Shown here: positions 1 to 64,000 of the stretch, piece by piece
Position numbering within the stretch: position 1 is the first letter of the stretch
Layout of the letters: the number at the start of each line of letters is the position of its first letter
Origin: an uncultured Candidatus Actinomarina sp.
GTDB lineage: Bacteria; Actinomycetota; Acidimicrobiia; Actinomarinales; Actinomarinaceae
DNA: 64,000 bases
Direction: 5' to 3'
Assembly: GCA_902609285.1 (NCBI GenBank)
Contig: CACLRL010000001.1
Location: 15,636 to 79,635, forward strand
Translations under genes and position numbers: made by a program
Notes under the pieces: model-generated
Told to the model about the DNA's origin: nothing
Databases searched by the model: none
What the model saw: only the letters and a program-made list of their open reading frames with translations

Positions 1-1
1 T

Positions 2-415
2 TTAAGAATTTTTAGTAGATTTTTTGGAATTAAGGACCCACAAAAATTTATCATTGAAAACCAAAAAAATTTATTAAAAAACATACGGTCAAGAAAATTT
101 AATGAAGTGTTGATGGATTTTGGATCAAAGATTTGTAAATCAAAAAATCCTTCATGCAGTTTATGTATGTTCGATAATGAATGTAAAAAATTTATTCAAG
201 TTGAACAAACTCGCCAACAAGAATTTAAGGGTTCAAATAGAGAAATTAGAGGAAAAATAATTAAGCATCTTATAGAAAATAACAATGTTGAAATGTCTTC
301 CTTGAAAATGGTAATTAAAACTGAAGATAATAGGCTAAAACATATTTTAAAAAAACTTGAAAGTGAAGGAATGATCACAATAAAGAATAAAAAATTAATT
401 GAAATTAGTAGTTGA
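2..415 (+). CDS. HhH-GPD / [4Fe-4S] base-excision DNA glycosylase (MutY/Nth family), 5'-truncated by window edge
   Basis: Frame 2 is open from the window start. It has a C-x6-C-x2-C-x5-C cluster loop (CKSKNPSCSLCMFDNEC) typical of EndoIII/MutY. The short C-terminal tail looks like a winged helix, not the MutY NUDIX-like domain. Confidence 0.6.
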   Translation, partial: LRIFSRFFGIKDPQKFIIENQKNLLKNIRSRKFNEVLMDFGSKICKSKNPSCSLCMFDNECKKFIQVEQTRQQEFKGSNREIRGKIIKHLIENNNVEMSSLKMVIKTEDNRLKHILKKLESEGMITIKNKKLIEISS

Positions 416-433
416 GAATACTATTTTTTAATT

Positions 434-694
434 ATGCCTGTCTCTAAAAAAAGAAATAAAAGAAAAAATCTTGGACCTACAAAGTCAAAAAAAATTTCTT
501 CTCAGATGTCTGATGTAAGTGGGCCATCACCTAGATGGTTTGTGCTCACAATGTCTTCACTCATGATTATCGGTGTTTTATTAATCGTCTTAAATTATTT
601 AACATTATTACCTGGATCTGTTTCAAGATGGTATTTATGGAGTGGATTGGGATGCATTGGTATAGGCTTTTTAATGACTACAAAATATAATTAG
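434..694 (+). CDS. crgA: cell division membrane protein CrgA
   Basis: 86 aa with a basic N-terminus, then PRWFVLTM and two TM helices. This is the characteristic actinobacterial CrgA layout and matches the locus synteny. Confidence 0.7.
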   Translation: MPVSKKRNKRKNLGPTKSKKISSQMSDVSGPSPRWFVLTMSSLMIIGVLLIVLNYLTLLPGSVSRWYLWSGLGCIGIGFLMTTKYN

Positions 695-710
695 CCAAAT
701 CAAAAAAAAT

Positions 711-947
711 TTAATACTCTATTGGAGTCATTTCTTCTTTGCAGTGCTTAGGTGGCTCATTAGCAACTACAGATTGTAATTTAACTGTTAATTCTGTTCC
801 GCAAGCTTTACATAAAAATGATTGTGCTGTTTCTAAAACATCACTCGGATCAATCTCTGGTGGGACACTTGCTAGTGAGCCAATGGAATTTTTCAAAAAT
901 CTAAATATAACAACTCCAATTAGGAAAGCTATTAAATATTCCATCAA
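711..947 (-). CDS. hypothetical small membrane-anchored protein with CxxC...HC motif
   Basis: 78-aa ORF with an N-terminal TM helix and CKAC / KHC cysteines. It overlaps the upstream ORF by 4 nt. Confidence 0.4.
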   Translation of the reverse strand: MMEYLIAFLIGVVIFRFLKNSIGSLASVPPEIDPSDVLETAQSFLCKACGTELTVKLQSVVANEPPKHCKEEMTPIEY

Positions 948-1129
948 GTTGTAATATATCTATAAACAGAGAGAATGACAGCAATAATAATCCAAGCTAT
1001 AGCCACTCCTCTTGGATTAGTTTTTAAGTAAGATTCTCTATATTTTTTTTCTTCAAGAACTTCATCAATAGATTCTTTGAGTTCTCTTAATTCACTCTCA
1101 GACAAATTTTCAAAGTCTTTTTTATCCAT
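944..1129 (-). CDS. hypothetical small tail-anchored protein
   Basis: 61-aa ORF with an acidic helical N-terminus and a C-terminal TM helix. It is coupled to 711..947. Confidence 0.4.
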   Translation of the reverse strand: MDKKDFENLSESELRELKESIDEVLEEKKYRESYLKTNPRGVAIAWIIIAVILSVYRYITT

Positions 1130-1149
1130 ATTATAAGATTACCTCGTTG

Positions 1150-1222
1150 TGGAGATGATGGGACTTGAACCCACGACCCCCTGCTTGCAAAGCAGGTGCT
1201 CTTCCAGCTGAGCTACATCCCC
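1150..1222 (-). tRNA. tRNA-Ala (anticodon UGC)
   Basis: The reverse complement reads GGGGATGTAGCTCAGCTGGAAGAGCACCTGCTTTGCAAGCAGGGGGTCGTGGGTTCAAGTCCCATCATCTCCA. The cloverleaf has a G3:U70 identity pair and anticodon loop TTTGCAA. CCA is not encoded. Confidence 0.9.
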
Positions 1223-1311
1223 TCGCAATTTATATTATGCCTTGAATTTACTCGTAAATGAAAAAATTTTAGAAATATTTCATATTCATTACTATTGTAG
1301 GTAGAGCAAAA

Positions 1312-1389
1312 GGGCCTATAGCTCAGCCTGGTTAGAGCGCATCCCTGATAAGGATGAGGTCGTTAGTTCAAATCTAACTAGGCCCACCA
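1312..1389 (+). tRNA. tRNA-Ile (anticodon GAU), CCA encoded
   Basis: GGGCCTATAGCTCAGCCTGGTTAGAGCGCATCCCTGATAAGGATGAGGTCGTTAGTTCAAATCTAACTAGGCCCACCA. The anticodon loop is CTGATAA and the acceptor stem GGGCCTA/TAGGCCC is perfect. Confidence 0.9.
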
Positions 1390-1572
1390 GTGAGTTGTAA
1401 AAAATGTATCACTAATGAAGTCTGGGAAAAAGCTCTTCCATCTGACCTTTTAAAAAAGTGTGGAAACTGTGGTGAGATTGGCTTTCCTCTGACAAATTTA
1501 TTGAAAGCTTCAGGAGCTTTTAGTGTTTTTATTTATATTATTTCATTCTTTTTTTCTTTGTTATCAAATTAA
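1390..1572 (+). CDS. hypothetical zinc-ribbon (CxxC...CxxC) protein with C-terminal TM helix
   Basis: GTG start directly after the tRNA CCA. It has CKKC...CGNC pairs and a hydrophobic tail. There is no obvious SD, so it may be spurious. Confidence 0.3.
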   Translation: MSCKKCITNEVWEKALPSDLLKKCGNCGEIGFPLTNLLKASGAFSVFIYIISFFFSLLSN

Positions 1573-1586
1573 AAAAAGCATTTAAA
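1569..1586 (+). repeat. 18-nt motif TTAAAAAAAGCATTTAAA, copy 1 (identical copy at 13938..13955)
   Basis: Exact 18-nt identity between two intergenic regions. Both copies are followed by TAATTCC and AGTACGTA and then by hairpins. Confidence 0.6.
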
Positions 1587-1646
1587 TTTACCTGGAATTA
1601 AGAGCCTGGTATATCCACTACCACAAGCCCTTAATTCCAGTACGTA

Positions 1647-1681
1647 CTCAGATAAAAGGGAGACCAATTATCTGAGTTTTT
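1647..1681 (+). terminator. hairpin + T-run (possible intrinsic terminator / 3' end of a small RNA)
   Basis: CTCAGATAA-(12 nt)-TTATCTGAG followed by TTTTT. It is preceded by an 11-bp hairpin CTGGAATTAAG...CTTAATTCCAG (1592..1640). Confidence 0.4.
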
Positions 1682-1715
1682 ATAATCTAAAGTCAAGGGG
1701 ATAACTTTTAATTAT

Positions 1716-1740
1716 AAAAAAATCCGGGATAAACCCGGAT
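1716..1740 (-). terminator. intrinsic terminator downstream of ogt
   Basis: The minus strand reads ATCCGGGTTTATCCCGGAT followed by TTTTTTT. It lies about 110 nt after the ogt stop. Confidence 0.5.
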
Positions 1741-1853
1741 CTAAACAATACAAAAAAGACCCGGCTAAATAGCTGACCACCCTTTATGATGTATGTTTAT
1801 AAAATTCATTGTTTCTATATTAACTCATACGTAATATAGGAAAGTAAATAATG

Positions 1854-2135
1854 TTAAAACTTTGTTTCGTTGTTTTCATTTTTTAGGAGTATTCTTTTTT
1901 TAGGTAAGCCACCAGGTCCGCTGTAGCCCCCTAGTTTTCCATTTGAGCAAATGACTCTATGACATGGAATAATGATTGGGTAAGGATTTTTACCACAAGC
2001 ATTTGCAACTGCTCTTGATGAGTTGGGACGACCAATCTTTATTGCTATATCTTTGTAGGTTGTAGTTTTCCCAAAGGGAATATTAGATATTTCGTTCCAA
2101 ACAAGCTTCTCAAAATTAGTTCCTATTATCTCCAC
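1854..2135 (-). CDS. ogt: methylated-DNA--protein-cysteine methyltransferase (C-terminal DNA-binding/active-site domain only)
   Basis: It has the PCHRV active-site motif (IIIPCHRVICSNGKLGGY). At 93 aa it corresponds to the MGMT C-terminal domain. Confidence 0.8.
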   Translation of the reverse strand: MEIIGTNFEKLVWNEISNIPFGKTTTYKDIAIKIGRPNSSRAVANACGKNPYPIIIPCHRVICSNGKLGGYSGPGGLPKKRILLKNENNETKF

Positions 2136-2201
2136 TTAAAAAGTATAAGACATCACAATTATTGATAGTTACAAACTACATATAATATTTATTTTATATA
2201 T

Positions 2202-3950
2202 ATGAATAAACACTCAACTCAGATTTCAAATGTTTTAATTATTGGTAGTGGAGGCGCTGGTCTCAGAGCAGCAATTGAAGCTAAACAAGAAGGAATGGAT
2301 GTTACTGTACTTGGCAAAAGACAAAGAACTGATGTTCATACGGTCCTTGCTGCTGGGGGTATAAATGCTGCATTTGGAAATGTTGATCAAGAAGATTCTT
2401 GGGAACAACATTTTGCTGATACATATATTGAAGGCTATGGACTATCAGAGCCAGAGGTTGTTGAGCTTATGGCTAAAGAATCTCCACAGCTTGTTGAAGA
2501 AATTGATAATTGGGGTGCCAATTTTGCAAAACTTGATAATGGCAAAATTGACCAAAGGTTTTTTGGTGCTCACACATACAGAAGAACTTGTTACTCAGGA
2601 GACTATACAGGAAGATCGATACTTTTTGCATTAATAAATAAAGCAAAAAACCTTGATATACCAATTTTAGATTCTCAATATGTTTCTGATCTATTGGTTG
2701 ATGACAATGTATGTTTTGGTGCAATGGCATTTGATATTCAAAGCGGCGAAAGAACCGTTTACTTAGCAGATTCTGTCATTGTTGCTGCAGGAGGTCACAC
2801 GAGATTATGGAGAAAAAGCTCATCAAGGAGGAATGAAAATACAGGTGATGGATTTTACTTAGGTTTAAAAGCTGGTTGTAAGTTAAGTGATATGGAAATG
2901 GTTCAATTTCACCCAACTGGAATGGTTATACCAGAAGAGATGGCAGGAACTTTAGTAACTGAAGCTGTTCGAGGTGAGGGTGGAAAGCTAATTAACAGTG
3001 ACGGTGATAGATTCATGGAAAATTACGATAAAGAAAGAATGGAATTATCAACCCGAGACAGAGTTGCAATGGCTAATTATACAGAAATTGTTGAAGGAAG
3101 AGGATCTCCAAATGGAGGTGTTTATCTTGACATTAGTCATAAGAGTAAAGATTTTATCATTGAAAAACTTCCAAGAATGTACAGACAATTTCTAGATACA
3201 TTAATGATTGATATCTCAAAAAGTCCAATGGAAGTTTCACCTACAGCACATTATTCAATGGGAGGTATCGTTGTTACCCCGGATGATCATTGGACAGGAG
3301 TTGAAGGGCTGTATGCTGCTGGAGAAGTCACAGCAGGACTACACGGTGCAAATAGACTTGGGGGGAATTCACTAGCTGAAATTCTCATTTTTGGAAAAAG
3401 AGCTGGGGCTGCAGCAACAAAACGATCAAAAGAAATTGAGGTTCAAGTTAGGTCTAAAAACGCAATAGAGCAAGCACATGAAAACCTTAATTCATTGATA
3501 AGAAACGGATCTGAAGTTGCAAGACCTCTTCAAAGATCTTTAAGAAATATTATGTGGGAATATGGTGGTGTTGTTAAGAATGAAAAAAAATTAATTAAAG
3601 GTTTGTCTGAAATAGATAATCTTAAAGAAGCATCTAAAAATCTTGATGTACGTCCTGATTCTGAAGGATATCAAGATTTAATGCTTGCGTTGGATTTAGA
3701 GGCCTCTCTTATCTCTTCTGAAGCTACATTGATGAGCGCATTAAGTAGAAAAGAGAGTAGAGGTGCACACCAAAGAGAAGATTTTATTGATTTAAGTGAA
3801 GACGAGAATGTGAATGTCAGAATAGAGCTTGAAGAAGACAAAAAAATAAAATTAACAAAAGATCCTATACCAACTTTAAGAAAAGAGTTAGAAAATATCA
3901 TTAAAAAAACAAATGAAATTAGTAACTTTGAAGGAATGCTGCTCGAGTAA
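2202..3950 (+). CDS. succinate dehydrogenase/fumarate reductase flavoprotein-family FAD oxidoreductase (no Fe-S or membrane subunits adjacent)
   Basis: GSGGAGLRAA dinucleotide fold, VHTVLAAGGINAA (His at the covalent-FAD position), FHPTG, RGEGG, HYSMGG and ESRGAHQRED motifs. Confidence 0.75.
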   Translation: MNKHSTQISNVLIIGSGGAGLRAAIEAKQEGMDVTVLGKRQRTDVHTVLAAGGINAAFGNVDQEDSWEQHFADTYIEGYGLSEPEVVELMAKESPQLVEEIDNWGANFAKLDNGKIDQRFFGAHTYRRTCYSGDYTGRSILFALINKAKNLDIPILDSQYVSDLLVDDNVCFGAMAFDIQSGERTVYLADSVIVAAGGHTRLWRKSSSRRNENTGDGFYLGLKAGCKLSDMEMVQFHPTGMVIPEEMAGTLVTEAVRGEGGKLINSDGDRFMENYDKERMELSTRDRVAMANYTEIVEGRGSPNGGVYLDISHKSKDFIIEKLPRMYRQFLDTLMIDISKSPMEVSPTAHYSMGGIVVTPDDHWTGVEGLYAAGEVTAGLHGANRLGGNSLAEILIFGKRAGAAATKRSKEIEVQVRSKNAIEQAHENLNSLIRNGSEVARPLQRSLRNIMWEYGGVVKNEKKLIKGLSEIDNLKEASKNLDVRPDSEGYQDLMLALDLEASLISSEATLMSALSRKESRGAHQREDFIDLSEDENVNVRIELEEDKKIKLTKDPIPTLRKELENIIKKTNEISNFEGMLLE

Positions 3951-5735
3951 TTAAATGTTTGATGACTTAATTTTAAATAAGTCCTCACTTCCTGATTTAA
4001 TAGATGTTAAGTATCCGCTTGTTAAAGGAAGTAGCTGTTCGATATAGAACTTTGAAAGAATTAGCTTATCTGAATAAAATTCATCATTATTTTCCTTTGT
4101 TTTTTTGTTCGCAATCAGTGCTGCTTTGCCCATATAATATCCTCCTAAAACCTGACCAAAAATTTTAAGATACGGTGTCGCAGCTCCACTTGCTTCAGAT
4201 AATTCACCATTATTTAATATAGAAAGCATGTGTTCTGTGGCTTCCTTTAGGTCATCAATGTGTTTCTTTAGAATCTGACCAAGATTACTTAAGTTATCTT
4301 CATTTTTTAATTCTTTAGAAACTTCATACATATCATCAAAAAGCTTATAGGTTGGTTTACCCTTGTCTAAAGTAATTTTTCTAAATATTAAATCTATAGC
4401 TTGAATCCCGTTTGTTCCTGCATAAATTGGAGCTATTCTTGCGTCCCTGAAGTATTGTGCAATACCTGTTTCTTCAACGTATCCCATACCACCATAAACC
4501 TGTATAGCTATCGAAGTAAGTTCAACACTTAAATCTGAGATCCAAGCTTTAGATATAGGTGTTACTATCCCACATCTTTCTTCTCCAAATTCTTTAAGCT
4601 CCCCTTCACCAAAATATGAAAGATCGAGCATCATTTGATTGTCATACATCATATACCTCATGGCATCAGAGTATGATTTAATTGTCATAAGCATTCTTCT
4701 AACATCGGCATGGTCAATAATTGTAGACTTTTTAGCATCTTCTTTTGACATCCCAACCGGTCTACCTTGAGATCTATCCCTTGCATATTGAGCGGCACCT
4801 TGGAAGGCTCCTATTGTGCATGCTAAACCATGTCCTCCAGCTCGAATTCTGGCTTCATTAATTGTTGTAAACATATAATAAAGACCTCGATTTTCTTCTC
4901 CGACTAAATAACCTTGGGATTCTTTATACTCCATTACACATGTGGGGCTACCATGTATACCTAATTTTTCTTCTATTGAAATACAATTTACATTATTTTT
5001 ATCTCCCAAGGAATCATCATTATTTATCAAAATCTTTGGGACTATAAACATTGATATGCCTTTTGAACCTTCTGGAGCTCCCGGAATTCTCGCAAGTACT
5101 AGGTGGATAATATTTTCAGATAAGTTATGTTCACCTGAGCCAATCCATATTTTTGTTCCTGTCAGTTTGTAACTTCCATCTTCTTGGGGTTCTGCTTTGG
5201 TAGTTATGTTATTTAAGTCAGATCCTGATTGGGGTTCGCTTAGGTTCATAGTCCCTGTCCACTCTCCAGATACCAACTTTGGAAGGAACTTAGTCTTCTG
5301 ATCCTCACTAGCATTAAAATTTATACCTGAAATTGCACCTATGCTTAGTCCAGGACCAAGGACAAAAGACATATTAGCTGCACATAATATTTCTAAAGTT
5401 CCACCTGAAAGTGTATATGGCATGCCTCCACCACCTATTTCGTTTGGTAGAGACATTGAAGCCCATCCTGCTTTAGTAAATTTTTCATATGCTTCTTTAA
5501 ATCCAGGTGGCATAATAACTTCACCGTCATTAAATGTTGCACCGTGAGTATCTCCAATAGAATTTATTGGCGCTAGTACCTCTTCCGCAAATTTAGCACA
5601 CTCCTCTATTGCTGGCACTGCGACATCTGGCCCAAATTCGCTAAACCGATTTATTTTTTGTAATGTTTCATAAGAATTTAGAACTTCAAAAGCGAAGATG
5701 ACATCTTTAACAGGAGCTTTATAATTAACTGCCAT
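3951..5735 (-). CDS. long-form acyl-CoA dehydrogenase (about 600 aa class)
   Basis: ACAD N/M/C-domain signatures (LSEPQSGSDL, YGGMGYVEE, RDARIAPIYAGTNGIQ) plus the C-terminal extension typical of FadE-like long ACADs. Confidence 0.85.
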   Translation of the reverse strand: MAVNYKAPVKDVIFAFEVLNSYETLQKINRFSEFGPDVAVPAIEECAKFAEEVLAPINSIGDTHGATFNDGEVIMPPGFKEAYEKFTKAGWASMSLPNEIGGGGMPYTLSGGTLEILCAANMSFVLGPGLSIGAISGINFNASEDQKTKFLPKLVSGEWTGTMNLSEPQSGSDLNNITTKAEPQEDGSYKLTGTKIWIGSGEHNLSENIIHLVLARIPGAPEGSKGISMFIVPKILINNDDSLGDKNNVNCISIEEKLGIHGSPTCVMEYKESQGYLVGEENRGLYYMFTTINEARIRAGGHGLACTIGAFQGAAQYARDRSQGRPVGMSKEDAKKSTIIDHADVRRMLMTIKSYSDAMRYMMYDNQMMLDLSYFGEGELKEFGEERCGIVTPISKAWISDLSVELTSIAIQVYGGMGYVEETGIAQYFRDARIAPIYAGTNGIQAIDLIFRKITLDKGKPTYKLFDDMYEVSKELKNEDNLSNLGQILKKHIDDLKEATEHMLSILNNGELSEASGAATPYLKIFGQVLGGYYMGKAALIANKKTKENNDEFYSDKLILSKFYIEQLLPLTSGYLTSIKSGSEDLFKIKSSNI

Positions 5736-5778
5736 ATTTTAATAATAAAGCTCAGATGGTATAGCCAGAATTCATTGC

Positions 5779-6611
5779 TTAATTGTTTAATAGGTTTAAA
5801 AAAATTTCTGGCATTGCTGAGGCCCATGATGTTTCATTATGTAAGCCATTATCATCAACGAAAAATTTTATACTTTTTTTATATAATTCAAATGAATCAT
5901 TTATATTTTTTACTCCTGAAAAATAAAAATTATCATTGTTGGAAAAGTCGACATCCCAATTGTTTGGGAAAATGTTATTTACATGATCTCCAAAAATATG
6001 TCCTTCTTTCATTCCTGTATAAAGGTACGTCATTGTATTATTACTAAGTTTTTCAATATCATTTAATATCCTTGGATATCCAAACCAAAATGCAGGAGAT
6101 AAAGAGATTATATTTTCGAACTCAGGATAAAGTATAGATGTTTTAATCGACATTAAACCGCCCATTGATGCTCCCGCAACAATAAATTTAGTTTGATCAA
6201 AATTTATGCCTAAAAAATTTTTTACTGATGGTATAAATTTAAGACAATATTTTCAATATGATCTTCGGCAAAATTTTTATCTCCCTCTGTAGGATAAGGA
6301 TTGTACTGAAGTTGTCTTTTAGAGTTTGATGTAACACTAATTATCAAAAAATTTTTTTTAACTTGATCTTCAAAGCTATTTATTAAACTTTCTAAATCAA
6401 AAATTGTACCAAAGTGACTGGTTGAAGAATCAAAAAGATTCTGCCCATCGTAACAGAGAATCAAATTATCTATTTTGGTAAGATCTTTAGGTATTCTAAA
6501 AATAATTTGATTAGTATCTTTAATTTCTTCATCAAAAATTTCGTTGCTTTTATATAGATTATTAAAAATTTTGTTTTTTGAATATTTTGTAAAATTTATA
6601 CCGTCAATCAT
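5779..6611 (-). pseudogene. frameshifted 'putative esterase' family alpha/beta hydrolase
   Basis: ORFs 6222..6611 and 5779..6165 are two halves of one esterase. The second frame is open upstream to 6252 and encodes ...PSVKNFLGINFDQTKFIVAGASMGG (GxSxG nucleophile elbow). The frame change must lie in 6225..6252. Confidence 0.6.
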
Positions 6612-6721
6612 CCTTAATTATCATTCTATTAAATAAAAGGTAAGTAATAATTTAAAATATCAAAGAAATAAATAGAAAGTTTTAGTTCATTTTATGAGAT
6701 TTGATATAATAATGAAAGCAT

Positions 6722-6815
6722 AAAGAGAAGGTTAAGACCTCGGCAACCTGGATGACTATCCAAGGTGCCTAAAGATGTGGCAGAAATGCAACTAATTAGT
6801 CAAAGCCCTTCTCCA
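6722..6815 (+). promoter_or_regulatory. SAM riboswitch of the SAM-I clan (SAM-IV or SAM-I/IV-like), 5' leader of metY-metX
   Basis: P1 GAGAAGG (6725..6731) pairs with CCTTCTC (6807..6813). The core is CGGCAACC-[CTGGA TGACTA TCCAA]-GGTGCC. An extended -10 TGATATAAT lies at 6702..6710, and the location upstream of Met biosynthesis genes fits. Confidence 0.55.
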
Positions 6816-6831
6816 AAAAAAGGAGAAAATT

Positions 6832-8112
6832 ATGAAGTTTGATTCAAAACTTATACATGCAGGTTGGGATTCAGATGCTGATTCTGAGGGATCAATAACT
6901 GTTCCTATTTATAAAACAACTGCATATCAATTTAATGACACGGAACATGCGGCTAGCTTGTTTGCCTTAAAAGAGTTTGGAAACATTTACTCTCGACTCG
7001 GCAATCCAACAGTTGGTGCTCTAGAAGCAAGGCTTACGGCTCTAGAAGATGGCGCTATGTCTGTTGCTCTATCGTCGGGTACATCTGCAGTTATGTACTC
7101 ACTTATAAATATTATGAGTCAAGGGGATAATTTTGTTACAGCAAACCAACTTTATGGTGGTACTTATACAATGTTCGATAATATATTGCCTGAATATGGT
7201 ATCGACTCTAAAAAAGTTGATATTACAGATCTAACTGCTGTTGAAAATGCAATTGATGAGAAAACTCGAGCAATATATTGTGAAACAATTACTAATCCCG
7301 GGTTAGTTGTCGCTGACATTTCTGCATTAGGAGAAATTGCTAAATCTAAAGGTATACCTTTAATAGTTGATGCTACTTTTACTACAGCAGCAATTTGTAA
7401 ACCTTTTGATTTTGGAGCAGATATTGTAGTTTATTCTCTTACAAAATGGATGTCTGGACATGGAAGGGTAATTGCCGGAGCAGTTATTGAAAAAGGTGGT
7501 TTTGACTGGGGTAATGGAAATTTCCCATTATATGACAAGCCTGATACCAGTTATGGCGGAATGAGATGGGGACATGATTTAGGTGACTTAAGTAATGTAG
7601 CTTACTCATTAAGGCTAAGAACAGTTCCACTAAGAAACCTTGGTGCAAGTATGTCTCCAGAGACAGCTTTTGAAGTTATGAGTGGACTTGAGACTTTAAG
7701 TCTGAGAATGGATCGGCATTGTGAAAATGCTATAAAAGCCGCGGAATATCTATCAAACCATGAACTTGTTGAATGGGTAAGGTTTCCCGGACTCAAAGAT
7801 GATCCTGCTTATGACCTATCAGAAAAGTACCTAAAAGGTACTGGTGGAACAATGGTTGTTTTTGGTATCAAAGGTGGAAAAGATTCTGGACAGAAATTTA
7901 TAGATAATTTAAAAATGTTTAGACATGTTGCAAATGTTGGAGATACTAGATCTTTAGCAATTCACCCTGCATCCACAACACATTCACAATTAGATGATGA
8001 GCAGTTAATAGCCGCAGGTTCTCCTGCAGAGTTAGTAAGGCTTTCAATTGGTATTGAAGACATAGATGATATCATAGAAGATCTATCTCAAGCTCTTGAA
8101 AGTACAAAATAA
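6832..8112 (+). CDS. metY: O-acetylhomoserine aminocarboxypropyltransferase (sulfhydrylase), PLP-dependent
   Basis: Cys/Met-metabolism PLP fold with SLTKWMSGHG (PLP lysine). It is 426 aa with the SD AAAGGAG. Confidence 0.85.
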   Translation: MKFDSKLIHAGWDSDADSEGSITVPIYKTTAYQFNDTEHAASLFALKEFGNIYSRLGNPTVGALEARLTALEDGAMSVALSSGTSAVMYSLINIMSQGDNFVTANQLYGGTYTMFDNILPEYGIDSKKVDITDLTAVENAIDEKTRAIYCETITNPGLVVADISALGEIAKSKGIPLIVDATFTTAAICKPFDFGADIVVYSLTKWMSGHGRVIAGAVIEKGGFDWGNGNFPLYDKPDTSYGGMRWGHDLGDLSNVAYSLRLRTVPLRNLGASMSPETAFEVMSGLETLSLRMDRHCENAIKAAEYLSNHELVEWVRFPGLKDDPAYDLSEKYLKGTGGTMVVFGIKGGKDSGQKFIDNLKMFRHVANVGDTRSLAIHPASTTHSQLDDEQLIAAGSPAELVRLSIGIEDIDDIIEDLSQALESTK

Positions 8113-9175
8113 AACAAGCAAGTTTTACATTCCACAATTTAAGCTTGATTCAGGTGAACTGCTAGAGAATGTAGAGATTGCTTACACAACTTACGGAACT
8201 TTGTCAGAAAAAGGTGACAATGCAGTATTGATATTTCATGCCTTAACAGGAAGCCATATGTTGGCAGGAAATTACTCTCAAGAAGAAAACCCAGAAATTC
8301 CTTGGAATGACGAGTTAGAAATTGGCTGGTGGGACGAATTTGTTGGTGTAAATAAACTTATTGATACCGAAAAATATTTTGTAGTTTGTGCAAACTATCT
8401 TGGGGGATGTTACGGGACTACAGGTCCAAATTCTATAGAAAATAAAACTGGATTAGAATATGGTGAAAATTTCCCAAATATTTCTTTCAAGGATATAGAG
8501 ATTTCACAAAAACAATTATTAGATAACCTAGGAGTTAAGTCTCTAAAAGCCGTGATTGGTCCCTCTATAGGAGGCTTAATGGCATTAGAGTTTTCCCTTT
8601 TATATCCAGATTTTGTAGAAAATCTTATCTCAATTTCAAGTGGATACAAATTATCCACAATTCAGTTACTTCACAATCTTGAACAAGCTTATGTGTTGAA
8701 TCTCGCAAAAGATTCGCCTGACAGAAGAGACGAGTATTTGTCTTTAGCAAGAATGATTGCACATAAAACCTACATCTCTTTGGAGCTTCTTGCGTCAAGG
8801 GCTAAAGGTGAAAGTAAGTATGGTGAAGACATAATAAATGGTTTTTTATCAACATCACAAGAGTCTTATATGATGCACCAAGGAGAAAAATTTATTGAGA
8901 GGTTCACTCATGAATCTTACAATTCAATAATTAAAGGTTGGCAAAGCTTTTCTATAAATGTCGAGAAAATTGAAAGACTGAAAGATATTAAAGTTTTAGT
9001 AGTTTCTGTTGATTCAGATGTATGTTTTTATCCGGAAGAACAATCAGAATTTGTTAAGCTTTTAAAGTCAAATCAAATCAATGTAACTCATAAAACAATC
9101 AGTTCAACAAAAGGTCATGATTGTTTTCTTTTAGAGCCTGATCTGTTTGAAAAAGAATTAGGAAAACTTATCTAA
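8096..9175 (+). CDS. metX: homoserine O-acetyltransferase
   Basis: FHALTGSH and GPSIGGLMALE (GxSxG) motifs. It has a TTG start and overlaps metY by 17 nt. Confidence 0.85.
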   Translation: MKVQNKTSKFYIPQFKLDSGELLENVEIAYTTYGTLSEKGDNAVLIFHALTGSHMLAGNYSQEENPEIPWNDELEIGWWDEFVGVNKLIDTEKYFVVCANYLGGCYGTTGPNSIENKTGLEYGENFPNISFKDIEISQKQLLDNLGVKSLKAVIGPSIGGLMALEFSLLYPDFVENLISISSGYKLSTIQLLHNLEQAYVLNLAKDSPDRRDEYLSLARMIAHKTYISLELLASRAKGESKYGEDIINGFLSTSQESYMMHQGEKFIERFTHESYNSIIKGWQSFSINVEKIERLKDIKVLVVSVDSDVCFYPEEQSEFVKLLKSNQINVTHKTISSTKGHDCFLLEPDLFEKELGKLI

Positions 9176-9176
9176 G

Positions 9177-9614
9177 TTATTTTCTAACAGTTGAGCCCAC
9201 TACTAAAGCTGCTGAAATGATTATTAAGTTTTTAACGATATATTGACCTTCAAGTGTAAGTCCAAATGGAAAATTAGTGAAACATACCTCGGGAAACAGA
9301 ACCAATGGTAAAAATGTTCCAGGCATCTGTATAAATAATAAAATTATGGATATTCGAATAAGCGGTTTTATTATCATCGTAATTCCTATAACAACTTCCC
9401 AAATACCTAGAATTGGCACGAATGTTTTGGGATTTTCAAACCAGTAAACTGTATTCTCCACAAGTTCTTGAGCAGGGCTTAATCCTAAAGGTTTTAAAGC
9501 TCCAAACCATATATAGATAATGCCTAAAGAGTATCTCAATAATGTAACTCCCCATTTTGACATAAACTCAGTTACAAAAATATCTAAATCATCAAAGCTT
9601 TTAATGTTTCTCAC
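9177..9614 (-). CDS. DUF417/YkgB-like (DoxX-related) membrane protein
   Basis: Four TM segments. LLRYSLGIIYIWFGALKP and C-terminal IVKNLIIISAAL resemble the YkgB family. Confidence 0.5.
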   Translation of the reverse strand: MRNIKSFDDLDIFVTEFMSKWGVTLLRYSLGIIYIWFGALKPLGLSPAQELVENTVYWFENPKTFVPILGIWEVVIGITMIIKPLIRISIILLFIQMPGTFLPLVLFPEVCFTNFPFGLTLEGQYIVKNLIIISAALVVGSTVRK

Positions 9615-9664
9615 AAAATCAATCTAGTTAGTTATATAAATAATAAGAAAAGAAAATCCATTGA

Positions 9665-9832
9665 TTATCTAAATATTACATAAATTAGAAATGAGTTACT
9701 TACCCAAGCTACAGCAAATATAAAGATTATAAAAAAAGGTTTCACATTCTTAATGGTTCCAGAAAAAAACAATGCTAAAAGTATGCCAAAAATTATTGAA
9801 AACCCAATTATAAATGCATCAAGTAGACTCAA
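9665..9832 (-). CDS. possible 55-aa two-TM mini-protein (below ORF-track cutoff)
   Basis: Its TTG start overlaps the stop of the upstream esterase gene (TTGA). The sequence is MSLLDAFIIGFSIIFGILLALFFSGTIKNVKPFFIIFIFAVAWVSNSFLIYVIFR. Confidence 0.25.
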   Translation of the reverse strand: MSLLDAFIIGFSIIFGILLALFFSGTIKNVKPFFIIFIFAVAWVSNSFLIYVIFR

Positions 9833-10815
9833 TCTAAATTTGATCCTGTTTGTATTTCATCTTTTGATGAAGAGTATTTTTCCAAAAACTTTCCAATTTG
9901 TTTAAATGCTGAAATAGTTTCAGGCATTGTCACGTCAATATGGAATACGTGATACATTCCTTCCCATTCGTAATATTCATGAATACAATTGTCTCTTTCT
10001 AGTGCTTCTTTTAAAGTTCTAGAATCAGACAATAACAACTCTTCTGTTCCGACCTGAATCATAATTGGAGGACTATTTTCATAGTTTCCTTTAATAGGAA
10101 AAATTAAAGGATTATCAGTATCAGCATCTTCTTCGTTTAAATATCCATCATAAAGATGATCGTTGTTTTCCCAGACTCTTTTAATCATTGGTCCTAAAAG
10201 AATGTCTCGATCAGCCATTTCTAAATTATACGTATCTCCTGTTCCTGCTGGATCTGCCCATGGAGAGAGTAATGCCAGTGCATTCGGTAATTCTTTTCCT
10301 TCTTCCTTCAGTTTTAGCATAGTAATAAGGGCTAAATTTCCTCCAGCTGAATCTCCCCCCATTGAAACCTGATCAGCAGAATACCCATAATCACCAATTA
10401 AAGCTTCAAATGTTTTTACACCATCTTCTAACTGAGCTGGATATTTAGATTCTGGTCCTAGTCGATAATCAGGGACGAATACAGTTGTTTGAGTTATATC
10501 AGCTAAATAACTTACTAAGGAAAAGTGAGATTTTGGGCTACCCATTGAGTAAGCTCCTCCGTGATAATAAAGCAAAATTCTGGTTGGATCTGATTTGGGT
10601 GTAGATACTTTTAAAGTTTTAATCCCTCCAAGTTCAATTTCTTCTTTAATAGTACCCTCAACCTTTGGTCCAATTGTACCCTGAAGGTCTATAAGCCAGC
10701 GAAAAAAAGATCTTCGTCTTTTACTCATAACGTTAGGGTTTTTATACATTGAAGACATAAATCCTGAATACGATTTGTATTTATTTATACTTTTTTTTGC
10801 TTCATCACTTAACAT
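9829..10815 (-). CDS. alpha/beta-hydrolase fold-3 (hormone-sensitive-lipase-like) esterase/lipase
   Basis: It has the oxyanion motif YYHGGAY and the nucleophile motif GDSAGGNLA. Confidence 0.8.
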   Translation of the reverse strand: MLSDEAKKSINKYKSYSGFMSSMYKNPNVMSKRRRSFFRWLIDLQGTIGPKVEGTIKEEIELGGIKTLKVSTPKSDPTRILLYYHGGAYSMGSPKSHFSLVSYLADITQTTVFVPDYRLGPESKYPAQLEDGVKTFEALIGDYGYSADQVSMGGDSAGGNLALITMLKLKEEGKELPNALALLSPWADPAGTGDTYNLEMADRDILLGPMIKRVWENNDHLYDGYLNEEDADTDNPLIFPIKGNYENSPPIMIQVGTEELLLSDSRTLKEALERDNCIHEYYEWEGMYHVFHIDVTMPETISAFKQIGKFLEKYSSSKDEIQTGSNLD

Positions 10816-10841
10816 ATAATTTAATAATAAAGAGAATTGTT

Positions 10842-11261
10842 TTAAGTTGCAGAATATTCTTTAGATAAAATACTTTTTAGTTGATCTAAATCTTCGACAA
10901 TATCCTTACCATAATTAAATATTCCCCAAACAAAATTATTTATTGGTTTAATACTGTTTGCGCTTACGCCGATCAATCTCTTGCTAGCTTTGTAAGCATA
11001 TCCAATCTCTGCAGCGGTACCAGAATCAACATCCCTACCAGATAGAAGAGCAACCACTAAATTAGCTGGCTTTAAGTATTCCATGTCAACATCAAAAACC
11101 TTGACTTTTTTTTCATATGTAAAATCACCAGTAACCAATCCAGCATCTCGATGAGGTAGAAATGTATTAAAACCAAAACTTTCAACAATCTGTGTGATTT
11201 TTTCTAAATATACTCTTTCATGATCATCAAACAAAGGCCCTGCAATATATGCTTTCTTCAT
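10842..11261 (-). CDS. nucleoside 2-deoxyribosyltransferase-like protein
   Basis: N-terminal YIAGPLF motif, FLPHRDAG, and a size of 139 aa. Confidence 0.7.
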   Translation of the reverse strand: MKKAYIAGPLFDDHERVYLEKITQIVESFGFNTFLPHRDAGLVTGDFTYEKKVKVFDVDMEYLKPANLVVALLSGRDVDSGTAAEIGYAYKASKRLIGVSANSIKPINNFVWGIFNYGKDIVEDLDQLKSILSKEYSAT

Positions 11262-11977
11262 ATTTGTATTGTATTTAGTAATTTTTTAATTTTCACTAAA
11301 CCTTTATATTTCAATATATCTTCACTCATCGAATTAATGCTTTCTAATATTTTTTTATCCCACACTTCTTTTAGTGGAATAACTTCAACTTTTATTAAAA
11401 AAAGACTAGTTATATTGTCAAGAGGTGTAGAAGTTTGAGTTTCAAGTCTAAAAAATAAATTTTCTGCTGTCGATAATTTAGGCTTTGTAAGTTTAGGGTG
11501 TTCGCTTAATTCGCAACTTGTTGTAACTGTCCAAACCCATCTCTGAATGGTCTGTTTGCACATGTAATCAGATAACTTAATGCTTGAAGATAATAATTTA
11601 GAATTATCGGCAACTGGATCATGAATAAATGATAAGTCTTTACCTAGTTTTTCAGAAAAATCCCACCCACTTGGAAAAGATATAGATCCAAGTTCCATTT
11701 TTCCTTTAAACATAACTGCAAAATCTTCTTCTAATTTAAGGGATAATTCTTTAATACTTAATGACTGATCAAAATCAAAATAATCTATTAATTTGTTTAA
11801 TAGGTTATTTGTTTTTGAAATGTCTGTTTCGCCATAAATGCTGTTTCCAAAATATTCCATCTGCTTAACTTTTTCAGATAAATAATTTTTATTTGGAGTT
11901 TTGTTGTAAATTGGGCCATCATATCTTGTCATTGATGGATTGTTTGTAAAAGGAATCTTAACGTAATCTAAATTCAT
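11258..11977 (-). CDS. hypothetical protein, possibly DUF3445 (heme-dependent oxidative N-demethylase-like) family
   Basis: FPSGW...FIHDPV...QRWVWTV resembles DUF3445 conserved blocks from memory. ATGA overlap with the downstream gene. Confidence 0.45.
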   Translation of the reverse strand: MNLDYVKIPFTNNPSMTRYDGPIYNKTPNKNYLSEKVKQMEYFGNSIYGETDISKTNNLLNKLIDYFDFDQSLSIKELSLKLEEDFAVMFKGKMELGSISFPSGWDFSEKLGKDLSFIHDPVADNSKLLSSSIKLSDYMCKQTIQRWVWTVTTSCELSEHPKLTKPKLSTAENLFFRLETQTSTPLDNITSLFLIKVEVIPLKEVWDKKILESINSMSEDILKYKGLVKIKKLLNTIQI

Positions 11978-12008
11978 TAGTATTAAGTTTATATAAAGGA
12001 AAAAAATT

Positions 12009-12746
12009 ATGGATGCTGGAATTTTATTGCTTCACGGATTGTTTGAACATAAAGGAAGACATCAAATTAACTTTGATTGGTTTGAAAATTTAGGTATTTC
12101 TCCCTACTTGATTGATCTCCCTGGTCATGGAGAAAAGACAATAAAAAAGGGGCATATTAAATCTTGGGAAGATAATGAGTCTGCCTTAAAAAAGGGCTTT
12201 GAGAGCCTAAATAGCTTTTCAACAAGAATTCTTTTTGGACACTCCTATGGTGCTTTGATTTCGGTATACGGAGTGATTAATGAAGTCATAAATCCTGACT
12301 ATTTAATATTGACTGCTCCTCTCTTCAAAGACAACTATCCAAAATTTATAAGATCACTATCAAAACCACTAGGTAAGATAGCTCCAAGATTTAGAACACT
12401 TTCTCCAATTACAAAAAGGAATCTATCAACAGATAAGGATGTAGTATCAGATTATTTTAAAGACCCTCTTGTCTTCAGAACTTTCTCTTTTAGGCTTGGT
12501 TCAGAAATTACTCGAGTACAGGAATATGTTCAAGAAAATATTAGTGATTTAAAAATACCTACAATCGTTTTACATGGTGACAATGATCGCGTTTGTCCAA
12601 TTGATGGTAATGAAAAAATAATGAAACTCGAGAATGTAAAATTCATAAAAGTGAATAACTCTGCGCATGAAATACTAAATCAAGATACAAGAATGTTTGT
12701 TTTAAGTGAGATTCACAATTGGATGAAAGATAATAAAATAATTTAG
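12009..12746 (+). CDS. alpha/beta hydrolase (lysophospholipase / monoacylglycerol-lipase-like)
   Basis: LLLHGLFEH, GHSYGA (GxSxG), HGDNDRVCP and a terminal His region. Confidence 0.75.
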   Translation: MDAGILLLHGLFEHKGRHQINFDWFENLGISPYLIDLPGHGEKTIKKGHIKSWEDNESALKKGFESLNSFSTRILFGHSYGALISVYGVINEVINPDYLILTAPLFKDNYPKFIRSLSKPLGKIAPRFRTLSPITKRNLSTDKDVVSDYFKDPLVFRTFSFRLGSEITRVQEYVQENISDLKIPTIVLHGDNDRVCPIDGNEKIMKLENVKFIKVNNSAHEILNQDTRMFVLSEIHNWMKDNKII

Positions 12747-12800
12747 TATTTGTTATTGCAACATGTTTGCATTAACTTAATTAAATTTTATACTTTTTAT

Positions 12801-13727
12801 ATGCACGTACCTGACGGATTTATAAATGCTCCAGTTTCTGCTGCATCTGGTTTGATAAGCTTAGGGACTATTTGGGCATATATTAGAAATGCTAAGAATT
12901 TAGTAGCTGATCGTTTGATTGCACTTACTGGAATGATGTCAGCATTAATTTTTGTATTACAAATGATTAATTTCCCAATAGCAGCCGGAACCAGTGGTCA
13001 TCTTTTAGGTGGTGCGCTAGCAGTTGTCGTATTAGGACCTAGTCTTGGGATTATATGCATATCGATAGTTGTTGTAATTCAGTCTCTGTTATTTGCTGAC
13101 GGAGGTTTGAGTGCAATAGGAGTTAACTTACTAAATATGGCGGTAGTTACTTCTCTTATTGGTTGGATAACAATATCTACATGGAAAAAATTATTTGGTG
13201 AAAGTTATTCTTCGACAATTTCAGGATCATTCATAGCTGGTTTATTATCTGTTGTATTTTCTTCAATTGCATTTGTTCTTGAATATGCTTTGGGAGGTAC
13301 TGTTGCGGTACCTCTTGGAAGTGTATTAATAGCAATGGTCTCAAGCCATTTGTTAATTGGTATTGGCGAGGGGATCATTACCGCTTTGATTGTTTCATTA
13401 CTTTTAAGAGTTAGGTCTGATTTAGTTTATGTAAATAAAAATACCGAAACTAGCAACAAAGTAACTTCATTTTATGGATTATTTATACTGTTAATTTTAG
13501 TTCTCACCTTAATTACTCCTTACGCCTCTTCATCGCCTGATGGTCTTGAATCTGTTGCTGAATCATTTGGCTTTAATGAAGACGCAGGAATTGTATTATT
13601 TTTAGAAGATTACGGTATAGAAAATATTAACAATAACTTCTTGTCTACAGTGCTGAGTGCAGTTTTAGGAATAGTTGTAATAGTTGGATTATTTAACATT
13701 TTTATTAAGGTTAAAAAACGGAATTAA
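12801..13727 (+). CDS. cbiM: CbiM-type ECF metal (Co/Ni) transporter S-component fused to a PDGLE domain
   Basis: The internal start gives the N-terminus MHVPDGF, where the Met-His N-terminus is the CbiM/NikM metal ligand. The C-terminal extension contains SSSPDGLESV. The ORF-track start at 12750 would bury the N-terminal ligand. Confidence 0.75.
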   Translation: MHVPDGFINAPVSAASGLISLGTIWAYIRNAKNLVADRLIALTGMMSALIFVLQMINFPIAAGTSGHLLGGALAVVVLGPSLGIICISIVVVIQSLLFADGGLSAIGVNLLNMAVVTSLIGWITISTWKKLFGESYSSTISGSFIAGLLSVVFSSIAFVLEYALGGTVAVPLGSVLIAMVSSHLLIGIGEGIITALIVSLLLRVRSDLVYVNKNTETSNKVTSFYGLFILLILVLTLITPYASSSPDGLESVAESFGFNEDAGIVLFLEDYGIENINNNFLSTVLSAVLGIVVIVGLFNIFIKVKKRN

Positions 13728-13844
13728 AGTGGGAAAAAAAAGACAATTTTTTTTTGAAAAAAATTTATTTCAAGTGTAATTTTATATTAACTTTTTGTGA
13801 AGAAAGTCTTTATAGACAATCATTACAAGAAGAAAAAGAGATAG

Positions 13845-13907
13845 CCCTTGAAGCAAGTGAGTTTTGGCAACAAAACAAGCGGAGTATTCAAGGGTTTTCT
13901 CATTTTT
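13845..13907 (+). terminator. structured hairpin with GNRA tetraloop + U-rich tail (cbiM terminator or sRNA 3' end)
   Basis: The outer stem is CCCTTGAA/TTCAAGGG. The inner stem is GTTTTG-GCAA-CAAAAC. It is followed by TTTTCTCATTTTT. Confidence 0.4.
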
Positions 13908-13937
13908 AAATATGTTTACTTTGTGTTCACATTCTGT

Positions 13938-13955
13938 TTAAAAAAAGCATTTAAA
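13938..13955 (+). repeat. 18-nt motif TTAAAAAAAGCATTTAAA, copy 2
   Basis: It is identical to 1569..1586. It is followed by TAATTCC (13973..13979), AGTACGTA (13989..13996) and the hairpin CCCCAG-TTCTTA-CTGGGG, upstream of udg. Confidence 0.6.
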
Positions 13956-14057
13956 ATTATCCAATAATTAAATAATTCCTTGTCAATTAGTACGTATACA
14001 AAACTCCCCAGTTCTTACTGGGGTGTTACCAAAACAACTTTCTATTAGAATTTTCAT

Positions 14058-14636
14058 ATGACAACAAATCAAGAACTTTTATTGCTCCATAAAGACTGTA
14101 GAAAGTGTAAGTCTTGCGAACTTTCTAAAACCAGAAATAATGTTGTTGTAGCAAAGGGAAATTCTAAAGCTAAGATTTTAATTATCGGGGAAGGACCTGG
14201 AGAGCAAGAAGATATTACAGGATTTCCATTTGTTGGAAGAGCTGGAAAAATGCTTGACTCAGCATTAATGTCTGTTGAAATTGATCCTTTGGAGGATTGT
14301 TATATTACAAATATAGTTAAGTGTAGACCTCCTAAAAATAGGAAGCCTCTTTTAAATGAAATAAATTCATGTATGCCTTGGTTAACAAAACAGATTAATT
14401 TGTTAGGTCCAAAGATTATAATTTTAGCGGGATCAACATCTGTGGAAGCATTTCTTGAGATAAAAAAACCAATTTCGAAGATGAGAGGTGAATGGATAAT
14501 AAAGGACGATATCAAAATTATGCCTATTTTTCATCCATCATATCTCTTAAGAAGTCCCTCAAAAGAGCCTGGTAAACCAAAATGGCTTACCTGGCAAGAT
14601 TTAAAAAAAGTTAAAACTGCTTTTGATAATCTTTAG
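14058..14636 (+). CDS. udg: uracil-DNA glycosylase, family 4 (Fe-S type)
   Basis: CRKCKSC...GEGPGEQEDITGFPFVGRAGKML and HPSYLLR motifs. Confidence 0.85.
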   Translation: MTTNQELLLLHKDCRKCKSCELSKTRNNVVVAKGNSKAKILIIGEGPGEQEDITGFPFVGRAGKMLDSALMSVEIDPLEDCYITNIVKCRPPKNRKPLLNEINSCMPWLTKQINLLGPKIIILAGSTSVEAFLEIKKPISKMRGEWIIKDDIKIMPIFHPSYLLRSPSKEPGKPKWLTWQDLKKVKTAFDNL

Positions 14637-15544
14637 TTTGAAAACTCATCTTTTGTTGTAAGTAATAAAGATACAAAGATAAAGATACTACAAATTAAAA
14701 GGTTCCTATTGAATGTTTCTCCTAAAAATATAACTCCAGCTGTTACACCTACAACTGGTACTAAATAATCAATTGTTGCGACTTGTAATGCGCTTACTCT
14801 TTGAATTAACCATGTAAAAGATAAAAATGCTCCAAGATTACATATGACTAGTGCTCCAAGTCTTATCAACTGTGAAACATTTAATATATCAATACCTACT
14901 CCAGAAATTAGAAATGTCAAAAAGGTAAGAATTATTACAAGTGGATATTGATATGTTAGCCAACTACTAACTTTATATTTGGGAGCAAATTTTCTATTAA
15001 GAACAGTAGCGAGAGCAATGCATTGAACACCTAAAAATGCTAATGTTCCTCCCAAGAAAATATTTCCTTGATTCAATAACCCTGTTTCCTGGGAAATAAA
15101 TAAATAAGCTATTCCAGAAAAACCAATAAATACAGAAAGGTATTTGAGTTTTGAAATTTTTTCTTCTTTTAAAATTAGTTTTACCCACATAACTGTAAAA
15201 ATTGGAGCAGAACTAATCAATAAAGTTACTAATCCGGACGAGATGTATTGAAGAGAAAATATAAAAGCCCAACTTACAAAAAATATTGAGGCTAAACCAG
15301 TAAAAGATGCTTCTTTTAAAAGCTGCTTATTGAACTTTTCTTTATTAAAAATTACGTAATAAAAAAAAAGTAGAGTACCAATAATTGATACTCTCGCCGT
15401 TACTAAAAATATTTCATTCAACCCTTCAATAAGCAAGCTGCGAATAATTACATTTGCAGAACCCCACATAACTCCCGCGGTTAAAACTGCTCCTATAGTT
15501 TGAATGAGGGATGGTCTATTGTTAGTTTGATTTTTATTTATCAT
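14633..15544 (-). CDS. EamA/DMT-family transporter
   Basis: Ten predicted TM helices in two EamA-like halves. Confidence 0.75.
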   Translation of the reverse strand: MINKNQTNNRPSLIQTIGAVLTAGVMWGSANVIIRSLLIEGLNEIFLVTARVSIIGTLLFFYYVIFNKEKFNKQLLKEASFTGLASIFFVSWAFIFSLQYISSGLVTLLISSAPIFTVMWVKLILKEEKISKLKYLSVFIGFSGIAYLFISQETGLLNQGNIFLGGTLAFLGVQCIALATVLNRKFAPKYKVSSWLTYQYPLVIILTFLTFLISGVGIDILNVSQLIRLGALVICNLGAFLSFTWLIQRVSALQVATIDYLVPVVGVTAGVIFLGETFNRNLLICSIFIFVSLLLTTKDEFSN

Positions 15545-15587
15545 TCTTGAAATACTAATGATAAATTATAAATAGAGTAAGATTGTA

Positions 15588-15665
15588 TTTACGGGAGCAA
15601 AATGCTGAGAGGGTGTAAAAGCCGACCGTCTGAACCTGTTAGGTAATTCTAACGAAGGGATATTC
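15588..15665 (+). promoter_or_regulatory. TPP (THI-box) riboswitch
   Basis: ACGGGAGC-AAAAT-GCTGAGAGGG...GACCGTCTGAACCTGTTAGGTAATTCTAACGAAGGGA matches the conserved CUGAGA and ACCUGAU..GGUAAU...CG.AGGGA cores. A downstream hairpin GGGATA...TATCCC precedes the SD. Confidence 0.8.
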
Positions 15666-15699
15666 GGAACTCTTATCCCATTTATGAAATGAGGTAATT

Positions 15700-17079
15700 G
15701 TGCAGTTAGGTACAAACGTTTTAATTAATTACATACTTATATTCTTTATACTTTTTTTATTTCTTGTCTTAACAAGAAGGCTGGCAAATAAAACGGAAGA
15801 TATGAGTTATTTTGTTATGCTAAAATCTCAAAAAACCTTTAATCTTTCCTTGAGTTTTTATGCAAGTGGTATGGGATTGTGGATTATCGCTTCTCCAGCA
15901 GAGGTTGGCTGGTATGGCTTAGGGTTTGATGTTATTGGTTATGCAATTTCTGCCGCTACCCCTTTTGTATTGCTGTATTTTGTAGGTCCACGTATTGTTC
16001 AGACAGTTCCGGACAAAGCAACTCTACCTCAATATATCAGCCAACAATATGGAAATTTTGCTCAAGTTTTTGTTTCAATAATTGCAACCATTTATATGTC
16101 CGCTTTTCTAATTGCTGAATTTGCGTCAATAAATTTTTTGTTTCCAGAAATATCAAAGACTTCTGGTTTGATTGTCTGTACAGCAATAGCAGTAGTGACT
16201 TTTCTTTACTTAAACCTTTCAGGTTTTAAAGCGTCTCTTATCACTGATAGATTTCAAGGTATATCAATAATTGCACTTCTTATTATTGTTTTGGTTTTGT
16301 GGATTAGTCAAAATGGAATTGGTAACATTATTCAAGCTTCTTACGATGGAGGATTAAATACATTTACATTTGCCAGTTTTAAGTCTGCTCTTGCTGTAAT
16401 TCTTGCAGTAACTGCAGCAGAAATATTCTCTCAGGGTTACTGGCAAAGAACATACTCTGCAATTGATGAAAATGTAATTAAAAAATCATCCATTTATGCT
16501 GGATTGGGTTGTTTTGTAACAGTACTCATTCTTGGAATTGCAGGTTCAGCTGGAGCAGGTTTTGGAATTGAGAATCCTTCCTTAAGTTTCATACAGCAGA
16601 TTGAATTTAATACCTTTTCGAGAATTCTAGTAATTGTGCTTTGTACAATGCTTGTTGCCTCTAGTATTGACACTCTTCAAAGTGCAATATCTTCAACAAT
16701 GGCTTTAGATCTTGTAAAAAGAGGTGTTTCTGAAGCAAAAATAATAACACTCATAATTACTTTTGGCTCTTTAGGATTATCATTTTACGTTACGAATATA
16801 TTTTCAGTATTTTTATTTGCTGACCTTTTGGCTGTGTGTTTAGTCTTCCCTGCATTTTATAAAATAAAATCAAGAAAAACTAGCCAAGGTATAGTGATCC
16901 CTACATCTTTGGGTTTCGTTGCATCGGTATTGTACAGATTTTATTTTATTGATTTAGATCTAAATCCAGGTGGAATATTTATACCAACTGATCTCTATGG
17001 GCTTGCTGACCTTAACACATTTGGAATGGGATTTATTTTTTCTATTATTGGTACTCTTGCTTACAACAGAATAAAATAG
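15700..17079 (+). CDS. sodium:solute-symporter-like permease under TPP control (ThiV-like, candidate thiamine-precursor/HMP transporter)
   Basis: About 12 TM helices and a GTG start after GAGG. The functional call rests only on the upstream TPP riboswitch and on analogy to riboswitch-controlled ThiV in marine bacteria. Confidence 0.55.
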   Translation: MQLGTNVLINYILIFFILFLFLVLTRRLANKTEDMSYFVMLKSQKTFNLSLSFYASGMGLWIIASPAEVGWYGLGFDVIGYAISAATPFVLLYFVGPRIVQTVPDKATLPQYISQQYGNFAQVFVSIIATIYMSAFLIAEFASINFLFPEISKTSGLIVCTAIAVVTFLYLNLSGFKASLITDRFQGISIIALLIIVLVLWISQNGIGNIIQASYDGGLNTFTFASFKSALAVILAVTAAEIFSQGYWQRTYSAIDENVIKKSSIYAGLGCFVTVLILGIAGSAGAGFGIENPSLSFIQQIEFNTFSRILVIVLCTMLVASSIDTLQSAISSTMALDLVKRGVSEAKIITLIITFGSLGLSFYVTNIFSVFLFADLLAVCLVFPAFYKIKSRKTSQGIVIPTSLGFVASVLYRFYFIDLDLNPGGIFIPTDLYGLADLNTFGMGFIFSIIGTLAYNRIK

Positions 17080-17095
17080 TAAATAGAAAATTTAA

Positions 17096-18985
17096 ATGAA
17101 GCCAAAAAATATATCTGATTTTGTAAGCCTGTCTGAAATAAGTAATAACAACAGAGACTTGCTATTAAAGTCCACAAAAATGAACCTCGATAAAAATTCT
17201 TACGAGTCTTCAATATGGAAATTTTCACAAAATCAATGGAGAGAACTAAAGCAATCTTCGTATTGGAATTTTTCAACACCGAAGTACTCAAACAATAAAA
17301 AATCATTTGCATTTATCAAAACACCTAAATCTACTGAAATTTTGGATAAATTAGAAAAGAAAAAAGAATTAGAAAAAAATAAACTTGTTTTTAGAAGTGG
17401 GGGTAAAGAGAAAATAGTATTTGAAACTGTTGATTCTATTGTTAATTATTTTTGGAGTTTTAATGATGAATTTATTTACGTAATAACGAGAGAGTGGTCT
17501 AGTGAATATAAAAAAATTGAAAATAAAACTGACCATCCTCTAGAAATTGATAAATTACCTTTTCGATTTGATACAACAGGAGTTATATGCAATAAAAGAT
17601 TTCATATTTATAAAGTAAAAATTTCTACTGGGAAAAGTCAGAAAATTATAGATGGAGATAAAGAGCTGTTTCTCTCAATATCCTCTCTTCTTGAAATTGA
17701 CTCGGATATGTATTTTATAGCAAGTAAGCATAATCAAGATGGAACGATGCTTGAAGATCAAATTATAAAATTTTCAGATTCACAATTAACAGTTATAAAT
17801 ACAGGTGGAATGTGGAGCCAATTATTTTCTTATCAAGATAATCTATACGGCGTTGGTCTTGATAAGAGACTTGATTGGCCTGCGAATATTAGTATTTTCA
17901 AAATTAACAAAAGGGGTATTGCGAACAAAGTTAGTAATTTTATTGATAGAGGTGTAGTTAAAACAAAAGTTAGTGATAACAAAGTTTACGTTTTGTATGA
18001 AGATTCTGGAAAACAAAGTCTACTTAAAACTGATTTTGAAAGTTTTGAGATTTTATACGATAAACAACTCCTAACCTCTGATTTCTGTGTTAATGGTGAA
18101 GATATTTATGCTCTTGTAAGCTCATTCGATAGAAAAGATGAAGTATATTTAATTAGAAATGATGAGGATGAAAAATTTTCGGACTTTAATAATAATTTTC
18201 ATAATAAAGTAAGGACTCATAGTTGTGTATATGAAAGATTTGAAACTGGAAAATCTCAAATTGATACTTGGGGAATACTTGTAGATATCAATAAACCTAC
18301 TTTGCTAAATATACATGGCGGTCCAGCAAGTCAATATGGATTTGGGTTTTTTGATGAGTTTCAGGTTTTTGCATCTTCTGGTTTTAATGTTGTGGCTTGT
18401 AATCCTCGCGGTTCATCAGGTAGAGGACATAAGTTTGTTAGAGATGTTTGTGGGAACAAATGGGGAGAGAATGACACTTATGACGTAATTAAAAGTTTTG
18501 AAATGATGATAAAAAAGCTTGGAATAAAAAATAAAAACTTTGGAATTATGGGGGGTTCATATGGTGGTTTTATGACTTCGTGGGTAATTAGCCACTATCC
18601 AAAAATGTTTAAATCTGCTGTTGTGGAAAGAGCTTTATTGAACTGGGAGACAATGGTGGGAACTTCAGATATTGGAATTGGATTTCCGGAGATGTATCTC
18701 TTGGATGACCTAAAAAGTAATTTGAATTTATATAGAAAGAAAAGTCCGATCACATATGCAAATAGTATTATTACACCAACACTAATAATCCATTCGGAAA
18801 AAGACTATCGGTGCCCAATTGAGCAGGCTGAACAATTATTTTCAAACCTTAAAAGAAGAGGTGTTTCATCATCCATGATAAGGTTCCCAGATGAAAGTCA
18901 TGAACTTTCTAGATCTGGCAAACCGGAACATAGAGTTCAAAGATTTGATTCAATTATCAATTGGCATAAAAAACAACTTACCTAG
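17096..18985 (+). CDS. S9-family serine peptidase (prolyl oligopeptidase / acylaminoacyl-peptidase-like)
   Basis: N-terminal beta-propeller-like region and a C-terminal catalytic domain with GGSYGGFMT, HSEKDYRCP and ESH. Confidence 0.8.
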   Translation: MKPKNISDFVSLSEISNNNRDLLLKSTKMNLDKNSYESSIWKFSQNQWRELKQSSYWNFSTPKYSNNKKSFAFIKTPKSTEILDKLEKKKELEKNKLVFRSGGKEKIVFETVDSIVNYFWSFNDEFIYVITREWSSEYKKIENKTDHPLEIDKLPFRFDTTGVICNKRFHIYKVKISTGKSQKIIDGDKELFLSISSLLEIDSDMYFIASKHNQDGTMLEDQIIKFSDSQLTVINTGGMWSQLFSYQDNLYGVGLDKRLDWPANISIFKINKRGIANKVSNFIDRGVVKTKVSDNKVYVLYEDSGKQSLLKTDFESFEILYDKQLLTSDFCVNGEDIYALVSSFDRKDEVYLIRNDEDEKFSDFNNNFHNKVRTHSCVYERFETGKSQIDTWGILVDINKPTLLNIHGGPASQYGFGFFDEFQVFASSGFNVVACNPRGSSGRGHKFVRDVCGNKWGENDTYDVIKSFEMMIKKLGIKNKNFGIMGGSYGGFMTSWVISHYPKMFKSAVVERALLNWETMVGTSDIGIGFPEMYLLDDLKSNLNLYRKKSPITYANSIITPTLIIHSEKDYRCPIEQAEQLFSNLKRRGVSSSMIRFPDESHELSRSGKPEHRVQRFDSIINWHKKQLT

Positions 18986-19031
18986 ACAAAATAAATCTAA
19001 AAAATCTAATTAAAGTAAATATCAGGTGACC

Positions 19032-20402
19032 ATGAATGATGAAATTGTTAATCCATTAAAAGGTAAAGAGCTTAGAGATTTAGCCCGTTCTAATCCAGAA
19101 AAGGCTTATAGGCATCTTGAAGAAAATAAACAATTGTGGATTCAAATAGCCACTAAAGATCCTTTTGATTCTGCTGACGCACTTGAAGAATTTGATCCTA
19201 GTGAGGCGGGAAAATTAATTACTGAGCTTCCAACCTTAATATCGGTAAAAATTTTTGAATCCCTACGTCCACGTGCAATTATTGAAATTGTTGAGTCTTT
19301 GGATGAAACAGATGTAGAGGAGATTTTCAAACAAATGGATACAGAAGATGTTGTTGATGTTTTAGAAAGATCTACTGATGATGAAACTGATGAAATTTTA
19401 GAAATTTTAGATAAATCTACAAAACTAAATATAGATAAAAGGTTATCTTATCCAGAAGACTCTGTAGGAAGACAAATGTCTGAAGAAGTAGCAAAAATAT
19501 CAACTGGATTAACTGTTAAAGATGCTCTGAAAGAGCTTAAATCACTTCACAATAATGTAGAAGATTTAATTTATGTATATTCTGTAGATAACGAAAATAA
19601 GCTCACAGGGGTGATTTCTTTTAGAGAAATCGTCTTTGCAAATGAAGACGACTTAATCAAAAATGTAATGATTCAAGATCCAGTATTTGTAAATCCATCA
19701 TCTGATCAGGAGGAGGCAGCAGGTTTAATTAGACAATATGAACTACTAGCTCTCCCAGTAATTGATAAAGATAATAAGTTGATTGGTCAAATAACAATAA
19801 ATTCGGCACTAGATGTTATACAAACAGAAATTGCTGAAGATTTTTCCCAGTCATTTGGTGCAGGGGCTGAAGAAACAATTTTTACTCCTATTCAAAAATC
19901 AATACGTTCTCGACTTCCATGGATAGCAATAAATATGTTATTGGCTTTTATTGTATCGTTTTTAATATTCCAATTTGAGGAAACAATTACTAATAACGTA
20001 TTACTGGCTGCTTTGATGCCGGTAGTTGCATTGATTGGGGGAAGTTCTGGTGCTCAGTCTTTAGCAATTGTAATAAGAGCTTTGGCAAGAAATGATGTTT
20101 CTGAGGCAAGAGTTTTTGAAGTAATTGGAAAACAAACACTTATTGGAATCATAAATGGCATCTTAGTAGGCATTTTTTCATTTCTTATATTGAGCTTTGT
20201 TGGTTTAGGTGATTTTTCTTTGGCTTTAGGTTTTGCTGTTTTTACTAATATATTTATTGGAAATTTGTTTGGCTCATCAATACCTTTGATACTAAAAAAA
20301 CTAGGATTCGATCCAGCATTAGCGTCAAATATATTTCTAACATTAGTAACCGATATTGCAGGTTTTGGTGGCTTTCTTGCCATTGCACTTATGTTGTTGT
20401 AA
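19032..20402 (+). CDS. mgtE: magnesium transporter MgtE
   Basis: MgtE N-domain, a tandem CBS pair and a 5-TM C-terminal domain. The ATG at 19032 is preceded by AGGTGA. GTG at 19026 is an alternative start. Confidence 0.85.
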   Translation: MNDEIVNPLKGKELRDLARSNPEKAYRHLEENKQLWIQIATKDPFDSADALEEFDPSEAGKLITELPTLISVKIFESLRPRAIIEIVESLDETDVEEIFKQMDTEDVVDVLERSTDDETDEILEILDKSTKLNIDKRLSYPEDSVGRQMSEEVAKISTGLTVKDALKELKSLHNNVEDLIYVYSVDNENKLTGVISFREIVFANEDDLIKNVMIQDPVFVNPSSDQEEAAGLIRQYELLALPVIDKDNKLIGQITINSALDVIQTEIAEDFSQSFGAGAEETIFTPIQKSIRSRLPWIAINMLLAFIVSFLIFQFEETITNNVLLAALMPVVALIGGSSGAQSLAIVIRALARNDVSEARVFEVIGKQTLIGIINGILVGIFSFLILSFVGLGDFSLALGFAVFTNIFIGNLFGSSIPLILKKLGFDPALASNIFLTLVTDIAGFGGFLAIALMLL

Positions 20403-20405
20403 CTT

Positions 20406-21647
20406 CTAAGTTGGCTCTCTGTAAATTAATCTTGTGCCTTTTTTATTAAAAAGGTATGAAAATATCCACTCAATAACAACTAATATTTTTGATCTATATC
20501 CTATTAAATACAGAATATGAATTGCGCTCCAAAAAAGCCAAGCTAAAAAACCAGATACTTCTATATTCCCAATTTTACCTATCGCCTTGTACCTTCCCAC
20601 CGTTGCCATCATTCCTTTATCGTTGTATCTAAAGGGTTTTCTATCTTTCTTAATTGTTTTACTCTTTATAATTTTTGCGAGATATTTCCCCTGCTGGATT
20701 GCTACTGGGGCAATGCCTGGAAGAGTGTTATTTTTTTTATCTTTATAATTAGCGGCGTCCCCAATAACAAAAACGTTTCCATCGTCTTTAAGTGAACAAT
20801 CTGGATCAACAATTGCCCTGCCTTCATTATCTGTTTTTGTATTTAACTTCTTAATTATTGGACTTGCTTCGTTGCCTGCTGCCCATACAACATTGTCAGT
20901 ATGTATTTCTTCTTTGTCAGTCTTAACTAAATCATTTTCTATTTTTACAACTTTCTCATTTGTCCTAACTTCAACTCCAAAATCTTCAAGGTACTTTTTA
21001 GCCTTTTCCGAAAGTCTGTCACTATACATTGGAAGGATTTTTTCAGTAGCTTCAATTAGATAAACATTGGCATCAGAACTTTTAAAATTTCTAAACTCTT
21101 CTTTCATGTTATTAAATGCAATCTCAGCTATCGAACCGGCCATTTCTACTCCAGTAGGTCCACCACCAACAACAACAAAATTTAAATACTTTGCTCTTTT
21201 TTCAATATTTTTTTCATTCTCGGCTTTTTCAAATGCCCTCAATAATCTTTCACGAATTTGTAAAGCATCATTAATACCTTTAAGTCCATTTGAATATTTA
21301 GACCAGTCTTCATTACCAAAATAAGAATGTTTCGACCCAGTACTTACAATAAGTTGATCATACTTTATATTCTCACCATTTGATAGGGTCACAGTCTTTT
21401 CATGACGATTAATGTCTGTGGCTTCATCTAATATAACTTTTACATTTTTGTAATTTTTAAACATTCTTCTGATAGGAAAAGCAATATTAGCTGGAGATAA
21501 AACTGCGGTTGCAACCTGATAGAGTAACGGTTGAAATAAATGATGATTTTGCTTATCTATAAGGGTGAATTGAATTTTGCTACTTCTAGCCCTCTGAAGA
21601 AATTTAAGTCCTCCAAAACCACCACCGATTACAACTACATTTAACAT
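20406..21647 (-). CDS. ndh: type II NADH dehydrogenase (NDH-2)
   Basis: Two GxGxxG folds (VIGGGFGG, VVGGGPTGVE) and a C-terminal membrane-anchoring helix. Confidence 0.85.
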   Translation of the reverse strand: MLNVVVIGGGFGGLKFLQRARSSKIQFTLIDKQNHHLFQPLLYQVATAVLSPANIAFPIRRMFKNYKNVKVILDEATDINRHEKTVTLSNGENIKYDQLIVSTGSKHSYFGNEDWSKYSNGLKGINDALQIRERLLRAFEKAENEKNIEKRAKYLNFVVVGGGPTGVEMAGSIAEIAFNNMKEEFRNFKSSDANVYLIEATEKILPMYSDRLSEKAKKYLEDFGVEVRTNEKVVKIENDLVKTDKEEIHTDNVVWAAGNEASPIIKKLNTKTDNEGRAIVDPDCSLKDDGNVFVIGDAANYKDKKNNTLPGIAPVAIQQGKYLAKIIKSKTIKKDRKPFRYNDKGMMATVGRYKAIGKIGNIEVSGFLAWLFWSAIHILYLIGYRSKILVVIEWIFSYLFNKKGTRLIYREPT

Positions 21648-21676
21648 ATATTAAATTATAAAACTTTGCTGATTAA

Positions 21677-22177
21677 TCAGTGATCTCTAGACCTAGAGGT
21701 TTTAGTCATTGTTTTTTCTAGCTTCCCGTTCTTGAATTCAAAAGAGTCGACTCCTTCAACAAGATGTTTGCCTTGTTGGGATTTCTGGGATATTACCTGT
21801 ACCTTCATTCCCTCAAAAGGTGAAATTAAGGTAATTGAGTGTTGTCTAAAATTTTTAGATGATTGATCTCTTCTGATTACATCACTTATCATATAAGGCG
21901 ATTCCCAAGACCACTCATCATCAATAACTATAAACTTACAAATATGGCGAGTTTTAGTTTTATCAATTCTTGCTCCAGGACAAATAATTAAAGAATTATC
22001 AATCCATGGATTGAGTCCGACACCATCAATTTTTGGAAAACCTATATTGAATGAATTATCTATTATTTCTTCAATATCTCCCTTTTCAAGATTTCTTTTT
22101 TTTATAATTTCAGTAATTTGATTCTGAAGATCAAAAAGCTCTACATCTTCCAAGTTTTCAATTTTATTAAGGTCCAT
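21677..22177 (-). CDS. hypothetical protein
   Basis: 166-aa ORF with no motif I can recognise. Confidence 0.5.
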   Translation of the reverse strand: MDLNKIENLEDVELFDLQNQITEIIKKRNLEKGDIEEIIDNSFNIGFPKIDGVGLNPWIDNSLIICPGARIDKTKTRHICKFIVIDDEWSWESPYMISDVIRRDQSSKNFRQHSITLISPFEGMKVQVISQKSQQGKHLVEGVDSFEFKNGKLEKTMTKTSRSRDH

Positions 22178-22214
22178 AATTCAATATAAGTATTTTATTG
22201 TGACAATAATAAAG

Positions 22215-22358
22215 TTACTCTTCTTCAGTGACAAAAACATGTTTTTGATTAAATTTAGCGATATCCATCCTAATTATCCCAACCACAAATATTGTCAGCG
22301 TCACTACAGGAAATATAAGTACTAACGTTAATGGATTTGATGTTAATGTTTCAATCAT
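22215..22358 (-). CDS. possible 47-aa single-TM mini-protein
   Basis: MIETLTSNPLTLVLIFPVVTLTIFVVGIIRMDIAKFNQKHVFVTEEE. It is below the ORF-track cutoff. Confidence 0.3.
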   Translation of the reverse strand: MIETLTSNPLTLVLIFPVVTLTIFVVGIIRMDIAKFNQKHVFVTEEE

Positions 22359-22412
22359 ATAAATTAATATTAATAATCGTGTTAAATTATAATATAAACT
22401 GAAAGGATATAA

Positions 22413-22571
22413 ATGATAAAGTTAGGTTTATACGCAAGTATTGTTTCTGTTGTTGCATCTGTAATTATTTACGTTGTTTTGGATGACTCTCAGCTTGCAA
22501 TATATATTGGATTATGGGCTCCTACATTAATTTTGTACAGCCAAGCATATGAAAGAGCAAACCAAGAGTAA
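22413..22571 (+). CDS. possible 52-aa two-TM mini-protein
   Basis: SD AAAGGA lies 5 nt upstream. The sequence is MIKLGLYASIVSVVASVIIYVVLDDSQLAIYIGLWAPTLILYSQAYERANQE. Confidence 0.4.
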   Translation: MIKLGLYASIVSVVASVIIYVVLDDSQLAIYIGLWAPTLILYSQAYERANQE

Positions 22572-22611
22572 CTAATTAGGTAAAACTTTTTATTATTACT
22601 AGGATTCAACT

Positions 22612-22719
22612 ATGAGTAGATTAGAAAAACGTACCTTCTGGAGTTTTATGGGTGTAGCTTTTGTATTGCATATGTACCTAGTAATCGATTCAATGGGGCT
22701 TCTCACAATTTCGTTGTGA
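22612..22719 (+). CDS. 35-aa mini membrane protein, tandem paralog A
   Basis: MSRLEKRTFWSFMGVAFVLHMYLVIDSMGLLTISL. Its stop overlaps the GTG of paralog B (GTGA). Confidence 0.4.
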   Translation: MSRLEKRTFWSFMGVAFVLHMYLVIDSMGLLTISL

Positions 22720-22811
22720 GTAAATTAGAAAAAAGACTCTTCTGGTCTTTTATATTTCTAACATTTTTATTGCATCTCTATTTGGTGGTAAATTTAGTAC
22801 TTCGTGGTTAG
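22716..22811 (+). CDS. 31-aa mini membrane protein, tandem paralog B
   Basis: (M)SKLEKRLFWSFIFLTFLLHLYLVVNLVLRG. It shares MS+LEKRxFWSF...LHxYLV with paralog A and overlaps the start of the next gene. Confidence 0.4.
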   Translation: MSKLEKRLFWSFIFLTFLLHLYLVVNLVLRG

Positions 22812-23268
22812 AAAAAATTTAAAATTTTTTATAATTTGTCTTCTTTTTATTAGTTGTAATCAATCAGAACCTGAAGTTAAATCTGTAGAAATAAGAGAAC
22901 CAGAAGAGATATTGGTTGAAATTATGGAAAGTTACCAAAACTTTTCTAAAAATCCAGATAAATCTGTAGAAATTATTTGGAATAATGCTCATAAAGATAA
23001 TAAAGAAGTGACAGGTCCAATTGACAGATTCAAATTGATGCTTACCTCTGAACCATATAATTCAATAATTGATTTAACTGATTATTCATATGAGACTATC
23101 CAAAAAGATAGTGAAACGGTCCACTACGAAATAAAAATATTAAATAACAAAAATGAATATTTTATTGTTACTTGGGTGTTTGTACTTGATGAATGTGAGC
23201 TTAGTAGCGGGATGTGTTGGCAGACAATAGGAGTAAGCCCTCCTGCATATTTTGATTCTGGTATTTAA
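22804..23268 (+). CDS. hypothetical lipoprotein
   Basis: Signal peptide with lipobox LFISC (MVRKNLKFFIICLLFISCNQ). GTG start overlaps the preceding mini-ORF. Confidence 0.55.
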   Translation: MVRKNLKFFIICLLFISCNQSEPEVKSVEIREPEEILVEIMESYQNFSKNPDKSVEIIWNNAHKDNKEVTGPIDRFKLMLTSEPYNSIIDLTDYSYETIQKDSETVHYEIKILNNKNEYFIVTWVFVLDECELSSGMCWQTIGVSPPAYFDSGI

Positions 23269-23292
23269 TAAGTATTTTTGAAGATTAATTTC

Positions 23293-23427
23293 TTAATCGC
23301 GGGGATCATTTATTGTTATTGAGACATAAACAGTATATGCAACTCCTGAGACCAAAGCTGCAGCAGCCACAAACTTAATTAATAAATTAGAACTCGTAAA
23401 CATACTGCTTTTCATGGGTTCTGACAT
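23293..23427 (-). CDS. possible 44-aa single-TM mini-protein at the end of the ABC/lipoprotein operon
   Basis: MSEPMKSSMFTSSNLLIKFVAAAALVSGVAYTVYVSITINDPRD. It starts 18 nt after the upstream stop and has no SD. Confidence 0.25.
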   Translation of the reverse strand: MSEPMKSSMFTSSNLLIKFVAAAALVSGVAYTVYVSITINDPRD

Positions 23428-23445
23428 TATTTAATACTACTATGT

Positions 23446-24078
23446 TTATTCATCTAAATTTTCTAGAGGGTTTTCCGGTTGGCAAATCTCGAATGCTTCT
23501 TGAACGTCATCTGAAGTCCACTCTATTTCTGCATCTCTAAATGCAAAAAATCCAAATTCACCAGGTGTTGGATCAGGAAAATTACTAATTCCTTCCTCTC
23601 TCATGCACTGAGAAAACTCTAAAGATGCGTCTACTAGTGCTGCTTCAACCTCAGGATCTAAATCAAATTGTTCTGGAAGCGCATTTCTTAGAATATCTTC
23701 ACAATTAGTGAAAGCTTCTTCAAATTCGTCTTCATTCTCCACATCAACATTATCAAACTGAGGGTTACCGTCAATATCAAAGGTTGGATCTGGAAAATTA
23801 ATACCCTCTTCTCTCATGCATTGTGCAAAGTCCAAGACTCCTTCTTCGAAAGTAACCTCATCAAATATTGTTGTTGAAACGGTGTTTTCATCAATAGAAA
23901 CAACACCTTTTGTTTCTTCTTCGCCGATAGTGCATGCACTCAGAACAAGAACAATTGTAAAAAGTGCTACTTTCTTACTGCCTCTGCTGGTTGAATTTTT
24001 GACGCTTTTATTGCTGGATAAACTCCAGATATTGCTCCAATTAATAATGCTAAAAATACTGCTCCTAAAATTTGCCAT
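23446..24078 (-). CDS. acidic 4-Cys lipoprotein paralog P1 (start codon uncertain)
   Basis: Lipobox LVLSAC, a GVVS motif after the Cys, and two repeats of xQCMREEGIxxFPDP...C. The only in-frame ATG/GTG/TTG is 112 nt inside the upstream permease gene. Confidence 0.6.
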   Translation of the reverse strand: MANFRSSIFSIINWSNIWSLSSNKSVKNSTSRGSKKVALFTIVLVLSACTIGEEETKGVVSIDENTVSTTIFDEVTFEEGVLDFAQCMREEGINFPDPTFDIDGNPQFDNVDVENEDEFEEAFTNCEDILRNALPEQFDLDPEVEAALVDASLEFSQCMREEGISNFPDPTPGEFGFFAFRDAEIEWTSDDVQEAFEICQPENPLENLDE

Positions 24079-25151
24079 ACAGGTATTGAGAATACAATAT
24101 TTGTGTAGTTAGTATAAGCCAAAGTAATAACAGCACCTAAACCAACACCTACTAGGCCACCGATTCCAGACAAAACGATACTCTCAAGTAGAAACTGATA
24201 CCTTATTTCTCTTCTTGTTGCTCCTATTGATCTTCTAACGCCTATTTCCATTCTTCGCTCAAGAACTGACATAACCATAACATTTGCTATTGCTACACCA
24301 CCAACTAAAAGCGCTACGGAGCCTAAACCTAATAATAAATTTGTAAATGCTTCCTCAGCAGCTTGTTGAGCTTCAAGTGCGTCTGATGGCCTTGTAACTT
24401 CCACTTGGTCTGGGTTTTCCGGATTCATAGAAGGTGCCAGAACTTCAACTACGTCTTCTATAAAAGTTGGATTTGCTCTTAAATAAATTGTTGTTGGCTC
24501 TTCGTCGATATCAAAAAGAGTTTTTGCGACTCCATATCCAATAAAAACTGATCTATCTAAGTCAGGATGTATCTTCAGCTCTTCTAATATACCAACTACT
24601 CCAAACCATTCATTATCAATAAGTATTTTGCTTGGCGTTGAGAGATTGGTTATACCTAATCTTTGTGCCGTTACACTTCCTAAAACAGTTACTGGTATAT
24701 CAGATAAATCATTACTTATAAATCTACCTTCAATTAAGTTTCCACCTATTACGTCTAAAAGCTCTGCACTAGTAATTATTGTTGATATTCCTCCACCTTC
24801 AAATTCTGATATAAAGTCACTTCTACGAACTAGTAAATCAGTCTGAGTTGTAGATGTTACTTCTTCAACTGGTCCAATTCTTTCAACCATTCCTAGAACT
24901 CCTTTTGGTAGTTCTTCCTGGGTTCCAAAAAATCCTGCTTGAGGAGAAGCTTTTACTAGATTTGTTCCAAGTGATTCAAGAGTTGATAGTAAGTCAGCTC
25001 TTCCAGATGCTGATATTCCAGAAACTGCGACTATTGCAGCTATTCCAATTCCAATTCCAATAGATGTAAGAGTAGCTCTGCCTTTTCTTGCACGAACTCC
25101 ATAAAGTGCAACAAAAAATAAATCTCTAGTTCTTAGTTTTTTTCTTTTCAT
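23967..25151 (-). CDS. MacB/FtsX-type ABC transporter permease
   Basis: N-terminal TM, a large extracytoplasmic MacB-PCD-like domain and a C-terminal FtsX 3-TM bundle. Confidence 0.85.
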   Translation of the reverse strand: MKRKKLRTRDLFFVALYGVRARKGRATLTSIGIGIGIAAIVAVSGISASGRADLLSTLESLGTNLVKASPQAGFFGTQEELPKGVLGMVERIGPVEEVTSTTQTDLLVRRSDFISEFEGGGISTIITSAELLDVIGGNLIEGRFISNDLSDIPVTVLGSVTAQRLGITNLSTPSKILIDNEWFGVVGILEELKIHPDLDRSVFIGYGVAKTLFDIDEEPTTIYLRANPTFIEDVVEVLAPSMNPENPDQVEVTRPSDALEAQQAAEEAFTNLLLGLGSVALLVGGVAIANVMVMSVLERRMEIGVRRSIGATRREIRYQFLLESIVLSGIGGLVGVGLGAVITLAYTNYTNIVFSIPVWQILGAVFLALLIGAISGVYPAIKASKIQPAEAVRK

Positions 25152-25153
25152 TT

Positions 25154-25831
25154 TTACACAATTTTTCCATCAACCAATTCAATTACTTTTTTAAACATAT
25201 TTGCATGCTCTTGATTGTGAGTAATCATAATTACAGTTTTTCCTTGGTTGTTAAGTTCTTTTAAGATATTTAAAATATTTATTCCTGATTCTTTATCTAA
25301 ATTTCCGGTTGGTTCATCTGCTAAAACAAATGCTGGGTCTTGTACTAGCGCTCTAGCAATAGCAACTCTTTGTTGCTGGCCACCAGAAAGTTCTTTAGGA
25401 AGGTGGCTTAACCTATCACCGAGTCCTACTTGTTCTAAAACCTCTCCAGCTTTTTCTAGCCTTTCTGACCTTGAAATCCCTTGATATAGTAGTCCTTCTG
25501 CAACATTCTCTTGTGCGGTCAATCCAGGTAAAAGAAAAAAGCTTTGAAAAATGAACCCTATTTTTTCGCCTCTAAATTTAGAAAGTTCATTATCTGTTAG
25601 CTCAGATATATCTTTGCCTTCTATTTCAATTGAACCACCAGAAACACTGTCCAATAAGCCAATCATATTTAATAAAGTTGATTTTCCACTTCCAGATTGT
25701 CCAACAATTGCTACCAGATCTCCTTCTTTAACGTTTAAAGAAACTCCATCTAGTGCTTTTACAGGAGGTGGCCCTTCATAAACTTTGGAAATATTATTGA
25801 TTGAAATTACAGTTTTTGTATCGGTTTTCAT
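25154..25831 (-). CDS. ABC transporter ATP-binding protein (MacB/LolD class)
   Basis: Walker A GQSGSGKST, signature LSGGQQQRVAIARAL and Walker B FVLADEPTGNLD. Confidence 0.9.
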   Translation of the reverse strand: MKTDTKTVISINNISKVYEGPPPVKALDGVSLNVKEGDLVAIVGQSGSGKSTLLNMIGLLDSVSGGSIEIEGKDISELTDNELSKFRGEKIGFIFQSFFLLPGLTAQENVAEGLLYQGISRSERLEKAGEVLEQVGLGDRLSHLPKELSGGQQQRVAIARALVQDPAFVLADEPTGNLDKESGINILNILKELNNQGKTVIMITHNQEHANMFKKVIELVDGKIV

Positions 25832-27411
25832 CGCGGTACGACTACAAGTTGACCCTCTGAGATATTTCCTATTATTTCAACAAAGCCCTCAGTAAATACG
25901 CCTATTTCAACAGCAATATAGCTAGTATCTACTCCAGATTCTCCTTCAAATGTTCCATTGTCAACCTCTCCATCATAAACTTCCAATGCATATCCACCTT
26001 CTGCCAAAGCAAGAAGAGCATTAACAGGAACATAAAGAACATTTTCAGAAATCTCTGTTGTCACAAATACTTTTACTGGAGCTTGATCATAAGCTTCAAT
26101 CTCTTCTGGGTTAAGAACTTCTAGAGTAACTTCTATAAATTCTCCTGCCTGAGTTTGTGTTACAACCTGGTCAATAAATGTAATAACTGTTGGGACTCTT
26201 TCATCGGTAGGAAGTTCTATTTCAACACTGTCACCAAGTGAAACTGTTTCCTGGTCGGTAGCATCAACTTGAAAGACAACCTCAATTCCAATAGAAGAAA
26301 TGTTGTACAGTGGTGAATTTAGTACGACTGCAGAACCAACGTCGTTAATATAAGAACCTACAATTATTGGTGTTTTTGACGCATACGCGTTTGTTGGGCT
26401 AAAGGTTTCTGACTTTGAGGCAAGTTCTAACTCTTCAAGTTCTTCTTTTGCTTTTGCTAATTCAGCTGCTTGATCAACTCCTTCGTTGTAGCTTTCTAAG
26501 GTATCATCATATGCTTTTTGAGCTGTTTCAATAGCTAATGCTTCTGTGGCATCAATTCCTGATTCTTTGCCTTTTTCTAAATCTTTAATTCTTTTTTGTT
26601 TCTCAATCTCTTGCTGTAGATCTTCTATTTCAGAGTCTCTAGTGCCATTTGCAATTTTTTCTTTTGTTTCAGGAATCGTATCGTCTTGAAGTAAGGTAAT
26701 GCTTTGTTCAGCATTTTCAATAGCGGTATCAGCTGCTTTCCAAGCTGCACTTTCTTCCGTAGCAGCATCTTTTGCATCATCTAGCTTTTTCTTTTTGTCG
26801 TTGACTTGCGCCAAAGTAGTTCCACCATCTGAGATTGTCTCTTCAATATTTTCTACTTCAGTCTTTTTTAAATTGATAGCAACCTGTTCTGCTGGTGTAA
26901 TTTCAGATTTTGTATCAATTTTGTAATCAACATAAAGTACATTAAGCATATTTGAGGTAGTTTCATCAAAAGTTTCATCAGGTACAAAGTCTTCTGCTGC
27001 ATATCCTAAAAACACAAGTGCTTTCTCAAGTTGTAAAACATCAGGACCTGCATCAGAATTTAAATCAAGAGTTCTATAAAAAGGTGTCGCTCCTTCAACT
27101 AAAATTACAGGTTTATTGTCTACAGCAAATAAGACCTCTCCAAAATTAATAATGGTTCCTTCTTTGGGAATTAAGGTTATAACTCCTGACATAGGTGAGT
27201 TGAGCACTTTACTATTAGTCTGTCTTAAGGTTCCGTTGTACTCTTCCTTCTTTGCTAAGTCACCTTTTTGTATAGGAACAGTAGTAAGCTCTAAAGTTTT
27301 ATTACTTGAGGATGTCTCTGTGTTCTGAGTACCAAAATAGTAGCCACCGTAACCAAGTGCCAGCACCACTATTAAAATGTACAGGTTTTTTAATTTAAAA
27401 ATATTTTTCAT
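25828..27411 (-). CDS. membrane-anchored HlyD/MacA-like adaptor with peptidoglycan-binding domain and long coiled coil
   Basis: N-terminal TM, a barrel-sandwich segment (GVITLIPKEGTIINFGEVLF) and a PG_binding_1-like GPDVLQLEKALVFLGY. It also has about 200 aa of K/E/A-rich coiled coil and a C-terminal beta-barrel. It overlaps the ATPase gene by 4 nt. Confidence 0.7.
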   Translation of the reverse strand: MKNIFKLKNLYILIVVLALGYGGYYFGTQNTETSSSNKTLELTTVPIQKGDLAKKEEYNGTLRQTNSKVLNSPMSGVITLIPKEGTIINFGEVLFAVDNKPVILVEGATPFYRTLDLNSDAGPDVLQLEKALVFLGYAAEDFVPDETFDETTSNMLNVLYVDYKIDTKSEITPAEQVAINLKKTEVENIEETISDGGTTLAQVNDKKKKLDDAKDAATEESAAWKAADTAIENAEQSITLLQDDTIPETKEKIANGTRDSEIEDLQQEIEKQKRIKDLEKGKESGIDATEALAIETAQKAYDDTLESYNEGVDQAAELAKAKEELEELELASKSETFSPTNAYASKTPIIVGSYINDVGSAVVLNSPLYNISSIGIEVVFQVDATDQETVSLGDSVEIELPTDERVPTVITFIDQVVTQTQAGEFIEVTLEVLNPEEIEAYDQAPVKVFVTTEISENVLYVPVNALLALAEGGYALEVYDGEVDNGTFEGESGVDTSYIAVEIGVFTEGFVEIIGNISEGQLVVVPR

Positions 27412-27477
27412 CGTTGTTCCAATTAGTGTAGTTTATTAATCCTATGTGTATTCTGAGAAGTTTTTTCACTTAGTTTT

Positions 27478-28077
27478 TTATGCATCCCACTCCTCATCTT
27501 TTAACTCTTCTGGTAATTTGTCCTCACATGCCTGCCATGTCTGAACTAATGGATCATCTTCTCTCAACTCCCAATCTTCATCAATATAAGCATCTAATCT
27601 GACTTCTCTATTGAAATAATCTGGGTCTGGAACTTTAGGATAACCACTTTCTCTAAAACACTTCGCCATAAATAATGATCTATCAATTTCTTTGGATACT
27701 TCTGCTGGATCTTCAAATTGATTTTCATCTGCTACACCCCATAAATTATATTTCAAGGCACACTCCTCAATTATGCCCCAGAGTTCTTCGGCTTCCTGTT
27801 CGGTTATTGTTTCAAAATATGATGCAATCGTGGTGTATAGGTCTATAAAGTTCTTTGGTTCTTTAAATTTATACCCTGATTCATTAACACATTGAACAAG
27901 GACTAAAGGTGCATCCTCATCTGAGATTTCTTCACGTTCATCTACTAGCTCAACACCTAGAGCAATTGCCTCTTTCCCCTTATCGGTGTCTGCAACAGAG
28001 ACAACAGATTGCTCGTCTTGTTGGAAAAAAGAACATGCTGTTAAAAAAATGAGTATTACTGAAGCTTTTTTATACAT
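27478..28077 (-). CDS. acidic 4-Cys lipoprotein paralog P2
   Basis: The start is taken at internal MYKKASVILIFLTACSFF (lipobox LTAC). It has an SVVS motif, VQCVNESGY...C and AKCFRESGYPKVPDP...C. The ORF-track start at 28203 would overlap P3. Confidence 0.65.
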   Translation of the reverse strand: MYKKASVILIFLTACSFFQQDEQSVVSVADTDKGKEAIALGVELVDEREEISDEDAPLVLVQCVNESGYKFKEPKNFIDLYTTIASYFETITEQEAEELWGIIEECALKYNLWGVADENQFEDPAEVSKEIDRSLFMAKCFRESGYPKVPDPDYFNREVRLDAYIDEDWELREDDPLVQTWQACEDKLPEELKDEEWDA

Positions 28078-28102
28078 AGCAAAATTATAAATAATCTTAG
28101 TC

Positions 28103-28693
28103 TTATCCTCCACCTTGTTGTGGTGGTTCAAGTCCAAGTTCGTCAAAGCACTCTCCAGCAGTTTGTCTAATTTGATCTTCAAGGTATTGTCCAGATTGCA
28201 CAAGGCTTATAAGAATAGATCTGAGAGGTCTCTCAGCATTTGGGTCTTCAACCTCTATCCCTTTTTCTCGCAAGCATTGTGCAAGTTCCAACTCAGTGTC
28301 TAATGTATCAGCAACTTCTTCAGGATTCTCAAAGTCTGCTGTGCCACCTAGTGGAATATTATTTTCGTCAGCACATGTTTGAATTGTCTCAAAAAGTTCC
28401 TCTCTCTCTTTTTGATCAGCAGCTAAAAATACTGGACGTAAAACACTTTGTAAGCTTTCATCATTTTTAGGATCTGTAATATCATATCTATTCTCTCTTA
28501 AGCATCTAGCAAGTAAAAGCTGCGCATCTTCTACTGAAACGACCTCTTGAACGACTTCCTCTGCAATTGTTGTAACTGTTGTATCGCTTGATAAATCATT
28601 CGTAGAAACAACTCCTTGTGATTCATCTGATGAGGAGCACGCCAATAAAAAAATAAATAAAAGTATTAAGAGAGTGTTTGAATATTTTTTCAT
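28103..28693 (-). CDS. acidic 4-Cys lipoprotein paralog P3
   Basis: MKKYSNTLLILLFIFLLACSS lipobox, a GVVS motif, ARCLRENRYDITDP...C and AQCLREKGIEVEDP...C. Confidence 0.7.
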   Translation of the reverse strand: MKKYSNTLLILLFIFLLACSSSDESQGVVSTNDLSSDTTVTTIAEEVVQEVVSVEDAQLLLARCLRENRYDITDPKNDESLQSVLRPVFLAADQKEREELFETIQTCADENNIPLGGTADFENPEEVADTLDTELELAQCLREKGIEVEDPNAERPLRSILISLVQSGQYLEDQIRQTAGECFDELGLEPPQQGGG

Positions 28694-28718
28694 TTTTTTA
28701 ATTATACAAATTTAATTC

Positions 28719-29207
28719 TTATTTTTGCCAACCACATTCTTGTAGCAACGGCATAATATCATCTCTAGATTCCTTGAGCCCACTTAAATCAACCTTGGGT
28801 TCTTGCTGGATTGGATCAGGAACGTTTAAGCCCTTTTCTCTTAAGCATTTAGCTAATTCAAGGTTTTCATCATATACTTTGGCAAGCTCTTCTGGATTCA
28901 AGGAAGATGAATCCGACCAGAGATCATATTTGCTTATACAAAAATCAACATCTTCACTTAACTGTGACTCTTCTTTTTTATTTTTGGTTAATTGGCTAAT
29001 TGTTGATTTTAAATCTTGTATATCAAACGGAGTTGCAATGTTATATCCCATTTCTTCGTTTAAGCAATTCGCTAAAACTATTGGATAATCTTCTTCATTT
29101 ATAATTTCGGTTGTTGTTGTGTTTTCAAAAATTGAAACAACCCCACTTTCTGAGCTACTACAAATATTAAAAAATAAAATAAAAAAAAGTATGTTTGTTT
29201 TTTTCAT
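28719..29207 (-). CDS. acidic 4-Cys lipoprotein paralog P4
   Basis: MKKTNILFFILFFNICSS lipobox, a GVVS motif, ANCLNEEMGY...C and AKCLREKGLNVPDP...C. Confidence 0.7.
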   Translation of the reverse strand: MKKTNILFFILFFNICSSSESGVVSIFENTTTTEIINEEDYPIVLANCLNEEMGYNIATPFDIQDLKSTISQLTKNKKEESQLSEDVDFCISKYDLWSDSSSLNPEELAKVYDENLELAKCLREKGLNVPDPIQQEPKVDLSGLKESRDDIMPLLQECGWQK

Positions 29208-29240
29208 ATTTATTTATTAATAATAATAATTACTTACTTG

Positions 29241-29672
29241 TCAAAAATTTAATTTTTTTTTGAGTTCATCAGTTATTCGAGTTGGTTTCATCGTTATTTG
29301 ATCTGTATAAACATGGACGGCCTCGCAAGAGCTTACTAAATCACCTGAATTTTTATTAAACATTCCCATTATCCAAGTCATACTTGTATTACCAATATTT
29401 TTAATTTTTGTTCCTATCTCAATTGTATCTTCAAAATAAAGTGGTTTATGATACTGAACTAAAACTTGTATTGTGTGAAAGTCTTTTTTTGTTTGTTCAA
29501 TATCTTTAAAATAGTCATAATTTACATGCTTGAAATAAGCAGTAATCGCTTGGTCAAAAAAAGCAACATGATTTGCATTGTGCATTACTCCCTGAGGGTC
29601 AAGTTCGTAATATCTTACTGTTGCCTCCCAGAATACTTTAAAATCTTCTCTAGATAATTCTATTTTTGACAT
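29241..29672 (-). CDS. hotdog-fold acyl-CoA thioesterase (YbgC/4HBT family)
   Basis: VRYYELDPQGVMHNANHVAFFDQA matches the YbgC-type active-site region. It abuts pfp with no spacer. Confidence 0.75.
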   Translation of the reverse strand: MSKIELSREDFKVFWEATVRYYELDPQGVMHNANHVAFFDQAITAYFKHVNYDYFKDIEQTKKDFHTIQVLVQYHKPLYFEDTIEIGTKIKNIGNTSMTWIMGMFNKNSGDLVSSCEAVHVYTDQITMKPTRITDELKKKLNF

Positions 29673-30875
29673 TTATACGAATATTTGTGTTTTGGGCTCT
29701 ATACCTCCAGTGAGAGGCATTGCGTACTCAAAAAAATCATTGGTCACATATGGTTTGTTTTTTTCTAGATATTCTTCAGGCATATTTTTTGTATGTTTTG
29801 CAACTTTATGTAACTCAACAACATCTACATCACAATAGTAAGTTTCTGAAAACTGTCTTCTTAGAATAATTGATCCACTTTGTTTTTCTTTTGAAGCAAT
29901 AACTGCATGCTTTCCAACCCTCTCAGCTTCTTCAGCATCTACTTCTGAAACATCGGCAAGAAAAGATCTCTGAAGATAACCAAACGTATCTGCTCTTACT
30001 CTTGCTCCGTCAATATGTTCTGAGACAATATTTGTAAGTGTGTCTCCTAAGGCACCCGAACCTGAGAGCTGAATGTTTCCATGGCTATCTTTTTTTCCTG
30101 CAAGTCCAGAATCTGTCTCGCTTGCGTATGTTTGGAGAAAGTACTCACCATCTTTATTGTGAATGCCTTCGGATACAGCAACTACACACCTTCCTAATGA
30201 GTCGTAAACTTCTTTTACATCCTTTAAAAATTCATCTAAATTAAATACTTTTTCTGGAACATAAACTAAGTGTGGACCATCTTCTTCGGTTGATTTTCCT
30301 AAGGTGCTGGCAGCGGTAAGCCATCCTGCATGCCTACCCATTAAAACATTGATTTTTATTCCTCTAAGGCTCCTGTTGTCAGCATCATCACCTTGAAATG
30401 CATGAGCAACAAATCGTGCTGCTGAACCATAGCCTGGACAATGATCCGTTTCCAAGAGGTCATTATCTATAGTTTTAGGAACATGAAAAGCTTTAATTTC
30501 ATATCCTATTTTTTTAGCACCCTCAGATACAAGATTTGCAGTTTCTGCAGAATCATTTCCGCCGATGTAGAAAAAATATCTTATGTTTTGTTTCTCAAAA
30601 ATTGAAACTAATTGCTCAATATCATTCTCAGTTGGTTTTTTTCTTATCGAGCCTAAAGCAGCTGCGGGTGTTTTCGATATTCCATAAAGTTGAGACTCTG
30701 AAAGTTTAGATAAATCAACAAAATCCTCCTTTAACATCCCTTCCAGTCCGTGTCTTGCTCCAAGTATTTCATCGTATTCCTGATTAATAGCCTCTTTTAT
30801 AAAACCAACTAATGACTTATTAATTACAGCTGTCGGACCACCTGATTGACCAATTACCGCTTTGCCAACAGGCAT
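29673..30875 (-). CDS. pfp: 6-phosphofructokinase, PPi-dependent-type signature
   Basis: GQSGGPTAVIN, IGGNDS (Asp at the position that is Gly in ATP-PFKs), PKTIDNDL (Lys instead of Gly) and MGRHAGW. Confidence 0.8.
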   Translation of the reverse strand: MPVGKAVIGQSGGPTAVINKSLVGFIKEAINQEYDEILGARHGLEGMLKEDFVDLSKLSESQLYGISKTPAAALGSIRKKPTENDIEQLVSIFEKQNIRYFFYIGGNDSAETANLVSEGAKKIGYEIKAFHVPKTIDNDLLETDHCPGYGSAARFVAHAFQGDDADNRSLRGIKINVLMGRHAGWLTAASTLGKSTEEDGPHLVYVPEKVFNLDEFLKDVKEVYDSLGRCVVAVSEGIHNKDGEYFLQTYASETDSGLAGKKDSHGNIQLSGSGALGDTLTNIVSEHIDGARVRADTFGYLQRSFLADVSEVDAEEAERVGKHAVIASKEKQSGSIILRRQFSETYYCDVDVVELHKVAKHTKNMPEEYLEKNKPYVTNDFFEYAMPLTGGIEPKTQIFV

Positions 30876-30878
30876 TTC

Positions 30879-31787
30879 TTAGCTCCCGTTTTGATATACA
30901 GAGATAAAATTTAAATATGAATTGGCTATTTCTGATACGGCTTCTTCTCTTGATTTTTCATTTTCATGCCATCCTTTAATAGAGTTCCAAAATATAGACC
31001 TACCTATCGCAAAACCACTATATCCATCAACAGATGCTCCGGCCCTCAACCACTCATTAACTTTTTCGTCATTTGCACCCCTACCAAGAACAACGGCTAT
31101 TACGTCGTCTTTGCCACCATCTTTGATTGCAGACGAGACTTTTTCACAATCTTCTTTTGTGTCTAATCCTTCTATCTTCCAAATGTCAGGATCTGCTCCT
31201 TTTTCTCTCATCTCTTCAACAACCTGAACTGCTAGTTTTGGCCTTATTTCTGAATCATATCTTGATTGGTCTCCGTCTACACTTGACAATTGCTCTTCAG
31301 TTGCAGGGACTAGGAATTCTAACAAAAATTTTCTTTCATTTTCTTCAAGCCAATCAGATAATGTTTTTATTCTTTTACCTTGAACTTCTCTAGTTTCTTC
31401 ATCGTCATTTGGGTTCCATCTGACTAAAATTTTTACAAAATCAGCATTAACTTCTTTTATCTTTTCTCCAAATTCATCACCATACTCAAAATCAAATACT
31501 TTTTGACCTGATTTCTCAACAGGGGCTGCAAACTTTACACCCATTTCTTTTGCTTTTTGTTGCACTTGTAATCCGAAAGTCTCGTCTACAAGTATTGCGG
31601 GTTCTCCTGTCCCAATACCTGTTTCTTTAGCTTCTATAAATCCATCAAAAATAACATCTTTCATTGAAGACACCCTTGATGCCTCATCTTCGTTAGGCGG
31701 TCTTCCTTCTACACCTAAAAGGCCTTTTGTTAAAGTTCCTCTGTGGTCAAATGCAAGTATGTAGAGCTCATTAGAATAACCCTTCAT
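30879..31787 (-). CDS. DUF2090-type class I aldolase-like TIM-barrel protein (5-dehydro-2-deoxyphosphogluconate aldolase family)
   Basis: LAFDHRGT, PDIWKIEG and GFAIGRSIFW blocks resemble the DUF2090 domain found fused to IolC kinases (recognition from memory). Confidence 0.6.
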   Translation of the reverse strand: MKGYSNELYILAFDHRGTLTKGLLGVEGRPPNEDEASRVSSMKDVIFDGFIEAKETGIGTGEPAILVDETFGLQVQQKAKEMGVKFAAPVEKSGQKVFDFEYGDEFGEKIKEVNADFVKILVRWNPNDDEETREVQGKRIKTLSDWLEENERKFLLEFLVPATEEQLSSVDGDQSRYDSEIRPKLAVQVVEEMREKGADPDIWKIEGLDTKEDCEKVSSAIKDGGKDDVIAVVLGRGANDEKVNEWLRAGASVDGYSGFAIGRSIFWNSIKGWHENEKSREEAVSEIANSYLNFISVYQNGS

Positions 31788-31801
31788 GATAATTTATCTC
31801 C

Positions 31802-32773
31802 TTAACTTTGTACTTTACTTTTATCCCTTCTGGTAATAACTATGTACGCTGTCAAGATTATCACAATTATTGTTGCAATGATGATGTTTTGAGTAGTGTC
31901 TGAACTGCCAAGATCACTGTCTAGATATTTTGCTTTATATATCAATCCAGGATCACCATTTGACTTTGTTGTTTCTGATAAAACATTTATTAAATCAACA
32001 GTGTTGACTCCCCAGTTGTTAGCTAAATTTTCATCTAAAAAATAAACATTGTCATTTGCTATAGCTTTAATGTTTTCCCAACCTTGTCGTGTTGAAAGAT
32101 CTTTATTTAAATAATCCGAATGGCCAATGACTATTAAGTCTGGATCACCAGCTAAAACCTGTTCTTCTTCAAGAACTGGATAGCCAGAACCATAAGGGTC
32201 TTCAATTGTGTTTGCTATATTATCAACACCTAAAAGATTGTAAATTTCACCTATAAAAGAATTTTCGTTAACGGAATAAATACCATAGGTGTATCCAATT
32301 TCGTGGTAAACGGACAATGGTGTACCAATCGAGTTTGCAATAATATCATCAATATCAGATTTCATCTCACTAACTAGTGAACTTGCCTGGTCTGATTTAT
32401 TTATTATTGACCCCACAGTTTCAATTTGAGAGTAAACATCATCAAGAGTTTGTGCTGGGGGTAGAAGGACATACTCTATATCTAGATTTTCAAGTCCTTC
32501 TACTATTCCGTTGAAATCAAATGCAACAAGAACAATATCTGGATCTAATATCAGCAATTCATCTGCTGTAACTGTATAGGCATCGATTTTCTCAATTGGT
32601 AGTTCGGTTTCAGAGAACGAATCTACACCAACTAGTAGATTTTCTCCTTCAAGCATTTGAATAATTTCAGTATGGGTAGTTGATAAGGAGACAATATTTT
32701 TGTCTTCAGCTACATCAGAGCCCCCTGAACACATTGAAATTAACATGGCAAGAAGTAATATTTTTGTTTTCAT
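31802..32773 (-). CDS. BtuF/FecB-type periplasmic-binding-protein-fold substrate-binding protein with signal peptide and C-terminal TM anchor
   Basis: The ATG at 32773 is preceded by AAGGAA, and the N-terminus reads MKTKILLLAMLISMCSGG. It has a cluster-A SBP-like fold and a C-terminal IIIATIIVIILTAYIVITRRDK. It lies directly downstream of a cobalamin riboswitch. Confidence 0.7.
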   Translation of the reverse strand: MKTKILLLAMLISMCSGGSDVAEDKNIVSLSTTHTEIIQMLEGENLLVGVDSFSETELPIEKIDAYTVTADELLILDPDIVLVAFDFNGIVEGLENLDIEYVLLPPAQTLDDVYSQIETVGSIINKSDQASSLVSEMKSDIDDIIANSIGTPLSVYHEIGYTYGIYSVNENSFIGEIYNLLGVDNIANTIEDPYGSGYPVLEEEQVLAGDPDLIVIGHSDYLNKDLSTRQGWENIKAIANDNVYFLDENLANNWGVNTVDLINVLSETTKSNGDPGLIYKAKYLDSDLGSSDTTQNIIIATIIVIILTAYIVITRRDKSKVQS

Positions 32774-32799
32774 ATTTTCCTTTCTCACCACGAGAAAAA

Positions 32800-32945
32800 G
32801 TAAGATACTCCATTCCTTCTCTCGAGGATTGTTGTCTAAAAAGTAAGAAAGGCGACCTGACTTATCCGAAGAATCACAGTTGCGGGACAGTGCTAGATTT
32901 TCACTAGCTTCGCTTTTTTACTTTATTTGTTTTAAAAAGAGTAGC
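32800..32945 (-). promoter_or_regulatory. cobalamin riboswitch (short, possibly AdoCbl-variant class)
   Basis: The minus strand reads ...GCTAGTGAAAATCTAGCACTGTCCCGCAACTGTGA...AAGTCAGGTCGCC..., matching the GUGAAAAUC / CCCGCAACUGU core and a B12-box-like AGUCAGG..GCC. Downstream CCTTTCTT can pair with the SD GAGAAAGG. Confidence 0.7.
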
Positions 32946-32958
32946 ACCAAAAAGAAGA

Positions 32959-33537
32959 TTATGTATCGTCCTTTGGAAAGTTTTTAAATGTTTCAGTTAG
33001 GGTTTCTTCTTCTATATCTCTCGGCACGTCGGGCCTTGGCATTTCTGGAGGAATAAAAGAGTCTTTTGTGTCTTTTTCTTTTCTAAATTTTCCTATTGTT
33101 TTTGAAAAAGACATCATTGCGGTTTCAGTATTTTCTTTATTTTTTTCTCTGGGCTTTTGATTTGGATCAGTATAAGATTCTTCTAAAACAATAACCTCAA
33201 TTCCACCAACTAAGTCAGATATAAGATTGTAAAAAAATGCTCCAAGGGTGGTTATTGCCGTCTGTGTTAAAAGATAGACAGTTGCAAAAAATAAAACACT
33301 TGAAAAGAGGACTTCTACATTTCCAACCAACGAAGCGTTGTCGTCTAACAAGGCTAGCCTTCTAGCAATTTCTTCAAGACCTTGAGGAACTCCTGCGTTC
33401 ACAAGCAATACCCATAAAATTGAAAATCCTAAAACAATCGTTAGAGAAATTATAAAATTAAAAACAAATGAGACCTTTAATACAGTCCATGGATCTACTT
33501 TTCTGATAATTCTTCTTACTCTATTAACTCTTACCAT
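32959..33537 (-). CDS. DUF3566 transmembrane protein (conserved gyrA-downstream gene of Actinobacteria)
   Basis: N-terminal RKVDPWTVLKVSF motif plus two TM helices. Its start overlaps the gyrA stop (TAATG). Confidence 0.65.
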   Translation of the reverse strand: MVRVNRVRRIIRKVDPWTVLKVSFVFNFIISLTIVLGFSILWVLLVNAGVPQGLEEIARRLALLDDNASLVGNVEVLFSSVLFFATVYLLTQTAITTLGAFFYNLISDLVGGIEVIVLEESYTDPNQKPREKNKENTETAMMSFSKTIGKFRKEKDTKDSFIPPEMPRPDVPRDIEEETLTETFKNFPKDDT

Positions 33538-36086
33538 TACGACTCTGTTTTAATGGGAATAAATGCTGATATTTCTTCTTCTTTAGAAAGTTTCATAACC
33601 TTTACTCCCTGAGCAACTCTACTCATTTGTTTTATTTGCTTTACAGCACATCTTATAGCTGTTCCACCAGTACTCATAAGCATAACCTCTGTGTCCTCAT
33701 CCACCGATCTTGCCCCGACCAAGTCTCCTTTAGCTTCTGTAACTTTGAGAGCTTTTACGCCGATGCCACCTCTTCCAGCTCTTCTAAACTCATCAAGCTT
33801 GGTCCTCTTTCCATACCCCTTTGCAGTAATAAATAAAAGTGTTTCTTCTCTTGAGGTTGCCGCACCAACAACTTTATCACCTTCTCTAAGCTTAATTCCC
33901 CTTACTCCCATTGCTGTTCTTCCTTGAGGTTTTAGATTGTTCTCGTCGAATCTAATTGCCTGTCCTTTTTGAGAAACTAGAATAATGTCTTCTTTTCCTG
34001 AAGTTGTTTTAACAGATACGACTTTATCATCATCTTTAAGTTTTATTGCTTGTAAAGACTTATAGTTTGAATCAAAGTCTTTAAATTTTGACTTTTTAAC
34101 TGTGCCTTTTTGAGTCATAATCAGAAGAAACTTTTCAGTTTCATAATCTCTTGTGTCAATTATGGCTTGAACTTTTTCATCCTGGCCCATTGATAAAACG
34201 TTATGAATTAAAGATCCCTTTGCTGTCCTATTAGTTTTTGGAATTTCATGTGCTTTAGCTCTATAAACTTTCCCGTTGTCTGTAAAAAATAATAAATAGG
34301 AATGTACAGAAGTTGATAAAAGGTGTTCTATCACATCTTCTTCTGATGATGAGGCTTTTACTCCTTTTCCACCCCTTCCTTGTTTTTTATATGACGTAGA
34401 AGGAACAGATTTTATATATCCTTCAGCTGATATTGAGACAATAATTTCTTCATCTTCAATAAGGTCTTCGATCTTTACTTCTCCTACGTCTGGAACAAGT
34501 CTTGATCTTCGTTCATCTCCAAATTTTTCAGTTATTGCGTCCAGCTCTTCTATAAGTATTTTGTTTTGTTTTGTTCTGCTTTTTAATATTGCAGTTAGGT
34601 CTTTTATTGTTTGCTTTAGTTCTGTCTTTTCTTCTTCAAGTTTTTCTTTTTCTAATGCCGTTAGTCTTCTTAGAGGCATATCTAAAATATGAGTTGCTTG
34701 TATTTCCGAAAGCTTAAATTTACTCATTAACGATTTTCGTGCCGCTTCAACGTCTTTTGAGGACTTAATGACTTTTATGATTTGATCAATTTTATTCAGA
34801 GCAAGCAATAGGCCGTCTACAATATGTAATCGTGATTTTGCTTTATCAAGCCTAAATTGAGACCTTCTTTGGATTACATCAATTTGGTGATCAATATAAT
34901 ATTTTATTAGTTCTGGTACTGATAGAACCCTCGGCACACCTTCAACCAATGCAACGGAATTTACAGAGAATGTATCTTGAAGCTGTGTGTATTTAAATAA
35001 ATCGTTTAAAACAACCTGTGGCACTGCGTCTCTCTTTAGTTCAACAACAAGTCTTGTTCCATTTCTATCGCTACTTTCATTTCTTAAATCAGACACACCC
35101 GTTAGTTTTTTGTCTTGAACTAATGAAGCTATTTTTTCCATAATCCTGTCAGTTGAAGCTTGATAAGGAAGTTCCTTTACTACTATTGCTGACCTGCCTT
35201 TTCCTAGCTCTTCGATGTCAGCTACAGCCCTTAACTTTATAGATCCTCTTCCTTTTAAAATTGCATCTTTTATTGTTGGGGTTTCAACAATTAATCCGCC
35301 TGTAGGAAAATCTGGACCTTTAATTATTTTCAGATAATCTCTAGGTTTTGGATCTTTTGTATTTAGCGTAAATTTAACAGCCTCAGTTATTTCTCTAAGG
35401 TTATATGGTGGCATATTTGTCGCCATAGCAACAGCAATGCCCTCAGCTCCATTAATTAAAAGATTTGGAAACCTTCCTGGTAAAACTCTTGGCTCGCTTG
35501 TTTCCCCTGAATAGTTGGGTTCAAAGATAACGGTATCTTCATCAATTCCGTCTAAAAGCTGGGAAGAAAGCGATGACATTCTTGATTCTGTATATCTCAT
35601 GGCTGCGGGCGGATCATCGGGGGTGCCAAAGTTTCCTTGAGGCTCAATCAATGGATATCTGGTACTAAAGTTTTGACCAAGTCTAACAAGTGTTCCATAA
35701 ATAGCATCATTTCCATGTGGGTGATAATTACCCATAACATCCCCAACTACCTTTGAACACTTTCTAAAGGGTCCAGTTGGGCGAATTCCTGTTTCATACA
35801 TCGAATACAAAATTCTTCTCTGTACTGGTTTTAACCCGTCTTTAACATCTGGCAAGGCCCTTGAAACAATAACGGACATTGCATAGTCAAGAAAAGATTT
35901 TGAAATTTCATCTTCGACTGCAATTGCACCATTCATTTCGGCTTTTTTAGCTGCTGGTTTTTTTGGTGGTGATTTTTTAGCTACAGGTTTTTTTGGTGGT
36001 TTTTTAGCTGCTGGTTTTTTTGGTGGTGATTTTTTAGCTGCTGGTTTTTTTGGTGGTTTTTTAGCTGCTGGTTTTTTTGCTGGCAT
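33537..36086 (-). CDS. gyrA: DNA gyrase subunit A with N-terminal PAKK-repeat basic extension
   Basis: The catalytic region YAMSVIVSRALPDVKDGLKPVQRR...HPHG and the C-terminal beta-pinwheel repeats are present. About 48 aa of Lys/Pro/Ala repeats precede the canonical start of homology. Confidence 0.95.
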   Translation of the reverse strand: MPAKKPAAKKPPKKPAAKKSPPKKPAAKKPPKKPVAKKSPPKKPAAKKAEMNGAIAVEDEISKSFLDYAMSVIVSRALPDVKDGLKPVQRRILYSMYETGIRPTGPFRKCSKVVGDVMGNYHPHGNDAIYGTLVRLGQNFSTRYPLIEPQGNFGTPDDPPAAMRYTESRMSSLSSQLLDGIDEDTVIFEPNYSGETSEPRVLPGRFPNLLINGAEGIAVAMATNMPPYNLREITEAVKFTLNTKDPKPRDYLKIIKGPDFPTGGLIVETPTIKDAILKGRGSIKLRAVADIEELGKGRSAIVVKELPYQASTDRIMEKIASLVQDKKLTGVSDLRNESSDRNGTRLVVELKRDAVPQVVLNDLFKYTQLQDTFSVNSVALVEGVPRVLSVPELIKYYIDHQIDVIQRRSQFRLDKAKSRLHIVDGLLLALNKIDQIIKVIKSSKDVEAARKSLMSKFKLSEIQATHILDMPLRRLTALEKEKLEEEKTELKQTIKDLTAILKSRTKQNKILIEELDAITEKFGDERRSRLVPDVGEVKIEDLIEDEEIIVSISAEGYIKSVPSTSYKKQGRGGKGVKASSSEEDVIEHLLSTSVHSYLLFFTDNGKVYRAKAHEIPKTNRTAKGSLIHNVLSMGQDEKVQAIIDTRDYETEKFLLIMTQKGTVKKSKFKDFDSNYKSLQAIKLKDDDKVVSVKTTSGKEDIILVSQKGQAIRFDENNLKPQGRTAMGVRGIKLREGDKVVGAATSREETLLFITAKGYGKRTKLDEFRRAGRGGIGVKALKVTEAKGDLVGARSVDEDTEVMLMSTGGTAIRCAVKQIKQMSRVAQGVKVMKLSKEEEISAFIPIKTES
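35943..36083 (-). repeat. in-frame tandem DNA repeat (alternating 30/27-nt units) encoding (P/A)AKKP-type repeats of GyrA
   Basis: The plus strand shows TTTTTTAGCTGCTGGTTTTTTTGGTGGT(GA) repeated about 5 times with few substitutions. Confidence 0.85.
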
Positions 36087-36087
36087 T

Positions 36088-38010
36088 TTAAACGTCCAGG
36101 AACCTTACATATTTTGCATTTTCCTCTATGAAGGTTTTTCTTTTTGTAACGTCGTTACCCATTAAAACTTCAAACATATTTGCTGCTTTTGCTTCGGCCG
36201 CTTTTCCGTCAGCAATGCTTACTTTGATTAGTGTTCGTGACTCTGGATTCATTGCTGTGTCCCAAAGCTCTCCAGCGTTCATTTCACCAAGACCCTTGAA
36301 CCTGCTTATATCAAATTTGCGATTTTTATTTTCTTTTTTAAATGCTTCCAGATCCTCGTCATCTTTAAGGTAGTTTATTGATCCTGATGACTTTGCCCTA
36401 TAAAGTGGGGGCTCTGAAATCCAAACCTTTCCTTCTTTTATAAGACCGGGCATAAATTTGAAAAAGAAGGTTAACAAGAGTGTTCTAATGTGTGCGCCAT
36501 CTACGTCTGCGTCTGTTAAAAGTATGATTTTATCGTATCTTGACTCTTCTCCTTTGTATTCGGTATTTATTCCTGTTCCTATTGCTTTAATTAATGAACT
36601 AATTTCTTCATTTTGTAGTGCTCTGTTCTCTGTAACTTTCTGAACGTTTATTATTTTTCCTCTAATAGGAAGTATTGCTTGGGTTTTTGAATCTCTTGCC
36701 TGTTTTGCTGGTCCAGCAGCCGAGTCTCCTTCTACAATAAACAATTCGCTTTCAGATGGATCTGTTGATGAACAGTCTGCCAACTTTCCTGGAAGTCCAG
36801 AAGTTTCGAGTATGCTTTTTCTTTTAGTAAGCTCTCTTGCTTTTTTTGCACTCATTCTAGCTTTGGCGGCAAGAGCACACCTCTCTACTATTGCCCTTCC
36901 TTCTTTTGTGTTTTTTGATAACCATTTAGGAAATTCTTGATTAACTAAAACTTGAACTCTTGATTTCATCTCGGTGTTTCCTAATTTTGTTTTAGTCTGG
37001 CCTTCAAACTGAGGTTCTTTGACTCTTACAGAAACTACTCCTGTAATACCTTCTCTAATGTCGTCACCAGTTAATGAAATATCAGAATGAAGGTTTCTTG
37101 ATTTAGCAAAGTCGTTGATGGCTTTTGTTACTGCTGTTCTAAGGCCTTCCTCGTGAGTTCCTCCTTCAAGTGTGTGTATGTTGTTTGCAAAACTTTTAAT
37201 GTTTATGTCGTCTTCTGTTTTCCACTGCATGGCTACTTCAATTTCTGAGTCTTTGCTTTGATCTGAAAATGAAATTGTTTTTTCATGAAGAACGTCGAAA
37301 CCCTCGTTTAAATAATCAACGAAATCAACAAGACCTCCTTTGTAATGAAAGTTTTCCTTAGTTGCTGGCTTTACTCTGTTGTCAGTAAGATTTATCTTTA
37401 ATCCTTTATTAAGAAAGGCAGTTTGTCTGAGTCTTTCGGAAACAATGTTGTACTCAAAAAGCTGTGTTTCATCAAATATATTAGGATCTGGTAAAAAATT
37501 TATTTTTGTTCCTGTTTTTTTTGATACCTTGCCTTTTTTTATCTTTGTTTTTGGTTTTCCAAGGTCAAAGTCTTGATTCCAAAAGTGTCCGTCTCTTTGA
37601 ACCTCAACCTTAACAACTGTAGAAAGGGCATTGACAACCGAGATGCCCACTCCATGTAGTCCTCCACTTACGGTGTACGCTCCTGACTCGAATTTTCCAC
37701 CTGCATGAAGGGTTGTAAGTACTGTGGTGAGAGCTGATTTTTTTGTTTTAGGGTGTGGCTTTACTGGTATTCCACTTCCGTTATCTTTTACGGTAACTGA
37801 GCCGTTTTTTTCAAGAACAACATCAATTTGATTACACCGTCCAGCCATGGCTTCATCAACTGAGTTGTCTACAACCTCCCAAATTAGATGGTGGAGGCCG
37901 TTTGGTCCTGTCGAACCAATATACATAGCTGGCCTTTTTCTTACTGCCTCTAGGCCTTCTAAGACTTTTATGTCTTTGGAATCATAACTTTTAGAATCTT
38001 TTTTTGGCAC
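36088..38010 (-). CDS. gyrB: DNA gyrase subunit B
   Basis: GHKL ATPase (LHHLIWEVVDNSVDEA), Toprim (EGDSAGG) and the C-terminal tail. GTG start. Confidence 0.95.
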   Translation of the reverse strand: MPKKDSKSYDSKDIKVLEGLEAVRKRPAMYIGSTGPNGLHHLIWEVVDNSVDEAMAGRCNQIDVVLEKNGSVTVKDNGSGIPVKPHPKTKKSALTTVLTTLHAGGKFESGAYTVSGGLHGVGISVVNALSTVVKVEVQRDGHFWNQDFDLGKPKTKIKKGKVSKKTGTKINFLPDPNIFDETQLFEYNIVSERLRQTAFLNKGLKINLTDNRVKPATKENFHYKGGLVDFVDYLNEGFDVLHEKTISFSDQSKDSEIEVAMQWKTEDDINIKSFANNIHTLEGGTHEEGLRTAVTKAINDFAKSRNLHSDISLTGDDIREGITGVVSVRVKEPQFEGQTKTKLGNTEMKSRVQVLVNQEFPKWLSKNTKEGRAIVERCALAAKARMSAKKARELTKRKSILETSGLPGKLADCSSTDPSESELFIVEGDSAAGPAKQARDSKTQAILPIRGKIINVQKVTENRALQNEEISSLIKAIGTGINTEYKGEESRYDKIILLTDADVDGAHIRTLLLTFFFKFMPGLIKEGKVWISEPPLYRAKSSGSINYLKDDEDLEAFKKENKNRKFDISRFKGLGEMNAGELWDTAMNPESRTLIKVSIADGKAAEAKAANMFEVLMGNDVTKRKTFIEENAKYVRFLDV

Positions 38011-38082
38011 GGATCTCCTAAGATACGTTTCTATTTAATTAAGTACAGCCCCTTGCTGAACTCTTATTTTAGTAGAAATACG

Positions 38083-38376
38083 TTATTTTTGCTGGTTATT
38101 TTGCAATTGAACAAGTAAAGAATTGACTGAAAATCCAAGCTTTTTTTCTATGTTGTTAATTATTTTTAACGACTCTAGCTCTATTACGTCCTGGAGTCTT
38201 TTTGAATTTACATAGATAATGAGTACGTTATCAACAAGTGGGCCAGTTACAATATCGTTTTTCCATGGGTAAGAAGATTTGTTAAAATAGTTTTTGATCT
38301 GCTCAGATTTTTTAAAATTAATGCCTAAGTTGTTTTCTTCAATATTTATTCTTTCAGGCCCTTTTGGTTTTTTCAA
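38083..38376 (-). CDS. DUF721 / DciA-like protein
   Basis: 97 aa at the position of actinobacterial Rv0004-type DUF721. It has W..IVG-like WKNDIVTGPL and LIIYVNS blocks. The TTG start overlaps the dnaN stop (TTGA). Confidence 0.55.
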   Translation of the reverse strand: MKKPKGPERINIEENNLGINFKKSEQIKNYFNKSSYPWKNDIVTGPLVDNVLIIYVNSKRLQDVIELESLKIINNIEKKLGFSVNSLLVQLQNNQQK

Positions 38377-39488
38377 GTTGATCTGACTGGCATCAGTAAA
38401 TATTTATAGTTTTCAACATCTCCCTGTATAACTACAGGCTTTTCATTTCCTGAAAATCTCATATAAACCGTGTTTCCCTCTAAAACTTCAATTCCTTGTA
38501 TTAAAAAATTTGGATTGAAGGAGGCTTTGAACCCCTTTATCTCACCAGTTTCCACTCCTAAAATTTTTATATCTATTTCTTCTTTTCCTCCTCCAACGTC
38601 TTTATTAAGAGTGGTGATTGTAAGTAGATCATTGTTTTCAAAAACAAAAGTTACAGGGATGTACCCTTCAGCAACAACAGTAGCCCTATCTAAACATTCA
38701 AGAATTTCTTTTTTGTTGATTTCTACAGTAAAAAGGGTTTCTTTTGGAAAAAGGTTTTCATATTGAGGAAACGTTCCTTCAACCTTGCGAAGAGATGCGA
38801 AATATTTATCATTAAAAAAATAAATATCTTTTTCATTTGAGTTTATTTTTAGTACCTCGTTTTCATTCTCGAAAAGCTTAATAACTTCGCTTAAAGAACG
38901 ATAAGAAACAATTCCTACATCGTTAATTGGGAAGTTGCTTATTTCTTGTGTTGCGAGCCTGTAGCTGTCTGTTGCAGCAAGTTCTGTTTTCTCTCCTTGA
39001 TTGTTGAAGTAAATTCCGGTAAGTATTGGTCTTCCGCCTTCTGGTGTTGATGCTATGCCAACATTTTTCAAAGAATCAAAAAGCTCAGAAACCTTAACTT
39101 CTTGGGTGTTTTCGTTTTCTTCGTGGTTGTTCAAAAAAACTTCAGGGTAGTCTTTGCTTTCAAGTTTTCTAAGGGTGAAGTCTAGCGTTTCTGTTTCTAT
39201 TTTAAGATCGCTTCCAACGTCTGAAAAAACAACCTCTCCTTCAGGTAGTTTTCTTATAATTTCTGATAGCTTATTTGAATTTACCAAACAGTCTCCATCA
39301 AGATCTACTTCAACAGAAACTCTTGATTTAATAGTAATGTCTAAATCAGAACCGATTAACTCAACAATGCCTTCAGCTACACGGACATACAAACCTGACA
39401 TGGCTGGAGTAGAAGGACGCTGGTTTACAACTCTTGAAACAGAAGAGACAGCCTCTCTAAGTTCTTTTGTCTTTGTTTTGAATTTCAC
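38373..39488 (-). CDS. dnaN: DNA polymerase III beta sliding clamp
   Basis: 371 aa with three-domain clamp organisation and a conserved C-terminal LMPVR. Confidence 0.9.
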   Translation of the reverse strand: MKFKTKTKELREAVSSVSRVVNQRPSTPAMSGLYVRVAEGIVELIGSDLDITIKSRVSVEVDLDGDCLVNSNKLSEIIRKLPEGEVVFSDVGSDLKIETETLDFTLRKLESKDYPEVFLNNHEENENTQEVKVSELFDSLKNVGIASTPEGGRPILTGIYFNNQGEKTELAATDSYRLATQEISNFPINDVGIVSYRSLSEVIKLFENENEVLKINSNEKDIYFFNDKYFASLRKVEGTFPQYENLFPKETLFTVEINKKEILECLDRATVVAEGYIPVTFVFENNDLLTITTLNKDVGGGKEEIDIKILGVETGEIKGFKASFNPNFLIQGIEVLEGNTVYMRFSGNEKPVVIQGDVENYKYLLMPVRST

Positions 39489-39602
39489 TTTTTATCCTTT
39501 ATATATTTAATAATAATAAGCATGTCTGAATTGTTGAGATGGGCAAAAAGTCATAAAATAGTGGGTTATTTTAAAAACAACATATAACAAAATAGACAAA
39601 AA

Positions 39603-40907
39603 CTAACCAACTTCTTTTAAAGCAAGTGAATTGTTGAAGTTGTCAGCTTCTTTGATGACAATTGGAGAACTTTTTGACTTTTCAATATAAGAAAGAACCG
39701 TAGAATGACTTCTACCACCCAAGTAAATGCCTATTTGGTTTAAAGATAGATCAGTATGGTTTCTAGCAAGGTTTGCAAAAAGCTTTCTAGACTCGTTAAC
39801 GTTAGAGCTTCTGTTTTTAGAAACTATTAGATCCTTGTCAACCTGAAAGACCCTAGAAACATAATTTAGAATATGTTCAGGTTTTATAGCTTCTAAGTAG
39901 CCTTCACTCTTTTCGCTAACGAGTTCGTCAATATACTTGTTATTACTTTTCCCTGTTTGTTTGTTTAATAGAACTTTGTTAATAATCCCGTTTATATCTC
40001 TAAAGCTGTTTATTTTTAAATTTTTTAATTTACTGATTTCTTCTCCGGACAACAGGTAACCGCCGTGATCTTTATTAGCTTTTTTCAAAACCTTTAAAAA
40101 CATTTCATCATCAGGCTTTTCAATATCTGTTACCAGACCATTCAATATTCTTGAAACCAGTCTCTCTGGAAAACCCAACAACCTTTCAGGTTTTTGATCA
40201 GAAACAAGAACAACAGACTTTTCGTTGTTTAGAAAATAATTTATTGTGTGAAAAAGCTCCTCTGAAACTCCTTTTTTTCCCATAAAAAACTGTATGTCAT
40301 CTACCAATAAAATATCTACAGAACGAATTTTTGATTTAAACACATCAATATCGTTATTTTTAATTCCACGAATATATGAATCTAGAAAAGACTCAGAGTC
40401 AATATAAAAGGAAGAGTGATGAGACTTTTCAATTGTTTTTAATAAAAACGTTTTTCCAACTCCTGGGGGACCATATATAAACAAAGGATTAAAGCGCTTT
40501 CCAGGGCTGGAGACAACAGATTTTGCGGCTGTAACCGCTAGGTTGTTTGGACCTCCAACAAACAAGTCATCAAAAGTTGAAAAATCTGGCTCAACTTTAA
40601 TAGCTTCTATGGCTTTTACCTCTCTGTTTTCGTATTTTTCCTCAAAAAAAACTTCGCTATCTGGAATTTTCATATTTTTATCTAGAATAAAAACGCAATC
40701 ATCAAATCCAGTCACTTTTTTATAAGAGTCTTTAATTTTTTCATATAGTTTTTTTTCTATTGATGATTTAATGAACTCTGACCTTACATGAATATTTAAG
40801 TTTTTATCTTCGAATTTAAAATCAACTTGATCGAGCCAATATTTGTCAGTTTTTGAAAGTTTTGACTGTTTTATTTCTAACTCGAAGGCATCTACAACAT
40901 TATTCAT
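39603..40907 (-). CDS. dnaA: chromosomal replication initiator DnaA
   Basis: AAA+ domain (GPPGVGKTFLL, LLVDDIQF) and a C-terminal DnaA-box-binding HTH (GGRSHSTVL). Confidence 0.9.
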   Translation of the reverse strand: MNNVVDAFELEIKQSKLSKTDKYWLDQVDFKFEDKNLNIHVRSEFIKSSIEKKLYEKIKDSYKKVTGFDDCVFILDKNMKIPDSEVFFEEKYENREVKAIEAIKVEPDFSTFDDLFVGGPNNLAVTAAKSVVSSPGKRFNPLFIYGPPGVGKTFLLKTIEKSHHSSFYIDSESFLDSYIRGIKNNDIDVFKSKIRSVDILLVDDIQFFMGKKGVSEELFHTINYFLNNEKSVVLVSDQKPERLLGFPERLVSRILNGLVTDIEKPDDEMFLKVLKKANKDHGGYLLSGEEISKLKNLKINSFRDINGIINKVLLNKQTGKSNNKYIDELVSEKSEGYLEAIKPEHILNYVSRVFQVDKDLIVSKNRSSNVNESRKLFANLARNHTDLSLNQIGIYLGGRSHSTVLSYIEKSKSSPIVIKEADNFNNSLALKEVG

Positions 40908-41179
40908 TCTGATTAAATTTAATGATTACGCTTTTAAATTCATAGAGTGTTAAAAACAAATTAAAGAACTTAAGATTTAATAAATAGTAAAAAATAACCA
41001 ATAAATATAACGGTTTAGTCCCAAAAAACCATATTAGAAAGTTATTAGTATCTAGATTGTGAAACTTAGTTAAAAAAGTTTTCGCGAATCTAATCCACTT
41101 TTCGCGAACTATTAAATTAAATATTAATATTGTTTGTTTAAAAAATTTTTTAATATATTGTATTTAAACAGGATAAAAA
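40908..41179. other. putative oriC / divergent dnaA-rpmH control region
   Basis: Gene orientation switches here, with the minus strand for about 18 kb to the left and the plus strand to the right. There is a very AT-rich tract at 41110..41170 and one 7/9 DnaA-box-like TAATCCACT. This box is flanked by two TTTTCGCGAA repeats 20 nt apart. No perfect DnaA box was found. Confidence 0.4.
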
Positions 41180-41314
41180 ATGAAAAGAACTTACCAACCT
41201 AGTAATAGAAAAAGAAGTAGAAAACACGGTTTTAGAAGCAGAATGAGAACCAGAGCGGGTAGAGAAATTCTTAAAAGAAGAAGAAAAAAAGGTAGAAAGA
41301 TAATTTCCGCTTAA
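41180..41314 (+). CDS. rpmH: 50S ribosomal protein L34
   Basis: [44 protein letters not shown]. It is below the ORF-track cutoff and was read directly. Confidence 0.9.
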
Positions 41315-41319
41315 GCTAA

Positions 41320-41643
41320 TTGGTTAAATTTACTGCACTAAATAAGAGAAATCATTTTTTCAGACTGAAAAAAGAAGAAAACTGTTTTACTGAAAAAGGA
41401 CTTAAGGTTTACATAGAAGAAAATAACGATACAAATTCTAAACTTGGAATCAGCATTTCAAGTAAACAGACCACCGCAGTAGAGCGAAACAAATTTAAAA
41501 GAAGGATTAAAGAGGCAGTAAGGGGCTTAGAAGAAGAAAAAAATTTTGATATTTATATTGTTGGATCTAAAAATAATTTAAATTTAAAAGTTAACGAGAT
41601 GCAAAAAATTATATCTTCTCACCCAAAACTTATAAAAAAATGA
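41320..41643 (+). CDS. rnpA: ribonuclease P protein component
   Basis: Position after rpmH and an RNR-like motif AVERNKFKRRIKEA. TTG start. Confidence 0.8.
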   Translation: MVKFTALNKRNHFFRLKKEENCFTEKGLKVYIEENNDTNSKLGISISSKQTTAVERNKFKRRIKEAVRGLEEEKNFDIYIVGSKNNLNLKVNEMQKIISSHPKLIKK

Positions 41644-41852
41644 AACTAACAAGTATTTTATTTACGGTGTTTCGGGCACTATTGGGATTCTTTGGCGTTG
41701 GTCAAGGGAACTGTCTTTATTATCCTTCCTGTTCAAACCAAATAAGAAAAAGTATGCAGGAAAAAGGTTTTGTAATGACAATTCCTTTAGTTTTTGAAAG
41801 AGCTTATAAATGTAATCCACTTTATAGAAAGTTTGGTAAAAATTGGCAATAA
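41640..41852 (+). CDS. yidD: membrane protein insertion efficiency factor YidD
   Basis: CLYYPSCSNQ motif. ATGA overlap with rnpA. Confidence 0.8.
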   Translation: MKLTSILFTVFRALLGFFGVGQGNCLYYPSCSNQIRKSMQEKGFVMTIPLVFERAYKCNPLYRKFGKNWQ

Positions 41853-42661
41853 TTGAACCTTTTGCGCTTGGAATTGGATTTCTTTTATCTTTTGTTTATG
41901 GATATGTTCCGTCTTACGGTACTTCGATTGCAATTTTGACAGTAATAATAAATATTATAATTTTCCCCCTAACTCTTAGACAGACAAGATCTACTAAAAG
42001 AATGCAGGACGTTCAGCCAGAGCTCAAGAGACTCCAAAAAAAGCATAAAGACAACAAAGAAGAACTAAATAAAGAGATTGCAGCATTTTATAAAGAAAAA
42101 GGAATCAACCCACTCGGCTGTGTTGTTCCACTTTTGGTACAAATGCCGGTTTGGTTTGCGCTGTTCAGAGTTTTAAGAGAGCCGTTATTATTTATACCCA
42201 AATCAGAATCGTTATTTTTAGATCTTGAAAACAACGTAAACATTCTCTTTTTTAATATGGATTTACAAATTCCCGCTTCTGAAATCTCTACTTGGGTTGA
42301 AAGGGTACCTTATATCATTGTTATTTTAATGGTTGTTGCAACAGCGCTTTTTCAACAGAAACAAATAACAAAAAAGCAGGGAAAGAGTGACAATCCACAA
42401 GCTCAACAAATGCAGATGATTGGGAAGGTTATGCCAATATTTTTTGGTTTTATATCTTGGACTCTTCCTTCAGGTCTAGTTATTTATTTTTTAACAGGGA
42501 ACATCTTTAGAATCGGTCAACAGGCACTGATAATTAGAATTGAAGATAAAAATGAAACCAACGATAAACAAGAGAAACAAAAAGAACAAGTAGAGGACAA
42601 GGAAGAAACCAATCAAGAACAAGATCCTCGTAAAAACAGAAAAAAAAGAAGGAGAAAATAA
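41843..42661 (+). CDS. yidC: membrane protein insertase YidC (short Gram-positive type) with basic C-terminal tail
   Basis: 60-kDa IMP core (PLTLRQTRSTKRMQ, GCVVPLLVQMPVWFALF) and the tail RKNRKKRRRK. Confidence 0.85.
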   Translation: MAIIEPFALGIGFLLSFVYGYVPSYGTSIAILTVIINIIIFPLTLRQTRSTKRMQDVQPELKRLQKKHKDNKEELNKEIAAFYKEKGINPLGCVVPLLVQMPVWFALFRVLREPLLFIPKSESLFLDLENNVNILFFNMDLQIPASEISTWVERVPYIIVILMVVATALFQQKQITKKQGKSDNPQAQQMQMIGKVMPIFFGFISWTLPSGLVIYFLTGNIFRIGQQALIIRIEDKNETNDKQEKQKEQVEDKEETNQEQDPRKNRKKRRRK

Positions 42662-43428
42662 TGTCAGACAAATGGGTAGAGGTTGAAGCAAAAACCATTG
42701 ATGATGCAATAAAAGCAGGTTTAAAAGAACTTAATCTCGAAGACGCAACTGAGGCGAACATAAGCATTTTACGAGAGCCAGAAGGAGGAGTTTTTGGAGT
42801 TGGGGGAACAAAAGCATTAGTTAGAATATCAGTAAGGTCTGGATTTAAAAACAACTCTAGGTCATATAAGTCAAGAAACAAAAGAGATACAAGAGATAAT
42901 AGAGACTCAAGAAAACGAGAAAAAAGAAACTTTGAACCAAAAAAACCAAGAGTTGAAGCGGACCCAAAAGAACAATTAAAAGTATCAATAGATTTTCTAC
43001 AAGGATTAATTGATTCATTTGGTTTGGACGGAAAGGTCGAAGGAGAATTAGAAGAAAAAAATCTTGTAGTAAACATAAAAGGTGAACAAACAGAGGCCCT
43101 AGTTGGAGAAAAGGGAATGATCATACGCTCCTTACACGAGTTAACAAGAACCGCAGTCCAACGAAAAACTGGAGCAGGAACTAGATTAAGGCTCGATGTA
43201 GCTGATTACGCTTTAAAAAGAAAAGAAGCATTAACAATATATGCAGAGAGACTTACAAAACAAATTCTAGAAGACAAGCAAGAAGTAATGCTAGAGCCAA
43301 TGAACTCAGTAGACAGGAAAACCCTTCACGACGCAGTTAGTGAAATTGATGGGATAAGATCTTATTCGGAAGGAAGAGAACCCTATAGGTCTGTAGTTTT
43401 TGCTCCAAGCAACACTGAAGAAGAATGA
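42661..43428 (+). CDS. jag: Jag/KhpB-type RNA-binding protein (Jag_N, KH, R3H)
   Basis: Synteny after yidC, a KH-like core and a C-terminal R3H (LEPMNSVDRKTLHDAV). Confidence 0.8.
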   Translation: MSDKWVEVEAKTIDDAIKAGLKELNLEDATEANISILREPEGGVFGVGGTKALVRISVRSGFKNNSRSYKSRNKRDTRDNRDSRKREKRNFEPKKPRVEADPKEQLKVSIDFLQGLIDSFGLDGKVEGELEEKNLVVNIKGEQTEALVGEKGMIIRSLHELTRTAVQRKTGAGTRLRLDVADYALKRKEALTIYAERLTKQILEDKQEVMLEPMNSVDRKTLHDAVSEIDGIRSYSEGREPYRSVVFAPSNTEEE

Positions 43429-44039
43429 CTTTCGAACCCCAAATGCCTAACTGGGGTTTAATTGAATTTGAACAACATAAAGAAAAACTTGTAAACTATC
43501 ACGACTGGTTATATACAACCGGAATAAAAACCGGATTAATAAGCAAAAAACCCAAACAGTTTATCTGGGATGAATTTATAGTTCACTCTCTGTATTTTCA
43601 TCATCTAATAAAAAAATATAATTTCAAATCAAAAGAGATTTATGATCTAGGTACCGGTGGAGGAATACCAGGAGTACCAATATCAATTGTTAACAAAAGA
43701 AAAGTAAATCTTATTGATAATAAAAAAACAAGAATTTATGAGCTTCAAAGGCTTGTAAAGACCCACAATTTTGAAAATGCGATTCCAAAAGAAGAAGATG
43801 CGAACTTCACACTTAAAAACTTAGAAAAAACAATAGTTGTTATGAGGTGCTATGTTTCTACGTTAAATATTGTGAAAATAATGCAAAAATATAAGCTTGA
43901 AAACAGAAATATAATTTTTTTGGTTTCTTCAAGCTCTGAAAACAAAAAAGAGCTTAAAAGTTTGTTTCACGTGAAACAAGAAAAGTTTCTTATAAATAAA
44001 AATAATTTTCGTACTATTGATGTTATAACTGATATGTGA
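43425..44039 (+). CDS. rsmG: 16S rRNA (guanine527-N7)-methyltransferase
   Basis: SAM motif DLGTGGGIPGVP and synteny. ATGA overlap with jag. Confidence 0.8.
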   Translation: MTFEPQMPNWGLIEFEQHKEKLVNYHDWLYTTGIKTGLISKKPKQFIWDEFIVHSLYFHHLIKKYNFKSKEIYDLGTGGGIPGVPISIVNKRKVNLIDNKKTRIYELQRLVKTHNFENAIPKEEDANFTLKNLEKTIVVMRCYVSTLNIVKIMQKYKLENRNIIFLVSSSSENKKELKSLFHVKQEKFLINKNNFRTIDVITDM

Positions 44040-44809
44040 AATCTTTATCAATAATTTGCCAAAAAGGTGGGGTTGGAAAAACTACAATTGTTGTAAACAT
44101 TGGTAAAATATTTGCAATAAATGGTATAAAAACCTTGATTGTAGATCTTGATCCTCAAGGAAACACATCAACATATCTAGATTTTGATAAAAATAATGAA
44201 CTTATTTTAACTTCACAAGATTTAATGAGTGGAAACAAATCAAAAGAAATAGGCTATCTTCACGAAAATATGGCAATAATTCCATCAAACCAATCAATTT
44301 TAAAATTTAATAATGAAAAAATACTTGGAGGTTCGGTATTAAAGAAAACAATTGATTCCTTTGAGTTCAGAGATTTTGATGTTATTTTGTTTGATACACC
44401 CCCCACAATGAGTTCACTAGTTCAAGAAGCCTTATCCGCATCAGACTTTTACTTGATTCCAACAAAACCAGAATTTTTAGCTATTGAAGGCGTATCCCAA
44501 GCGATGAATTTTGCAAAGAAATCTATTTCTAATCAGATAAACATAAATCCAGTATTTTTGGGTGTCATATTAAACCAAGTAGACACTAGAAGATCTAGCT
44601 ACGTAGATTTTGAAAATGAACTTTCCTACTTACTCGCTGATAAATTACTCGAAACAAAAATATCTAATTCTGTTGATATAGCCGATAGTCCCTATCACTT
44701 GAAAACAGTTGAAGATTTTAAAGATGACAGTAAGTCAAAAATAGAATTTTATCAACTAGCAAACGAAATATTAGAAAGGATGAACATAAATGAAAAGATC
44801 ACTCAGTAG
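44036..44809 (+). CDS. parA: chromosome partitioning ATPase ParA (Soj)
   Basis: Deviant Walker A QKGGVGKTT. GTGA overlap with rsmG. Confidence 0.85.
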   Translation: MKSLSIICQKGGVGKTTIVVNIGKIFAINGIKTLIVDLDPQGNTSTYLDFDKNNELILTSQDLMSGNKSKEIGYLHENMAIIPSNQSILKFNNEKILGGSVLKKTIDSFEFRDFDVILFDTPPTMSSLVQEALSASDFYLIPTKPEFLAIEGVSQAMNFAKKSISNQININPVFLGVILNQVDTRRSSYVDFENELSYLLADKLLETKISNSVDIADSPYHLKTVEDFKDDSKSKIEFYQLANEILERMNINEKITQ

Positions 44810-45587
44810 TCTCATTACTGACACAAACGTCAGAGACTACGAAGTTAAAGAAATAAACATAAATATTATTTATGAAAGCGACTCCCAGGCTCGAAAAATC
44901 TTTGACAAAAATAAATTAGAAGAATTAAAAAGTTCAATACAGAAAAATGGTTTGCTACAACCAATTATTGTTCAAGAAATAGAGCCAAATAAATATAGAT
45001 TGATTGCAGGAGAGAGAAGATTAAGAGCATCGAAGCTTGCAGGTCTTAATAAAATACCCTGCTTGGTGAAAGATGTTGGTGAGAGAGATGCAGCGATTTT
45101 AGGCCTGATTGAAAACATACAAAGAGAAAGATTAAATCATATTGAAGAAGCAATGGCCTATAAAGAAATTACTGAAAAATTCAGCTTAAGTCCGGAAGAA
45201 ATAGGTCAACTTATTGGAAAAAGCCGAGCTCACGTTTCAAACATTTTAAGATTAACCAATCTTAGTGAAAAAGTCTATGGAGCCCTAAAAGATCAGACTG
45301 TTTCAATGGGCCAGGTAAGGCCGTTGATAAATTTAGATTCTGAAATACAAGATAATATTTTAAATGAAATAATTAGTCAAAAACTATCAAGCAGGGCAGT
45401 AGAAGATAAAGTTAGAAATCTAAATTTAGATTCTTATTCAGATGAAGAGGTATCTCATTATAGAAATTTTTTCGAAGACAAAACAGGTTCAAAAGTAAAA
45501 ATAACTAAGAACATTGATAAATATAAACTTTTCTTAACTTTTGATTCAAAAGAAAACTTAGATGATTTTATTTCTAAATTAAGTTAA
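44790..45587 (+). CDS. parB: chromosome partitioning protein ParB (Spo0J)
   Basis: ParB box GERRLRAS and HTH region. It overlaps parA by 20 nt. Confidence 0.85.
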   Translation: MKRSLSSLITDTNVRDYEVKEININIIYESDSQARKIFDKNKLEELKSSIQKNGLLQPIIVQEIEPNKYRLIAGERRLRASKLAGLNKIPCLVKDVGERDAAILGLIENIQRERLNHIEEAMAYKEITEKFSLSPEEIGQLIGKSRAHVSNILRLTNLSEKVYGALKDQTVSMGQVRPLINLDSEIQDNILNEIISQKLSSRAVEDKVRNLNLDSYSDEEVSHYRNFFEDKTGSKVKITKNIDKYKLFLTFDSKENLDDFISKLS

Positions 45588-46552
45588 TTTTCAAATTGCT
45601 TATTTAGAGTATTAACAACACTCTCAAGAATTAATTCAATATAATTTTTTTGGTAAAATTTACCATTAATAATTATTCCTACTGATTTTGTTTGTTTCAA
45701 AATAATTGAGGACTTTCCGATTGATTTTACTTTCAGAGTTGATGCCAAGTTTTCAGCTAGTTTTTTACCCAAAAGGCTTTCAGAAAAAGTTCCTTGGAAG
45801 TAATTAATTGAATCATTAACTTTAGGGTTAAAAGATATAAACAAAGTTGGTTGTAGGTTATTTATATATTCAATTTTATTATTTAGATCCAATTCCTCAC
45901 TAACTTCTGAAGCAAAAACTGCTACAACACCTTTTTCAATAGAATTTTTCTTAACTTGGTCATAAAATTTAAATTGTTCTTTGTAACTTCCAGAATTTGG
46001 GATATCAAAACATATATTAAAACCAATGATCCCAGTATCTAATCCTGGAGAAATAGATTTTATTGCTTCGTTTAAAGATATGTCCCGCCCTGGTCTTATT
46101 AGTTTTTTAATTTCGTAAACAGTGTTAAGACCAACCACACCATCAATTGTTATACCCCTATTCTCCTGAAACCTCGTAACACCTTCAACAACAGATTTTG
46201 TATACTTTCCGTTTATGGGCTCAGAATAAAAACCCATTCTTGAAAGAAGCTCTTGTAATTCTTCAACGTCTGATCCATACAAAATTTTATTATTAAAACT
46301 AAGAATTCTATCTCCGAGTTTGTATCCAAAATTTATTAATTCCGCCCAAAAATCTTCTTTACTATTTATATCTCCAAGACTGTTATCCTCGATAAAAACT
46401 CCTACTACAGCCTTTAGTTCATTGATATTCTCATTGGTTGAGTAGCCAACATAATTTAATTTTGTTTTTAAATCATCAACTTCATCTTTTGATAAATTAT
46501 CTACAAAAGTTGAAAAATCAAAATTAATTTTCAAGCCATCTCTCAGCATCAA
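45584..46552 (-). CDS. CwlM-like protein: two PG_binding_1-like repeats + degenerate amidase_3 domain
   Basis: VEELQELLSRMGFY...TRFQENRGITIDGVVG is a PG-binding repeat. It sits next to trxB as in mycobacterial cwlM. Where amidase_3 has DPGHGG and SIHxN, this protein reads FDIPNSG and ISFNPK. Confidence 0.65.
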   Translation of the reverse strand: MMLRDGLKINFDFSTFVDNLSKDEVDDLKTKLNYVGYSTNENINELKAVVGVFIEDNSLGDINSKEDFWAELINFGYKLGDRILSFNNKILYGSDVEELQELLSRMGFYSEPINGKYTKSVVEGVTRFQENRGITIDGVVGLNTVYEIKKLIRPGRDISLNEAIKSISPGLDTGIIGFNICFDIPNSGSYKEQFKFYDQVKKNSIEKGVVAVFASEVSEELDLNNKIEYINNLQPTLFISFNPKVNDSINYFQGTFSESLLGKKLAENLASTLKVKSIGKSSIILKQTKSVGIIINGKFYQKNYIELILESVVNTLNKQFEN

Positions 46553-47438
46553 TTGCTGCTTGACATCCAGTGCCAGCTGCAGTTACTGCTTGCCTGTAGA
46601 CAGAATCAGCGACATCCCCAGAAGCAAACACCCCAGACATGCTTGTACTTGTAGAACTTGTGAAGCCAGTCTTTATATATCCTTTTTCATCTAACTCAAC
46701 AAAACCATTAAGAAACTCAACATTTGGGGTGTGGCCTATAGCTATGAAAACACCATCAATCTCTTTTTCTTCCTCTTCCTTTGAGTTGCTGTCTTTTAGA
46801 ATCACTGAAGATACTTGTTTGTCACCTTTAATTTCAATTACTTCTTTGTTCCAAGCAACTTCAATTTGTTCGTGGTTCAGAACCCTTTCTTGCATTATCT
46901 TGCTTGCTCTAAACTTATCTCTACGATGAACAACTGTAACTTTTTTTGCAAATTTTGTTAAAAATAGAGATTCTTCCATCGCAGAGTCGCCGCCTCCAAC
47001 TACTATTACATTTTTATCTTTAAAGAAAAAACCATCACAAGTTGCACAAGCTGAAACACCATAACCTTGTAATTCTTTTTCACCCTTGACTCCGAGCCAA
47101 TTTGCGGAAGCTCCTGAAGATATTATTACTGATTTAAACTCATATGTATCTTTTGACGTCGTTAGCTTAAAACCTTCCTGAATTTTTTCAATTTTATTGA
47201 CTGTCTCAGTTAAAATTTTTGTTCCAAATCTTTCAGCTTGTTTCTTAAAAACTTGCATCATTTCAGGCCCCATAATGCCTTCATCAAAACCTGGATAATT
47301 CTCAACATCAGTTGTTAACATTAATTGACCACCTGATTCTAAACCCTCAAAAAGCACTGGTTTAAGGTTTGCCCTACCAGCATAAATTCCTGCCGTATAA
47401 CCAGCAGGACCTGAACCAATTATTGCTAGATCATCCAT
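46524..47438 (-). CDS. trxB: thioredoxin-disulfide reductase
   Basis: GSGPAGYTAG, redox-active CATCDG and GGGDSAMEE. Confidence 0.9.
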   Translation of the reverse strand: MDDLAIIGSGPAGYTAGIYAGRANLKPVLFEGLESGGQLMLTTDVENYPGFDEGIMGPEMMQVFKKQAERFGTKILTETVNKIEKIQEGFKLTTSKDTYEFKSVIISSGASANWLGVKGEKELQGYGVSACATCDGFFFKDKNVIVVGGGDSAMEESLFLTKFAKKVTVVHRRDKFRASKIMQERVLNHEQIEVAWNKEVIEIKGDKQVSSVILKDSNSKEEEEKEIDGVFIAIGHTPNVEFLNGFVELDEKGYIKTGFTSSTSTSMSGVFASGDVADSVYRQAVTAAGTGCQAAIDAERWLEN

Positions 47439-47715
47439 TCTTTTTCTTTCTATAACTATTTAGTGACAATATCATAAATACTAATCCCAATGCACCCATT
47501 GCAAACCCAGTCGGGTTAACACCTAATAAGAGACCAAGCCCTTGCATAATTTTTAATATTCCTGAAAATAAAAATATTACTGCAGTTATTAATAATACAA
47601 CAAGAAGTAAACCCAATGATGCAAAACCAGTCAACCTCTTTACTGGACGAACAATTAAGTCTTTAACACTTTTAATAAGGCTTTCAACTGATTCTATAAA
47701 GCTGTCTTCTTCCAT
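47431..47715 (-). CDS. hypothetical two-TM membrane protein
   Basis: 94 aa with two long hydrophobic helices. It overlaps the trxB start by 8 nt. Confidence 0.45.
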   Translation of the reverse strand: MEEDSFIESVESLIKSVKDLIVRPVKRLTGFASLGLLLVVLLITAVIFLFSGILKIMQGLGLLLGVNPTGFAMGALGLVFMILSLNSYRKKKNG

Positions 47716-47743
47716 AAGTTAATCATAAGCTATGTAAATCTAT

Positions 47744-48451
47744 TCATGAAGTTTTCATGATTACAAGCTTCCTTGGGGAAACCTCAAAATTATTTTTTTT
47801 GTAAAGACTTAAGGCAACATTGTTATCTTTTTGAGTATTGAGTTTCATATTTATAAACCTTTTATCAATTGAAAAGTTTATAACAGCTTTTAATAGCATA
47901 TTTCCAAGTCCCAATCCTTGGGAGTCTTTTTTCACACCTATACGCTGAAGATATGTAAATTTTCTTGTTTCACCAAGTATTGCATAACCACTTGGAGATT
48001 CCTTCGTTCCTATTTTAAAAAGATAATTATTATTACAGCTTTTCATTGTTTCTACAAAACTACTCAAAGAATTTCTCCAATAAGGTTCAAATATCTTATG
48101 ATCTAAATTAAGTAAATCCTTTATATCGTCATAGTGAAATTTTTTAATTTGTACTCTTTCCTCAAGCGTTTGTGTTTTTTTAGTTAGGCTCTTTAAATTT
48201 AAAACACAAATGTTCAACGTATGACTTTTTTCCCACCCAGAACTTAACCAAGATCTTGATAGATTTTCGTTTATCATAGAGGAGCTAAAACTAATATTTT
48301 TATTTTCTGCTATTTTTTTTATTTTCTTTAATAAACTTCCACCACCATAAATTTTTTCAAATAATATATCATCAACAAAGCCATTCAATTTCCTTGTATA
48401 AAAAACCCCGTTATAAAAATAATGAACTTTTTTATGTTCTGTTGAATACAT
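47744..48451 (-). CDS. GNAT-family N-acetyltransferase (C-terminal domain)
   Basis: Acetyl-CoA binding block RIGVKKDSQGLGLGNMLL. Confidence 0.6.
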   Translation of the reverse strand: MYSTEHKKVHYFYNGVFYTRKLNGFVDDILFEKIYGGGSLLKKIKKIAENKNISFSSSMINENLSRSWLSSGWEKSHTLNICVLNLKSLTKKTQTLEERVQIKKFHYDDIKDLLNLDHKIFEPYWRNSLSSFVETMKSCNNNYLFKIGTKESPSGYAILGETRKFTYLQRIGVKKDSQGLGLGNMLLKAVINFSIDKRFINMKLNTQKDNNVALSLYKKNNFEVSPRKLVIMKTS

Positions 48452-48866
48452 ATTTTAAAATTTTTTTATCTTCTTCATAAGCTAAAAGACCGAGTGCCTC
48501 TTCATAGGGAACTATTGCAATTTCCTCAATTTCTTGATCTGGCTCTTTTCTATAACTTTCAATTACCTTCATTTCAAAAAACCAAACTGTTTTTTGAATA
48601 GCTTTCCCGTTTTTCATAACTTCATATCTTGATTCTGCCATTGGCTTTGTTCCAATTGAGGTAACTTTAAAACCTGTTTCTTCAAAAACCTCTCTCTCCG
48701 CCGCTTTGATTGGTGATTCTTTTTCATTTAGATGGCCTTTTGGATACCCCCAAAAACCTGAACTGTAATCGTCTTTATATTCTTCACTTAATTTATTTTT
48801 TACCAGTAAAATTTTGTTGTTTATTAAAACAATCCCACCTGCTGCAAAATCAACTTCTGAATTCAT
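48432..48866 (-). CDS. NUDIX hydrolase
   Basis: Nudix box GHLNEKESPIKAAEREVFEETGF. Confidence 0.8.
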   Translation of the reverse strand: MNSEVDFAAGGIVLINNKILLVKNKLSEEYKDDYSSGFWGYPKGHLNEKESPIKAAEREVFEETGFKVTSIGTKPMAESRYEVMKNGKAIQKTVWFFEMKVIESYRKEPDQEIEEIAIVPYEEALGLLAYEEDKKILKYVFNRT

Positions 48867-48902
48867 ACTTTATTGTTTTTTTAGTTATTCTAAGCTAACA
48901 AT

Positions 48903-50276
48903 ATGGTACCAACAACACTATTAAACCGTATAAATGAATATCCATTTTTGGATCAACTATCTTCAATTTATGAAGAAAAAGAGTTCAAGTTTTTTCTTGT
49001 TGGAGGAGCTGTTAGGGATTTCATTTTAGATATTGATACCACAGATTTCGACTTTACAACAAACGCATCTCCTGAAGAATCATTAAAGCTTCTTAACGAA
49101 AATGGTTTCAAGACAACAAAAATAGGAATAAAATATGGCACAATTGAAGCTTTAACAGGTAAATATACGGCACACATAACACAATTTAGAAGCGATGCAT
49201 ATGATAAAGACTCTAGAAAGCCAAATATTGATAAAACTGAAGACATAGAACAAGATTTGATTCGTAGAGATTTTACTTTAAATTCCATAGCTTTTGACAT
49301 AAAAGAAAAAGAACTTATAGATCCTTACAATGGACTAAAAGATCTTTCAGAAGGATTATTAAAAACTCCAACCGACCCAAACATATCATTTTCTGAAGAC
49401 CCGTTAAGAATGATAAGGTTATGTCGTTTTATTAGTTCTCATGGTTTTGCGCCAGATAAGAATACTTTTAAATCCATTCAAGAAAATATACATAGAGTAG
49501 AAATTGTTAGTAAAGAAAGAGTAAGAGACGAATTCTCTAAATTAGTAGTTGGCAAGAATGTTTCAATGGGAATTAGATCCTTAGTTGAAAGTAATTTAAT
49601 TGACTTTATTATTCCAGAGATCAGAGAATTAAAAATGGAGGTGGACCCACATCATCACCATAAAGATGTTTATGAACACACATTGCAGGTTACAACAAAC
49701 GTATCACAAGACCTTATATTGCGTCTTGCAGCAATACTTCATGATATTGGAAAACCAGCAACTAAAGGAATAGACAACGGAAAAGTTCATTTCAGGCACC
49801 ATGAAGTCGTCGGTGCAAGAATGACTAAAGAAATTCTTTCAAAATTAAAATACCCAAAAAATACGATAGCTGATGTTGCTTCACTAGTCGAAAACCACTT
49901 AAGACCACATACTTACAAGATGGGATGGACAGATTCTGCCGTTCGAAGGTACATAATTGACGCTGGAAACACACTTGATAAGCTAAACGAGCTTGTTCGA
50001 GCGGATGTTACAACAAAAAATAATGAAAAAGCAGAAAAAATATATGAGTATTTGGACGACCTAGAGAGAAGAATAGGAGAAGTTAAAGCAAATGAAGAGC
50101 TAAATAAATTAAGGCCTCCAGTAAACGGTAATGAAATTATGAAAATTTTAAACATTGAGCCTGGACCAATATTAGGAAGAATTATGGAATCTCTTTACAA
50201 CCAAAGGATAAATGAGGGAGAAGTTTCTAAAGAGGAAGCCATAGAGTTAGCCAAGAAAGTTTACAAAGATTTGTAA
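48903..50276 (+). CDS. cca: CCA-adding enzyme / poly(A) polymerase-family tRNA nucleotidyltransferase with HD domain
   Basis: GGAVRD head-domain motif, RDFTLN and an HD region (HHHKDVYEHT...LHDIGK). Confidence 0.85.
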   Translation: MVPTTLLNRINEYPFLDQLSSIYEEKEFKFFLVGGAVRDFILDIDTTDFDFTTNASPEESLKLLNENGFKTTKIGIKYGTIEALTGKYTAHITQFRSDAYDKDSRKPNIDKTEDIEQDLIRRDFTLNSIAFDIKEKELIDPYNGLKDLSEGLLKTPTDPNISFSEDPLRMIRLCRFISSHGFAPDKNTFKSIQENIHRVEIVSKERVRDEFSKLVVGKNVSMGIRSLVESNLIDFIIPEIRELKMEVDPHHHHKDVYEHTLQVTTNVSQDLILRLAAILHDIGKPATKGIDNGKVHFRHHEVVGARMTKEILSKLKYPKNTIADVASLVENHLRPHTYKMGWTDSAVRRYIIDAGNTLDKLNELVRADVTTKNNEKAEKIYEYLDDLERRIGEVKANEELNKLRPPVNGNEIMKILNIEPGPILGRIMESLYNQRINEGEVSKEEAIELAKKVYKDL

Positions 50277-50313
50277 TTGTATAAAAATACAAATTAATGT
50301 ATATTTATACAAT
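50277..50313. promoter_or_regulatory. two adjacent ARG-box-like AT-rich palindromes upstream of argR
   Basis: TTGTATAAAAATACAA (50277..50292) and AATGTATATTTATACAAT (50296..50313) are separated by 3 nt. They resemble tandem 18-bp ARG boxes (TGTATA/TATACA half-sites vs TGAATA/TATTCA). Confidence 0.45.
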
Positions 50314-50773
50314 GGGAAAATCTACAATTCAAAGACAAAAAATAATTGCTGATTTAATTGACGAAGGGAAAATAACCTCTCAAAATCAATTAAAAGGTAT
50401 ATTAAATAAAAAAGGAATTCCAATAACACAAGCCACACTCTCTAGAGATCTTACAGAAATTGGAGCAAGTAAAAAAAGAGATTCAAATAACGATCTAAAA
50501 TATATATTGCCCAAAGACGACATTAACAATGCTCAAAAATCTATTTCTAAAAAGGCGTTAAAAGATTTTGTTTTAAGCGTTGAAGCTGTACATAATCAAA
50601 TAATTGTTAAGACTACAACAGCGGCAGCCCAGGTAATTGCCGAATCAATAGATAATTTATTTTTCGAGGGAATTGCTGCATCAATTGCGGGTGACAACGT
50701 TGTTTTAATTGTTTGTTATGGAAACAAGGAAGCTCTAGGAATATCAAAACTTTTAGATTCTTATCTGAACTAA
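50312..50773 (+). CDS. argR: arginine repressor
   Basis: N-terminal wHTH (SQNQLKGILNKKGIPITQATLSRDLTEIG) and a C-terminal oligomerisation/Arg-binding domain (GTIAGDN-like ASIAGDNVVLIV). The start at ATG 50312 (MGKST) is preferred over 50297, which lies inside the palindrome. Confidence 0.8.
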   Translation: MGKSTIQRQKIIADLIDEGKITSQNQLKGILNKKGIPITQATLSRDLTEIGASKKRDSNNDLKYILPKDDINNAQKSISKKALKDFVLSVEAVHNQIIVKTTTAAAQVIAESIDNLFFEGIAASIAGDNVVLIVCYGNKEALGISKLLDSYLN

Positions 50774-50818
50774 AAATAAATTAGCCATTTTATATAAACC
50801 TAGATTATTCTTATTTGA

Positions 50819-52243
50819 ATGATGGAATTGTCTAAATTAAATAGAGAAAATATTGCTAAAAAAATTGGCCATGGGGCAGTTCTTCTTCATGGGAGTAATA
50901 CTATCTTCAGAAATAATGATGTTGCTTATGATTTTCGACAGGATTCTAATTTTCACTATTTAACTGAATGGCCAGAACCAAACGCTCACGCAATCATTAT
51001 CGTGCAAAACAATAAATCAGCTTTATACCTCTTTGTACAAGGAAGAAATGAAGAAATGGAAACTTGGGAGGGTAAAAGACTTGGACCAGAAGGAGCAAAA
51101 CAACGGTTTGGAGCAGAAGAAGCATTTTTATATGAAGAATATGAGAGCTTAGCGCCAAAATTATTATCCGGAATTGAAGATATTTATTGTGACTACACAA
51201 GCGCTGCGTTTGAAAAATATGACAAGAAATTAATTAACACAGCAATTCCATACGATCAAAGAGGGTCAAGTTTTAGTAAGGCTACACTGAACTCTCTTTC
51301 ACCTTTACTTTCTGAACTTCGTTTAATTAAAAGCTCTGAAGAACTCGAGAATCTTAAAAGAGCTTGCGATATTACTGTTGAAGGACATAAATCCGCTATG
51401 GAATTTACAAAGAAGGATATGTATGAATACCAGATAGAGGCTGAGATGGAAAAAACTTTTTATGATTTAGGAGCTGAAAGGTTAGGATACCCCTCTATTG
51501 TTGCCTCCGGAGATAATGCTTGCATATTACATTACTCAACCAACAGAGAAAAAGTTCACAACAATGGTCTTATATTAATAGATGCAGCAGCAGAGTTTAA
51601 AATGTATTCATCTGATGTCACAAGAACTTTTCCTGTAAACGGAAAATTTACAAAAGTCCAAAAAGATGTTTATACAGAAGTATTAAAAGCTCAAGAAATG
51701 GGCATTAAGAATGTCACAACTAAAAAAACAATGTCAGATATTCACACTTCAACTGTAGCCTCAATTTCTCAATCATTGGTTGATCTTGGTTTAGTACCTA
51801 TGGGAGTAGAAGAAACAATTTCAATGATGCATTATTTTGAATTTTTTATGCACGGTACAGGTCATTGGCTTGGATTAGATGTGCATGATGCAGGTACTAC
51901 GGAAGAAAAAAACAAACCAAGAAAATTAAAGCCGGGAATGGTTACAACTATTGAACCGGGAATTTATATTCGCCCAAACAAACCTGAAATCGAGTTTAAA
52001 TTACTTGAAAGGGACCCCAAAAAAATTAGAGAAAGAAGAAAATCACTTGGGATGGAGAAAGCAACAAAACTTGAAAGTGAAGAGATGAAAGATGCTAAAA
52101 GTATTAAGCACAAAATACCTAAAGACCTTCTAGGTATTGGAATAAGAATTGAAGATGATATTGTTTGTACAGAAAATGACCCAATAAATCTAACCATTGG
52201 GGCACCAAAAACAATTGACGATGTTGAAGCAATTTGTAGTTAA
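50819..52243 (+). CDS. pepP: Xaa-Pro aminopeptidase (M24B) with AMP_N domain
   Basis: Metal-ligand blocks IDAAAEF..YSSDVTRT, HGTGHWLGLDVHD, TIEPGIY and IRIEDD. Confidence 0.85.
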   Translation: MMELSKLNRENIAKKIGHGAVLLHGSNTIFRNNDVAYDFRQDSNFHYLTEWPEPNAHAIIIVQNNKSALYLFVQGRNEEMETWEGKRLGPEGAKQRFGAEEAFLYEEYESLAPKLLSGIEDIYCDYTSAAFEKYDKKLINTAIPYDQRGSSFSKATLNSLSPLLSELRLIKSSEELENLKRACDITVEGHKSAMEFTKKDMYEYQIEAEMEKTFYDLGAERLGYPSIVASGDNACILHYSTNREKVHNNGLILIDAAAEFKMYSSDVTRTFPVNGKFTKVQKDVYTEVLKAQEMGIKNVTTKKTMSDIHTSTVASISQSLVDLGLVPMGVEETISMMHYFEFFMHGTGHWLGLDVHDAGTTEEKNKPRKLKPGMVTTIEPGIYIRPNKPEIEFKLLERDPKKIRERRKSLGMEKATKLESEEMKDAKSIKHKIPKDLLGIGIRIEDDIVCTENDPINLTIGAPKTIDDVEAICS

Positions 52244-52245
52244 TA

Positions 52246-53010
52246 ATGGTGACACCAAGGTTTGTTTATTCGTTATATGAAACAAGGCTTCAAAATAATT
52301 TAAAAAACGAGACTCTTCCAAAACATATTGGGATCATTCATGACGGACACAGAAGGTATGCAAGAAGAGAAAATTTGTTAAGTTACGAAGTTTCTTACCG
52401 AATTGGAATGGTCCGATTTAAAGAATGTCTGGCTTGGTGTGACGAGTTAGGCATTGACAATATAACAAGCTGGCTTTTATCTAAAGAGAATTTATCCAGA
52501 CCTGAAGAAGAACTTAACTCTTACTACCTCGTTTTAAACGAATTGTTCGAAGAACTTTTAATTGATGATCTTGTTGATAATTTTAAAATTAATTTTGTTG
52601 GCAGCATAGATCTTCTTCCTGATTATTTGCAAAATTCAATTAAAAAACTTAAAGAAGTGAGGGGTGGAGGAGAAAAGTTATTAACTATTGCGCTTGGTTA
52701 TGGAGGAAGGCAAGAAATTGTTGACGCAATGAAAAGCTTACTACAAGAAAATCAAGAATTAGAAATTCAAGATTTAATAAAAAGCATTAACGACGAACAA
52801 ATTAGAGACCATCTTTATTCACCAGATTCACCTGACATTGATCTAATTATTAGAACAAGTGGTGAGTCAAGACTTTCAGGATTTTTATTGTGGCAAAGCG
52901 CTTATTCGGAAGTAGTTTTTCAAGATGTTTATTGGCCAGAGTTCAGAAAGATTGACTTTTTAAGATGCTTAAGAGAGTACGTTCAAAGAGATCGTAGATT
53001 TGGTAAATGA
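52246..53010 (+). CDS. uppS: cis-prenyltransferase (UppS family isoprenyl diphosphate synthase)
   Basis: HIGIIHDGHRRYA (variant of the DGNxRWA block) and RTSGESRLSGFLLWQSAYSE. Confidence 0.8.
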   Translation: MVTPRFVYSLYETRLQNNLKNETLPKHIGIIHDGHRRYARRENLLSYEVSYRIGMVRFKECLAWCDELGIDNITSWLLSKENLSRPEEELNSYYLVLNELFEELLIDDLVDNFKINFVGSIDLLPDYLQNSIKKLKEVRGGGEKLLTIALGYGGRQEIVDAMKSLLQENQELEIQDLIKSINDEQIRDHLYSPDSPDIDLIIRTSGESRLSGFLLWQSAYSEVVFQDVYWPEFRKIDFLRCLREYVQRDRRFGK

Positions 53011-53081
53011 AAATAAATGAATTTGACCCTTTGATTAAAGTTGGCCTATTTTTTCTTTAGAGTATCTGAAAAGCGTTAATA

Positions 53082-54365
53082 TTGACTGATATGGAAATTC
53101 AAGACACTCTAAACACGACTAACTTTACATTTCTATTTCTGATATTTATAGGGTTAAAGTTCACAATAGAAACTTACCTAAAAGTTCGAAATATTAATTC
53201 TTTAAAGGTTAATGCGTCTAAGGTTCCTGAAAGATTTGAAAATCTTGTAACAGCAGAAGAATACAAGAAATCTACAGATTACAATCTTGATCGTCTAAAG
53301 TTTCAAATAATAGTTTCCTTCGTAAGTATTTTTATTCTTCTACTGCTTACGATTGGTGGGCTACTAAATACTCTTACGTCTATTGTTTCAAGCTATACGT
53401 CTTCAAACATTTTAGGTGCTATTTTTTTAGGTCTTTTAATTATTCTAATTTCAGAAATCCTTGAAATACCTTTAGCTATATATTCAACATTCGTAATTGA
53501 AGAGAAGTATGGATTCAATAAAACTACTATAAAAACATTTGTAACGGATATTGTTAAAAACCTACTTATATCTTCAGTGATTTCATGTCTAATTTATGCA
53601 GTTGTAATTGGAATAATTGAAAATTTAGGAAACAATTGGTGGGTTTATGCCTTTAGTGCAGTTTTCTTTATTCAGTTAATAATCTTCTTCCTTTATCCCG
53701 TTTTGATAATGCCTTTATTTAATAAATTTGAACCACTTGACGACGAGGAATATAAAAAGCCAGTTGAAAAACTGCTTGAAAAAATTAATTTTAAAGCAAA
53801 AGGTCTTTTTGTAATGAATGCAAGCCTAAGGAGTTCGCATGGTAATGCATTTTTTACTGGTTTTGGTAAAAATAAAAGGATCGTTTTTTACGATACATTA
53901 CTTGAGACAATTACACCTGATGAAATGGAAGCAATATTAGGACATGAACTAGGTCATTATAAGTTAGGACATATAAGGAAATCACTCATAAGCTCTTTAA
54001 TTTTTGGATTTATAGGTTTTTATATCTTAAGTGAAGTTTTAAAGTCTGACAATTTCTTTACTTCACATGGACTGGATGAGATTACGTTATATTCAAAATT
54101 TTTAATGTTCTATCTTGTGGCAGGGACATATACTTTTTTTACGAGACCAATAACATCTTATTTATCAAGACAAAGAGAGTTTGCCGCCGATGATTTTTCT
54201 TTTAAATTTACAGATGGAAAATATATGGTTTCAGGACTTTTAAAGCTTACAAAAGATAATGCCAGTAATTTAACTCCAGACCCTCTTTATAGTTCTTATT
54301 ATTACTCCCATCCTCCAATTGCTGAACGAATTGCAAGCATTGAGAAGAAACTAACCAACACTTAA
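53082..54365 (+). CDS. M48-family (Ste24/HtpX-like) zinc metalloprotease
   Basis: Multi-TM N-terminal domain, HELGHYKLGH zinc motif and downstream E..AD. The alternative ATG at 53091 is probably the real start. Confidence 0.8.
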   Translation: MTDMEIQDTLNTTNFTFLFLIFIGLKFTIETYLKVRNINSLKVNASKVPERFENLVTAEEYKKSTDYNLDRLKFQIIVSFVSIFILLLLTIGGLLNTLTSIVSSYTSSNILGAIFLGLLIILISEILEIPLAIYSTFVIEEKYGFNKTTIKTFVTDIVKNLLISSVISCLIYAVVIGIIENLGNNWWVYAFSAVFFIQLIIFFLYPVLIMPLFNKFEPLDDEEYKKPVEKLLEKINFKAKGLFVMNASLRSSHGNAFFTGFGKNKRIVFYDTLLETITPDEMEAILGHELGHYKLGHIRKSLISSLIFGFIGFYILSEVLKSDNFFTSHGLDEITLYSKFLMFYLVAGTYTFFTRPITSYLSRQREFAADDFSFKFTDGKYMVSGLLKLTKDNASNLTPDPLYSSYYYSHPPIAERIASIEKKLTNT

Positions 54366-55592
54366 TACAAACAAAGCTTGAAGGGTTAGAGCAACAGTTA
54401 TAAAAAGAAAAATGTATTGTGTTTTGTCACTTTGTTGATGGCCAAAAAGCTTAACAGCTAAGTCGTGAGCTAATACAACACTTAACATATGACCCAGTAA
54501 GGTAACGGCTACTTGTATACCCCAAATGATTATTGGCTCTATGAAGTAATTTATTTCTGGCTCCTGTACATTAAATAGATTTAATCCAGTCCCTATAGGA
54601 TCATTTAACCTATAAATAAAAGTTTGTGTTTCAAAAAGCAAGAGGGTCAAATAATGTGTTATGTGATATGCAAAGGCTATTGGAAGCATTGTGTGTCCAA
54701 AAAGCTTTGAGACTTCATTAAGTTTAAGTTCTGATCCCCCAACTTTTATAGCAAAATAACAAGCAAAACGATAAAAAATAATTGTTCCTAAATTCATTGA
54801 AAGAAACATTATGGTTGAAAACCATATGTTGTTTATTTGTTCACCAAATTGGTTATACCAAAAAGTAGTTTCTCTCAAACCATCATAAGTAACCGTTCCT
54901 ATCATCAGCAGAATGAAATACTCAATTCCATTTAATTTTGCTAAATTTCCTATATTGTTTATTAGTGAACGAAAATATGGTTTGGAATTAAATAATTTAA
55001 GTTTGCTATATAAATAATGTAGAAGGAGCAAGGGGTCCACTTCAATAATTGATTTTTTATAAAAGTATCTTATTAAATTTACACCTACAAAAAGAATTAT
55101 GAAAACTGATGCAATGTTCTGAGGATTACCGGGCTCTCTCCAAACAAGCTCAAACCAAGTAAGTCCAAGAAACAAAAAACATGAAACATAAACTGACTTT
55201 GGTTTATTTGAGGAAATTCTTACAAGATTTAGAGGATTGAATTTTGCGTATACATCACCAAACAATAGTCCAAGAGTGGGCACGCCTATCCACAGAAAAA
55301 CCCACAAAATTAGTGGAGTAACCGAGGTTTTTGACGACTCATTTCCTATGATGCCTGGAGCTATTAGAAAAAATAAAATTGTAGCTCCAAATATTTTTCC
55401 AATAATATTTTGCCTGTCTTCAAAAATTTCTTTCGACGGAACAACAATTGACTCTTTCCAAGAAATTTTTAAATAGACAAATGTAATTACAACAACAAGA
55501 GTCGAAGCATTCAATACCATATCAAAGGGTATAGGAAGATCGCCTACATTTACTACTCCATGATTAATGAACTCAGTAGTTTTAATTTTCAT
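54351..55592 (-). CDS. hypothetical polytopic membrane protein (about 11 TM)
   Basis: 413 aa, strongly hydrophobic, no recognisable motif. Its 3' end overlaps the convergent M48 gene by 15 nt. Confidence 0.5.
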   Translation of the reverse strand: MKIKTTEFINHGVVNVGDLPIPFDMVLNASTLVVVITFVYLKISWKESIVVPSKEIFEDRQNIIGKIFGATILFFLIAPGIIGNESSKTSVTPLILWVFLWIGVPTLGLLFGDVYAKFNPLNLVRISSNKPKSVYVSCFLFLGLTWFELVWREPGNPQNIASVFIILFVGVNLIRYFYKKSIIEVDPLLLLHYLYSKLKLFNSKPYFRSLINNIGNLAKLNGIEYFILLMIGTVTYDGLRETTFWYNQFGEQINNIWFSTIMFLSMNLGTIIFYRFACYFAIKVGGSELKLNEVSKLFGHTMLPIAFAYHITHYLTLLLFETQTFIYRLNDPIGTGLNLFNVQEPEINYFIEPIIIWGIQVAVTLLGHMLSVVLAHDLAVKLFGHQQSDKTQYIFLFITVALTLQALFVLSVG

Positions 55593-55648
55593 TTGCTGTT
55601 TACAATATATATATAGTTTTTTAAAATTGTACTTAACAGGGAAAAATT

Positions 55649-55825
55649 ATGTGTGTTATATGTAACTTAACAAATCAAGGATACGAAACAGCCTATCTAG
55701 CTGTACAAAATGATAGTGCAGACACAGCAATCGTTCCAGTAGTTAACAGAATGTTAGAACTTCATAGTTATCAAGTTGTTGACTCTATGTTGATCCAGGC
55801 TTCATTAATAGGAATTATATTTTAA
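55649..55825 (+). CDS. possible 58-aa protein beginning MCVICN
   Basis: AGGGAAAAATT precedes the ATG. It is below the ORF-track cutoff and convergent with zur. Confidence 0.25.
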   Translation: MCVICNLTNQGYETAYLAVQNDSADTAIVPVVNRMLELHSYQVVDSMLIQASLIGIIF

Positions 55826-55830
55826 AAAAA

Positions 55831-56265
55831 CTATTTACAGTTCACACACAGATCTGTACATTTACCAAACAATTCAAGCCTGTGATCCTCAATTACAAAA
55901 TTAAATTTTCTCTCAATTCTTTTTATTTCTTTTAATAGTTTATTTTCAAACTCTGTAGCCATCTCTACATCTATTATTTCACCACAATCACTACAAAATA
56001 AATGATGATGATGTGGGTGATCTTCCAATATAAGCTCAACCACAGTCTGATTGGCTGGTGTCGAAAATTCATGCAAAATATTTATATCTTTTAAATCGTT
56101 TAATACTCTATACAAAGTTGATTTAGCTACTTTATTTCTAAGTTGTGACAAAAGCTCATCAACAGTAATTGGACTTTTAATTTCAAGTAAAGCTTCTAGT
56201 ACAATAATTCTTGGATTCGTAATAGACACTTTGTGGTCAGCTAAAATTTTTCTTGAATTTACCAT
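55831..56265 (-). CDS. zur: Fur-family metalloregulator, probably Zur
   Basis: wHTH, HHHHLFCSDCG and C-terminal CTDLCVNC. It is divergent from znuACB. The start is taken at the internal Met (MVNSRKIL), because the ORF-track extension to 56355 runs through the operator/promoter. Confidence 0.75.
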   Translation of the reverse strand: MVNSRKILADHKVSITNPRIIVLEALLEIKSPITVDELLSQLRNKVAKSTLYRVLNDLKDINILHEFSTPANQTVVELILEDHPHHHHLFCSDCGEIIDVEMATEFENKLLKEIKRIERKFNFVIEDHRLELFGKCTDLCVNCK

Positions 56266-56323
56266 GATTAGACAATAATAGATCATTTTCAATAAAAAAA
56301 TATAAAATTCAATCAATATAGGC

Positions 56324-56357
56324 TTGACAAAAATAAAAATGAGACTTAATCTCATTT
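56324..56357 (+). promoter_or_regulatory. znuA promoter with overlapping Zur-box palindrome
   Basis: TTGACA (56324..56329), a 17-nt spacer, then TAATCT (56347..56352). A perfect 8-5-8 inverted repeat AAATGAGA-CTTAA-TCTCATTT (56337..56357) covers the -10. Confidence 0.55.
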
Positions 56358-56389
56358 ATTGTATTTCAAAAATTAGATAAGGAAAATAA

Positions 56390-57415
56390 ATGAAAAACAA
56401 ACCTATGTTTAAATATGCAGTATTAGCCCTTTCACTGGTTTTAGTGGCTTGTACAGGAAGTGGCACTGATGAGTCTAGTTGTCGAGAAAGAGAAGATGGA
56501 GATACTTTAAACGTACTAGCTACAACACCTATGATGGGTGAATTCGTTAGCCAGGTAGGTGGAGACAATATTAGTCTTACAGTTTTAATGCCCCCTGAAG
56601 CAAACCCGCATAATTACGATCCATCACCTCAAGACGCTACAACCATAGCTGAAGCAGATCTTATATTTTTCACTGGATTAAAGTATGAACCCGCACCACT
56701 TTTGAAGCTATTAGAAAGTTCAGCATGCAGTCCAGAAGTTTTAGCTGAAGTAGGTGAAAGTGTTTTCCCTGTAGAATTTAAAGAAGGTGGTCATGACGAT
56801 CATGATGAGCATGGTGAAGAAGGTCATGATGATGAAGAAGAAGGTCATGATGATGAAGAAGAAGGTCATGATGAGCATGAAGGACATGGTCATGGTGCAT
56901 ACGACCCTCACTTCTGGTTTGATCCAAACAGAGTTTCTTATGCCGCTGAATACATCGAAGGAAAGTTAATACAATATGATCCAGTAAATGAGGAAAGTTA
57001 TAAATCTTTGACAGATACTTTTACTACTGAACTAAAAGGATTAGTAAATGAAGTTATTGAGTTAATTGGTATGATTCCATCTGGAAACAGAAAACTCATT
57101 ACAACCCATGAATCTCTTGGTTATCTTGAAGCAAAATTTGGTTTAGAAGTTCTTGCAACTATTATTCCAAGTTTAGATTCAACAGATGAGGTTTCTCCTT
57201 CAGATTTAGTCGAAGTGATTGAAGTTATAGAAGAAGAAGGTGTAAAAGTCATGTTTGTTGAATCAGAAACCCCTTCGGTTTACGCAGAAACCCTTGCTCA
57301 AGAAACTGGTATAACGCTTGTAACAGGTTTGTATGTTGAGACATTAAAACCAAATCAATCTTATAGCGAGTTCTTAATAAGCAATGTAGAGTTGATTGTA
57401 AATAACTTGAAATAA
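56390..57415 (+). CDS. znuA: zinc ABC transporter substrate-binding lipoprotein (ZnuA/TroA cluster A-I) with His/Asp/Glu-rich loop
   Basis: Lipobox LVAC and the loop HDDHDEHGEEGHDDEEEGHDDEEEGHDEHEGHGHG. The loop is encoded by a short tandem repeat at about 56795..56885. Confidence 0.85.
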   Translation: MKNKPMFKYAVLALSLVLVACTGSGTDESSCREREDGDTLNVLATTPMMGEFVSQVGGDNISLTVLMPPEANPHNYDPSPQDATTIAEADLIFFTGLKYEPAPLLKLLESSACSPEVLAEVGESVFPVEFKEGGHDDHDEHGEEGHDDEEEGHDDEEEGHDEHEGHGHGAYDPHFWFDPNRVSYAAEYIEGKLIQYDPVNEESYKSLTDTFTTELKGLVNEVIELIGMIPSGNRKLITTHESLGYLEAKFGLEVLATIIPSLDSTDEVSPSDLVEVIEVIEEEGVKVMFVESETPSVYAETLAQETGITLVTGLYVETLKPNQSYSEFLISNVELIVNNLK

Positions 57416-57475
57416 CAAGAAGGATCTTGATTAATTTTAATTTAAGATAATTTCAAGGACTTCTTAGAGGTCTCT

Positions 57476-58255
57476 ATGACAACAAAAGAAAATATTTACG
57501 AATCAGAATCGTTAATTGTCTCAGATGGTTGCTGTGTTCAGTACGGAGAAGCTCTTGCTATAGATGATGTAACTTTCTCAATTACAAAAGGTAAAAAAAT
57601 TGCAGTAGTTGGTCCAAATGGTGGCGGAAAATCCACCTTATTTAAAGCATTGGCCGGATTAATTCCACTGTCCAGCGGTTCATTAAAGATAGATGGTTTG
57701 GATCCACTTAAGGCAAAAGGAATGATTAGCTACATTCCACAAAAAGATTCTTTAAACTGGAATTTTCAACTTTCTGTAAAACAGGTTGTAGAGATGGGAC
57801 TGACAGATAAAAGTACTTTATTAAGTTTTAATCAGAAAAAAAATGTAGAGAAGATAAATGAATCACTTGATCAAGTTGGAATCCTTGATAAAAGTGAAGA
57901 AAATATAAACAACTTATCAGGAGGGCAACAACAGCGAGTTCTGTTAGCCAAAGCTTTGATACAAGATTCTAATATTTTGTTACTTGATGAAGCGTTCAGC
58001 GCTATTGATGTTGGAGCTCAAGAAGACATAATGAAAATAATCAATGGAAGTGATCTTAAAGAAAAAACGATATTAGTTGCTACACACGACATCAATAATC
58101 TAGAAGATAAATTTGATGAAGTTTTATGTTTAAATAGGCATTGTTGTGCTTTTGGAGACCCTTTGGAAGTTCTTACAGAAGAAGTGATAGAAGAAATGTA
58201 CGGCTCACACGAAAATATGTTTCTTGATCATAAACCAGGTAGTCACGGCTCTTAA
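57476..58255 (+). CDS. znuC: zinc ABC transporter ATP-binding protein
   Basis: Walker A GPNGGGKST, signature LSGGQQQRVLLAKAL and Walker B ILLLDEAFS. Confidence 0.85.
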   Translation: MTTKENIYESESLIVSDGCCVQYGEALAIDDVTFSITKGKKIAVVGPNGGGKSTLFKALAGLIPLSSGSLKIDGLDPLKAKGMISYIPQKDSLNWNFQLSVKQVVEMGLTDKSTLLSFNQKKNVEKINESLDQVGILDKSEENINNLSGGQQQRVLLAKALIQDSNILLLDEAFSAIDVGAQEDIMKIINGSDLKEKTILVATHDINNLEDKFDEVLCLNRHCCAFGDPLEVLTEEVIEEMYGSHENMFLDHKPGSHGS

Positions 58256-58256
58256 T

Positions 58257-59081
58257 ATGATATCTGAACTTTTAATAGATCCTTTCCAATATGATTTTAT
58301 GATAAGAGCACTTATCGCAGCAATTTTTTGTGGGGTTACGCTTTCAACACTAGGCACGTTTACAATTAACAGAAATATGGGTTTTATGGCTGATGCTATG
58401 GCTCACGCGACTCTTCCTATAATTGCAGTTGGTGTTTTCTTTGGGTTTAGTATTTCAGAATTAGGAGCACCAGCAGCTATTGTCGTCGCTATATTCCTTG
58501 GCTTTATAGTTAAAAATACAAAAATTGGAGAAGACACTTCAATTGGCATAATCTTTTCAACTTTTTTTGCTTTAGGTTTCATATTGATAAAGCTCCTTAA
58601 TGTAACAATCAACTTGGAAGACTTACTGTTTGGTCAAATCTTAGCTGTGAACAGAACTGATATCTTCATCATCACTGCTTTATTTTTAATAGTGATCGGG
58701 ATCATAATAATTTTCTTTAAACAACTTTTGTTTTATTCATTCGATCCCTTAGGAGCAGAGGTAAAAGGTTTAAATACCAACTTCCTCAATTATCTATTTT
58801 TGATAACCTTATCTTTGGCCGTTGTAAGCGCTCTTCAAACAGTAGGAATAATTTTAGTTTTGAGTATGTTGATAATTCCTGCTGCATCAGCAAAACTAAT
58901 TACGAATACATTCATAGACTCAATTAAAGTCAGCATAGCTTTTGGAATTATCTCATCTGTTGCTGGTTTAGTCATTTCATATCATCTTGATTTACCTACT
59001 GGCCCTTCTATGTCATTAGTGGCTTCAACAGTTTTTCTATTGTCATATATTTCAAGTAAACCAAAAATTAAAAAAAGATAA
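58257..59081 (+). CDS. znuB: zinc ABC transporter permease
   Basis: ABC-3 family 8-9 TM permease. The ATG at 58257 directly follows the znuC stop, whereas the ORF-track start at 58224 would overlap it. Confidence 0.85.
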   Translation: MISELLIDPFQYDFMIRALIAAIFCGVTLSTLGTFTINRNMGFMADAMAHATLPIIAVGVFFGFSISELGAPAAIVVAIFLGFIVKNTKIGEDTSIGIIFSTFFALGFILIKLLNVTINLEDLLFGQILAVNRTDIFIITALFLIVIGIIIIFFKQLLFYSFDPLGAEVKGLNTNFLNYLFLITLSLAVVSALQTVGIILVLSMLIIPAASAKLITNTFIDSIKVSIAFGIISSVAGLVISYHLDLPTGPSMSLVASTVFLLSYISSKPKIKKR

Positions 59082-59087
59082 GTTATT

Positions 59088-59570
59088 TTGGAAGAAAAGA
59101 CATTTTCAATATGGGTGAAGTCTTCTTCTGACGATGTAGTAGATATTAAAAATCAAATTGATTCTTTTGCTAAGGAAGAGAACAAAGTTTCATTTGATCC
59201 CCACGTCACTCTTGTTACAAAAATTAATTCACAAGAAAAAGCAAATGATATTCTAGATCAGATTAAAAAAGAGAAAATTACAGTGACCTTTGATAGAGTC
59301 TGCGAAGGCGTAAGCTACTTTCAAAGACTTTACTTAACAGCATCTGATAATATTCCATTCAACAATTTAGTAATAAATCTTGAAGGTTGGCCAAGTTTAT
59401 GGGTTCCCCACATTTCTCTTTATTATGGGAATGAGTTACCTAAATCTTATAATGCTACAAAATTTGATAATCTCATCCCCACAACTATTACATTCGATAC
59501 TTTAGAGCTTTATAAAACTGGCCCCACAGTATCTGAGTGGAAGGAGATAACCACTCTGTCTTTAGGCTGA
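59088..59570 (+). CDS. 2H phosphoesterase superfamily protein (cyclic phosphodiesterase / LigT-like)
   Basis: Two HxT/S motifs, PHVTLVT and PHISLYY, at the expected spacing. Confidence 0.65.
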   Translation: MEEKTFSIWVKSSSDDVVDIKNQIDSFAKEENKVSFDPHVTLVTKINSQEKANDILDQIKKEKITVTFDRVCEGVSYFQRLYLTASDNIPFNNLVINLEGWPSLWVPHISLYYGNELPKSYNATKFDNLIPTTITFDTLELYKTGPTVSEWKEITTLSLG

Positions 59571-59599
59571 CTACTAAGTAAGAGATATTTCTGAAAAAT

Positions 59600-61837
59600 T
59601 TATACATTTGAAAAGCTTTCATTGGAAAAATCTATCTCTATACTTTTTGAGTTTGCTATAACTGTAAAATTGTTTTCACCAACACCAAGAATTGCTGGGA
59701 TATTATGTTCAGCACATCTAATGGCCATATGAGAGTTTGGTCCTCCATACTTTGTAATCAGCGATTTTATTTTGTAGTTGAAGATCCAATCCCAACCTGG
59801 GTCTGCAGCCGGAATAACGACTATTTTATTGTCAAGATTTTCAGGACGATTAGCTTCATTATCTATTAATAAAACGTCCCCATTTATTGTTCCCTGACCT
59901 ATATAATTTCCATTTTTACTCATTTCTTCGTAAAAATAAAAGTCTTCGTCAGAAGTAATTAAATCAGGCATTAATACATTCTTTAATCTCATATCACTAG
60001 TATTTTCTTCATTAAATTCAATATCAAGTAAATCAAACAATTCTCTATCGCTGGTATTTTTTTCACTTATTTCATTTAAAATTCCATCTATACCTTTGCT
60101 GTAATAAAATTTAGAGTTTTCTCTTGTTGAAATTCCGTCCTGAAACATATCTATCCAAGCAGACGCTTTTAAGGGAATATTGTTTACAATGAAATATTTT
60201 TCAATATTCGTAAATATATCCTTTGGTAAAATATTGTCTTCCAAAGGTTGCTCACTATTGTCAATCAGTGATTCAGTAAAACTTAAATTGTTTTTTAAGT
60301 TTGATGATGAAAGATTATAATTTCCAGCTCTAATATGACCATAAACATCAAAAAAGGCGTTCAATGTTTTTTTTCCAATTTTGACTTCATAAGCATCAGC
60401 TTTCATTTTTGTACTTATGGAATTAACTGATAAAAGCAACAATTTTTTTTGATCTTCTGTAATAACTCCCTTTTCAAGAAAGCTATTAAGTTGAGCAAAG
60501 TATACAAATCCTAATCTCGAATGATGGGTAAAAGGAAGGGCCATAGTATCTCTTATTAGTGTGATATTTTCTTTTTTTAAATACTCAAAACTCTTATCCA
60601 ATTTTGAGAAAGTTCTTAAAATAATTTTTCTATTCTTTTCTAAAGTAGTTTTATTTTGTGAATCAATTTGAATTAAGTCATTGTGCCATTGAATAATTTC
60701 ATTTGGATCAATTATATTTTTATACTCTTGAGAGAATTCTTCAACTGTATCAAAAATATAAGACGACCTAGAAATATCAAACTCTATAGAGTCATGCAAG
60801 TGCGGGTTTTCTTTGAGTTTGTTTAGTTGATAATTAATTATTTCTTCACAGCTTTCTTTTTGTAAATTTCTTGTCAGAAAACTATTAAGACTGTGATTTA
60901 CATTTATATATGCGACGTTATTAAAAAGTTCCATCAATTTTCCACCAGAATATTCGCGATAACCAAACTCTCCACGTTGTATATTCCATGTTGTATCAGT
61001 GAACATGAACTTATATAAACCAAAAGCAATATTGTCAGGTTTTTTACCTATCATTTCAGCTGGATTCATATCTGACATATTGCTGTAAATTTGATTTGAG
61101 CCAAATCGATCTGAAGTTGTTTCGCTTAGCTTGTTATATTTTTCTAAATTTTTATCGATAACTTTTTTTTCATCGTGTATTGATTTTTTATTAAGTTTTT
61201 TGCCCATCAGTGGCCTTACTTGGAGCAGTTGTGGGGAGTTGTTTTTATCAAGAACCATTTCAATATCTAGTTGTTTATTTTTAAATAAGTCTTCAAGTTG
61301 GTTTATTACTTTCAGATAAACGTTATTTTTTTGATATTTATTTGGAAGATAGTCAACAGATCTATGCATAAAGAAATTTTCTATTTCGCTATATTTACCT
61401 GAAGTAACAGCTTCAGTTTCAGAACCAAAATACGTAGAAAATGATCTATATGCTGAGTCAGTTCCTACTTTGTATGAAGTTAATACTGAGACACTTTTAG
61501 CATTATCAACATAATTTTGAAATATTACTGACTGATTATTTTTTTTATCGTAGCTATCAAACACCATATTAAATGATTTCTTAATAGCTACGATATCTTC
61601 TTTATCTACTGGACCCACAGATAGATATTTTCCAGCACTTGAAAAATTCTCTTCATCTTCGTCTGAACTGTCACTTCTTATCATTATTTTTTCAGAAAAA
61701 TAAACAAGAATTTTCTCAATACCTTCCAGGTCTTCTGGATAAATCTTTTTAAAGTATGGAATTTCAATATCTGTATGTTTAGCTACAAATTCTAAATTTT
61801 TAGATTTGTTCCCAAAGGTCAATTGATTTACAGTCAT
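59600..61837 (-). CDS. PEP-utilising-enzyme-family kinase: N-terminal PPDK_N ATP-grasp + unknown central domain + C-terminal swivel phosphohistidine domain (no PEP/pyruvate TIM barrel)
   Basis: FGNKSKNLEF, IMIRSDSSDEDEENFSSAGKYLSV and IFQNYV are PpsA/PPDK N-domain blocks. GGPNSHMAIRCAEHNIPAILGV lies about 55 aa from the C-terminus. The start is taken at ATG 61837, 4 nt after the trpB2 stop. The alternative start at 61867 would overlap trpB2 by 26 nt. Confidence 0.75.
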   Translation of the reverse strand: MTVNQLTFGNKSKNLEFVAKHTDIEIPYFKKIYPEDLEGIEKILVYFSEKIMIRSDSSDEDEENFSSAGKYLSVGPVDKEDIVAIKKSFNMVFDSYDKKNNQSVIFQNYVDNAKSVSVLTSYKVGTDSAYRSFSTYFGSETEAVTSGKYSEIENFFMHRSVDYLPNKYQKNNVYLKVINQLEDLFKNKQLDIEMVLDKNNSPQLLQVRPLMGKKLNKKSIHDEKKVIDKNLEKYNKLSETTSDRFGSNQIYSNMSDMNPAEMIGKKPDNIAFGLYKFMFTDTTWNIQRGEFGYREYSGGKLMELFNNVAYINVNHSLNSFLTRNLQKESCEEIINYQLNKLKENPHLHDSIEFDISRSSYIFDTVEEFSQEYKNIIDPNEIIQWHNDLIQIDSQNKTTLEKNRKIILRTFSKLDKSFEYLKKENITLIRDTMALPFTHHSRLGFVYFAQLNSFLEKGVITEDQKKLLLLSVNSISTKMKADAYEVKIGKKTLNAFFDVYGHIRAGNYNLSSSNLKNNLSFTESLIDNSEQPLEDNILPKDIFTNIEKYFIVNNIPLKASAWIDMFQDGISTRENSKFYYSKGIDGILNEISEKNTSDRELFDLLDIEFNEENTSDMRLKNVLMPDLITSDEDFYFYEEMSKNGNYIGQGTINGDVLLIDNEANRPENLDNKIVVIPAADPGWDWIFNYKIKSLITKYGGPNSHMAIRCAEHNIPAILGVGENNFTVIANSKSIEIDFSNESFSNV

Positions 61838-61841
61838 AAAG

Positions 61842-63197
61842 CTATTTCTTAACTGACTCCAGAGCAACTTTCACTTTTTCAGCTGGGAATTCATAGTCAA
61901 TCATTTCACCACTTAAAAAGTTTTCGTATGCTTTCATATCAAAATGTCCATGGCCACACATAGCAGTTAATACAGCAATTTTTTTTGAATTTTGATCAGC
62001 ATCTTTGACTGCTCTTATCGCAGATGCAATTGCATGAGTTGCTTCCGGGGCTGGAACAATACCTTCAGTTTTAGCAAAAAGCTGACCAGCCTCAAAACAT
62101 TCTTTTTGACCAATTGCTTCTGCTTCTATTAGATTTTCTTCATACATTGCACTTACTAATGGGGCCATACCGTGATATCGCAATCCCCCAGCATGTATTG
62201 GGTCAGGTACAAAACTAGATCCAAGAGTATGCATTTTTACAACAGGTGCCATACCAACCGAATCACCAAAGTCGTATGTATACACACCTTTGGTTAACGA
62301 AGGACAAGCCTCTGGCTCCACCGCACGTATTATTGTCTTTTGATCTGTTTGCATATTATTTCTTAAGAATGGAGAAAACAAACCTGTAAAGTTTGATCCA
62401 CCTCCCGTACAACCAACAATAACATTGGGGTAATCTTCGGCCATTTCCATTTGTTTCAAAGCCTCAAGACCAATTATAGATTGATGCATGAGCACATGAT
62501 TTAAAACACTTCCAAGTGCATACCTCGTACCTTCTTCTTTTCTAGCAACTTCAATTGCTTCTGAAATAGCTATGCCTAAACTTCCAGGCGTATTCGGATC
62601 TTCTGATAAAAACTTTTTACCAATATCTGTTTTATCAGATGGACTTGGATAAACTTTTGCTCCGTAGATCTCCATCATTGTTTTCCTGTATGGTTTTGAT
62701 TCGTAAGATGCTGCTACTTGAAATACCTCAAGTTCAATACCAAACGCTTGGCAAGCAAATGATAAAGCAGATCCCCATTGGCCAGCTCCAGTCTCTGTAA
62801 CCATTTTTTTAATTCCCTCCTCGGCATTAAAAAAAGCTTGTGGAATGGCTGTGTTAGGTTTATGAGATCCTGATGGTGACCCACCCTCATACTTGTAATA
62901 TATTCTCGAGTTTGTACCTATAGCTTTTTCAAGTCTAAGAGCTCTATACATCGGCGAAGGCCTATAAAGTTTATAGAGTTCTAAAACAGGTTCTGGAATA
63001 TCAATATAATTTTGATCAGAAACCTCTTGAAGTATTAATCCCATTGGAAATAATGGGGCTAAATCCTCTGGACCAATTGGCTCCATTGTTTGAGGATTTA
63101 ACTGTGGTGGCAATGGATTTGGTAAATCCGGTACAATGTTATACCACTGCTTTGGTAAATCATCTTCATTTAGTAGATATTTATACTGTTCTTTCAT
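61842..63197 (-). CDS. trpB2: TrpB2-type (TrpB-like) tryptophan synthase beta-family PLP enzyme
   Basis: 451 aa with the N-terminal extension typical of TrpB2 (LPKQWYNIVPDLP). It has the PLP-lysine block GGSPSGSHKPNTA and the SD AAGGAG. Confidence 0.85.
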   Translation of the reverse strand: MKEQYKYLLNEDDLPKQWYNIVPDLPNPLPPQLNPQTMEPIGPEDLAPLFPMGLILQEVSDQNYIDIPEPVLELYKLYRPSPMYRALRLEKAIGTNSRIYYKYEGGSPSGSHKPNTAIPQAFFNAEEGIKKMVTETGAGQWGSALSFACQAFGIELEVFQVAASYESKPYRKTMMEIYGAKVYPSPSDKTDIGKKFLSEDPNTPGSLGIAISEAIEVARKEEGTRYALGSVLNHVLMHQSIIGLEALKQMEMAEDYPNVIVGCTGGGSNFTGLFSPFLRNNMQTDQKTIIRAVEPEACPSLTKGVYTYDFGDSVGMAPVVKMHTLGSSFVPDPIHAGGLRYHGMAPLVSAMYEENLIEAEAIGQKECFEAGQLFAKTEGIVPAPEATHAIASAIRAVKDADQNSKKIAVLTAMCGHGHFDMKAYENFLSGEMIDYEFPAEKVKVALESVKK

Positions 63198-63250
63198 TTT
63201 TGCTCCTTCTTTTGGGTTGAGCCCGGAGATTTAATTTCAGTGACAGTAAT

Positions 63251-63275
63251 AAAAAAACCGGGCTGTGCCCGGTTT
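63251..63275 (-). terminator. intrinsic terminator inside the trpB2 5' leader (attenuator)
   Basis: The minus strand reads AAACCGGG-CACAG-CCCGGTTT followed by further Ts (7 Ts in a row in total). It lies 53 nt upstream of the trpB2 ATG, and no upstream same-strand gene needs a terminator here. Confidence 0.7.
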
Positions 63276-63300
63276 AAGAACTAACTAATGGGGCAGCTAC

Positions 63301-63342
63301 CTATGTAGTTGTCCACCAATTCCAGCTAGTTATATTTTTCAT
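63301..63342 (-). CDS. Trp-rich leader peptide MKNITSWNWWTTT
   Basis: ATG AAA AAT ATA ACT AGC TGG AAT TGG TGG ACA ACT ACA TAG was read directly on the minus strand. It has 3 Trp codons in 13 and sits about 25 nt upstream of the terminator hairpin. Confidence 0.65.
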   Translation of the reverse strand: MKNITSWNWWTTT

Positions 63343-63420
63343 ATTTAATAATGTACCAAATAATCCAGATGTTGCAAAATTCATTTAAGTAAATTCTTTA
63401 TTTATTCTATTCTTTATTAA

Positions 63421-64000
63421 ATGGAAAAGATAATAGTTGCTAAAGATTTGACAAAAATTTATGGAGAAGAAGGAACCTCTGTTACAGCTTTAAATAATGT
63501 AAATCTTGATTTTTATGAGAATAAATTTACGGCAATCATGGGTCAATCTGGGTCAGGAAAATCTACCTTGCTTCATTGTCTTGCTGGTTTGGACAAAGTA
63601 ACTTCTGGGTCGATATTTATTAAAGGTACTGATCTAGGTAATCTTAACGATAAAGAGTTAACAAAAATGAGGAGAGATTCATTTGGTTTTGTTTTCCAGG
63701 CATTCAATTTAATTCCAACATTGACAGCTGAAGAAAATATAACACTCCCATCTTCAATTGCAGGCAAGAAACCAGATGAGGATTGGATTAATCAAATTGT
63801 CAATGCTGTAGATATTGGAGACAGATTAAATCATCGACCTAATGAGCTTTCAGGTGGACAACAACAAAGAGTTGCTGCAGCACGAGCAATGGCAACAAAG
63901 CCTGAAGTAATTTTTGCTGACGAACCATCTGGAAACTTAGATTCAAAATCTAGCAAAGAACTATTGACTTTTATGAAGTCAGTAGTAAATGAATTGAATC
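63421..64000 (+). CDS. ABC transporter ATP-binding protein (MacB/LolD class), 3'-truncated by window edge
   Basis: MEKIIVAKDLTKIYG..., Walker A GQSGSGKST, signature LSGGQQQRVAAARAM and Walker B IFADEPSGNLD. The frame is open to the window end. Confidence 0.85.
   Translation, partial: MEKIIVAKDLTKIYGEEGTSVTALNNVNLDFYENKFTAIMGQSGSGKSTLLHCLAGLDKVTSGSIFIKGTDLGNLNDKELTKMRRDSFGFVFQAFNLIPTLTAEENITLPSSIAGKKPDEDWINQIVNAVDIGDRLNHRPNELSGGQQQRVAAARAMATKPEVIFADEPSGNLDSKSSKELLTFMKSVVNELN

Follow-up and report, generated by a model that had tools for sequence, protein, structure and literature searches.

A family of acidic, membrane-tethered proteins, four of which are encoded in the window (the 64-kb stretch of DNA analysed here), is encoded by a gene with a fixed place at the head of a conserved operon, where it is followed by genes for a transmembrane-anchored adaptor, an ABC ATPase and a permease. 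Read from this gene context, the lipoprotein on balance probably serves a stress-regulated MacAB-like pump as an extracytoplasmic accessory subunit. In its canonical form the system includes a single lipoprotein and an adjoining two-component system, a point that was missed in the initial annotation of this DNA. The window organism, a low-GC marine actinobacterium, is of a derived lineage, having four paralogues (three upstream, one downstream) and having lost the regulator pair.

Conservation of the operon

Genome loci were the 80 best tblastn matches to one subfamily; more distant members could have other contexts. The order was counted in those genome loci that had 3.3 kb or more of downstream sequence (72), and in all of them the family gene is followed directly, on the same strand, by genes for a PG-binding adaptor and then the MacB ATPase and permease. 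Approached from the adaptor side, a family member was found directly upstream in seven out of seven loci with DNA there (E 1e-16 to 6e-55). On three Streptomyces plasmids the annotated order is hypothetical protein, peptidoglycan-binding protein, ABC ATP-binding protein and ABC permease, and these modules adjoin a response regulator and a histidine kinase. The order is also retained in marine metagenome loci of sufficient length. The linkage between lipoprotein and ABC genes, proposed as a check on the initial annotation, is therefore conserved in all of the loci examined. Hosts of the operon include Acidimicrobiia, Thermoleophilia, Nitriliruptoria, some Actinomycetes (including the Streptomyces plasmids), and Chloroflexota. 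Of 75 loci, 59 have an in-frame adaptor start overlapping the lipoprotein stop (by 4 or 1 nt), and the two genes are predicted to be translationally coupled.

Gene organisation in the window

Based on the ORF listing, seven genes were confirmed on the minus strand between 23446 and 29207, in the order P4, P3, P2, adaptor, ABC ATPase, MacB permease, and P1; order, strand, and positions are all as first annotated. P4 (28719..29207, 162 aa), P3 (28103..28693, 196 aa), and P2 (27478..28077, 199 aa from MYKK) were identified as lipoprotein paralogues from their ORFs and the family profile. Spacers of 25 nt separate P4 from P3 and P3 from P2, and 66 nt separate P2 from the adaptor (25828..27411, 527 aa). 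The start of the ATPase (25154..25831, 225 aa) overlaps the adaptor stop by 4 nt, and a gap of 2 nt lies between the ATPase and the permease (23967..25151, 394 aa). P1 (23446..24078), 3′ of the permease, was delimited by the family profile and start-codon analysis. It overlaps the permease by 112 nt, its first 37 codons being in the -1 frame of the permease 3′ end; its signal peptide has no preceding start codon, and the obligatory start is the ATG at 24078, within the permease gene (16 sequences). For P2, a 241-aa ORF starting from TTG was rejected as an over-extension, relatives (L001, for example) being called at 199 aa. Promoter and terminator scans of the window gave results no better than shuffled sequence and do not define the operon boundaries.

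The 44-aa mini-ORF suggested as a possible additional member is strain-variable and outside the core system. It was found in just two related contigs (L110 and L142), and its segment does not align in four others (L001, L104, L107, and L108), although the flanking DNA does.

The lipoprotein family

P1 to P4 are true paralogues, as had been proposed, with pairwise blastp E-values of 6e-8 to 2e-19. A single family profile matches all four (E 4.7e-48 for P1, 2.7e-38 for P2, 1.9e-42 for P3, and 1.9e-19 for P4) and no other ORF in the window. In each, a lipobox and a (G/S)VVS motif are followed by two homologous two-Cys helical modules. The claim of a lipobox and motif in every paralogue stands, with the qualification that the P4 lipobox, FNIC, is atypical. 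P4 is the most divergent paralogue. Its motif reads GVVS, its first module is degenerate, and its second (CLREKGLNVPDP) is canonical; in blastp it matches P2 and P3 with E-values of 2e-17 and 2e-19. P3 has the lipobox LLAC, a GVVS motif, and the modules CLRENRYDITDP and CLREKGIEVEDP. P2, with the lipobox LTAC and a SVVS motif, lies directly 5′ of the adaptor, the canonical place of the family gene. P1 is the paralogue nearest to the canonical family and both of its modules are canonical (CMREEGINFPDP and CMREEGISNFPDP).

The other features initially described are likewise borne out. Profile-profile comparison of module 1 with module 2 supports internal duplication (probability 99.8 %, E 3e-28), the mature proteins are strongly acidic (net charge -17 to -42, pI about 4.05-4.2), and the four non-lipobox Cys are invariant in 126 aligned family members. 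No named family could be assigned by profile search: there is no Pfam or NCBIfam match for P1 to P4, for distant members, or for the 126 members scanned singly. In the AF2 model of mature P1 (pLDDT 75, pTM 0.50; moderate confidence) there are four helices, and the invariant Cys pairs are placed on consecutive helices, as structural disulfides would be. One disulfide per module, formed by its invariant Cys pair, is probable.

All four paralogues are kept under purifying selection. dN/dS is 0.03-0.15 for P1, 0.04-0.08 for P2, 0.12-0.19 for P3, and, in comparison with marine orthologues, 0.15-0.24 for P4.

The family comprises 3256 clusters at 50 % identity. Among the matches listed for the 2121 homologues of P3, no label goes beyond 'hypothetical protein', and neither a characterised member nor a solved structural relative of the family was found. 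Net charge has a median of -32 across 177 full-length members, 87 % of which have a [VI]A[ST][LIV]-type motif approximately 10 residues past the lipobox Cys. By eye, members from Streptomyces NBC_00376 and Gaiellaceae appear to be lysine/arginine-rich. No lipobox was identified by pattern scan in P0163, P0238, and P0244, the first two of which instead have a hydrophobic stretch and an N-terminal extension that is long and rich in proline. Judged from sequence, the members of the family are predicted to be membrane-tethered proteins, mostly lipoproteins. The mature protein consists of a flexible tether of about 40 residues with the VASL/VVS motif, then two homologous helix-loop-helix modules.

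Adaptor, ATPase, and permease

The permease has both the MacB periplasmic core domain (PF12704, 60.8 bits) and a C-terminal FtsX domain (PF02687, 77.1 bits), each above cut-off. Its nearest solved sequences are MacB (5lil and 5gko; E 1e-22) and S. pneumoniae Spr0695 (5xu1_M; E 2e-21), the latter aligned over the full length. The ATPase, of the MacB/LolD/FtsE clade, matches PF00005 (E 6e-36), with the MacB NBD as its best NCBIfam alignment (235 bits). The initial identification of a MacB-type ABC pump is supported.

The adaptor has an N-terminal transmembrane helix, followed by beta domains and then a degenerate PG_binding_1 segment at about residues 120-162. A helical insertion of approximately 160 aa (173-333), recognised by alignment, precedes the C-terminal beta-barrel domains. 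The AF2 model of the adaptor (pLDDT 74) matches MacA, AcrA, MexA, EmrA, BesA, and Spr0693 in Foldseek searches, with E-values down to 3e-15, in agreement with the HlyD/MacA assignment made at first. The PG_binding_1 assignment holds for orthologues (33-78 bits), in which HlyD_3 is matched too, but the copy in the window is sub-threshold (12.6 bits against a cut-off of 23, E 0.16). In the adaptors of this operon the PG_binding_1 domain stands where an alpha-hairpin usually sits, and the long helical insertion of the window adaptor is a derived state.

MacB pumps with an adaptor already have precedents in monoderms, namely YknXYZ and Spr0693-0695. Like Spr0693-0694-0695 and YknWXYZ, the system described here belongs to organisms lacking an outer membrane and has a transmembrane-anchored adaptor, a MacB-type permease containing a periplasmic core domain, and an ATPase on a separate polypeptide. 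Gram-positive MacAB-like pumps work from the extracytoplasmic side, the YknX adaptor binds peptidoglycan, and Bacillus YknW is an extra accessory membrane protein of YknXYZ (PMC5985334). The present operon differs in the dedicated PG_binding_1 domain of its adaptor, in its accessory protein, a lipoprotein with two modules and 4 Cys that has no relation to YknW, and in having a two-component system in the conserved neighbourhood.

It is unlikely that the lipoproteins are instead cargo, extracted or released from the membrane by the MacB machine through a Lol-like or shedding mechanism. LolCDE is within the MacB superfamily and handles lipoproteins on the outer side of the cytoplasmic membrane, the permease has weak LolC/E alignments (LolF/LolC chains, E about 4e-6), and the conserved VASL/VVS motif near the lipidated Cys could serve as a recognition element. 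However, the Lol-specific NCBIfam cut-offs are widely missed (LolCE, 37.5 bits against 362), the nearest solved relatives not being LolC/E. Lol systems have no adaptor, which is always present in this operon; they also require LolA/LolB and an outer membrane, and serve many client lipoproteins encoded outside their own operon. Lineages of the kind carrying the operon are classed as Gram-positive, therefore there is no outer membrane to which lipoproteins could be delivered. The members without a lipobox also count against cargo, and a 1:1 gene pair with apparent translational coupling to the adaptor is typical of subunits. The Lol-like hypothesis offered with the initial annotation thus gained no positive evidence.

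The two-component system and its loss

An OmpR/HAMP two-component system is directly upstream of the operon in 70 out of 72 loci, 54 of them with divergent and 16 with co-directional orientation. Its place varies (divergent, co-directional, or downstream), whereas the lipoprotein-adaptor junction is fixed. In marine relatives the gene order is P4, HK<-RR, P3, P2, adaptor, ATPase, permease, and P1; the response regulator (OmpR-type) and the histidine kinase (HAMP) are encoded on the opposite strand. The P4, HK<-RR, P3 arrangement is present in L117, L133, L134, L148, L150, L155, and L161; the L162 contig begins inside the kinase gene and agrees for the HK<-RR, P3 part. By comparison with these relatives, the 25 nt P4/P3 junction in the window (28694..28718) is the site of the deleted regulator pair, and no response regulator or histidine kinase homologue was found anywhere in the 64 kb. 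This loss implies constitutive expression. The four paralogues of the window are subfunctionalised.

Lipoprotein co-sensors are an established theme for actinobacterial kinases, CseA, LpqB, and HbpS each acting with their kinases. The lipoprotein could, accordingly, chiefly assist the adjacent histidine kinase as an accessory sensor or modulator, the pump being merely a regulated target, and the proximity of the two-component system in nearly all loci, together with its position directly between P4 and P3 in marine relatives, would fit. This has a low probability, similar to that of a cargo role. In the window lineage the two-component system is gone while four paralogues remain under purifying selection (dN/dS 0.03-0.24), which ties the lipoproteins to the pump and not to the sensor. 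Likewise, the predicted translational coupling is to the adaptor gene and not to the regulator genes, and it is the regulators that vary in position and orientation.

Lan systems (LanFEG with LanRK) and BceRS-BceAB similarly pair a two-component system with an ABC exporter for an extracytoplasmic substrate. LanI, the substrate-binding lipoprotein of lantibiotic immunity systems, is a parallel to the lipoprotein here, but the P family was found to have no sequence similarity to it. LanFEG belongs to the ABC-2 type of transporter, and the present operon has no linked biosynthetic genes. BceB is a MacB relative (PMC5985334), but has ten transmembrane helices and no adaptor.

A role in metal homeostasis, for example of copper, is less likely still. 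The acidic Cys/Met/His lipoprotein would then be an extracytoplasmic metallochaperone, as CusF is for CusB/CusA. In CusCFBA, the small extracytoplasmic CusF is encoded in the same operon and passes substrate to the adaptor and pump, with a CusRS-type two-component system alongside, a layout resembling that found here; CusA, however, is an RND pump and not an ABC transporter, and CusF differs in fold, being a beta-barrel. In NCBIfam the regulator and kinase align best with the heavy-metal subfamilies CopR/CzcR and CopS/CzcS (192 and 206 bits), but these scores are under the curated cut-offs (279 and 292 bits), and MtrA/B and CseB score nearly equally. The sole NCBIfam match of the window adaptor, to the CzcB family (E 8e-6), also misses its cut-off of 319 bits, and matches to CX9C, CHCH, COX17, and Metal_resist, which recur among family members in Pfam, are sub-threshold; the metal link is sub-threshold only. 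Although the module on the S. cadmiisoli plasmid is 3 kb from copC, copD, and a thioredoxin-domain gene, homologues of CopC, CopD, or thioredoxin were not found in the 80 other loci. In P2 to P4 the CMREHG motif does not keep its His and Met, the modelled Cys pairs would fit structural disulfides, and we know of no MacB-type metal pump.

Incidental adjacency, with P1 to P4 as unrelated secreted proteins lying by chance around an ABC pump, is favoured by nothing beyond the frequency of ABC genes in bacterial genomes and, with the order kept in every genome, adaptor-side, plasmid, and sufficiently long marine locus surveyed, across two phyla, is refuted with virtually no probability left to it.

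Proposed role of the lipoprotein

As an accessory subunit of the pump, the lipoprotein may associate with a machine in which ATP hydrolysis by the MacB dimer would drive movement of the periplasmic domains (mechanotransmission), while the adaptor would anchor the machine to the wall and build an exit path across the wall zone. The lipoprotein itself could capture or present substrate at the membrane surface, or gate assembly. The two-component system suggests an inducible role in envelope stress or detoxification. Because of the extreme acidity of the family, the leading guess for the substrate is a compound that is cationic and membrane-active, a peptide antibiotic for instance; the lysine/arginine-rich members weaken this guess.

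YbjP of E. coli is a small lipoprotein and a structural partner of TolC tripartite pumps, including MacAB (PDB 9qgy and 9tg4; PMC13082787). It differs from the present family in being a DUF3828 outer-membrane lipoprotein that binds TolC and is encoded outside the pump operon. The hosts here, unlike those of MacAB-TolC and AcrAB-TolC, have no TolC, and there was no fold match between the P family and YbjP, entries for which were present in the PDB copy searched. The case of YbjP indicates that lipoprotein partners of even well-studied pumps may stay unnoticed for a long time. Likewise, the family described here is probably an unrecognised extra part of actinobacterial and Chloroflexota cell-envelope pumps.

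Gene organisation of the locus

Seven genes are closely packed on the minus strand at 23446-29207 of the window, in a region of low GC content (31-37 %). In transcription order, these ORFs are P4 (28719-29207), P3 (28103-28693), P2 (27478-28077), a 527 aa adaptor (25828-27411), an ABC ATPase (25154-25831), a MacB-type permease (23967-25151), and P1 (23446-24078). P2 is taken as 199 aa starting MYKK; judged against the related locus L001, a longer ORF with a TTG start is an over-call. The first four genes are separated by 25, 25, and 66 nt, followed by a 4 nt overlap between adaptor and ATPase, 2 nt between ATPase and permease, and a 112 nt overlap between permease and P1. Gene order is identical on a contig of assembly GCA_902563415.1, there downstream of gyrB-gyrA-DUF3566, and the close relatives all derive from marine metagenomic data (TARA and GOS, for example). 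The most probable source is thus a genome-streamlined marine actinobacterium of the Actinomarinales/Acidimicrobiia type.

Promoter and terminator scans of the window gave nothing better than shuffled sequence. An AdoCbl (B12) riboswitch (69 bits; 32802-32938, minus strand) lies directly upstream of a 329 aa ORF (31802-32791), the L001 counterpart of which matches the periplasmic binding protein family Peripla_BP_2 of Pfam; the riboswitch probably marks the beginning of the long co-directional gene run into P4. There is also a SAM-I/IV riboswitch (75.5 bits; 6713-6805, plus strand) just upstream of an ORF at 6832-8112. Convergent with P1 is a 154 aa ORF (22804-23268, plus strand) that has a lipoprotein-like signal peptide at its N-terminus (…LLFISC); L001 has a 154 aa gene in the corresponding place. 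This ORF falls outside the P family. The initial annotation had listed a 44 aa transmembrane mini-ORF after P1 (23293-23427, minus strand) as a possible gene of the system. It is present at 84-89 % amino acid identity in two related loci (L110 and L142), and in four others (L001, L104, L107, and L108) the flanking DNA aligns and the mini-ORF segment itself does not. It is strain-variable and not a core part.

In three related marine loci (L117, L125, and L127), the P1 start codon overlaps the permease stop codon (ATGA). This ATG is absent from the window and from 12 other marine sequences, and in all 13 the −1 frame at the 3′ end of the permease gene is open for 62 codons, up to a positionally conserved ATG (MAN[FI]…, window position 24078). 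From this alignment, P1 appears to begin within the permease gene, hence the 112 nt overlap, with a signal peptide of 49 residues and loss of the ancestral start. A permease-P1 fusion by −1 frameshifting was set aside, since the upstream ATG and the open alternative frame are kept in 13 out of 13 start-less sequences.

The P1-P4 lipoproteins and their family

P1-P4 had initially been described as strongly acidic paralogues, each made of two modules of no named family, with a (G/S)VVS motif close to the lipobox, and this description is borne out. Pairwise blastp gives E values of 6e-8 to 2e-19, with P2, P3, and P4 sharing 37-39 % identity with each other and 27-33 % with P1. The motif lies about 10 residues past the lipobox Cys in all four, the two halves are homologous (profile-profile probability 99.8 %, E 3e-28), and the net charge of the mature proteins is −17 to −42. 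All four are predicted lipoproteins, with a predicted signal peptide ending in a lipobox ([LVI][ASTVI][GAS]C); this is canonical in P1 (LSAC), P2 (LTAC), and P3 (LLAC), and atypical in P4 (FNIC). Four further Cys are invariant. Within the 64 kb window, the P family profile matches only these four ORFs. Compared with marine orthologues, dN/dS is 0.15-0.24 for P4, 0.12-0.19 for P3, 0.04-0.08 for P2, and 0.03-0.15 for P1; on these ratios, all four paralogues are under purifying selection, with no decaying copy among them.

A profile of the four mature proteins, searched against 1.84 billion cluster representatives, identified 3256 clusters (50 % identity) at E ≤ 1e-3. The typical member of this P family is a lipoprotein of 190-230 aa with five Cys and two 'CMR[DE]xG[IV]DxPDP' modules, and most members have a canonical lipobox. 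The median net charge of 177 full-length members is −32, and in 87 % of them a [VI]A[ST][LIV] motif follows the lipidated Cys at a distance of about 10 residues. Three longer members (P0163, P0238, and P0244; 290-321 aa) have no lipobox in the pattern scan, and in P0163 and P0238 a long proline-rich N-terminal extension precedes a hydrophobic stretch, suggesting that what counts is tethering to the membrane and not lipidation in itself. The gene call of member P0271 covers one partial and one full family copy in tandem, which points to duplication in high-GC lineages too. An apparent lipoprotein-adaptor fusion (P0158) is in all likelihood an artefact of read-through or frameshift, based on its Arg-rich out-of-frame linker followed by the adaptor's own Met and transmembrane helix, and was not counted as Rosetta-stone evidence.

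Pfam-A and NCBIfam assigned no family to P1-P4, to 10 distant members, or to 126 aligned members. The only matches were below threshold (CX9C, CHCH, COX17, H-NS_N, and Metal_resist), with CX9C and CHCH recurrent among the 126. CX9C was matched by 53 of these (best E 3.8e-4); no match with a listed score reached its gathering score of 26.4 bits, individual scans giving 11-18 bits. Membership of the CHCH/CX9C/COX17 twin-Cys hairpins is rejected, due to these scores and to the presence of one Cys per helix instead of two Cx9C motifs; the resemblance is confined to a Cys-stapled helix-loop-helix. The only name on the members listed is 'hypothetical protein', and many have none. An AF2 model of mature P1 (pLDDT 75) has four helices, with one Cys in each, and a disordered tether at residues 1-22, so that each module is modelled as a helix-loop-helix with one Cys pair. 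Foldseek comparison of this model with the PDB gave nothing better than E 5, and in PDB sequence searches with two family profiles (A2 and A5) no match fell below E 0.3.

Linkage of the lipoprotein and pump genes across genomes

One genome per GTDB species was scanned using 12 of the closer P family sequences as query. This identified 80 loci, mostly in Acidimicrobiia, with the remainder in Thermoleophilia/Solirubrobacter, Nitriliruptorales, Euzebyaceae, Actinocrispum, Planotetraspora, and Chloroflexota bins. Enough downstream sequence was available for 72 of these loci, and in every one the family gene is succeeded, without a change of strand, by homologues of the adaptor, ATPase, and permease from the window. 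The in-frame start of the adaptor gene overlaps the lipoprotein stop codon by 4 or 1 nt in 59 out of 75 loci. Approached from the other side, through adaptor homologues, a family member is found immediately upstream in seven of seven loci. On three Streptomyces plasmids, two of them reached with a divergent 'VPNFPDP'-type query, the annotated order is hypothetical protein, peptidoglycan-binding protein, ABC transporter ATP-binding protein, ABC transporter permease. Two of the 80 loci (L018 and L071) belong to bins with the labels Burkholderiales and Gemmatimonadales; they have this same operon, their scores against the window proteins are as high as those of the actinobacterial loci, and mis-binning of the contigs is probable.

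Components of the pump

The permease matches MacB_PCD (PF12704; 60.8 bits, cut-off 27) and FtsX (PF02687; 77.1 bits, cut-off 25.5). With MacB_PCD after the first transmembrane helix and FtsX at the C-terminus, its domain order is that of a MacB-type (type VII) permease. Full-length alignment places MacB (5lil and 5gko) and Spr0695 of S. pneumoniae as its nearest solved relatives, LolC/F and YtrF being far weaker matches. The ATPase (PF00005, E 6e-36) has its best NCBIfam alignments with the MacB NBD (235 bits), DarD, and LolD, which classes it, by sequence, as the cognate MacB/LolD/FtsE-clade ATPase, its gene adjoining that of the permease. The FtsEX cell-division complex is not indicated, with FtsX_actino at 36 bits against a cut-off of 250 and a periplasmic domain of the MacB_PCD type; nor did any hydrolase domain turn up in the operon.

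An AF2 model of the window adaptor (pLDDT 74) gave 71 PDB matches at E ≤ 0.001 in Foldseek, headed by MacA, AcrA, MexA, EmrA, BesA, ZneB, CusB, and Spr0693 (E down to 3e-15), and HlyD_3 is above its cut-off (22.2) in adaptor orthologues, at 25.8 and 32.5 bits. On this model, the window adaptor has the lipoyl and beta-barrel fold of the solved periplasmic adaptors. Typical orthologues are 330-390 aa and have PG_binding_1 at the position of the alpha-hairpin; the helical hairpin on which an outer-membrane factor docks is absent from these, and no TolC-like gene was seen beside the operon in loci with listed genes. The window adaptor has a helical insertion of about 160 aa after its PG_binding_1-like segment, with a similar addition in some other lineages having adaptors of 506-534 aa. 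The PG_binding_1-like segment reported initially is clear in the orthologues (PF01471; 33-78 bits in eight of eight tested), but the window copy is below threshold (12.6 bits, cut-off 23). It aligns column for column with the orthologues and, on this alignment, is a degenerate PG_binding_1 homologue.

The initial annotation pointed to LolCDE as a MacB relative and raised the possibility that the lipoproteins are cargo or accessory subunits of a system handling lipoproteins or envelope factors. As to Lol-like cargo, LolCDE is adaptor-less and works with LolA and LolB in diderms, whereas here the adaptor is present in all 72 loci. The permease also lacks Lol-level similarity, missing the Lol equivalog cut-offs widely (TIGR02212, 37.5 bits against 362; LolC, 28 against 473; LolE, 26 against 439), and some family members have, by the pattern scan, a hydrophobic N-terminal stretch in place of a lipobox. 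Cargo is therefore an unlikely role.

The two-component system and its loss in the window lineage

An OmpR-type response regulator (RR) and a HAMP/HisKA histidine kinase (HK) are encoded directly upstream in 70 out of 72 loci, divergently in 54 and co-directionally in 16. They adjoin the module on all three Streptomyces plasmids and are downstream of it on two. A group of Ser/Arg-rich ORFs, lying ahead of the family gene in 31 loci, was rejected as the wrong-frame shadow of the RR gene.

There is no RR or HK in the window. In seven marine metagenome contigs (L117, L133, L134, L148, L150, L155, and L161) the order is P4, HK and RR (HK<-RR), P3, followed, as far as each contig reaches, by P2, adaptor, ATPase, permease, and P1. 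L162 begins inside the kinase gene and is identical in arrangement from there onward. P3 of the contigs retaining RR/HK is 71-80 % identical to window P3. The RR/HK pair has been deleted in the window lineage, leaving 25 nt between P4 and P3, and the pump and four lipoproteins have been kept. Among other marine relatives without RR/HK, the P4-P3 spacer is approximately 480-560 nt in L099 and L125, and approximately 2.5 kb in L088, where it contains no RR or HK match. The varied spacers suggest that the two-component system eroded repeatedly or stepwise.

Retention of the pump and lipoproteins after loss of the RR/HK pair argues that the lipoproteins work with the pump and not with the sensor. 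A role as co-sensor of the kinase, for which the near-constant neighbourhood might be read, is weakened by this loss and by the coupling of the lipoprotein gene to the adaptor gene, and is improbable.

Proposed function

In the MacB machines that have been characterised, substrate is collected at the outer face of the membrane and driven out by mechanotransmission; Gram-positive adaptors are thought to make a conduit across the wall zone, and YknX binds peptidoglycan (PMC5985334). By extension, this pump would likewise take up an extracytoplasmic substrate and act by mechanotransmission. The lipoprotein would be an accessory subunit tethered at the membrane surface, either a receptor handing over the substrate or a gate. 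The fixed gene order, the translational coupling, the retention after two-component loss, and a conserved docking-like motif on a flexible tether all favour an accessory subunit; from gene context we infer both its physical association with the pump and the substrate. The presence of a two-component system suggests that the pump is inducible and serves in envelope stress or detoxification. Based on the strong acidity of the lipoproteins, cationic membrane-active compounds are the leading, weak guess at a substrate; some family members look lysine/arginine-rich by inspection.

It is tentatively proposed that the P family may be a hitherto overlooked structural subunit class, the fourth, in monoderm MacAB-type machines: a receptor or gate tethered to the membrane, stapled by disulfides, and docking on the MacB periplasmic domain or the peptidoglycan-binding adaptor. 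In streamlined marine actinobacteria it may have diversified into four specialised versions, one constitutive pump thus handling several substrates.

A metal chaperone role has in its favour the sub-threshold profile similarities and one copC/copD adjacency, on the Streptomyces cadmiisoli plasmid NZ_CP030074 (L168; locus 234-3629), where copC, copD, and a gene with a thioredoxin domain lie approximately 2.3 kb upstream of the module. Homologues of these three were absent from 80 other loci, and a copper link as a general feature is rejected; the chaperone role is very improbable. One refuting case named initially, an absence of conserved linkage between these lipoproteins and the ABC genes, was checked by the neighbourhood survey; the linkage is conserved, and chance adjacency is effectively excluded.

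Relation to known systems and significance

The closest relatives of this pump are Spr0693-0695 and YknWXYZ, which are Gram-positive MacAB-like pumps. Conceptual parallels for its lipoprotein are LanI, with LanFEG and LanRK in immunity modules, and CusF in CusCFBA. Another, found recently, is the lipoprotein YbjP, bound to TolC in MacAB-TolC and AcrAB-TolC (PDB 9qgy and 9tg4; PMC13082787). The P family had no Pfam match to YbjP/DUF3828, and the P1 model had no match better than E 5 in a PDB copy that includes the YbjP complexes. YbjP, LanI, and CusF are not homologous to the P family. For Actinobacteria and Streptomyces, full-text literature searches returned general MacB and adaptor reviews and no account of a peptidoglycan-binding adaptor, MacB, lipoprotein, and two-component system in combination; for Actinomarinales there was nothing on this system.

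The pump itself is of a known kind, monoderm MacAB-like pumps having been described already. New are the conserved lipoprotein component, from an unnamed family with no solved structure; the putatively peptidoglycan-binding, hairpin-less adaptor as its constant partner; and the derived state of the window's marine lineage, which has four paralogues and lacks the regulator. A large protein family is thereby defined (about 3000 clusters at 50 % identity) for which Pfam and NCBIfam have no model.

The role of adaptors and MacB pumps in bacteria with no outer membrane is still open (PMC5985334). It is made testable here by a conserved lipoprotein partner with translational coupling, an adaptor that has a PG_binding_1 domain of its own, and a dedicated two-component system, in cultivable hosts including those of the Streptomyces plasmids NZ_CP107961, NZ_CP030074, and NZ_CP116354, Planotetraspora silvatica NBRC 100141, and Actinocrispum. 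If the P family is indeed a fourth subunit class, there would be a four-component, wall-spanning pump architecture across Actinomycetota and Chloroflexota. That an extremely abundant, genome-streamlined marine actinobacterium has discarded the regulator and kept four copies of the lipoprotein suggests that the system is important for life in the surface ocean.

Follow-up and report, generated by a model that had tools for sequence, protein, structure and literature searches.

Few free-living bacteria of the ocean are as abundant or as small as Candidatus Actinomarina, which according to published descriptions cannot make tryptophan, an auxotrophy reported in PMC7771536 and in a preprint on 84 genomes. 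In the 64,000-nucleotide stretch of Actinomarina DNA analysed here (the window), a gene for a tryptophan synthase of the TrpB2 type is followed almost immediately by a gene for a 745-residue kinase, both reading from the minus strand, as does a leader rich in tryptophan codons in front of them. What is a kinase doing in such a place? The original prediction, offered as speculative, was that it may phosphorylate a co-substrate of TrpB2, for example serine, or an indole-bearing precursor, and that the two would form a two-gene salvage module for tryptophan. The reading that we prefer, with a probability of roughly 0.6, is that the locus is a tryptophan-starvation unit in which the kinase is a separable descendant of L-glutamine kinase, probably with a new acceptor, serving as a second, independent response to tryptophan limitation whose association with TrpB2 is not obligate.

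Layout of the locus and its tryptophan leader

Table 1. Features of the putatively tryptophan-responsive locus, in window coordinates
Feature	Position	Strand	Remarks
Leader peptide ORF MKNITSWNWWTTT (then stop)	63301..63342	-	13 codons; three Trp within a run of four codons (63313-63324); alternative reading of 27 aa from 63384
Intrinsic terminator of leader	63248..63275	-	AAACCGGGC-ACA-GCCCGGTTT, then T-run; hairpin portion 63275..63255; terminator scan
trpB2	61842..63197	-	451 aa; stand-alone TrpB-like PLP enzyme; NCBIfam NF009057, TIGR01415, Pfam PALP; stop TAG 61842-61844
Kinase gene	59600..61837	-	745-aa three-domain phosphotransferase; NF004508 match; predicted model and fold match; ATG 61837-61835; ORF end 59600
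ATP-grasp nucleotide-binding domain	61118..61837	-	about aa 1-240; PPDK_N in relatives; Foldseek: RPH ATP-binding domain, Ddl/RimK/PurK ATP-grasp enzymes
Central domain	59918..61117	-	about aa 241-640; mostly helical, presumed acceptor-binding; DMNPAE motif; W257M, D312N, R314N, K350S
Swivel phosphohistidine domain	59603..59917	-	about aa 641-745; PF00391 at aa 670-737; catalytic His703 codon 59729-59731

The layout is as first described: the kinase ATG lies 4 nt beyond the trpB2 stop, and an alternative TTG start at 61867 would give a protein of 755 aa overlapping trpB2 by 26 nt. We favour the ATG because the N-termini of homologues read MNNRLSYGNKAKN and MDDRINYGNKAKN. The motifs quoted earlier for the protein (GNKSKNLEF, IRSDSSDEDEENFSSAGKY, FQNYV and GGPNSHMAIRCAEHNIPAILGV) all occur in its translation. 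Tight coupling extends beyond the window, as gaps of 3-7 nt separate the two genes at all loci that have both, in two deep clades of the kinase.

The leader RNA has a predicted folding energy of -39.1 kcal/mol (z = -2.5), with an upstream hairpin that covers the tryptophan codons; an Rfam search of the leader matched no family. In the 64 related loci, which carry 26 distinct leader sequences, the W-N-W-W core is invariant amid variable flanking codons. The terminator is conserved too, its stem being kept in 12 representative leaders. An antiterminator pairing GTGCCC with GGGCAC or CTGCCC with GGGCAG can be drawn by eye for several leader types; this pairing is evident only in part, RNAalifold does not predict it, and covariation is almost nil, with a single covarying pair counted. 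As a sequence feature, then, the attenuator is real, with a Trp-codon reading frame and a terminator both conserved in relatives, and the case for tryptophan control gains strength beyond the original claim from one clade in which the same leader is followed directly by the kinase alone. By analogy with classical trp attenuation, we infer that scarcity of charged tRNA-Trp would stall the ribosome at the tryptophan codons and allow transcription to read through past the terminator, the possible cargo behind this switch being trpB2 and the kinase.

The upstream gene is, judged by its family matches, a clear TrpB2: its product scores 698 bits against NF009057 (cutoff 366) and 609 bits against TIGR01415 (cutoff 519), matches Pfam PALP, and has the crystallised TrpB2-type chains 6hul_B, 4qys_B and 6hte_B as its closest solved relatives. 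Such an enzyme would join scavenged indole to serine or O-phosphoserine to give tryptophan. The preference for O-phospho-L-serine over L-serine that the original prediction named agrees, for other TrpB2 enzymes, with the work of Busch et al. (2014) quoted in PMC11917138, where the family is described as binding indole tightly and preferring O-phosphoserine.

The kinase as an offshoot of the L-glutamine kinase family

A Pfam search of the kinase returned PF00391, the mobile domain of PEP utilizers, as its sole match and thus no PEP/pyruvate TIM barrel; its relatives match PPDK_N in the ATP-grasp domain as well. The AlphaFold model (pLDDT 87.9, pTM 0.85) has as its top Foldseek match the rifampin phosphotransferase of Listeria, over the full length with an E-value of 1e-20 (full-length matches to 5hv1 and 5fbs range from 1e-20 to 1e-15), and ATP-grasp ligases come up as further matches to its N-terminal part. 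The predicted domain order of a rifampicin phosphotransferase, lacking the PEP/pyruvate domain, is therefore upheld by both Pfam and Foldseek. His703 is invariant in two alignments of relatives (35/35 and 149/149). From this architecture it may be supposed that the ATP-grasp domain passes phosphate from ATP to His703, and that the swivelling C-terminal domain would then deliver it to a small acceptor bound in the central domain.

The sequence places the protein elsewhere than the fold does: it is, on family models, a diverged offshoot of the L-glutamine kinases (Cj1418, NF004508). The match to NF004508 covers aa 5-741 with 483.1 bits, below the family cutoff of 501, and two other Actinomarina kinases score similarly (492.3 for L001, 488.9 for L007), so that the group spans 483-492 bits as against 811-957 bits for members linked to the usual gene cluster. 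The roughly 400 residues called unassignable at first are homologous to the central domain of this family. NCBIfam still labels the family a hypothetical protein. The rifampin phosphotransferase model NF041857 reaches 20.8 bits in the C-terminal domain only, against a cutoff of 999, and models of PEP synthase match in the swivel region only; by sequence the protein thus falls outside NF041857 and, with no TIM-barrel match, outside PEP synthase and pyruvate phosphate dikinase. The original prediction was considered vulnerable should the kinase cluster with antibiotic phosphotransferases or bona fide PpsA; it groups instead with Cj1418, also an enzyme of known function, so that the objection applies in spirit only.

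The search found 2364 relatives of the kinase, and the link to Cj1418, whose own sequence was not in the comparison, rests on conserved gene neighbourhood and the literature. Among 73 relatives from other lineages, a GATase/Peptidase_C26 gene and a nucleotidyltransferase gene lie downstream in 56-60, an APS-kinase-like gene is present in 33 and a methyltransferase gene in 18; this is the cj1415-cj1418 set for O-methyl-phosphoramidate of C. jejuni (PMC3907429), and phosphoramidate capsule-modification clusters are the normal setting of the family. In P0122, the nearest outgroup at 42% identity, the genes downstream still include a GATase, a nucleotidyltransferase and a glycosyltransferase. Homologues of Cj1415, Cj1416 and Cj1417 were found by tblastn neither in the window nor in seven Actinomarina loci.

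The Actinomarina kinase retains 89 of 119 family-conserved columns, among them H703, D256, N258, E261, R288, D349, E352, R441, R503, Y507, R572, E573 and K576. Four central-domain positions that are near-invariant in 149 representatives (W257 in 143, D312 in 138, R314 in 120 and K350 in 144, window numbering) have changed to M, N, N and S, respectively, in each of the 8 aligned Actinomarina kinases and in P0121, a representative with 71% identity. Because these four residues are replaced and the three partner enzymes are missing at every locus examined, the acceptor is probably no longer glutamine.

Three states of one slot

The two genes occupy a slot between a MacB-type ABC ATPase gene and CPDase/Znu genes, and this slot has three states. 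The leader is followed by trpB2 and the kinase in the window and in L005, L006, L008, L009, L085 and others, and by the kinase alone in L001, L002, L004 and L165-L167. The third state, the leader followed by trpB2 alone, is the commonest among contigs with trpB2: of 67 Actinomarina-type trpB2 loci from metagenomes, 45 have no kinase (one of these is from a 1.07-Mb contig), 16 have it, 2 have internally deleted kinases and 4 are unclassifiable, counts that hold at the level of the locus, since genomes with trpB2 only might carry an unlinked kinase and those with the kinase only an unlinked trpB2. Close homologues of the kinase belong mostly to a 744-aa class, and the 6 that were checked all stand without trpB2; outside Actinomarina, none of 73 relatives had trpB2 within 10 kb. 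The linkage is thus confined to part of one genus. Since each gene also occurs without the other behind this leader in sister lineages, the two are separable, and the idea of an obligate two-gene module finds no support.

Kinase-only genes are under purifying selection: dN/dS lies between 0.13 and 0.20 for 14 of the 15 pairs compared (dS 0.07-0.20), the remaining pair being nearly identical. Four kinase-only loci include the 223-nt leader region in full, and between them it differs by only 0-1.3%, a divergence about ten times lower than that at synonymous sites of the kinase; we take this as constraint, part of which could be due to the promoter and ribosome-binding site. A third clade of the kinase (L007/L010, 68% identity, in a cluster of 1345 members) lies at a different genomic locus, behind a DoxX/DUF417-like gene and without a Trp leader, and has the same residue signature, which implies that the function of the kinase cannot be strictly specific to tryptophan.

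Candidate acceptors of the kinase

Could the kinase nevertheless feed TrpB2, most plausibly by turning free L-serine into O-phospho-L-serine within a dedicated two-gene module for converting indole to tryptophan? The O-phosphoserine dependence reported for other TrpB2 enzymes (Busch et al. 2014, cited in PMC11917138) speaks for it, as do the shared leader and the translational coupling in two deep clades. So does serC, the usual source of phosphoserine: the original prediction had called for a check on its loss, and a preprint on 84 complete Actinomarina genomes reports that the gene is absent, which would be in keeping with phosphoserine having to come from elsewhere. However, most trpB2 loci have a slot that is free of the kinase or holds a deleted one, kinase-only loci are abundant, selected and still equipped with the leader, and none of the 73 relatives outside the genus has trpB2 nearby. 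Moreover, the changed charged residues D312, R314 and K350 would be the natural ligands of an amino-acid backbone, so their loss would not favour another amino acid as substrate. The idea is weakened accordingly, and we now consider it unlikely.

A second possibility is that the protein has remained an L-glutamine kinase, or some other kinase that forms phosphoramidates, left over from surface modification and brought next to trpB2 by accident in a recombination-prone variable slot, its function being unconnected with tryptophan. An intact catalytic core and homology to the Cj1418 family over the full length would suit such a remnant, and so would the differing slot content between lineages and the one clade that is not under Trp regulation, but it sits poorly with the missing Cj1415-1417 partners, the four replacements in all Actinomarina copies, the NF004508 score under the cutoff and the tenfold lower divergence of the kinase-only leader, and we judge it improbable.

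In Streptomyces coelicolor, an antibiotic-resistant trpRS gene is induced via a Trp leader of this type. Least probable of all is that the kinase works like rifampin phosphotransferase to detoxify a tryptophan antimetabolite or an inhibitor of tryptophanyl-tRNA synthetase, with the leader sensing the resulting drop in charged tRNA-Trp, for although the full-length fold match, the persistence of the kinase behind the leader at loci without trpB2 and a patchy, accessory distribution typical for resistance genes would agree with this, its sequence affinity is to glutamine kinases and not to rifampin phosphotransferases, and in Actinomarina its central domain is not diversifying but conserved, more so than the ATP-grasp domain.

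Our preferred reading remains a separable, probably tryptophan-responsive kinase descended from L-glutamine kinase. A bolder version, which we regard as unlikely, is that it has gained a new small-molecule acceptor tied to tryptophan limitation; in the sharpest form of this proposal the protein would add to the free L-serine kinases a third type, unrelated in structure, whose O-phosphoserine would serve a TrpB2 that depends on it in cells lacking SerC.

Significance

A leader that senses tryptophan and drives an indole-salvage enzyme suggests that the last step, from scavenged indole, may still be possible in many lineages, which qualifies the published picture of auxotrophy in Actinomarina. 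The glutamine kinase family has given rise to a branch whose presumed acceptor domain has altered residues and whose expression is probably switched by starvation for an amino acid, a concrete target in the search for a new phosphotransfer reaction; if its acceptor is indeed new and tied to tryptophan limitation, it would be the first kinase of the superfamily under the control of a Trp attenuator. The polymorphism of the slot, with both genes or either alone, amounts to a natural experiment in which lineages can be compared to learn whether a dedicated source of phosphoserine is needed by TrpB2.

Comparison with known systems

The closest known system is Cj1418 of Campylobacter jejuni (EC 2.7.3.13; NF004508 / PRK05849), with which the Actinomarina kinase shares homology over aa 5-741, the order of ATP-grasp, central and swivel His domains, a catalytic histidine within a GGxNSHMAIRCAE motif and three quarters of the family-conserved columns. 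It differs in its score below the cutoff, in the replacement of W257, D312, R314 and K350, and in its setting: it follows a Trp attenuator, trpB2 or both, and does not lie in a cluster for capsule modification with the Cj1417 amidohydrolase, the Cj1416 cytidylyltransferase and the Cj1415 kinase. Rifampin phosphotransferase (RPH-Lm; 5hv1, 5fbs) is the best full-length structural match and has the same domain order without a TIM barrel, whereas identity is only 14-16%, the sequences resemble each other in the C-terminal swivel region alone, and, because the TM-score is about 0.4, the central domains are only loosely similar. PEP synthase and pyruvate phosphate dikinase share the ATP-grasp nucleotide domain and the swivel phosphohistidine domain, but have a PEP/pyruvate-binding TIM barrel and another domain order, the His domain of the kinase being C-terminal. 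The known free-serine kinases, archaeal SerK and staphylococcal SbnI, have a ParB/Srx-like fold unrelated to that of the 745-aa kinase; O-phosphoserine as product would be common to them and the kinase only if the serine-kinase idea holds.

The window trpB2 belongs with the stand-alone TrpB2 enzymes (6hul_B, 4qys_B) by membership of NF009057 and by having these as its best solved relatives, and differs from them in being the only enzyme of the tryptophan pathway reported in a tryptophan auxotroph and in its control by a leader of Trp codons. With the ribosome-mediated trp leader attenuators of the trpL type, the Actinomarina leader has in common a short reading frame with clustered tryptophan codons, a GC-rich hairpin and a T-run, 5' of a trp-related gene; unlike them it lacks an Rfam match and would, in some lineages, control only a kinase that is not biosynthetic.

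Gene organisation and the Trp leader

The trpB2 gene and the kinase gene lie as the original prediction had placed them, with a 4-nt gap between the trpB2 stop and the ATG of a protein of about 745 aa, or with a 26-nt overlap if the alternative TTG start at 61867 (755 aa) is used, and every kinase motif quoted there is found in the translation. The ATG is the likely start, because the N-termini of homologues (MNNRLSYGNKAKN, MDDRINYGNKAKN) begin there. The predicted Trp attenuator also stands at the level of sequence: leader ORF, Trp codons and terminator are present and conserved. The leader RNA is predicted to form a hairpin that spans the Trp codons, followed by the terminator (-39.1 kcal/mol, z = -2.5). 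Leaders with the Trp motif WNWW occur in 64 loci; they comprise 26 different sequences, all of which keep W-N-W-W. No known Trp element or family in Rfam matched the leader at gathering or permissive thresholds.

Coordinates of features in the window and at related loci (L-numbers denote genome or metagenome contigs)
Feature	Location	Strand	Remarks
trpB2	window 61842..63197	-	451 aa; TAG stop 61842-61844
Kinase ORF	window, ATG 61837-61835, end 59600	-	745 aa
Leader ORF	window 63342..63301	-	MKNITSWNWWTTT, then stop; upstream of trpB2
9-bp GC-rich hairpin with T-run	window 63275..63248	-	3' of leader ORF
2H-phosphoesterase/cyclic-phosphodiesterase-like gene	window 59088-59570	+	160 aa; convergent to kinase
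ZnuA-type metal-binding lipoprotein	window 56390-57415	+	long His/Asp/Glu-rich insert (GHDDHDEHGEEGHDDEEEGHDDEEEGHDEHEGHGHG); adjoins ABC ATPase and ABC-3 permease genes
Fur-family regulator	window 55831-56355	-	divergent from ZnuA-type gene
SAM-I/IV riboswitch	window 6713-6805	+	75.5 bits
AdoCbl riboswitch	window 32802-32938	-	69 bits
tRNA gene	window 1150-1222	-	
tRNA gene	window 1312-1386	+	
Internally deleted kinase	L106 3795-5751		lacks about aa 627-698; beside trpB2
Internally deleted kinase	L117 1424-3483		lacks about aa 229-283; beside trpB2
tRNA_edit gene	L168 4325-4906		1.07-Mb contig
Kinase unit of third clade	L007/L010 9516-12229		
Phosphoramidate-type cluster	L037 8713-13697		
Phosphoramidate-type cluster	L064 9116-13699		
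Phosphoramidate-type cluster	L025 10004-13619		
Part of a long kinase family member	L064 9116-9870		

The trpB2 product scores 698 bits against NF009057, its best solved relatives being the TrpB2-type structures 6hul_B and 4qys_B. Auxotrophy of Actinomarinales for Trp, Arg and His is reported in two papers (PMC7771536; bioRxiv 10.64898/2026.04.03.716425), and indole salvage is the simplest explanation for a TrpB2 under leader control in a Trp auxotroph. A highly conserved, leader-controlled TrpB2 is kept in many lineages (the window, L085-L149 and L168). The last step of Trp synthesis, from indole, is apparently retained in many Actinomarina lineages, which qualifies the published statement that the tryptophan pathway is absent from Actinomarina.

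Three states of one chromosomal slot

A tblastn search with TrpB2 matched five of 84 loci, all from Actinomarina; the expectation that the linkage of trpB2 and kinase would be conserved elsewhere therefore holds in part of this genus and, among these loci, fails outside it. A metagenome scan for TrpB2 gave 80 loci, 67 of them Actinomarina-type (TrpB2 at least 80% identical), among which trpB2 is followed by the kinase in 16, stands alone in 45 and is accompanied by an internally deleted kinase in two (L106, L117), with four ambiguous. Where trpB2 stands alone, its 3' end directly adjoins the convergent CPDase-like gene in most of the 45 loci, and at the 13 more distant TrpB2 loci of the scan (59-75% identical) the kinase is absent. 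Among the matches listed by cluster and contig look-ups and homologue search, no kinase lay on a trpB2-bearing contig of more than 1 Mb.

The close homologues of the kinase in the protein database belong mostly to a 744-aa class with 85-88% identity. In all six cases examined (L001, L002, L004, L165, L166 and L167) this kinase immediately follows the same leader, terminator and 5' UTR, without trpB2, and on the contigs that include both flanks (L001, L165-L167) its neighbours are again the MacB-type ABC ATPase on one side and the CPDase/Znu genes on the other. Since lone-gene and two-gene loci share site and leader, they represent one chromosomal slot in three states, each behind a WNWW leader. 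The kinase gene is intact in kinase-only lineages, with dN/dS of 0.13-0.20 in 14 of 15 pairs (dS 0.07-0.20) and the fifteenth pair nearly identical. The full 223-nt leader region differs by 0-1.3% among the four kinase-only loci containing all of it, roughly ten-fold below the synonymous sites of the kinase, which we take to mean that selection keeps the leader and terminator ahead of the kinase alone, although constraint on the promoter and ribosome-binding site may contribute.

Kinase-bearing and kinase-less loci are interleaved across TrpB2 identity classes, which implies repeated loss. Horizontal transfer of the kinase between L005 and L006 (kinases 90.6% and TrpB2s 87.8% identical) was rejected because the flanking genes are similarly close (67-91%), so that vertical descent combined with recurrent loss accounts for the distribution. 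A faster evolutionary rate of the kinase was rejected as well, since the kinases of the window and L005 are 71.5% identical, within the background of 52-83% set by the flanks; the unusually conserved protein is TrpB2, at 93% where the flanking proteins are 52-83% identical. Beside the deleted kinases, L117 has a full-length trpB2 and in L106 the trpB2 match stops at aa 438; these kinases could be genes in decay or assembly artefacts. In most lineages examined, the slot has a fixed border on its right-hand side, formed by the phosphodiesterase-like gene convergent to the kinase. In one lineage (L168, also L169 and L170), with a trpB2-only slot, an inserted tRNA_edit gene (YbaK-like aminoacyl-tRNA deacylase) separates the ABC ATPase from the Trp leader.

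Our preferred reading, to which we give a probability of about 0.6, is a transcription unit for Trp limitation that carries two separable cargo genes; the kinase, as a neo-functionalised descendant of a glutamine kinase, would pass phosphate from ATP via His703 to a small acceptor. Of the original interpretation as a whole, the rifampicin phosphotransferase (RPH)-like fold survives, but the pairing is limited to part of the genus and lone-gene states are frequent. That interpretation proposed, speculatively, that the kinase may phosphorylate a TrpB2 co-substrate, for example serine to O-phosphoserine, in a two-gene salvage module. As was said there, TrpB2 enzymes reportedly prefer O-phosphoserine, and tight binding of indole is reported for them too (Busch 2014; Hettwer & Sterner 2002; both cited in PMC11917138). 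In 84 complete genomes, serA and serB are reported to be present and serC to be absent (bioRxiv 10.64898/2026.04.03.716425). The lack of serC and the tight coupling of the two genes speak for such a supply; the frequency of trpB2-only and kinase-only states, the possibly decaying kinases beside trpB2 in L106 and L117 and the loss of charged central-domain residues make it unlikely.

A divergent kinase with an RPH-like fold

The only domain that Pfam finds in the kinase is the PEP-utilizers mobile domain (aa 670-737); it detects no PEP/pyruvate TIM barrel. Relatives also match PPDK_N, the ATP-grasp domain. The central 400 aa, unassigned by Pfam, were resolved by NCBIfam and a search of 1.8 billion proteins by representatives: NF004508 (PRK05849), named only 'hypothetical protein' in NCBIfam, covers aa 5-741 at 483 bits (cutoff 501 bits), so that the residues once called unassignable belong to a known family, as its conserved central domain. 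Exhaustive searching with a profile recovered 2364 relatives, 1061 of them below 1e-30. The best full-length match of the AlphaFold model (pLDDT 87.9, pTM 0.85) is Listeria rifampin phosphotransferase (E 1e-20, TM about 0.4), and the N-terminal third also matches ATP-grasp ligases. The proposed domain order of a small-molecule kinase is thus apt as a description of the fold, but by sequence the protein is not an RPH (20.8 bits; cutoff 999); PEP synthase is excluded by the missing TIM barrel and by sequence too. About half of the family is near 1000 aa long, with an N-terminal extension of 200-280 aa unrecognised by Pfam (P0122-P0124, P0127-P0130 and a member at L064; P-numbers are representative proteins), and the nucleotidyltransferase-like LAGG/GAGQ motif at the start of several such members points to fused bifunctional enzymes.

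Against NF004508, Actinomarina kinases reach 483-492 bits, compared with 811-957 for kinases linked to phosphoramidate clusters. An alignment of 50 cluster-linked kinases has 119 columns with conservation of at least 90%; Actinomarina retains 89 of these, His703 among them, and differs in 28. The central domain, more conserved within Actinomarina than the ATP-grasp domain, keeps D256, N258, E261, R288, D349, E352, R441, R503, Y507, R572, E573 and K576, and differs at positions 257 (W in 143 of 149 family representatives, M in Actinomarina), 312 (D in 138, now N), 314 (R in 120, now N) and 350 (K in 144, now S). These four changes are shared by eight of eight aligned Actinomarina sequences and by representative P0121 (71% identical), and hardly occur outside this set. 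W, D, R and K are all retained in the nearest outgroup, P0122 (42% identity), which has GATase, nucleotidyltransferase and glycosyltransferase genes downstream. We infer that the phosphotransfer machine is intact and that the acceptor is probably no longer L-glutamine.

A third clade (L007/L010; 68% identity, in a 90%-identity cluster of 1345 members) bears the same four-residue signature at another locus, where no Trp leader was found. There the kinase is translationally coupled (2-nt gap) to a preceding 145-aa DoxX/DUF417-like membrane protein, and the unit is convergent to metX/metY-like genes.

That the enzyme is still a glutamine kinase, beside trpB2 by accident, is very improbable given the changed residues, the conserved leader and the missing partner genes: tblastn found no Cj1415, Cj1416 or Cj1417 homologues in the window and seven Actinomarina loci. 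Detoxification of a Trp antimetabolite or TrpRS inhibitor would fit the fold, the accessory distribution and the occurrence of the kinase alone, and we hold it the least probable.

Comparison with phosphoramidate gene clusters

Scanning one genome per species with a 35-sequence kinase alignment recovered 80 loci, six from Candidatus Actinomarina and the remaining 74 from many phyla. By crude gene calling and clustering of 73 non-Actinomarina relatives, a GATase/Peptidase_C26 gene follows the kinase in 56, usually immediately downstream, and a nucleotidyltransferase gene lies near it in 60, usually second downstream; APS-kinase-like and methyltransferase genes are near it in 33 and 18. This is the gene set of cj1415-cj1418, responsible in Campylobacter jejuni for modifying the capsule with O-methyl phosphoramidate (PMC3907429), and it is on this neighbourhood signature and the literature, rather than on comparison with the Cj1418 sequence, that the assignment of NF004508 to the family of the glutamine kinase Cj1418 rests. 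Similar clusters with NF004508 members occur in very many lineages (L011-L084), among them SAR11, Legionella, Lachnospiraceae, Corallococcus, Bdellovibrionales and a Woesearchaeota MAG, and from their gene content the phosphoramidate pathway looks far more widespread than Campylobacter.

Follow-up and report, generated by a model that had tools for sequence, protein, structure and literature searches.

In the low-GC (33%) genome of a Candidatus Actinomarina sp. (Acidimicrobiia, Actinomarinales), a Trp-rich mini-ORF and an intrinsic terminator precede trpB2, a gene for a TrpB-like enzyme that lies outside any trp operon. What does a leader of this kind do in front of a lone trp gene? We addressed this question in a window of 64,000 nt (GCA_902609285.1, contig CACLRL010000001.1, positions 15,636–79,635 of the forward strand), for which an original prediction had proposed a Trp leader-peptide attenuator. 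Every check of that reading that could be run (conservation, constrained folds, covariation) came out in its favour. From the anatomy of the sequence, its conservation, its covariation and fold energetics under footprint constraints, we consider it highly probable that the leader acts as a ribosome-mediated attenuator that senses charged tRNA-Trp and gates the stand-alone trpB2 gene, here together with a dikinase gene.

Anatomy of the trpB2 leader

The whole control region spans 63377..63198 of the minus strand, with trpB2 directly 3' of it (Table 1). Re-reading of the letters bore out all that the original prediction had stated about the sequence itself, i.e. the leader ORF, the terminator, the Shine-Dalgarno (SD) sequence, the spacing, and the divergent neighbour. 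Specifically, minus-strand positions 63342..63301 read ATG AAA AAT ATA ACT AGC TGG AAT TGG TGG ACA ACT ACA TAG, a hairpin followed by U7 begins 25 nt past this ORF, and the trpB2 ATG (63197) lies 53 nt beyond the T-run and is preceded by AAGGAG at 63208..63203. These elements sit in a 5' leader, the neighbour on the 5' side being an ABC ATPase gene that starts divergently at 63421.

Table 1 Features of the trpB2 leader and the genes 3' of it in the window.
Feature	Position	Strand	Remarks
-35 element TTGCAA	63372..63377	-	TTG invariant
Extended -10 element, TGG + TACATT (TAnnnT)	63350..63358	-	T1, A2 and T6 invariant, inner positions vary
Leader ORF MKNITSWNWWTTT-stop, 13 codons	63301..63342	-	no SD, predicted leaderless
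Trp codons	63324..63322, 63318..63316, 63315..63313	-	stop TAG at 63303..63301
Region 1, 5' strand of 1:2 helix	63305..63331	-	codons 4–13 with all three UGG; MFE and centroid
Region 2, 3' strand of 1:2 helix, GUAG-CUGCCCC-AUUAGUUAGUU	63279..63300	-	
Region 3 core GGGCAC	63265..63270	-	last four bases of terminator 5' arm and two loop bases
Intrinsic terminator (3:4), AAACCGGGC-ACA-GCCCGGUUU + U7	63251..63275	-	9 pairs, 6 of them G-C
Post-terminator 5' UTR	63198..63250	-	clade-1-specific insert of about 40 nt
trpB2, TrpB-like PLP enzyme, 451 aa	61842..63197	-	PALP domain; regulated gene
RPH/PEP-synthase-like dikinase, 745–755 aa	59600..61867	-	C-terminal PEP-utilizers His domain, PF00391

The original prediction had pointed to a -10-like hexamer CATTAT with TTGCAA 18 nt upstream of it. 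Conservation supports TTGCAA, as the -35 element, but CATTAT is not conserved (it is replaced, for example, by TCTTAA or CATTAA in orthologues), and the conserved hexamer is TACATT (63355..63350), which lies 2 nt upstream. Among the 26 distinct upstream sequences, which come from both major clades, 24 have TTG 16 nt 5' of the -10 hexamer; the other two are one with TTTAAA at -35 (L022) and one with a 1-nt offset (L021). TAnnnT is present in 25/26 (offset by 1 nt in L021), and the distance from the end of this hexamer to the leader ATG is always 7 nt (8 nt in L021); the complete arrangement TTGnnn-16-TAnnnT-7-ATG is kept in 24/26, and a third lineage (L198) has TATAGT-7-ATG. Because the 7 nt that precede the leader ATG contain no SD sequence, we predict that the mRNA is leaderless, with transcription starting at the ATG or 1 nt before it. 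The original prediction had raised the possibility of a leaderless transcript, and the conserved geometry from promoter to ATG is in keeping with it. A longer, 27-aa in-frame ORF (63384..63301) was rejected as functional since its upstream ATG is unconserved and lies 5' of the conserved -10 element.

The leader ORF is indeed rich in Trp, with 3 Trp in 13 codons, against 0.8% of residues across the window's 52 long ORFs; given this background, the probability of at least 3 Trp in 13 codons is 1.4e-4. The sequence TGGNNNTGGTGG occurs once in the 64 kb, both strands considered, where 0.18 occurrences are expected. As to the terminator, its stem AAACCGGGC-ACA-GCCCGGTTT (63275..63255) and T7 run (63257..63251) make up the top terminator-like site of the last 20 kb of the window.

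The product of trpB2 matches NF009057 over its full length (698 bits, cut-off 366) and TIGR01415 (609 bits, cut-off 519), but scores only 144 bits with the canonical trpB model TIGR00263 (cut-off 392), placing it in the NF009057/TIGR01415/COG1350 type. The dikinase gene is probably co-transcribed with trpB2; its product scores 483 bits with PRK05849, slightly below the cut-off of 501, and its best PDB matches, to Listeria rifampin phosphotransferase (5FBS, 5HV1), cover the C-terminal domain only. The original prediction had treated TrpB2 and the kinase as a pair. The two genes do adjoin in the window, but the partner is facultative: it lies downstream of trpB2 in 14/34 Actinomarina-type loci (11/26 genome loci plus L154, L175 and L199), and since it is missing at 15/26 genome loci and at every non-Actinomarina trpB2 locus, an obligate pair is rejected.

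Conservation and pairing of the leader RNA

A Trp-rich ORF followed by a terminator was found at 35 or more loci besides the window, in at least four divergent leader lineages, as expected were the mini-ORF and hairpin conserved. The leader lies upstream of trpB2 in all but one of the 33 Actinomarina-type loci for which upstream DNA was recovered, including 26 of 26 Actinomarina genome loci, and is also present in at least seven metagenome contigs, L198, and L202–L205. The exceptional locus (L199) carries a different, unrelated WW leader, MRPIQSSNWWPIGQI, before a stand-alone trpB2. When metagenomes were scanned with the 15-base motif CTACATANGTAG(N)TGCC, 7 of the 120 loci listed were real and 113 were chance matches. 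A detector for a W-rich mini-ORF, a perfect hairpin and T5, run on the window and 44 Actinomarina-type loci, found leader sites only, in 33 of the 35 motif-bearing loci, and none elsewhere. The Actinomarina leader was not found at about 50 other trpB2 loci, the sole W-rich leader among them being a WWW attenuator of independent origin, in a MAG of Bacteroidales (L050). No W-rich mini-ORF was found within 350 nt of Acidimicrobiia trpB2 loci (62–67% identity; one, L200, is masked by Ns), and among the loci examined we found no evidence of the element outside Actinomarina-type genomes.

At the level of the peptide, neither the window nor any of the 35 other recovered leader-bearing loci has fewer than two in-frame Trp codons, and the ORF is 13–14 codons long in all orthologues; the rest of the peptide varies (KNITS, INVIN, YKVTN, IHSNN, YKTNN, FKTNN or YKLNS). 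The reading frame of the motif CUACAUAnGUAGGUGCC differs between the two clades, and the position of the stop codon shifts among leaders, yet it always lies at or just 5' of region 2. In L198 the stop is retained as UAG changes to UGA along with a compensatory change in the hairpin. Constraint on the RNA thus acts separately from constraint on the coding sequence.

The main structural element of the leader, overlooked by the original prediction, is a long 1:2 helix, the anti-antiterminator, that pairs the UGG codons with the antiterminator strand (GCCCC), the segment of region 2 that serves as the 5' strand of the antiterminator being 63296..63291. This helix is the MFE and centroid structure of the window leader, whose 92 nt fold with -33.4 kcal/mol (z = -4.5; 0 of 200 shuffles as stable), and it is predicted in 21/21 distinct orthologues of alignment A1 folded one by one. 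All cells (100%) of its inner hairpin CUAC/GUAG (63308..63305 with 63300..63297) are paired, and L198 carries two compensatory pairs there (UCAC/GUGA). Since the clades place the outer helix in different registers, covariation by column was scored for the inner part only, and the outer part was assessed by per-sequence folds and a chimera test. Consistent with this difference in register, no helix other than the inner hairpin and the terminator stem emerged from RNAalifold on a MAFFT alignment. Orthologues build the outer helix from different sequences (GUAACA/UGUUGU, UUCAAA/UUUGAA, CAAAUA/UAUUUG), and cross-clade chimeras of the two strands are approximately 3–11 kcal/mol weaker than the cognate pair; the test discriminates between clades only, within-clade chimeras being sometimes no worse than the cognate.

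The original prediction had also proposed that the segment following the leader stop codon pairs with the terminator's 5' arm and loop. This pairing stood, but not in the bulged 4+3 register: the conserved register joins (C)UGCCC (63296..63291) to GGGCA(C) (63270..63265). The corresponding alignment columns (47–52 and 78–83) are paired in 98.5% of cells, compared to 28–47% in slid controls, and the terminator stem in 97% of cells. The antiterminator also covaries among orthologous leaders. Compensatory changes affect 3 of its 6 pairs (GC/UA/CG, UA/GC, GC/AU), and 0 of 500 shuffles equalled this, although such controls overstate significance, the leaders being related by descent. The 3' columns that covary include bases of the terminator loop, which have no other reason to covary. 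An earlier count on 21 sequences gave a weak signal (1 compensatory pair, 25 of 500 shuffles), and covariation became convincing only once lineages L198 and L202–L205 were added. We note that the compensatory state CUGCCC:GGGCAG is restricted to L161 and L186, two loci that have lost trpB2 and whose leader may have escaped selection.

Folds that mimic a stalled ribosome gave the antiterminator as well. With nt 1 to A site + 13 blocked and the 3' arm of the terminator not yet transcribed, a ribosome on the WW codons led to the antiterminator in 19 of 19 distinct leaders and also in L198. The masking geometry fits the original prediction: taking the ribosome footprint as +13 nt from the A site, a stall at UGG10 masks the RNA as far as nt 40, short of region 2, which begins at nt 43; a ribosome at the stop codon (nt 40–42) covers up to nt 52–53 and with it UGCCC (nt 48–52). 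In the window the outermost antiterminator pair is a C x C mismatch, which leaves 5 bp and -6.8 kcal/mol against about -14 kcal/mol for the terminator. In the strain from which the window derives, induction through so weak an antiterminator would have to rely on kinetics and may be modest.

Proposed mechanism and alternative explanations

In the mechanism that we propose, RNA polymerase would initiate from the TTGCAA-16-TACATT promoter at the leader ATG or 1 nt before it, and the 13-codon ORF would be translated from a leaderless mRNA, on which coupling of ribosome and RNA polymerase is assumed. When tryptophan is plentiful, the ribosome would reach the UAG codon and its footprint would lie over GUAGCUGCCC, the antiterminator strand; alternatively, after its departure, region 1 (codons 4–13, UGG with GCCCC) would re-pair with region 2. 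By either route GGGC would remain free, the CCGGGC/GCCCGG hairpin would form ahead of U7, and transcription would terminate at about nt 92. When charged tRNA-Trp is scarce, the ribosome would stall once UGG9 or UGG10 occupies the A site, with a footprint reaching to about nt 38–41 that leaves region 1 masked and region 2 available; (C)UGCCC would then capture GGGCA(C) once this is transcribed, blocking the terminator and allowing RNA polymerase to enter trpB2. We infer the transcription start, the stalling of the ribosome, the Trp-dependent read-through and the role of the enzyme in vivo from the features described above.

It is improbable, in our judgement, that control is mainly translational, with the leader ORF and its structures setting access to the trpB2 SD and the terminator minor or constitutive. 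Such control would account for the insert of about 40 nt in clade 1, whose CUCC (63228..63225) is predicted to pair with and sequester GGAG of the SD (63206..63203); the free fold of the clade-1 leader engages the SD in pairing (P unpaired about 0), and the arrangement is unique in the window. It would also suit L199, whose WW leader lacks a terminator and in which codons CCUCAAAUU pair with the SD region AAUUUGAGG of trpB2. However, clade 2, L198 and L202–L205 lack the insert and have the terminator directly against the SD, the covarying antiterminator makes sense solely for a decision about termination, and a relay in clade 1, in which the terminator 3' arm pairs with CCGGGCU and frees the SD, is disfavoured by 2.4 kcal/mol (-21.1 versus -23.5 kcal/mol). 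The CUCC:SD pairing may nevertheless provide a second, translational lock, and translational control is possibly an extra layer in clade 1 rather than an alternative to attenuation.

Still more doubtful is control of the terminator by a non-ribosomal factor (a TRAP-like protein, a T-box tRNA or a small ligand), the UGG triplets serving only to pair with CCC. In its favour, the 1:2 helix does join the UGG codons to GCCCC, and the leader contains five UAG triplets, but these triplets are irregular, with gaps of 1 nt and of more than 20 nt, whereas TRAP requires 9–11 (G/U)AG triplets with 2–3 nt spacing. A T-box would need more than the 92 nt of this leader, and cmscan at E <= 10 over 62900..63600, with T-box and all riboswitches included, returned only a chance CRISPR-DR match and nothing in the leader at gathering thresholds either. 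A non-ribosomal factor would also leave unexplained why the distance between the -10 element and the ATG holds at 7 nt, why the ORF stays open for 13–14 codons and stops at region 2 despite its shift in frame relative to the RNA motif, and why the unrelated leaders of L199 and L050 too carry in-frame WW or WWW. We regard it as hardly credible that promoter, mini-ORF and terminator form a separate small gene, encoding a micropeptide or an sRNA, with trpB2 transcribed from a promoter of its own. Trans-acting sRNAs derived from attenuators are known (rnTrpL; PMC6614838), and L161 and L186, which have lost trpB2, retain orphan copies of the unit. Yet these two copies are close relatives, one of them already without W7, and are probably recent relics; at every other leader-bearing locus the leader stands before trpB2 and nowhere else. 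The leader peptide is unconserved except for Trp, and the minus strand from 63250 to 63198 showed no promoter-like site. In clade 2 only 4–6 nt separate the U-run from the trpB2 SD, which leaves no room for a separate promoter, so that transcription of trpB2 must cross the terminator. Attenuation by a translating ribosome remains the reading that we favour.

Relation to known attenuators and to tryptophan metabolism

No Rfam family matched the leader, whether RF00513 Trp_leader, T-box or riboswitch, and the leader is therefore an analogue rather than a homologue of known trp attenuators; other parts of the window do yield SAM-I/IV and AdoCbl riboswitches in the same scan. The logic is that of E. 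coli trpL (RF00513), with four segments forming 1:2, 2:3 and 3:4 pairings, a GC-rich terminator followed by a U-run, and an antiterminator weaker than the terminator. The peptides are of similar size (13 aa against 14 aa in E. coli), and in both, three further codons separate the tandem Trp codons from the stop, the Actinomarina peptide ending in WWTTT and that of E. coli trpL in WWRTS. Unlike E. coli trpL, which is SD-led, the Actinomarina mRNA is predicted to be leaderless; its three Trp codons form a W-x-W-W pattern unlike that of trpL, and its target is a lone trpB2, in a host reportedly without the rest of the pathway, instead of the trpEDCBA operon.

The original prediction was not aware of any attenuator described for a TrpB2-type gene paired with a kinase. 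New here are the target and the host but not the mechanism, which is already documented (PMC1262725, PMC5784534). Classical trp attenuators have been predicted in other Actinobacteria, two of them studied experimentally (PMC1262725), and a leaderless leader peptide of ilvB has been mapped experimentally in C. diphtheriae (PMC5784534). The Actinomarina leader shares phylum and mechanism with the trp operon and trpS attenuators of Corynebacterium and Streptomyces (Seliverstov et al. 2005, PMC1262725), whose leader peptides have 2–3 UGG codons (e.g. MTNMNAHNWWWRA in C. diphtheriae) and whose terminators are GC-rich with poly-U, as here. It differs from them in that the gGCC-rGCy-GGCC triple is missing (there is no GGCC in the leader, and the segments are GUGCCC, GGGCAC and GCCCGG), in the low GC content of the genome and in a target of the TrpB2 type outside trp operons.

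Actinomarina and the Actinomarinales are reported as tryptophan auxotrophs throughout (PMC7771536; bioRxiv 10.64898/2026.04.03.716425); the former mentions tryptophan once, in passing, and the text of the latter makes no mention of trpB, indole, an attenuator or a leader. A switch responding to Trp starvation on a stand-alone TrpB2 in a reported universal auxotroph argues for regulated indole salvage, and with the rest of the pathway reportedly missing from Actinomarina, conversion of indole to tryptophan is the most likely function under control. Such a switch, which apparently arose independently at least twice (in Actinomarina and in the Bacteroidales MAG), offers strong regulatory evidence that these TrpB2 enzymes would make tryptophan in vivo, and regulated salvage would refine the picture of auxotrophy in a highly abundant marine photoheterotroph. 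C. trachomatis trpRBA presents a likeness (PMC7755916, PMC6504234): it belongs to a Trp auxotroph that retains the last step(s) for turning exogenous indole into tryptophan, and its Trp-responsive control includes attenuation, as proposed here. Chlamydia, however, has canonical TrpB with TrpA, the repressors TrpR and YtgR and a Trp-sensing WWW in the YtgR precursor; Actinomarina instead has a compact cis-acting RNA attenuator on a lone TrpB2.

TrpB2 prefers or depends on O-phosphoserine as co-substrate. The gene serC is reported absent from the genus Actinomarina. A wider scheme, which we advance tentatively and consider rather unlikely as a whole, is that Actinomarina, whose complete genomes are described as uniformly lacking tryptophan synthesis, is not a strict Trp auxotroph and that its single TrpB2 salvages indole under the leaderless attenuator. 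In some strains, that of the window among them, this attenuator would drive the RPH-like dikinase too, which could provide the co-substrate favoured by TrpB2. If this were true, it would be regulatory evidence for the long-debated role of stand-alone TrpB2 in vivo, and would suggest that indole is a traded metabolite in the surface ocean.

In an analysis of marine trp genes, attenuation was argued to be superfluous for detached trp genes (PMC2395257); here, in contrast, a genome of about 1 Mb devotes about 180 nt to the putative attenuation of such a gene. Very compact, covarying and probably leaderless, this attenuator is a convenient natural test case for the coupling of ribosome and RNA polymerase on leaderless mRNAs. 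In the Bacteroidales MAG (L050), the mini-ORF rich in Trp reads ..NIATWWWRFQ.. and its UGG codons lie in a 1:2 helix; an antiterminator is predicted in the masked state, and a strong 18-bp terminator lies immediately 5' of a monocistronic trpB2. This leader, known from one sequence only, is unrelated in sequence to that of Actinomarina, with an ORF of 22–26 aa and a Bacteroidetes-type promoter, and suggests that a Trp-starvation switch before trpB2 arose independently at least twice.

Leader ORF and promoter upstream of trpB2

The original prediction placed a Trp leader ORF, a hairpin with a T-run and an AAGGAG motif in front of trpB2, 53 nt from hairpin to ATG, downstream of a divergent neighbor, and we found every one of these elements in place (see table). 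Of the residues encoded by the window's 52 long ORFs, 0.8% are Trp, which gives P = 1.4e-4 for three or more Trp among 13 codons, and TGGNNNTGGTGG occurs once in the 64 kb, counting both strands, making the leader pattern unlikely to have arisen by chance. The hairpin tops the terminator-like sites in the window's last 20 kb. Judged from its profile matches, the gene behind the leader is a TrpB2-type enzyme; its product matches NF009057 at 698 bits and TIGR01415 at 609 bits, and scores under the cut-off of the canonical trpB model.

Features of the trpB2 leader unit
Feature	Position	Strand	Detail
-35 element	63377..63372	minus	TTGCAA; from upstream alignment
-10 element	63355..63350	minus	TACATT, TGG just before; from upstream alignment
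Leader ORF	63342..63301	minus	MKNITSWNWWTTT, then stop; ATG AAA AAT ATA ACT AGC TGG AAT TGG TGG ACA ACT ACA TAG
Terminator	63275..63251	minus	AAACCGGGC-ACA-GCCCGGTTT plus T7 run; 25 nt 3′ of leader ORF
trpB2	63197..61842	minus	451 aa; ATG 53 nt past terminator; AAGGAG in front
Dikinase	59600..61867	minus	RPH/PEP-synthase-like, 745–755 aa; directly behind trpB2
ABC ATPase (upstream neighbor)	start 63421		Divergent from trpB2 unit

We compared 77 trpB2 loci from a scan taking one genome per species. TrpB2 is 82–98% identical to that of the window in 26 of them, labeled Candidatus Actinomarina (22), OCS155 cluster bacterium (3) or Polynucleobacter (1); the remaining loci, whose best TrpB2 segment is 46–64% identical, belong to other Acidimicrobiia, Chloroflexota, Bacteroidota, Proteobacteria and Archaea. 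The Polynucleobacter entry (CAYVBV010000187.1, 'uncultured Polynucleobacter sp.'), a 2.7-kb contig of 35% GC with an Actinomarina-type trpB2 (85% identity) and a typical leader, is probably a mis-binned contig. A 13–14-codon ORF with W-x-W-W, in some loci short of one W, lies 5′ of trpB2 in all 26 Actinomarina loci, so that aligning orthologous leaders for Trp codons, a check proposed with the original prediction, came out in its favor; elsewhere in the 77-locus set such an ORF was absent, one Bacteroidales MAG with a W-rich ORF of its own being the exception. Of the 120 matches listed in a metagenome pattern scan, 7 were real leaders, and a protein search with contig look-ups added further copies (L198, a third lineage beside the two main clades, and L202–205). 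A generic detector (W-rich mini-ORF, perfect GC-rich hairpin, T5), applied to both strands of the window and 44 Actinomarina-type loci, reported leader sites alone. The peptides read MKN[IV]TSWNWW[TSI]TT, M[IK]NVINWHWWTTT, MKNITNLNWWTST, MKNVTSFNWWTTT, MYKVTNWNWW[TI]LHM, MIHSNNW[SN]WWTLHM, MYKTNNWNWWKLH[MP], MFKTNNWNWWRLHM and MYKLNSWNWPDSHM; apart from the Trp codons and an intervening Asn, nothing in them is conserved, which fits a regulatory rather than a functional peptide.

The arrangement TTGnnn - 16 nt - TAnnnT - 7 nt - ATG is present in 24 of 26 distinct aligned upstream sequences, the exceptions being L022 (TTTAAA at -35) and L021 (offset by one base); TTG and T1, A2 and T6 of the -10 element are invariant in conforming sequences and the inner positions vary. 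L198 has TATAGT - 7 nt - ATG. The 7 nt that precede the leader ATG contain no Shine-Dalgarno (SD) sequence, in contrast to trpB2, which has AAGGAG or AGGAGG. This promoter–ATG pattern and the missing SD support the earlier suggestion that the leader ORF is leaderless, as predicted here; the -10 hexamer named with it did not hold, the conserved -10 being shifted by 2 nt. A leaderless leader peptide (ilvB) has been mapped by experiment in Corynebacterium diphtheriae (PMC5784534). A 27-aa reading of the mini-ORF (MNFATSGLFGTLLNMKNITSWNWWTTT; 63384..63301, minus) from an in-frame upstream ATG is unlikely to be used, as most orthologues have not kept that ATG and it precedes the conserved -10.

Alternative RNA structures and a proposed mechanism

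The 92-nt leader (numbered from the leader ATG) folds at -33.4 kcal/mol (z = -4.5; 0 of 200 shuffles equally stable) into two predicted elements, a long helix between regions 1 and 2 (1:2) and the terminator (3:4). The 1:2 helix, which was absent from the original prediction, is predicted in all distinct orthologues examined; in the window it would join nt 12–38 (codons 4–13) to nt 43–64, with UGG7 facing UUA, UGGUGG facing GCCCCA and an apical CUAC facing GUAG. Its outer sequences differ by lineage (AACUAGCUGG with YUAGUUAGUU; AAUUAACUGGC with GUUAGUUAGUU; GUAACA with UGUUGU; UUCAAA with UUUGAA; CAAAUA with UAUUUG), and cross-clade chimeras of regions 1 and 2 are ~3–11 kcal/mol worse than cognate pairs (-18 to -23 kcal/mol). 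The motif CUACAUAnGUAGGUGCC is conserved, yet its reading frame differs between clade 1, which holds the window, and clade 2, so that the stop codon is placed differently within it; L198 has a compensatory apex change (UCAC/GUGA) with UGA as the stop. That the motif is kept across frames, and a stop kept alongside the compensatory apex in L198, indicates that RNA structure and ORF are both constrained.

We computed masked folds in which nt 1 to (A-site + 13) were blocked to represent a ribosome whose A site holds UGG9 or UGG10, the transcript ending before the terminator's 3′ arm. The segment after the apex hairpin then pairs with the end of the terminator 5′ arm and loop bases in 19 of 19 distinct leaders (-5 to -13 kcal/mol), and likewise in L198 (-7.5 kcal/mol). 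In the window this antiterminator (2:3) joins UGCCC (63295..63291) to GGGCA (63270..63266), with a C x C mismatch as its outermost pair and an energy of -6.8 kcal/mol. Across a 22-sequence leader alignment, 98.5% of cells of the 6-bp antiterminator are paired, with three pairs changed on both sides (GC/UA/CG, UA/GC, GC/AU; 12 cells); 0 of 500 shuffles match these values, in a control that is generous given that the sequences are related, and sliding the partner by 1–3 columns leaves 28–47% pairing. The lineage states are GUGCCC:GGGCAC, GUGCCC:GGGCGC, GUGUCU:GGGCAC, GGACCU:GGGUCC, UGAUCU:GGGUCA and CUGCCC:GGGCAG, the last seen only in two contigs from which trpB2 has been lost. On the 3′ side, the columns that covary lie in the terminator loop, which would be hard to explain without this alternative pairing. 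Constrained folding and covariation, both suggested at the outset as checks, thus agree on the antiterminator.

The anatomy is that of a classical trp attenuator; that the ribosome stalls, that coupling operates and that the outcome depends on Trp are inferred. Once at the stop codon (nt 40–42 in clade 1; 43–45 in clade 2), a ribosome would cover the antiterminator strand (nt 47–52 or 46–51), and with the ribosome gone from the leader the 1:2 helix could form; in either case 3:4 would form and transcription would end at ~nt 92. Stalling on UGG9 or UGG10 would place the ribosome over the RNA up to ~nt 38–41, breaking 1:2 and leaving region 2 free to capture GGGCA(C) before the terminator 3′ arm exists. 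The antiterminator is predicted to be weaker than the terminator (~-7 to -13 against ~-14 kcal/mol), as in E. coli, so kinetics must decide between them. Only 4–6 nt separate the U-run from the trpB2 SD in clade 2, so that trpB2 would be expressible there by read-through only. Clade 1 has an insert of ~40 nt between terminator and SD (63214..63247, minus) that is absent in clade 2 and unique within the window; within it are another copy of the CCGGGC of the terminator 5′ arm and a CUCC predicted to pair with and sequester the SD GGAG.

Variant and orphan leaders

The metagenome contig ERZ27286483 k119_1074662 (L199, 60-210) encodes a TrpB2 80% identical and a dikinase 90% identical to those of the window behind an unrelated leader, MRPIQSSNWWPIGQI. 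No terminator was found in this leader, and pairing is predicted between its codons CCUCAAAUU, immediately before WW, and the SD region of trpB2, AAUUUGAGG; this single contig may represent a translational version of the attenuator logic. The Bacteroidales MAG (L050; JBKHBQ010000032.1, 3790-4000) has a TAnnTTTG-type, Bacteroidetes-type promoter motif before its W-rich ORF, M(HNLM)NIATWWWRFQNGDAVCCHCVI, which contains NIATWWWRFQ. Its UGG codons are predicted to lie within a 1:2 helix, a masked-state antiterminator is also predicted, and an 18-bp terminator (AAAAAGAGGCATGTCG-TACA-GCGACATGCCTCTTTTTTT), missed by a simple terminator scan, lies directly 5′ of a monocistronic trpB2; this looks like a classical, independent Trp attenuator. 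Two orphan leaders (L161, 2173-2264, minus; L186, 90-250, plus) keep promoter, mini-ORF and terminator where trpB2 and dikinase have been deleted, W7 being already lost in L161. They adjoin the 3′ end of a convergent CPDase-like gene, and their loci keep a ~30-nt remnant resembling the trpB2-end/dikinase-start junction.

Known systems, regulated function and neighborhood

In every functional respect that computation can assess, the leader has the features of a leader-peptide Trp attenuator. It is no homologue of known attenuator families: an Rfam scan gave no Trp_leader match for the window leader, and the gGCC-rGCy-GGCC triple described for trp attenuators of Corynebacterium and Streptomyces (PMC1262725) is missing. 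Nor does the window leader fit a TRAP, T-box or riboswitch leader. We found no published description of an attenuator on a stand-alone TrpB2-type gene, in line with the original prediction, nor of one in Actinomarina; the C. diphtheriae "trpB2A" (PMC1262725) seems to be an additional copy of trpB that shares a trp operon with trpA. According to two independent genome studies, Actinomarinales have no tryptophan biosynthesis at all (PMC7771536, which mentions tryptophan once, in passing; bioRxiv 10.64898/2026.04.03.716425, whose text does not contain the words trpB, indole, attenuator or leader). Together with a Trp-starvation switch on a lone TrpB2, this points to indole salvage as the regulated function, analogous in biology to the Chlamydia trachomatis trpRBA salvage operon (PMC7755916), whose mechanism differs. 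The mechanism is ordinary, and the interest lies in the organism that carries it, the gene it targets and what these imply for physiology.

The dikinase follows trpB2 in the window and 10 other genome loci, its ORF overlapping or abutting the trpB2 stop, and in L154, L175 and L199 among the metagenome loci tested; none was found in non-Actinomarina trpB2 loci. In many genomes trpB2 is monocistronic and convergent genes come next. The trpB2–kinase pairing noted originally therefore holds for the window and not as a general rule, only some Actinomarina genomes having the dikinase, which is an accessory passenger of trpB2 and no obligate partner. At its C-terminus the dikinase carries a PEP-utilizers phospho-histidine domain, its match to NCBIfam PRK05849 ("hypothetical protein") scores just below the cut-off, and in the PDB it comes closest to Listeria rifampin phosphotransferase entries; any connection with TrpB2 through serine/O-phosphoserine is speculative.

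A block at 57476..59570 (plus), which runs convergently with the trpB2 unit and is syntenic in all Actinomarina loci examined, encodes an ABC ATPase, an ABC-3 (Zn/Mn-type) permease and a CPDase/2′-5′ RNA ligase-like protein; the divergent ABC ATPase and an 883-aa ORF form the other flank. Rfam gathering-threshold matches in the window include tRNA genes at 1150..1222 (minus) and 1312..1386 (plus), a SAM-I/IV riboswitch at 6713..6805 (plus) and an AdoCbl riboswitch at 32802..32938 (minus), the riboswitches indicating that this streamlined genome still keeps several cis-regulatory RNAs.
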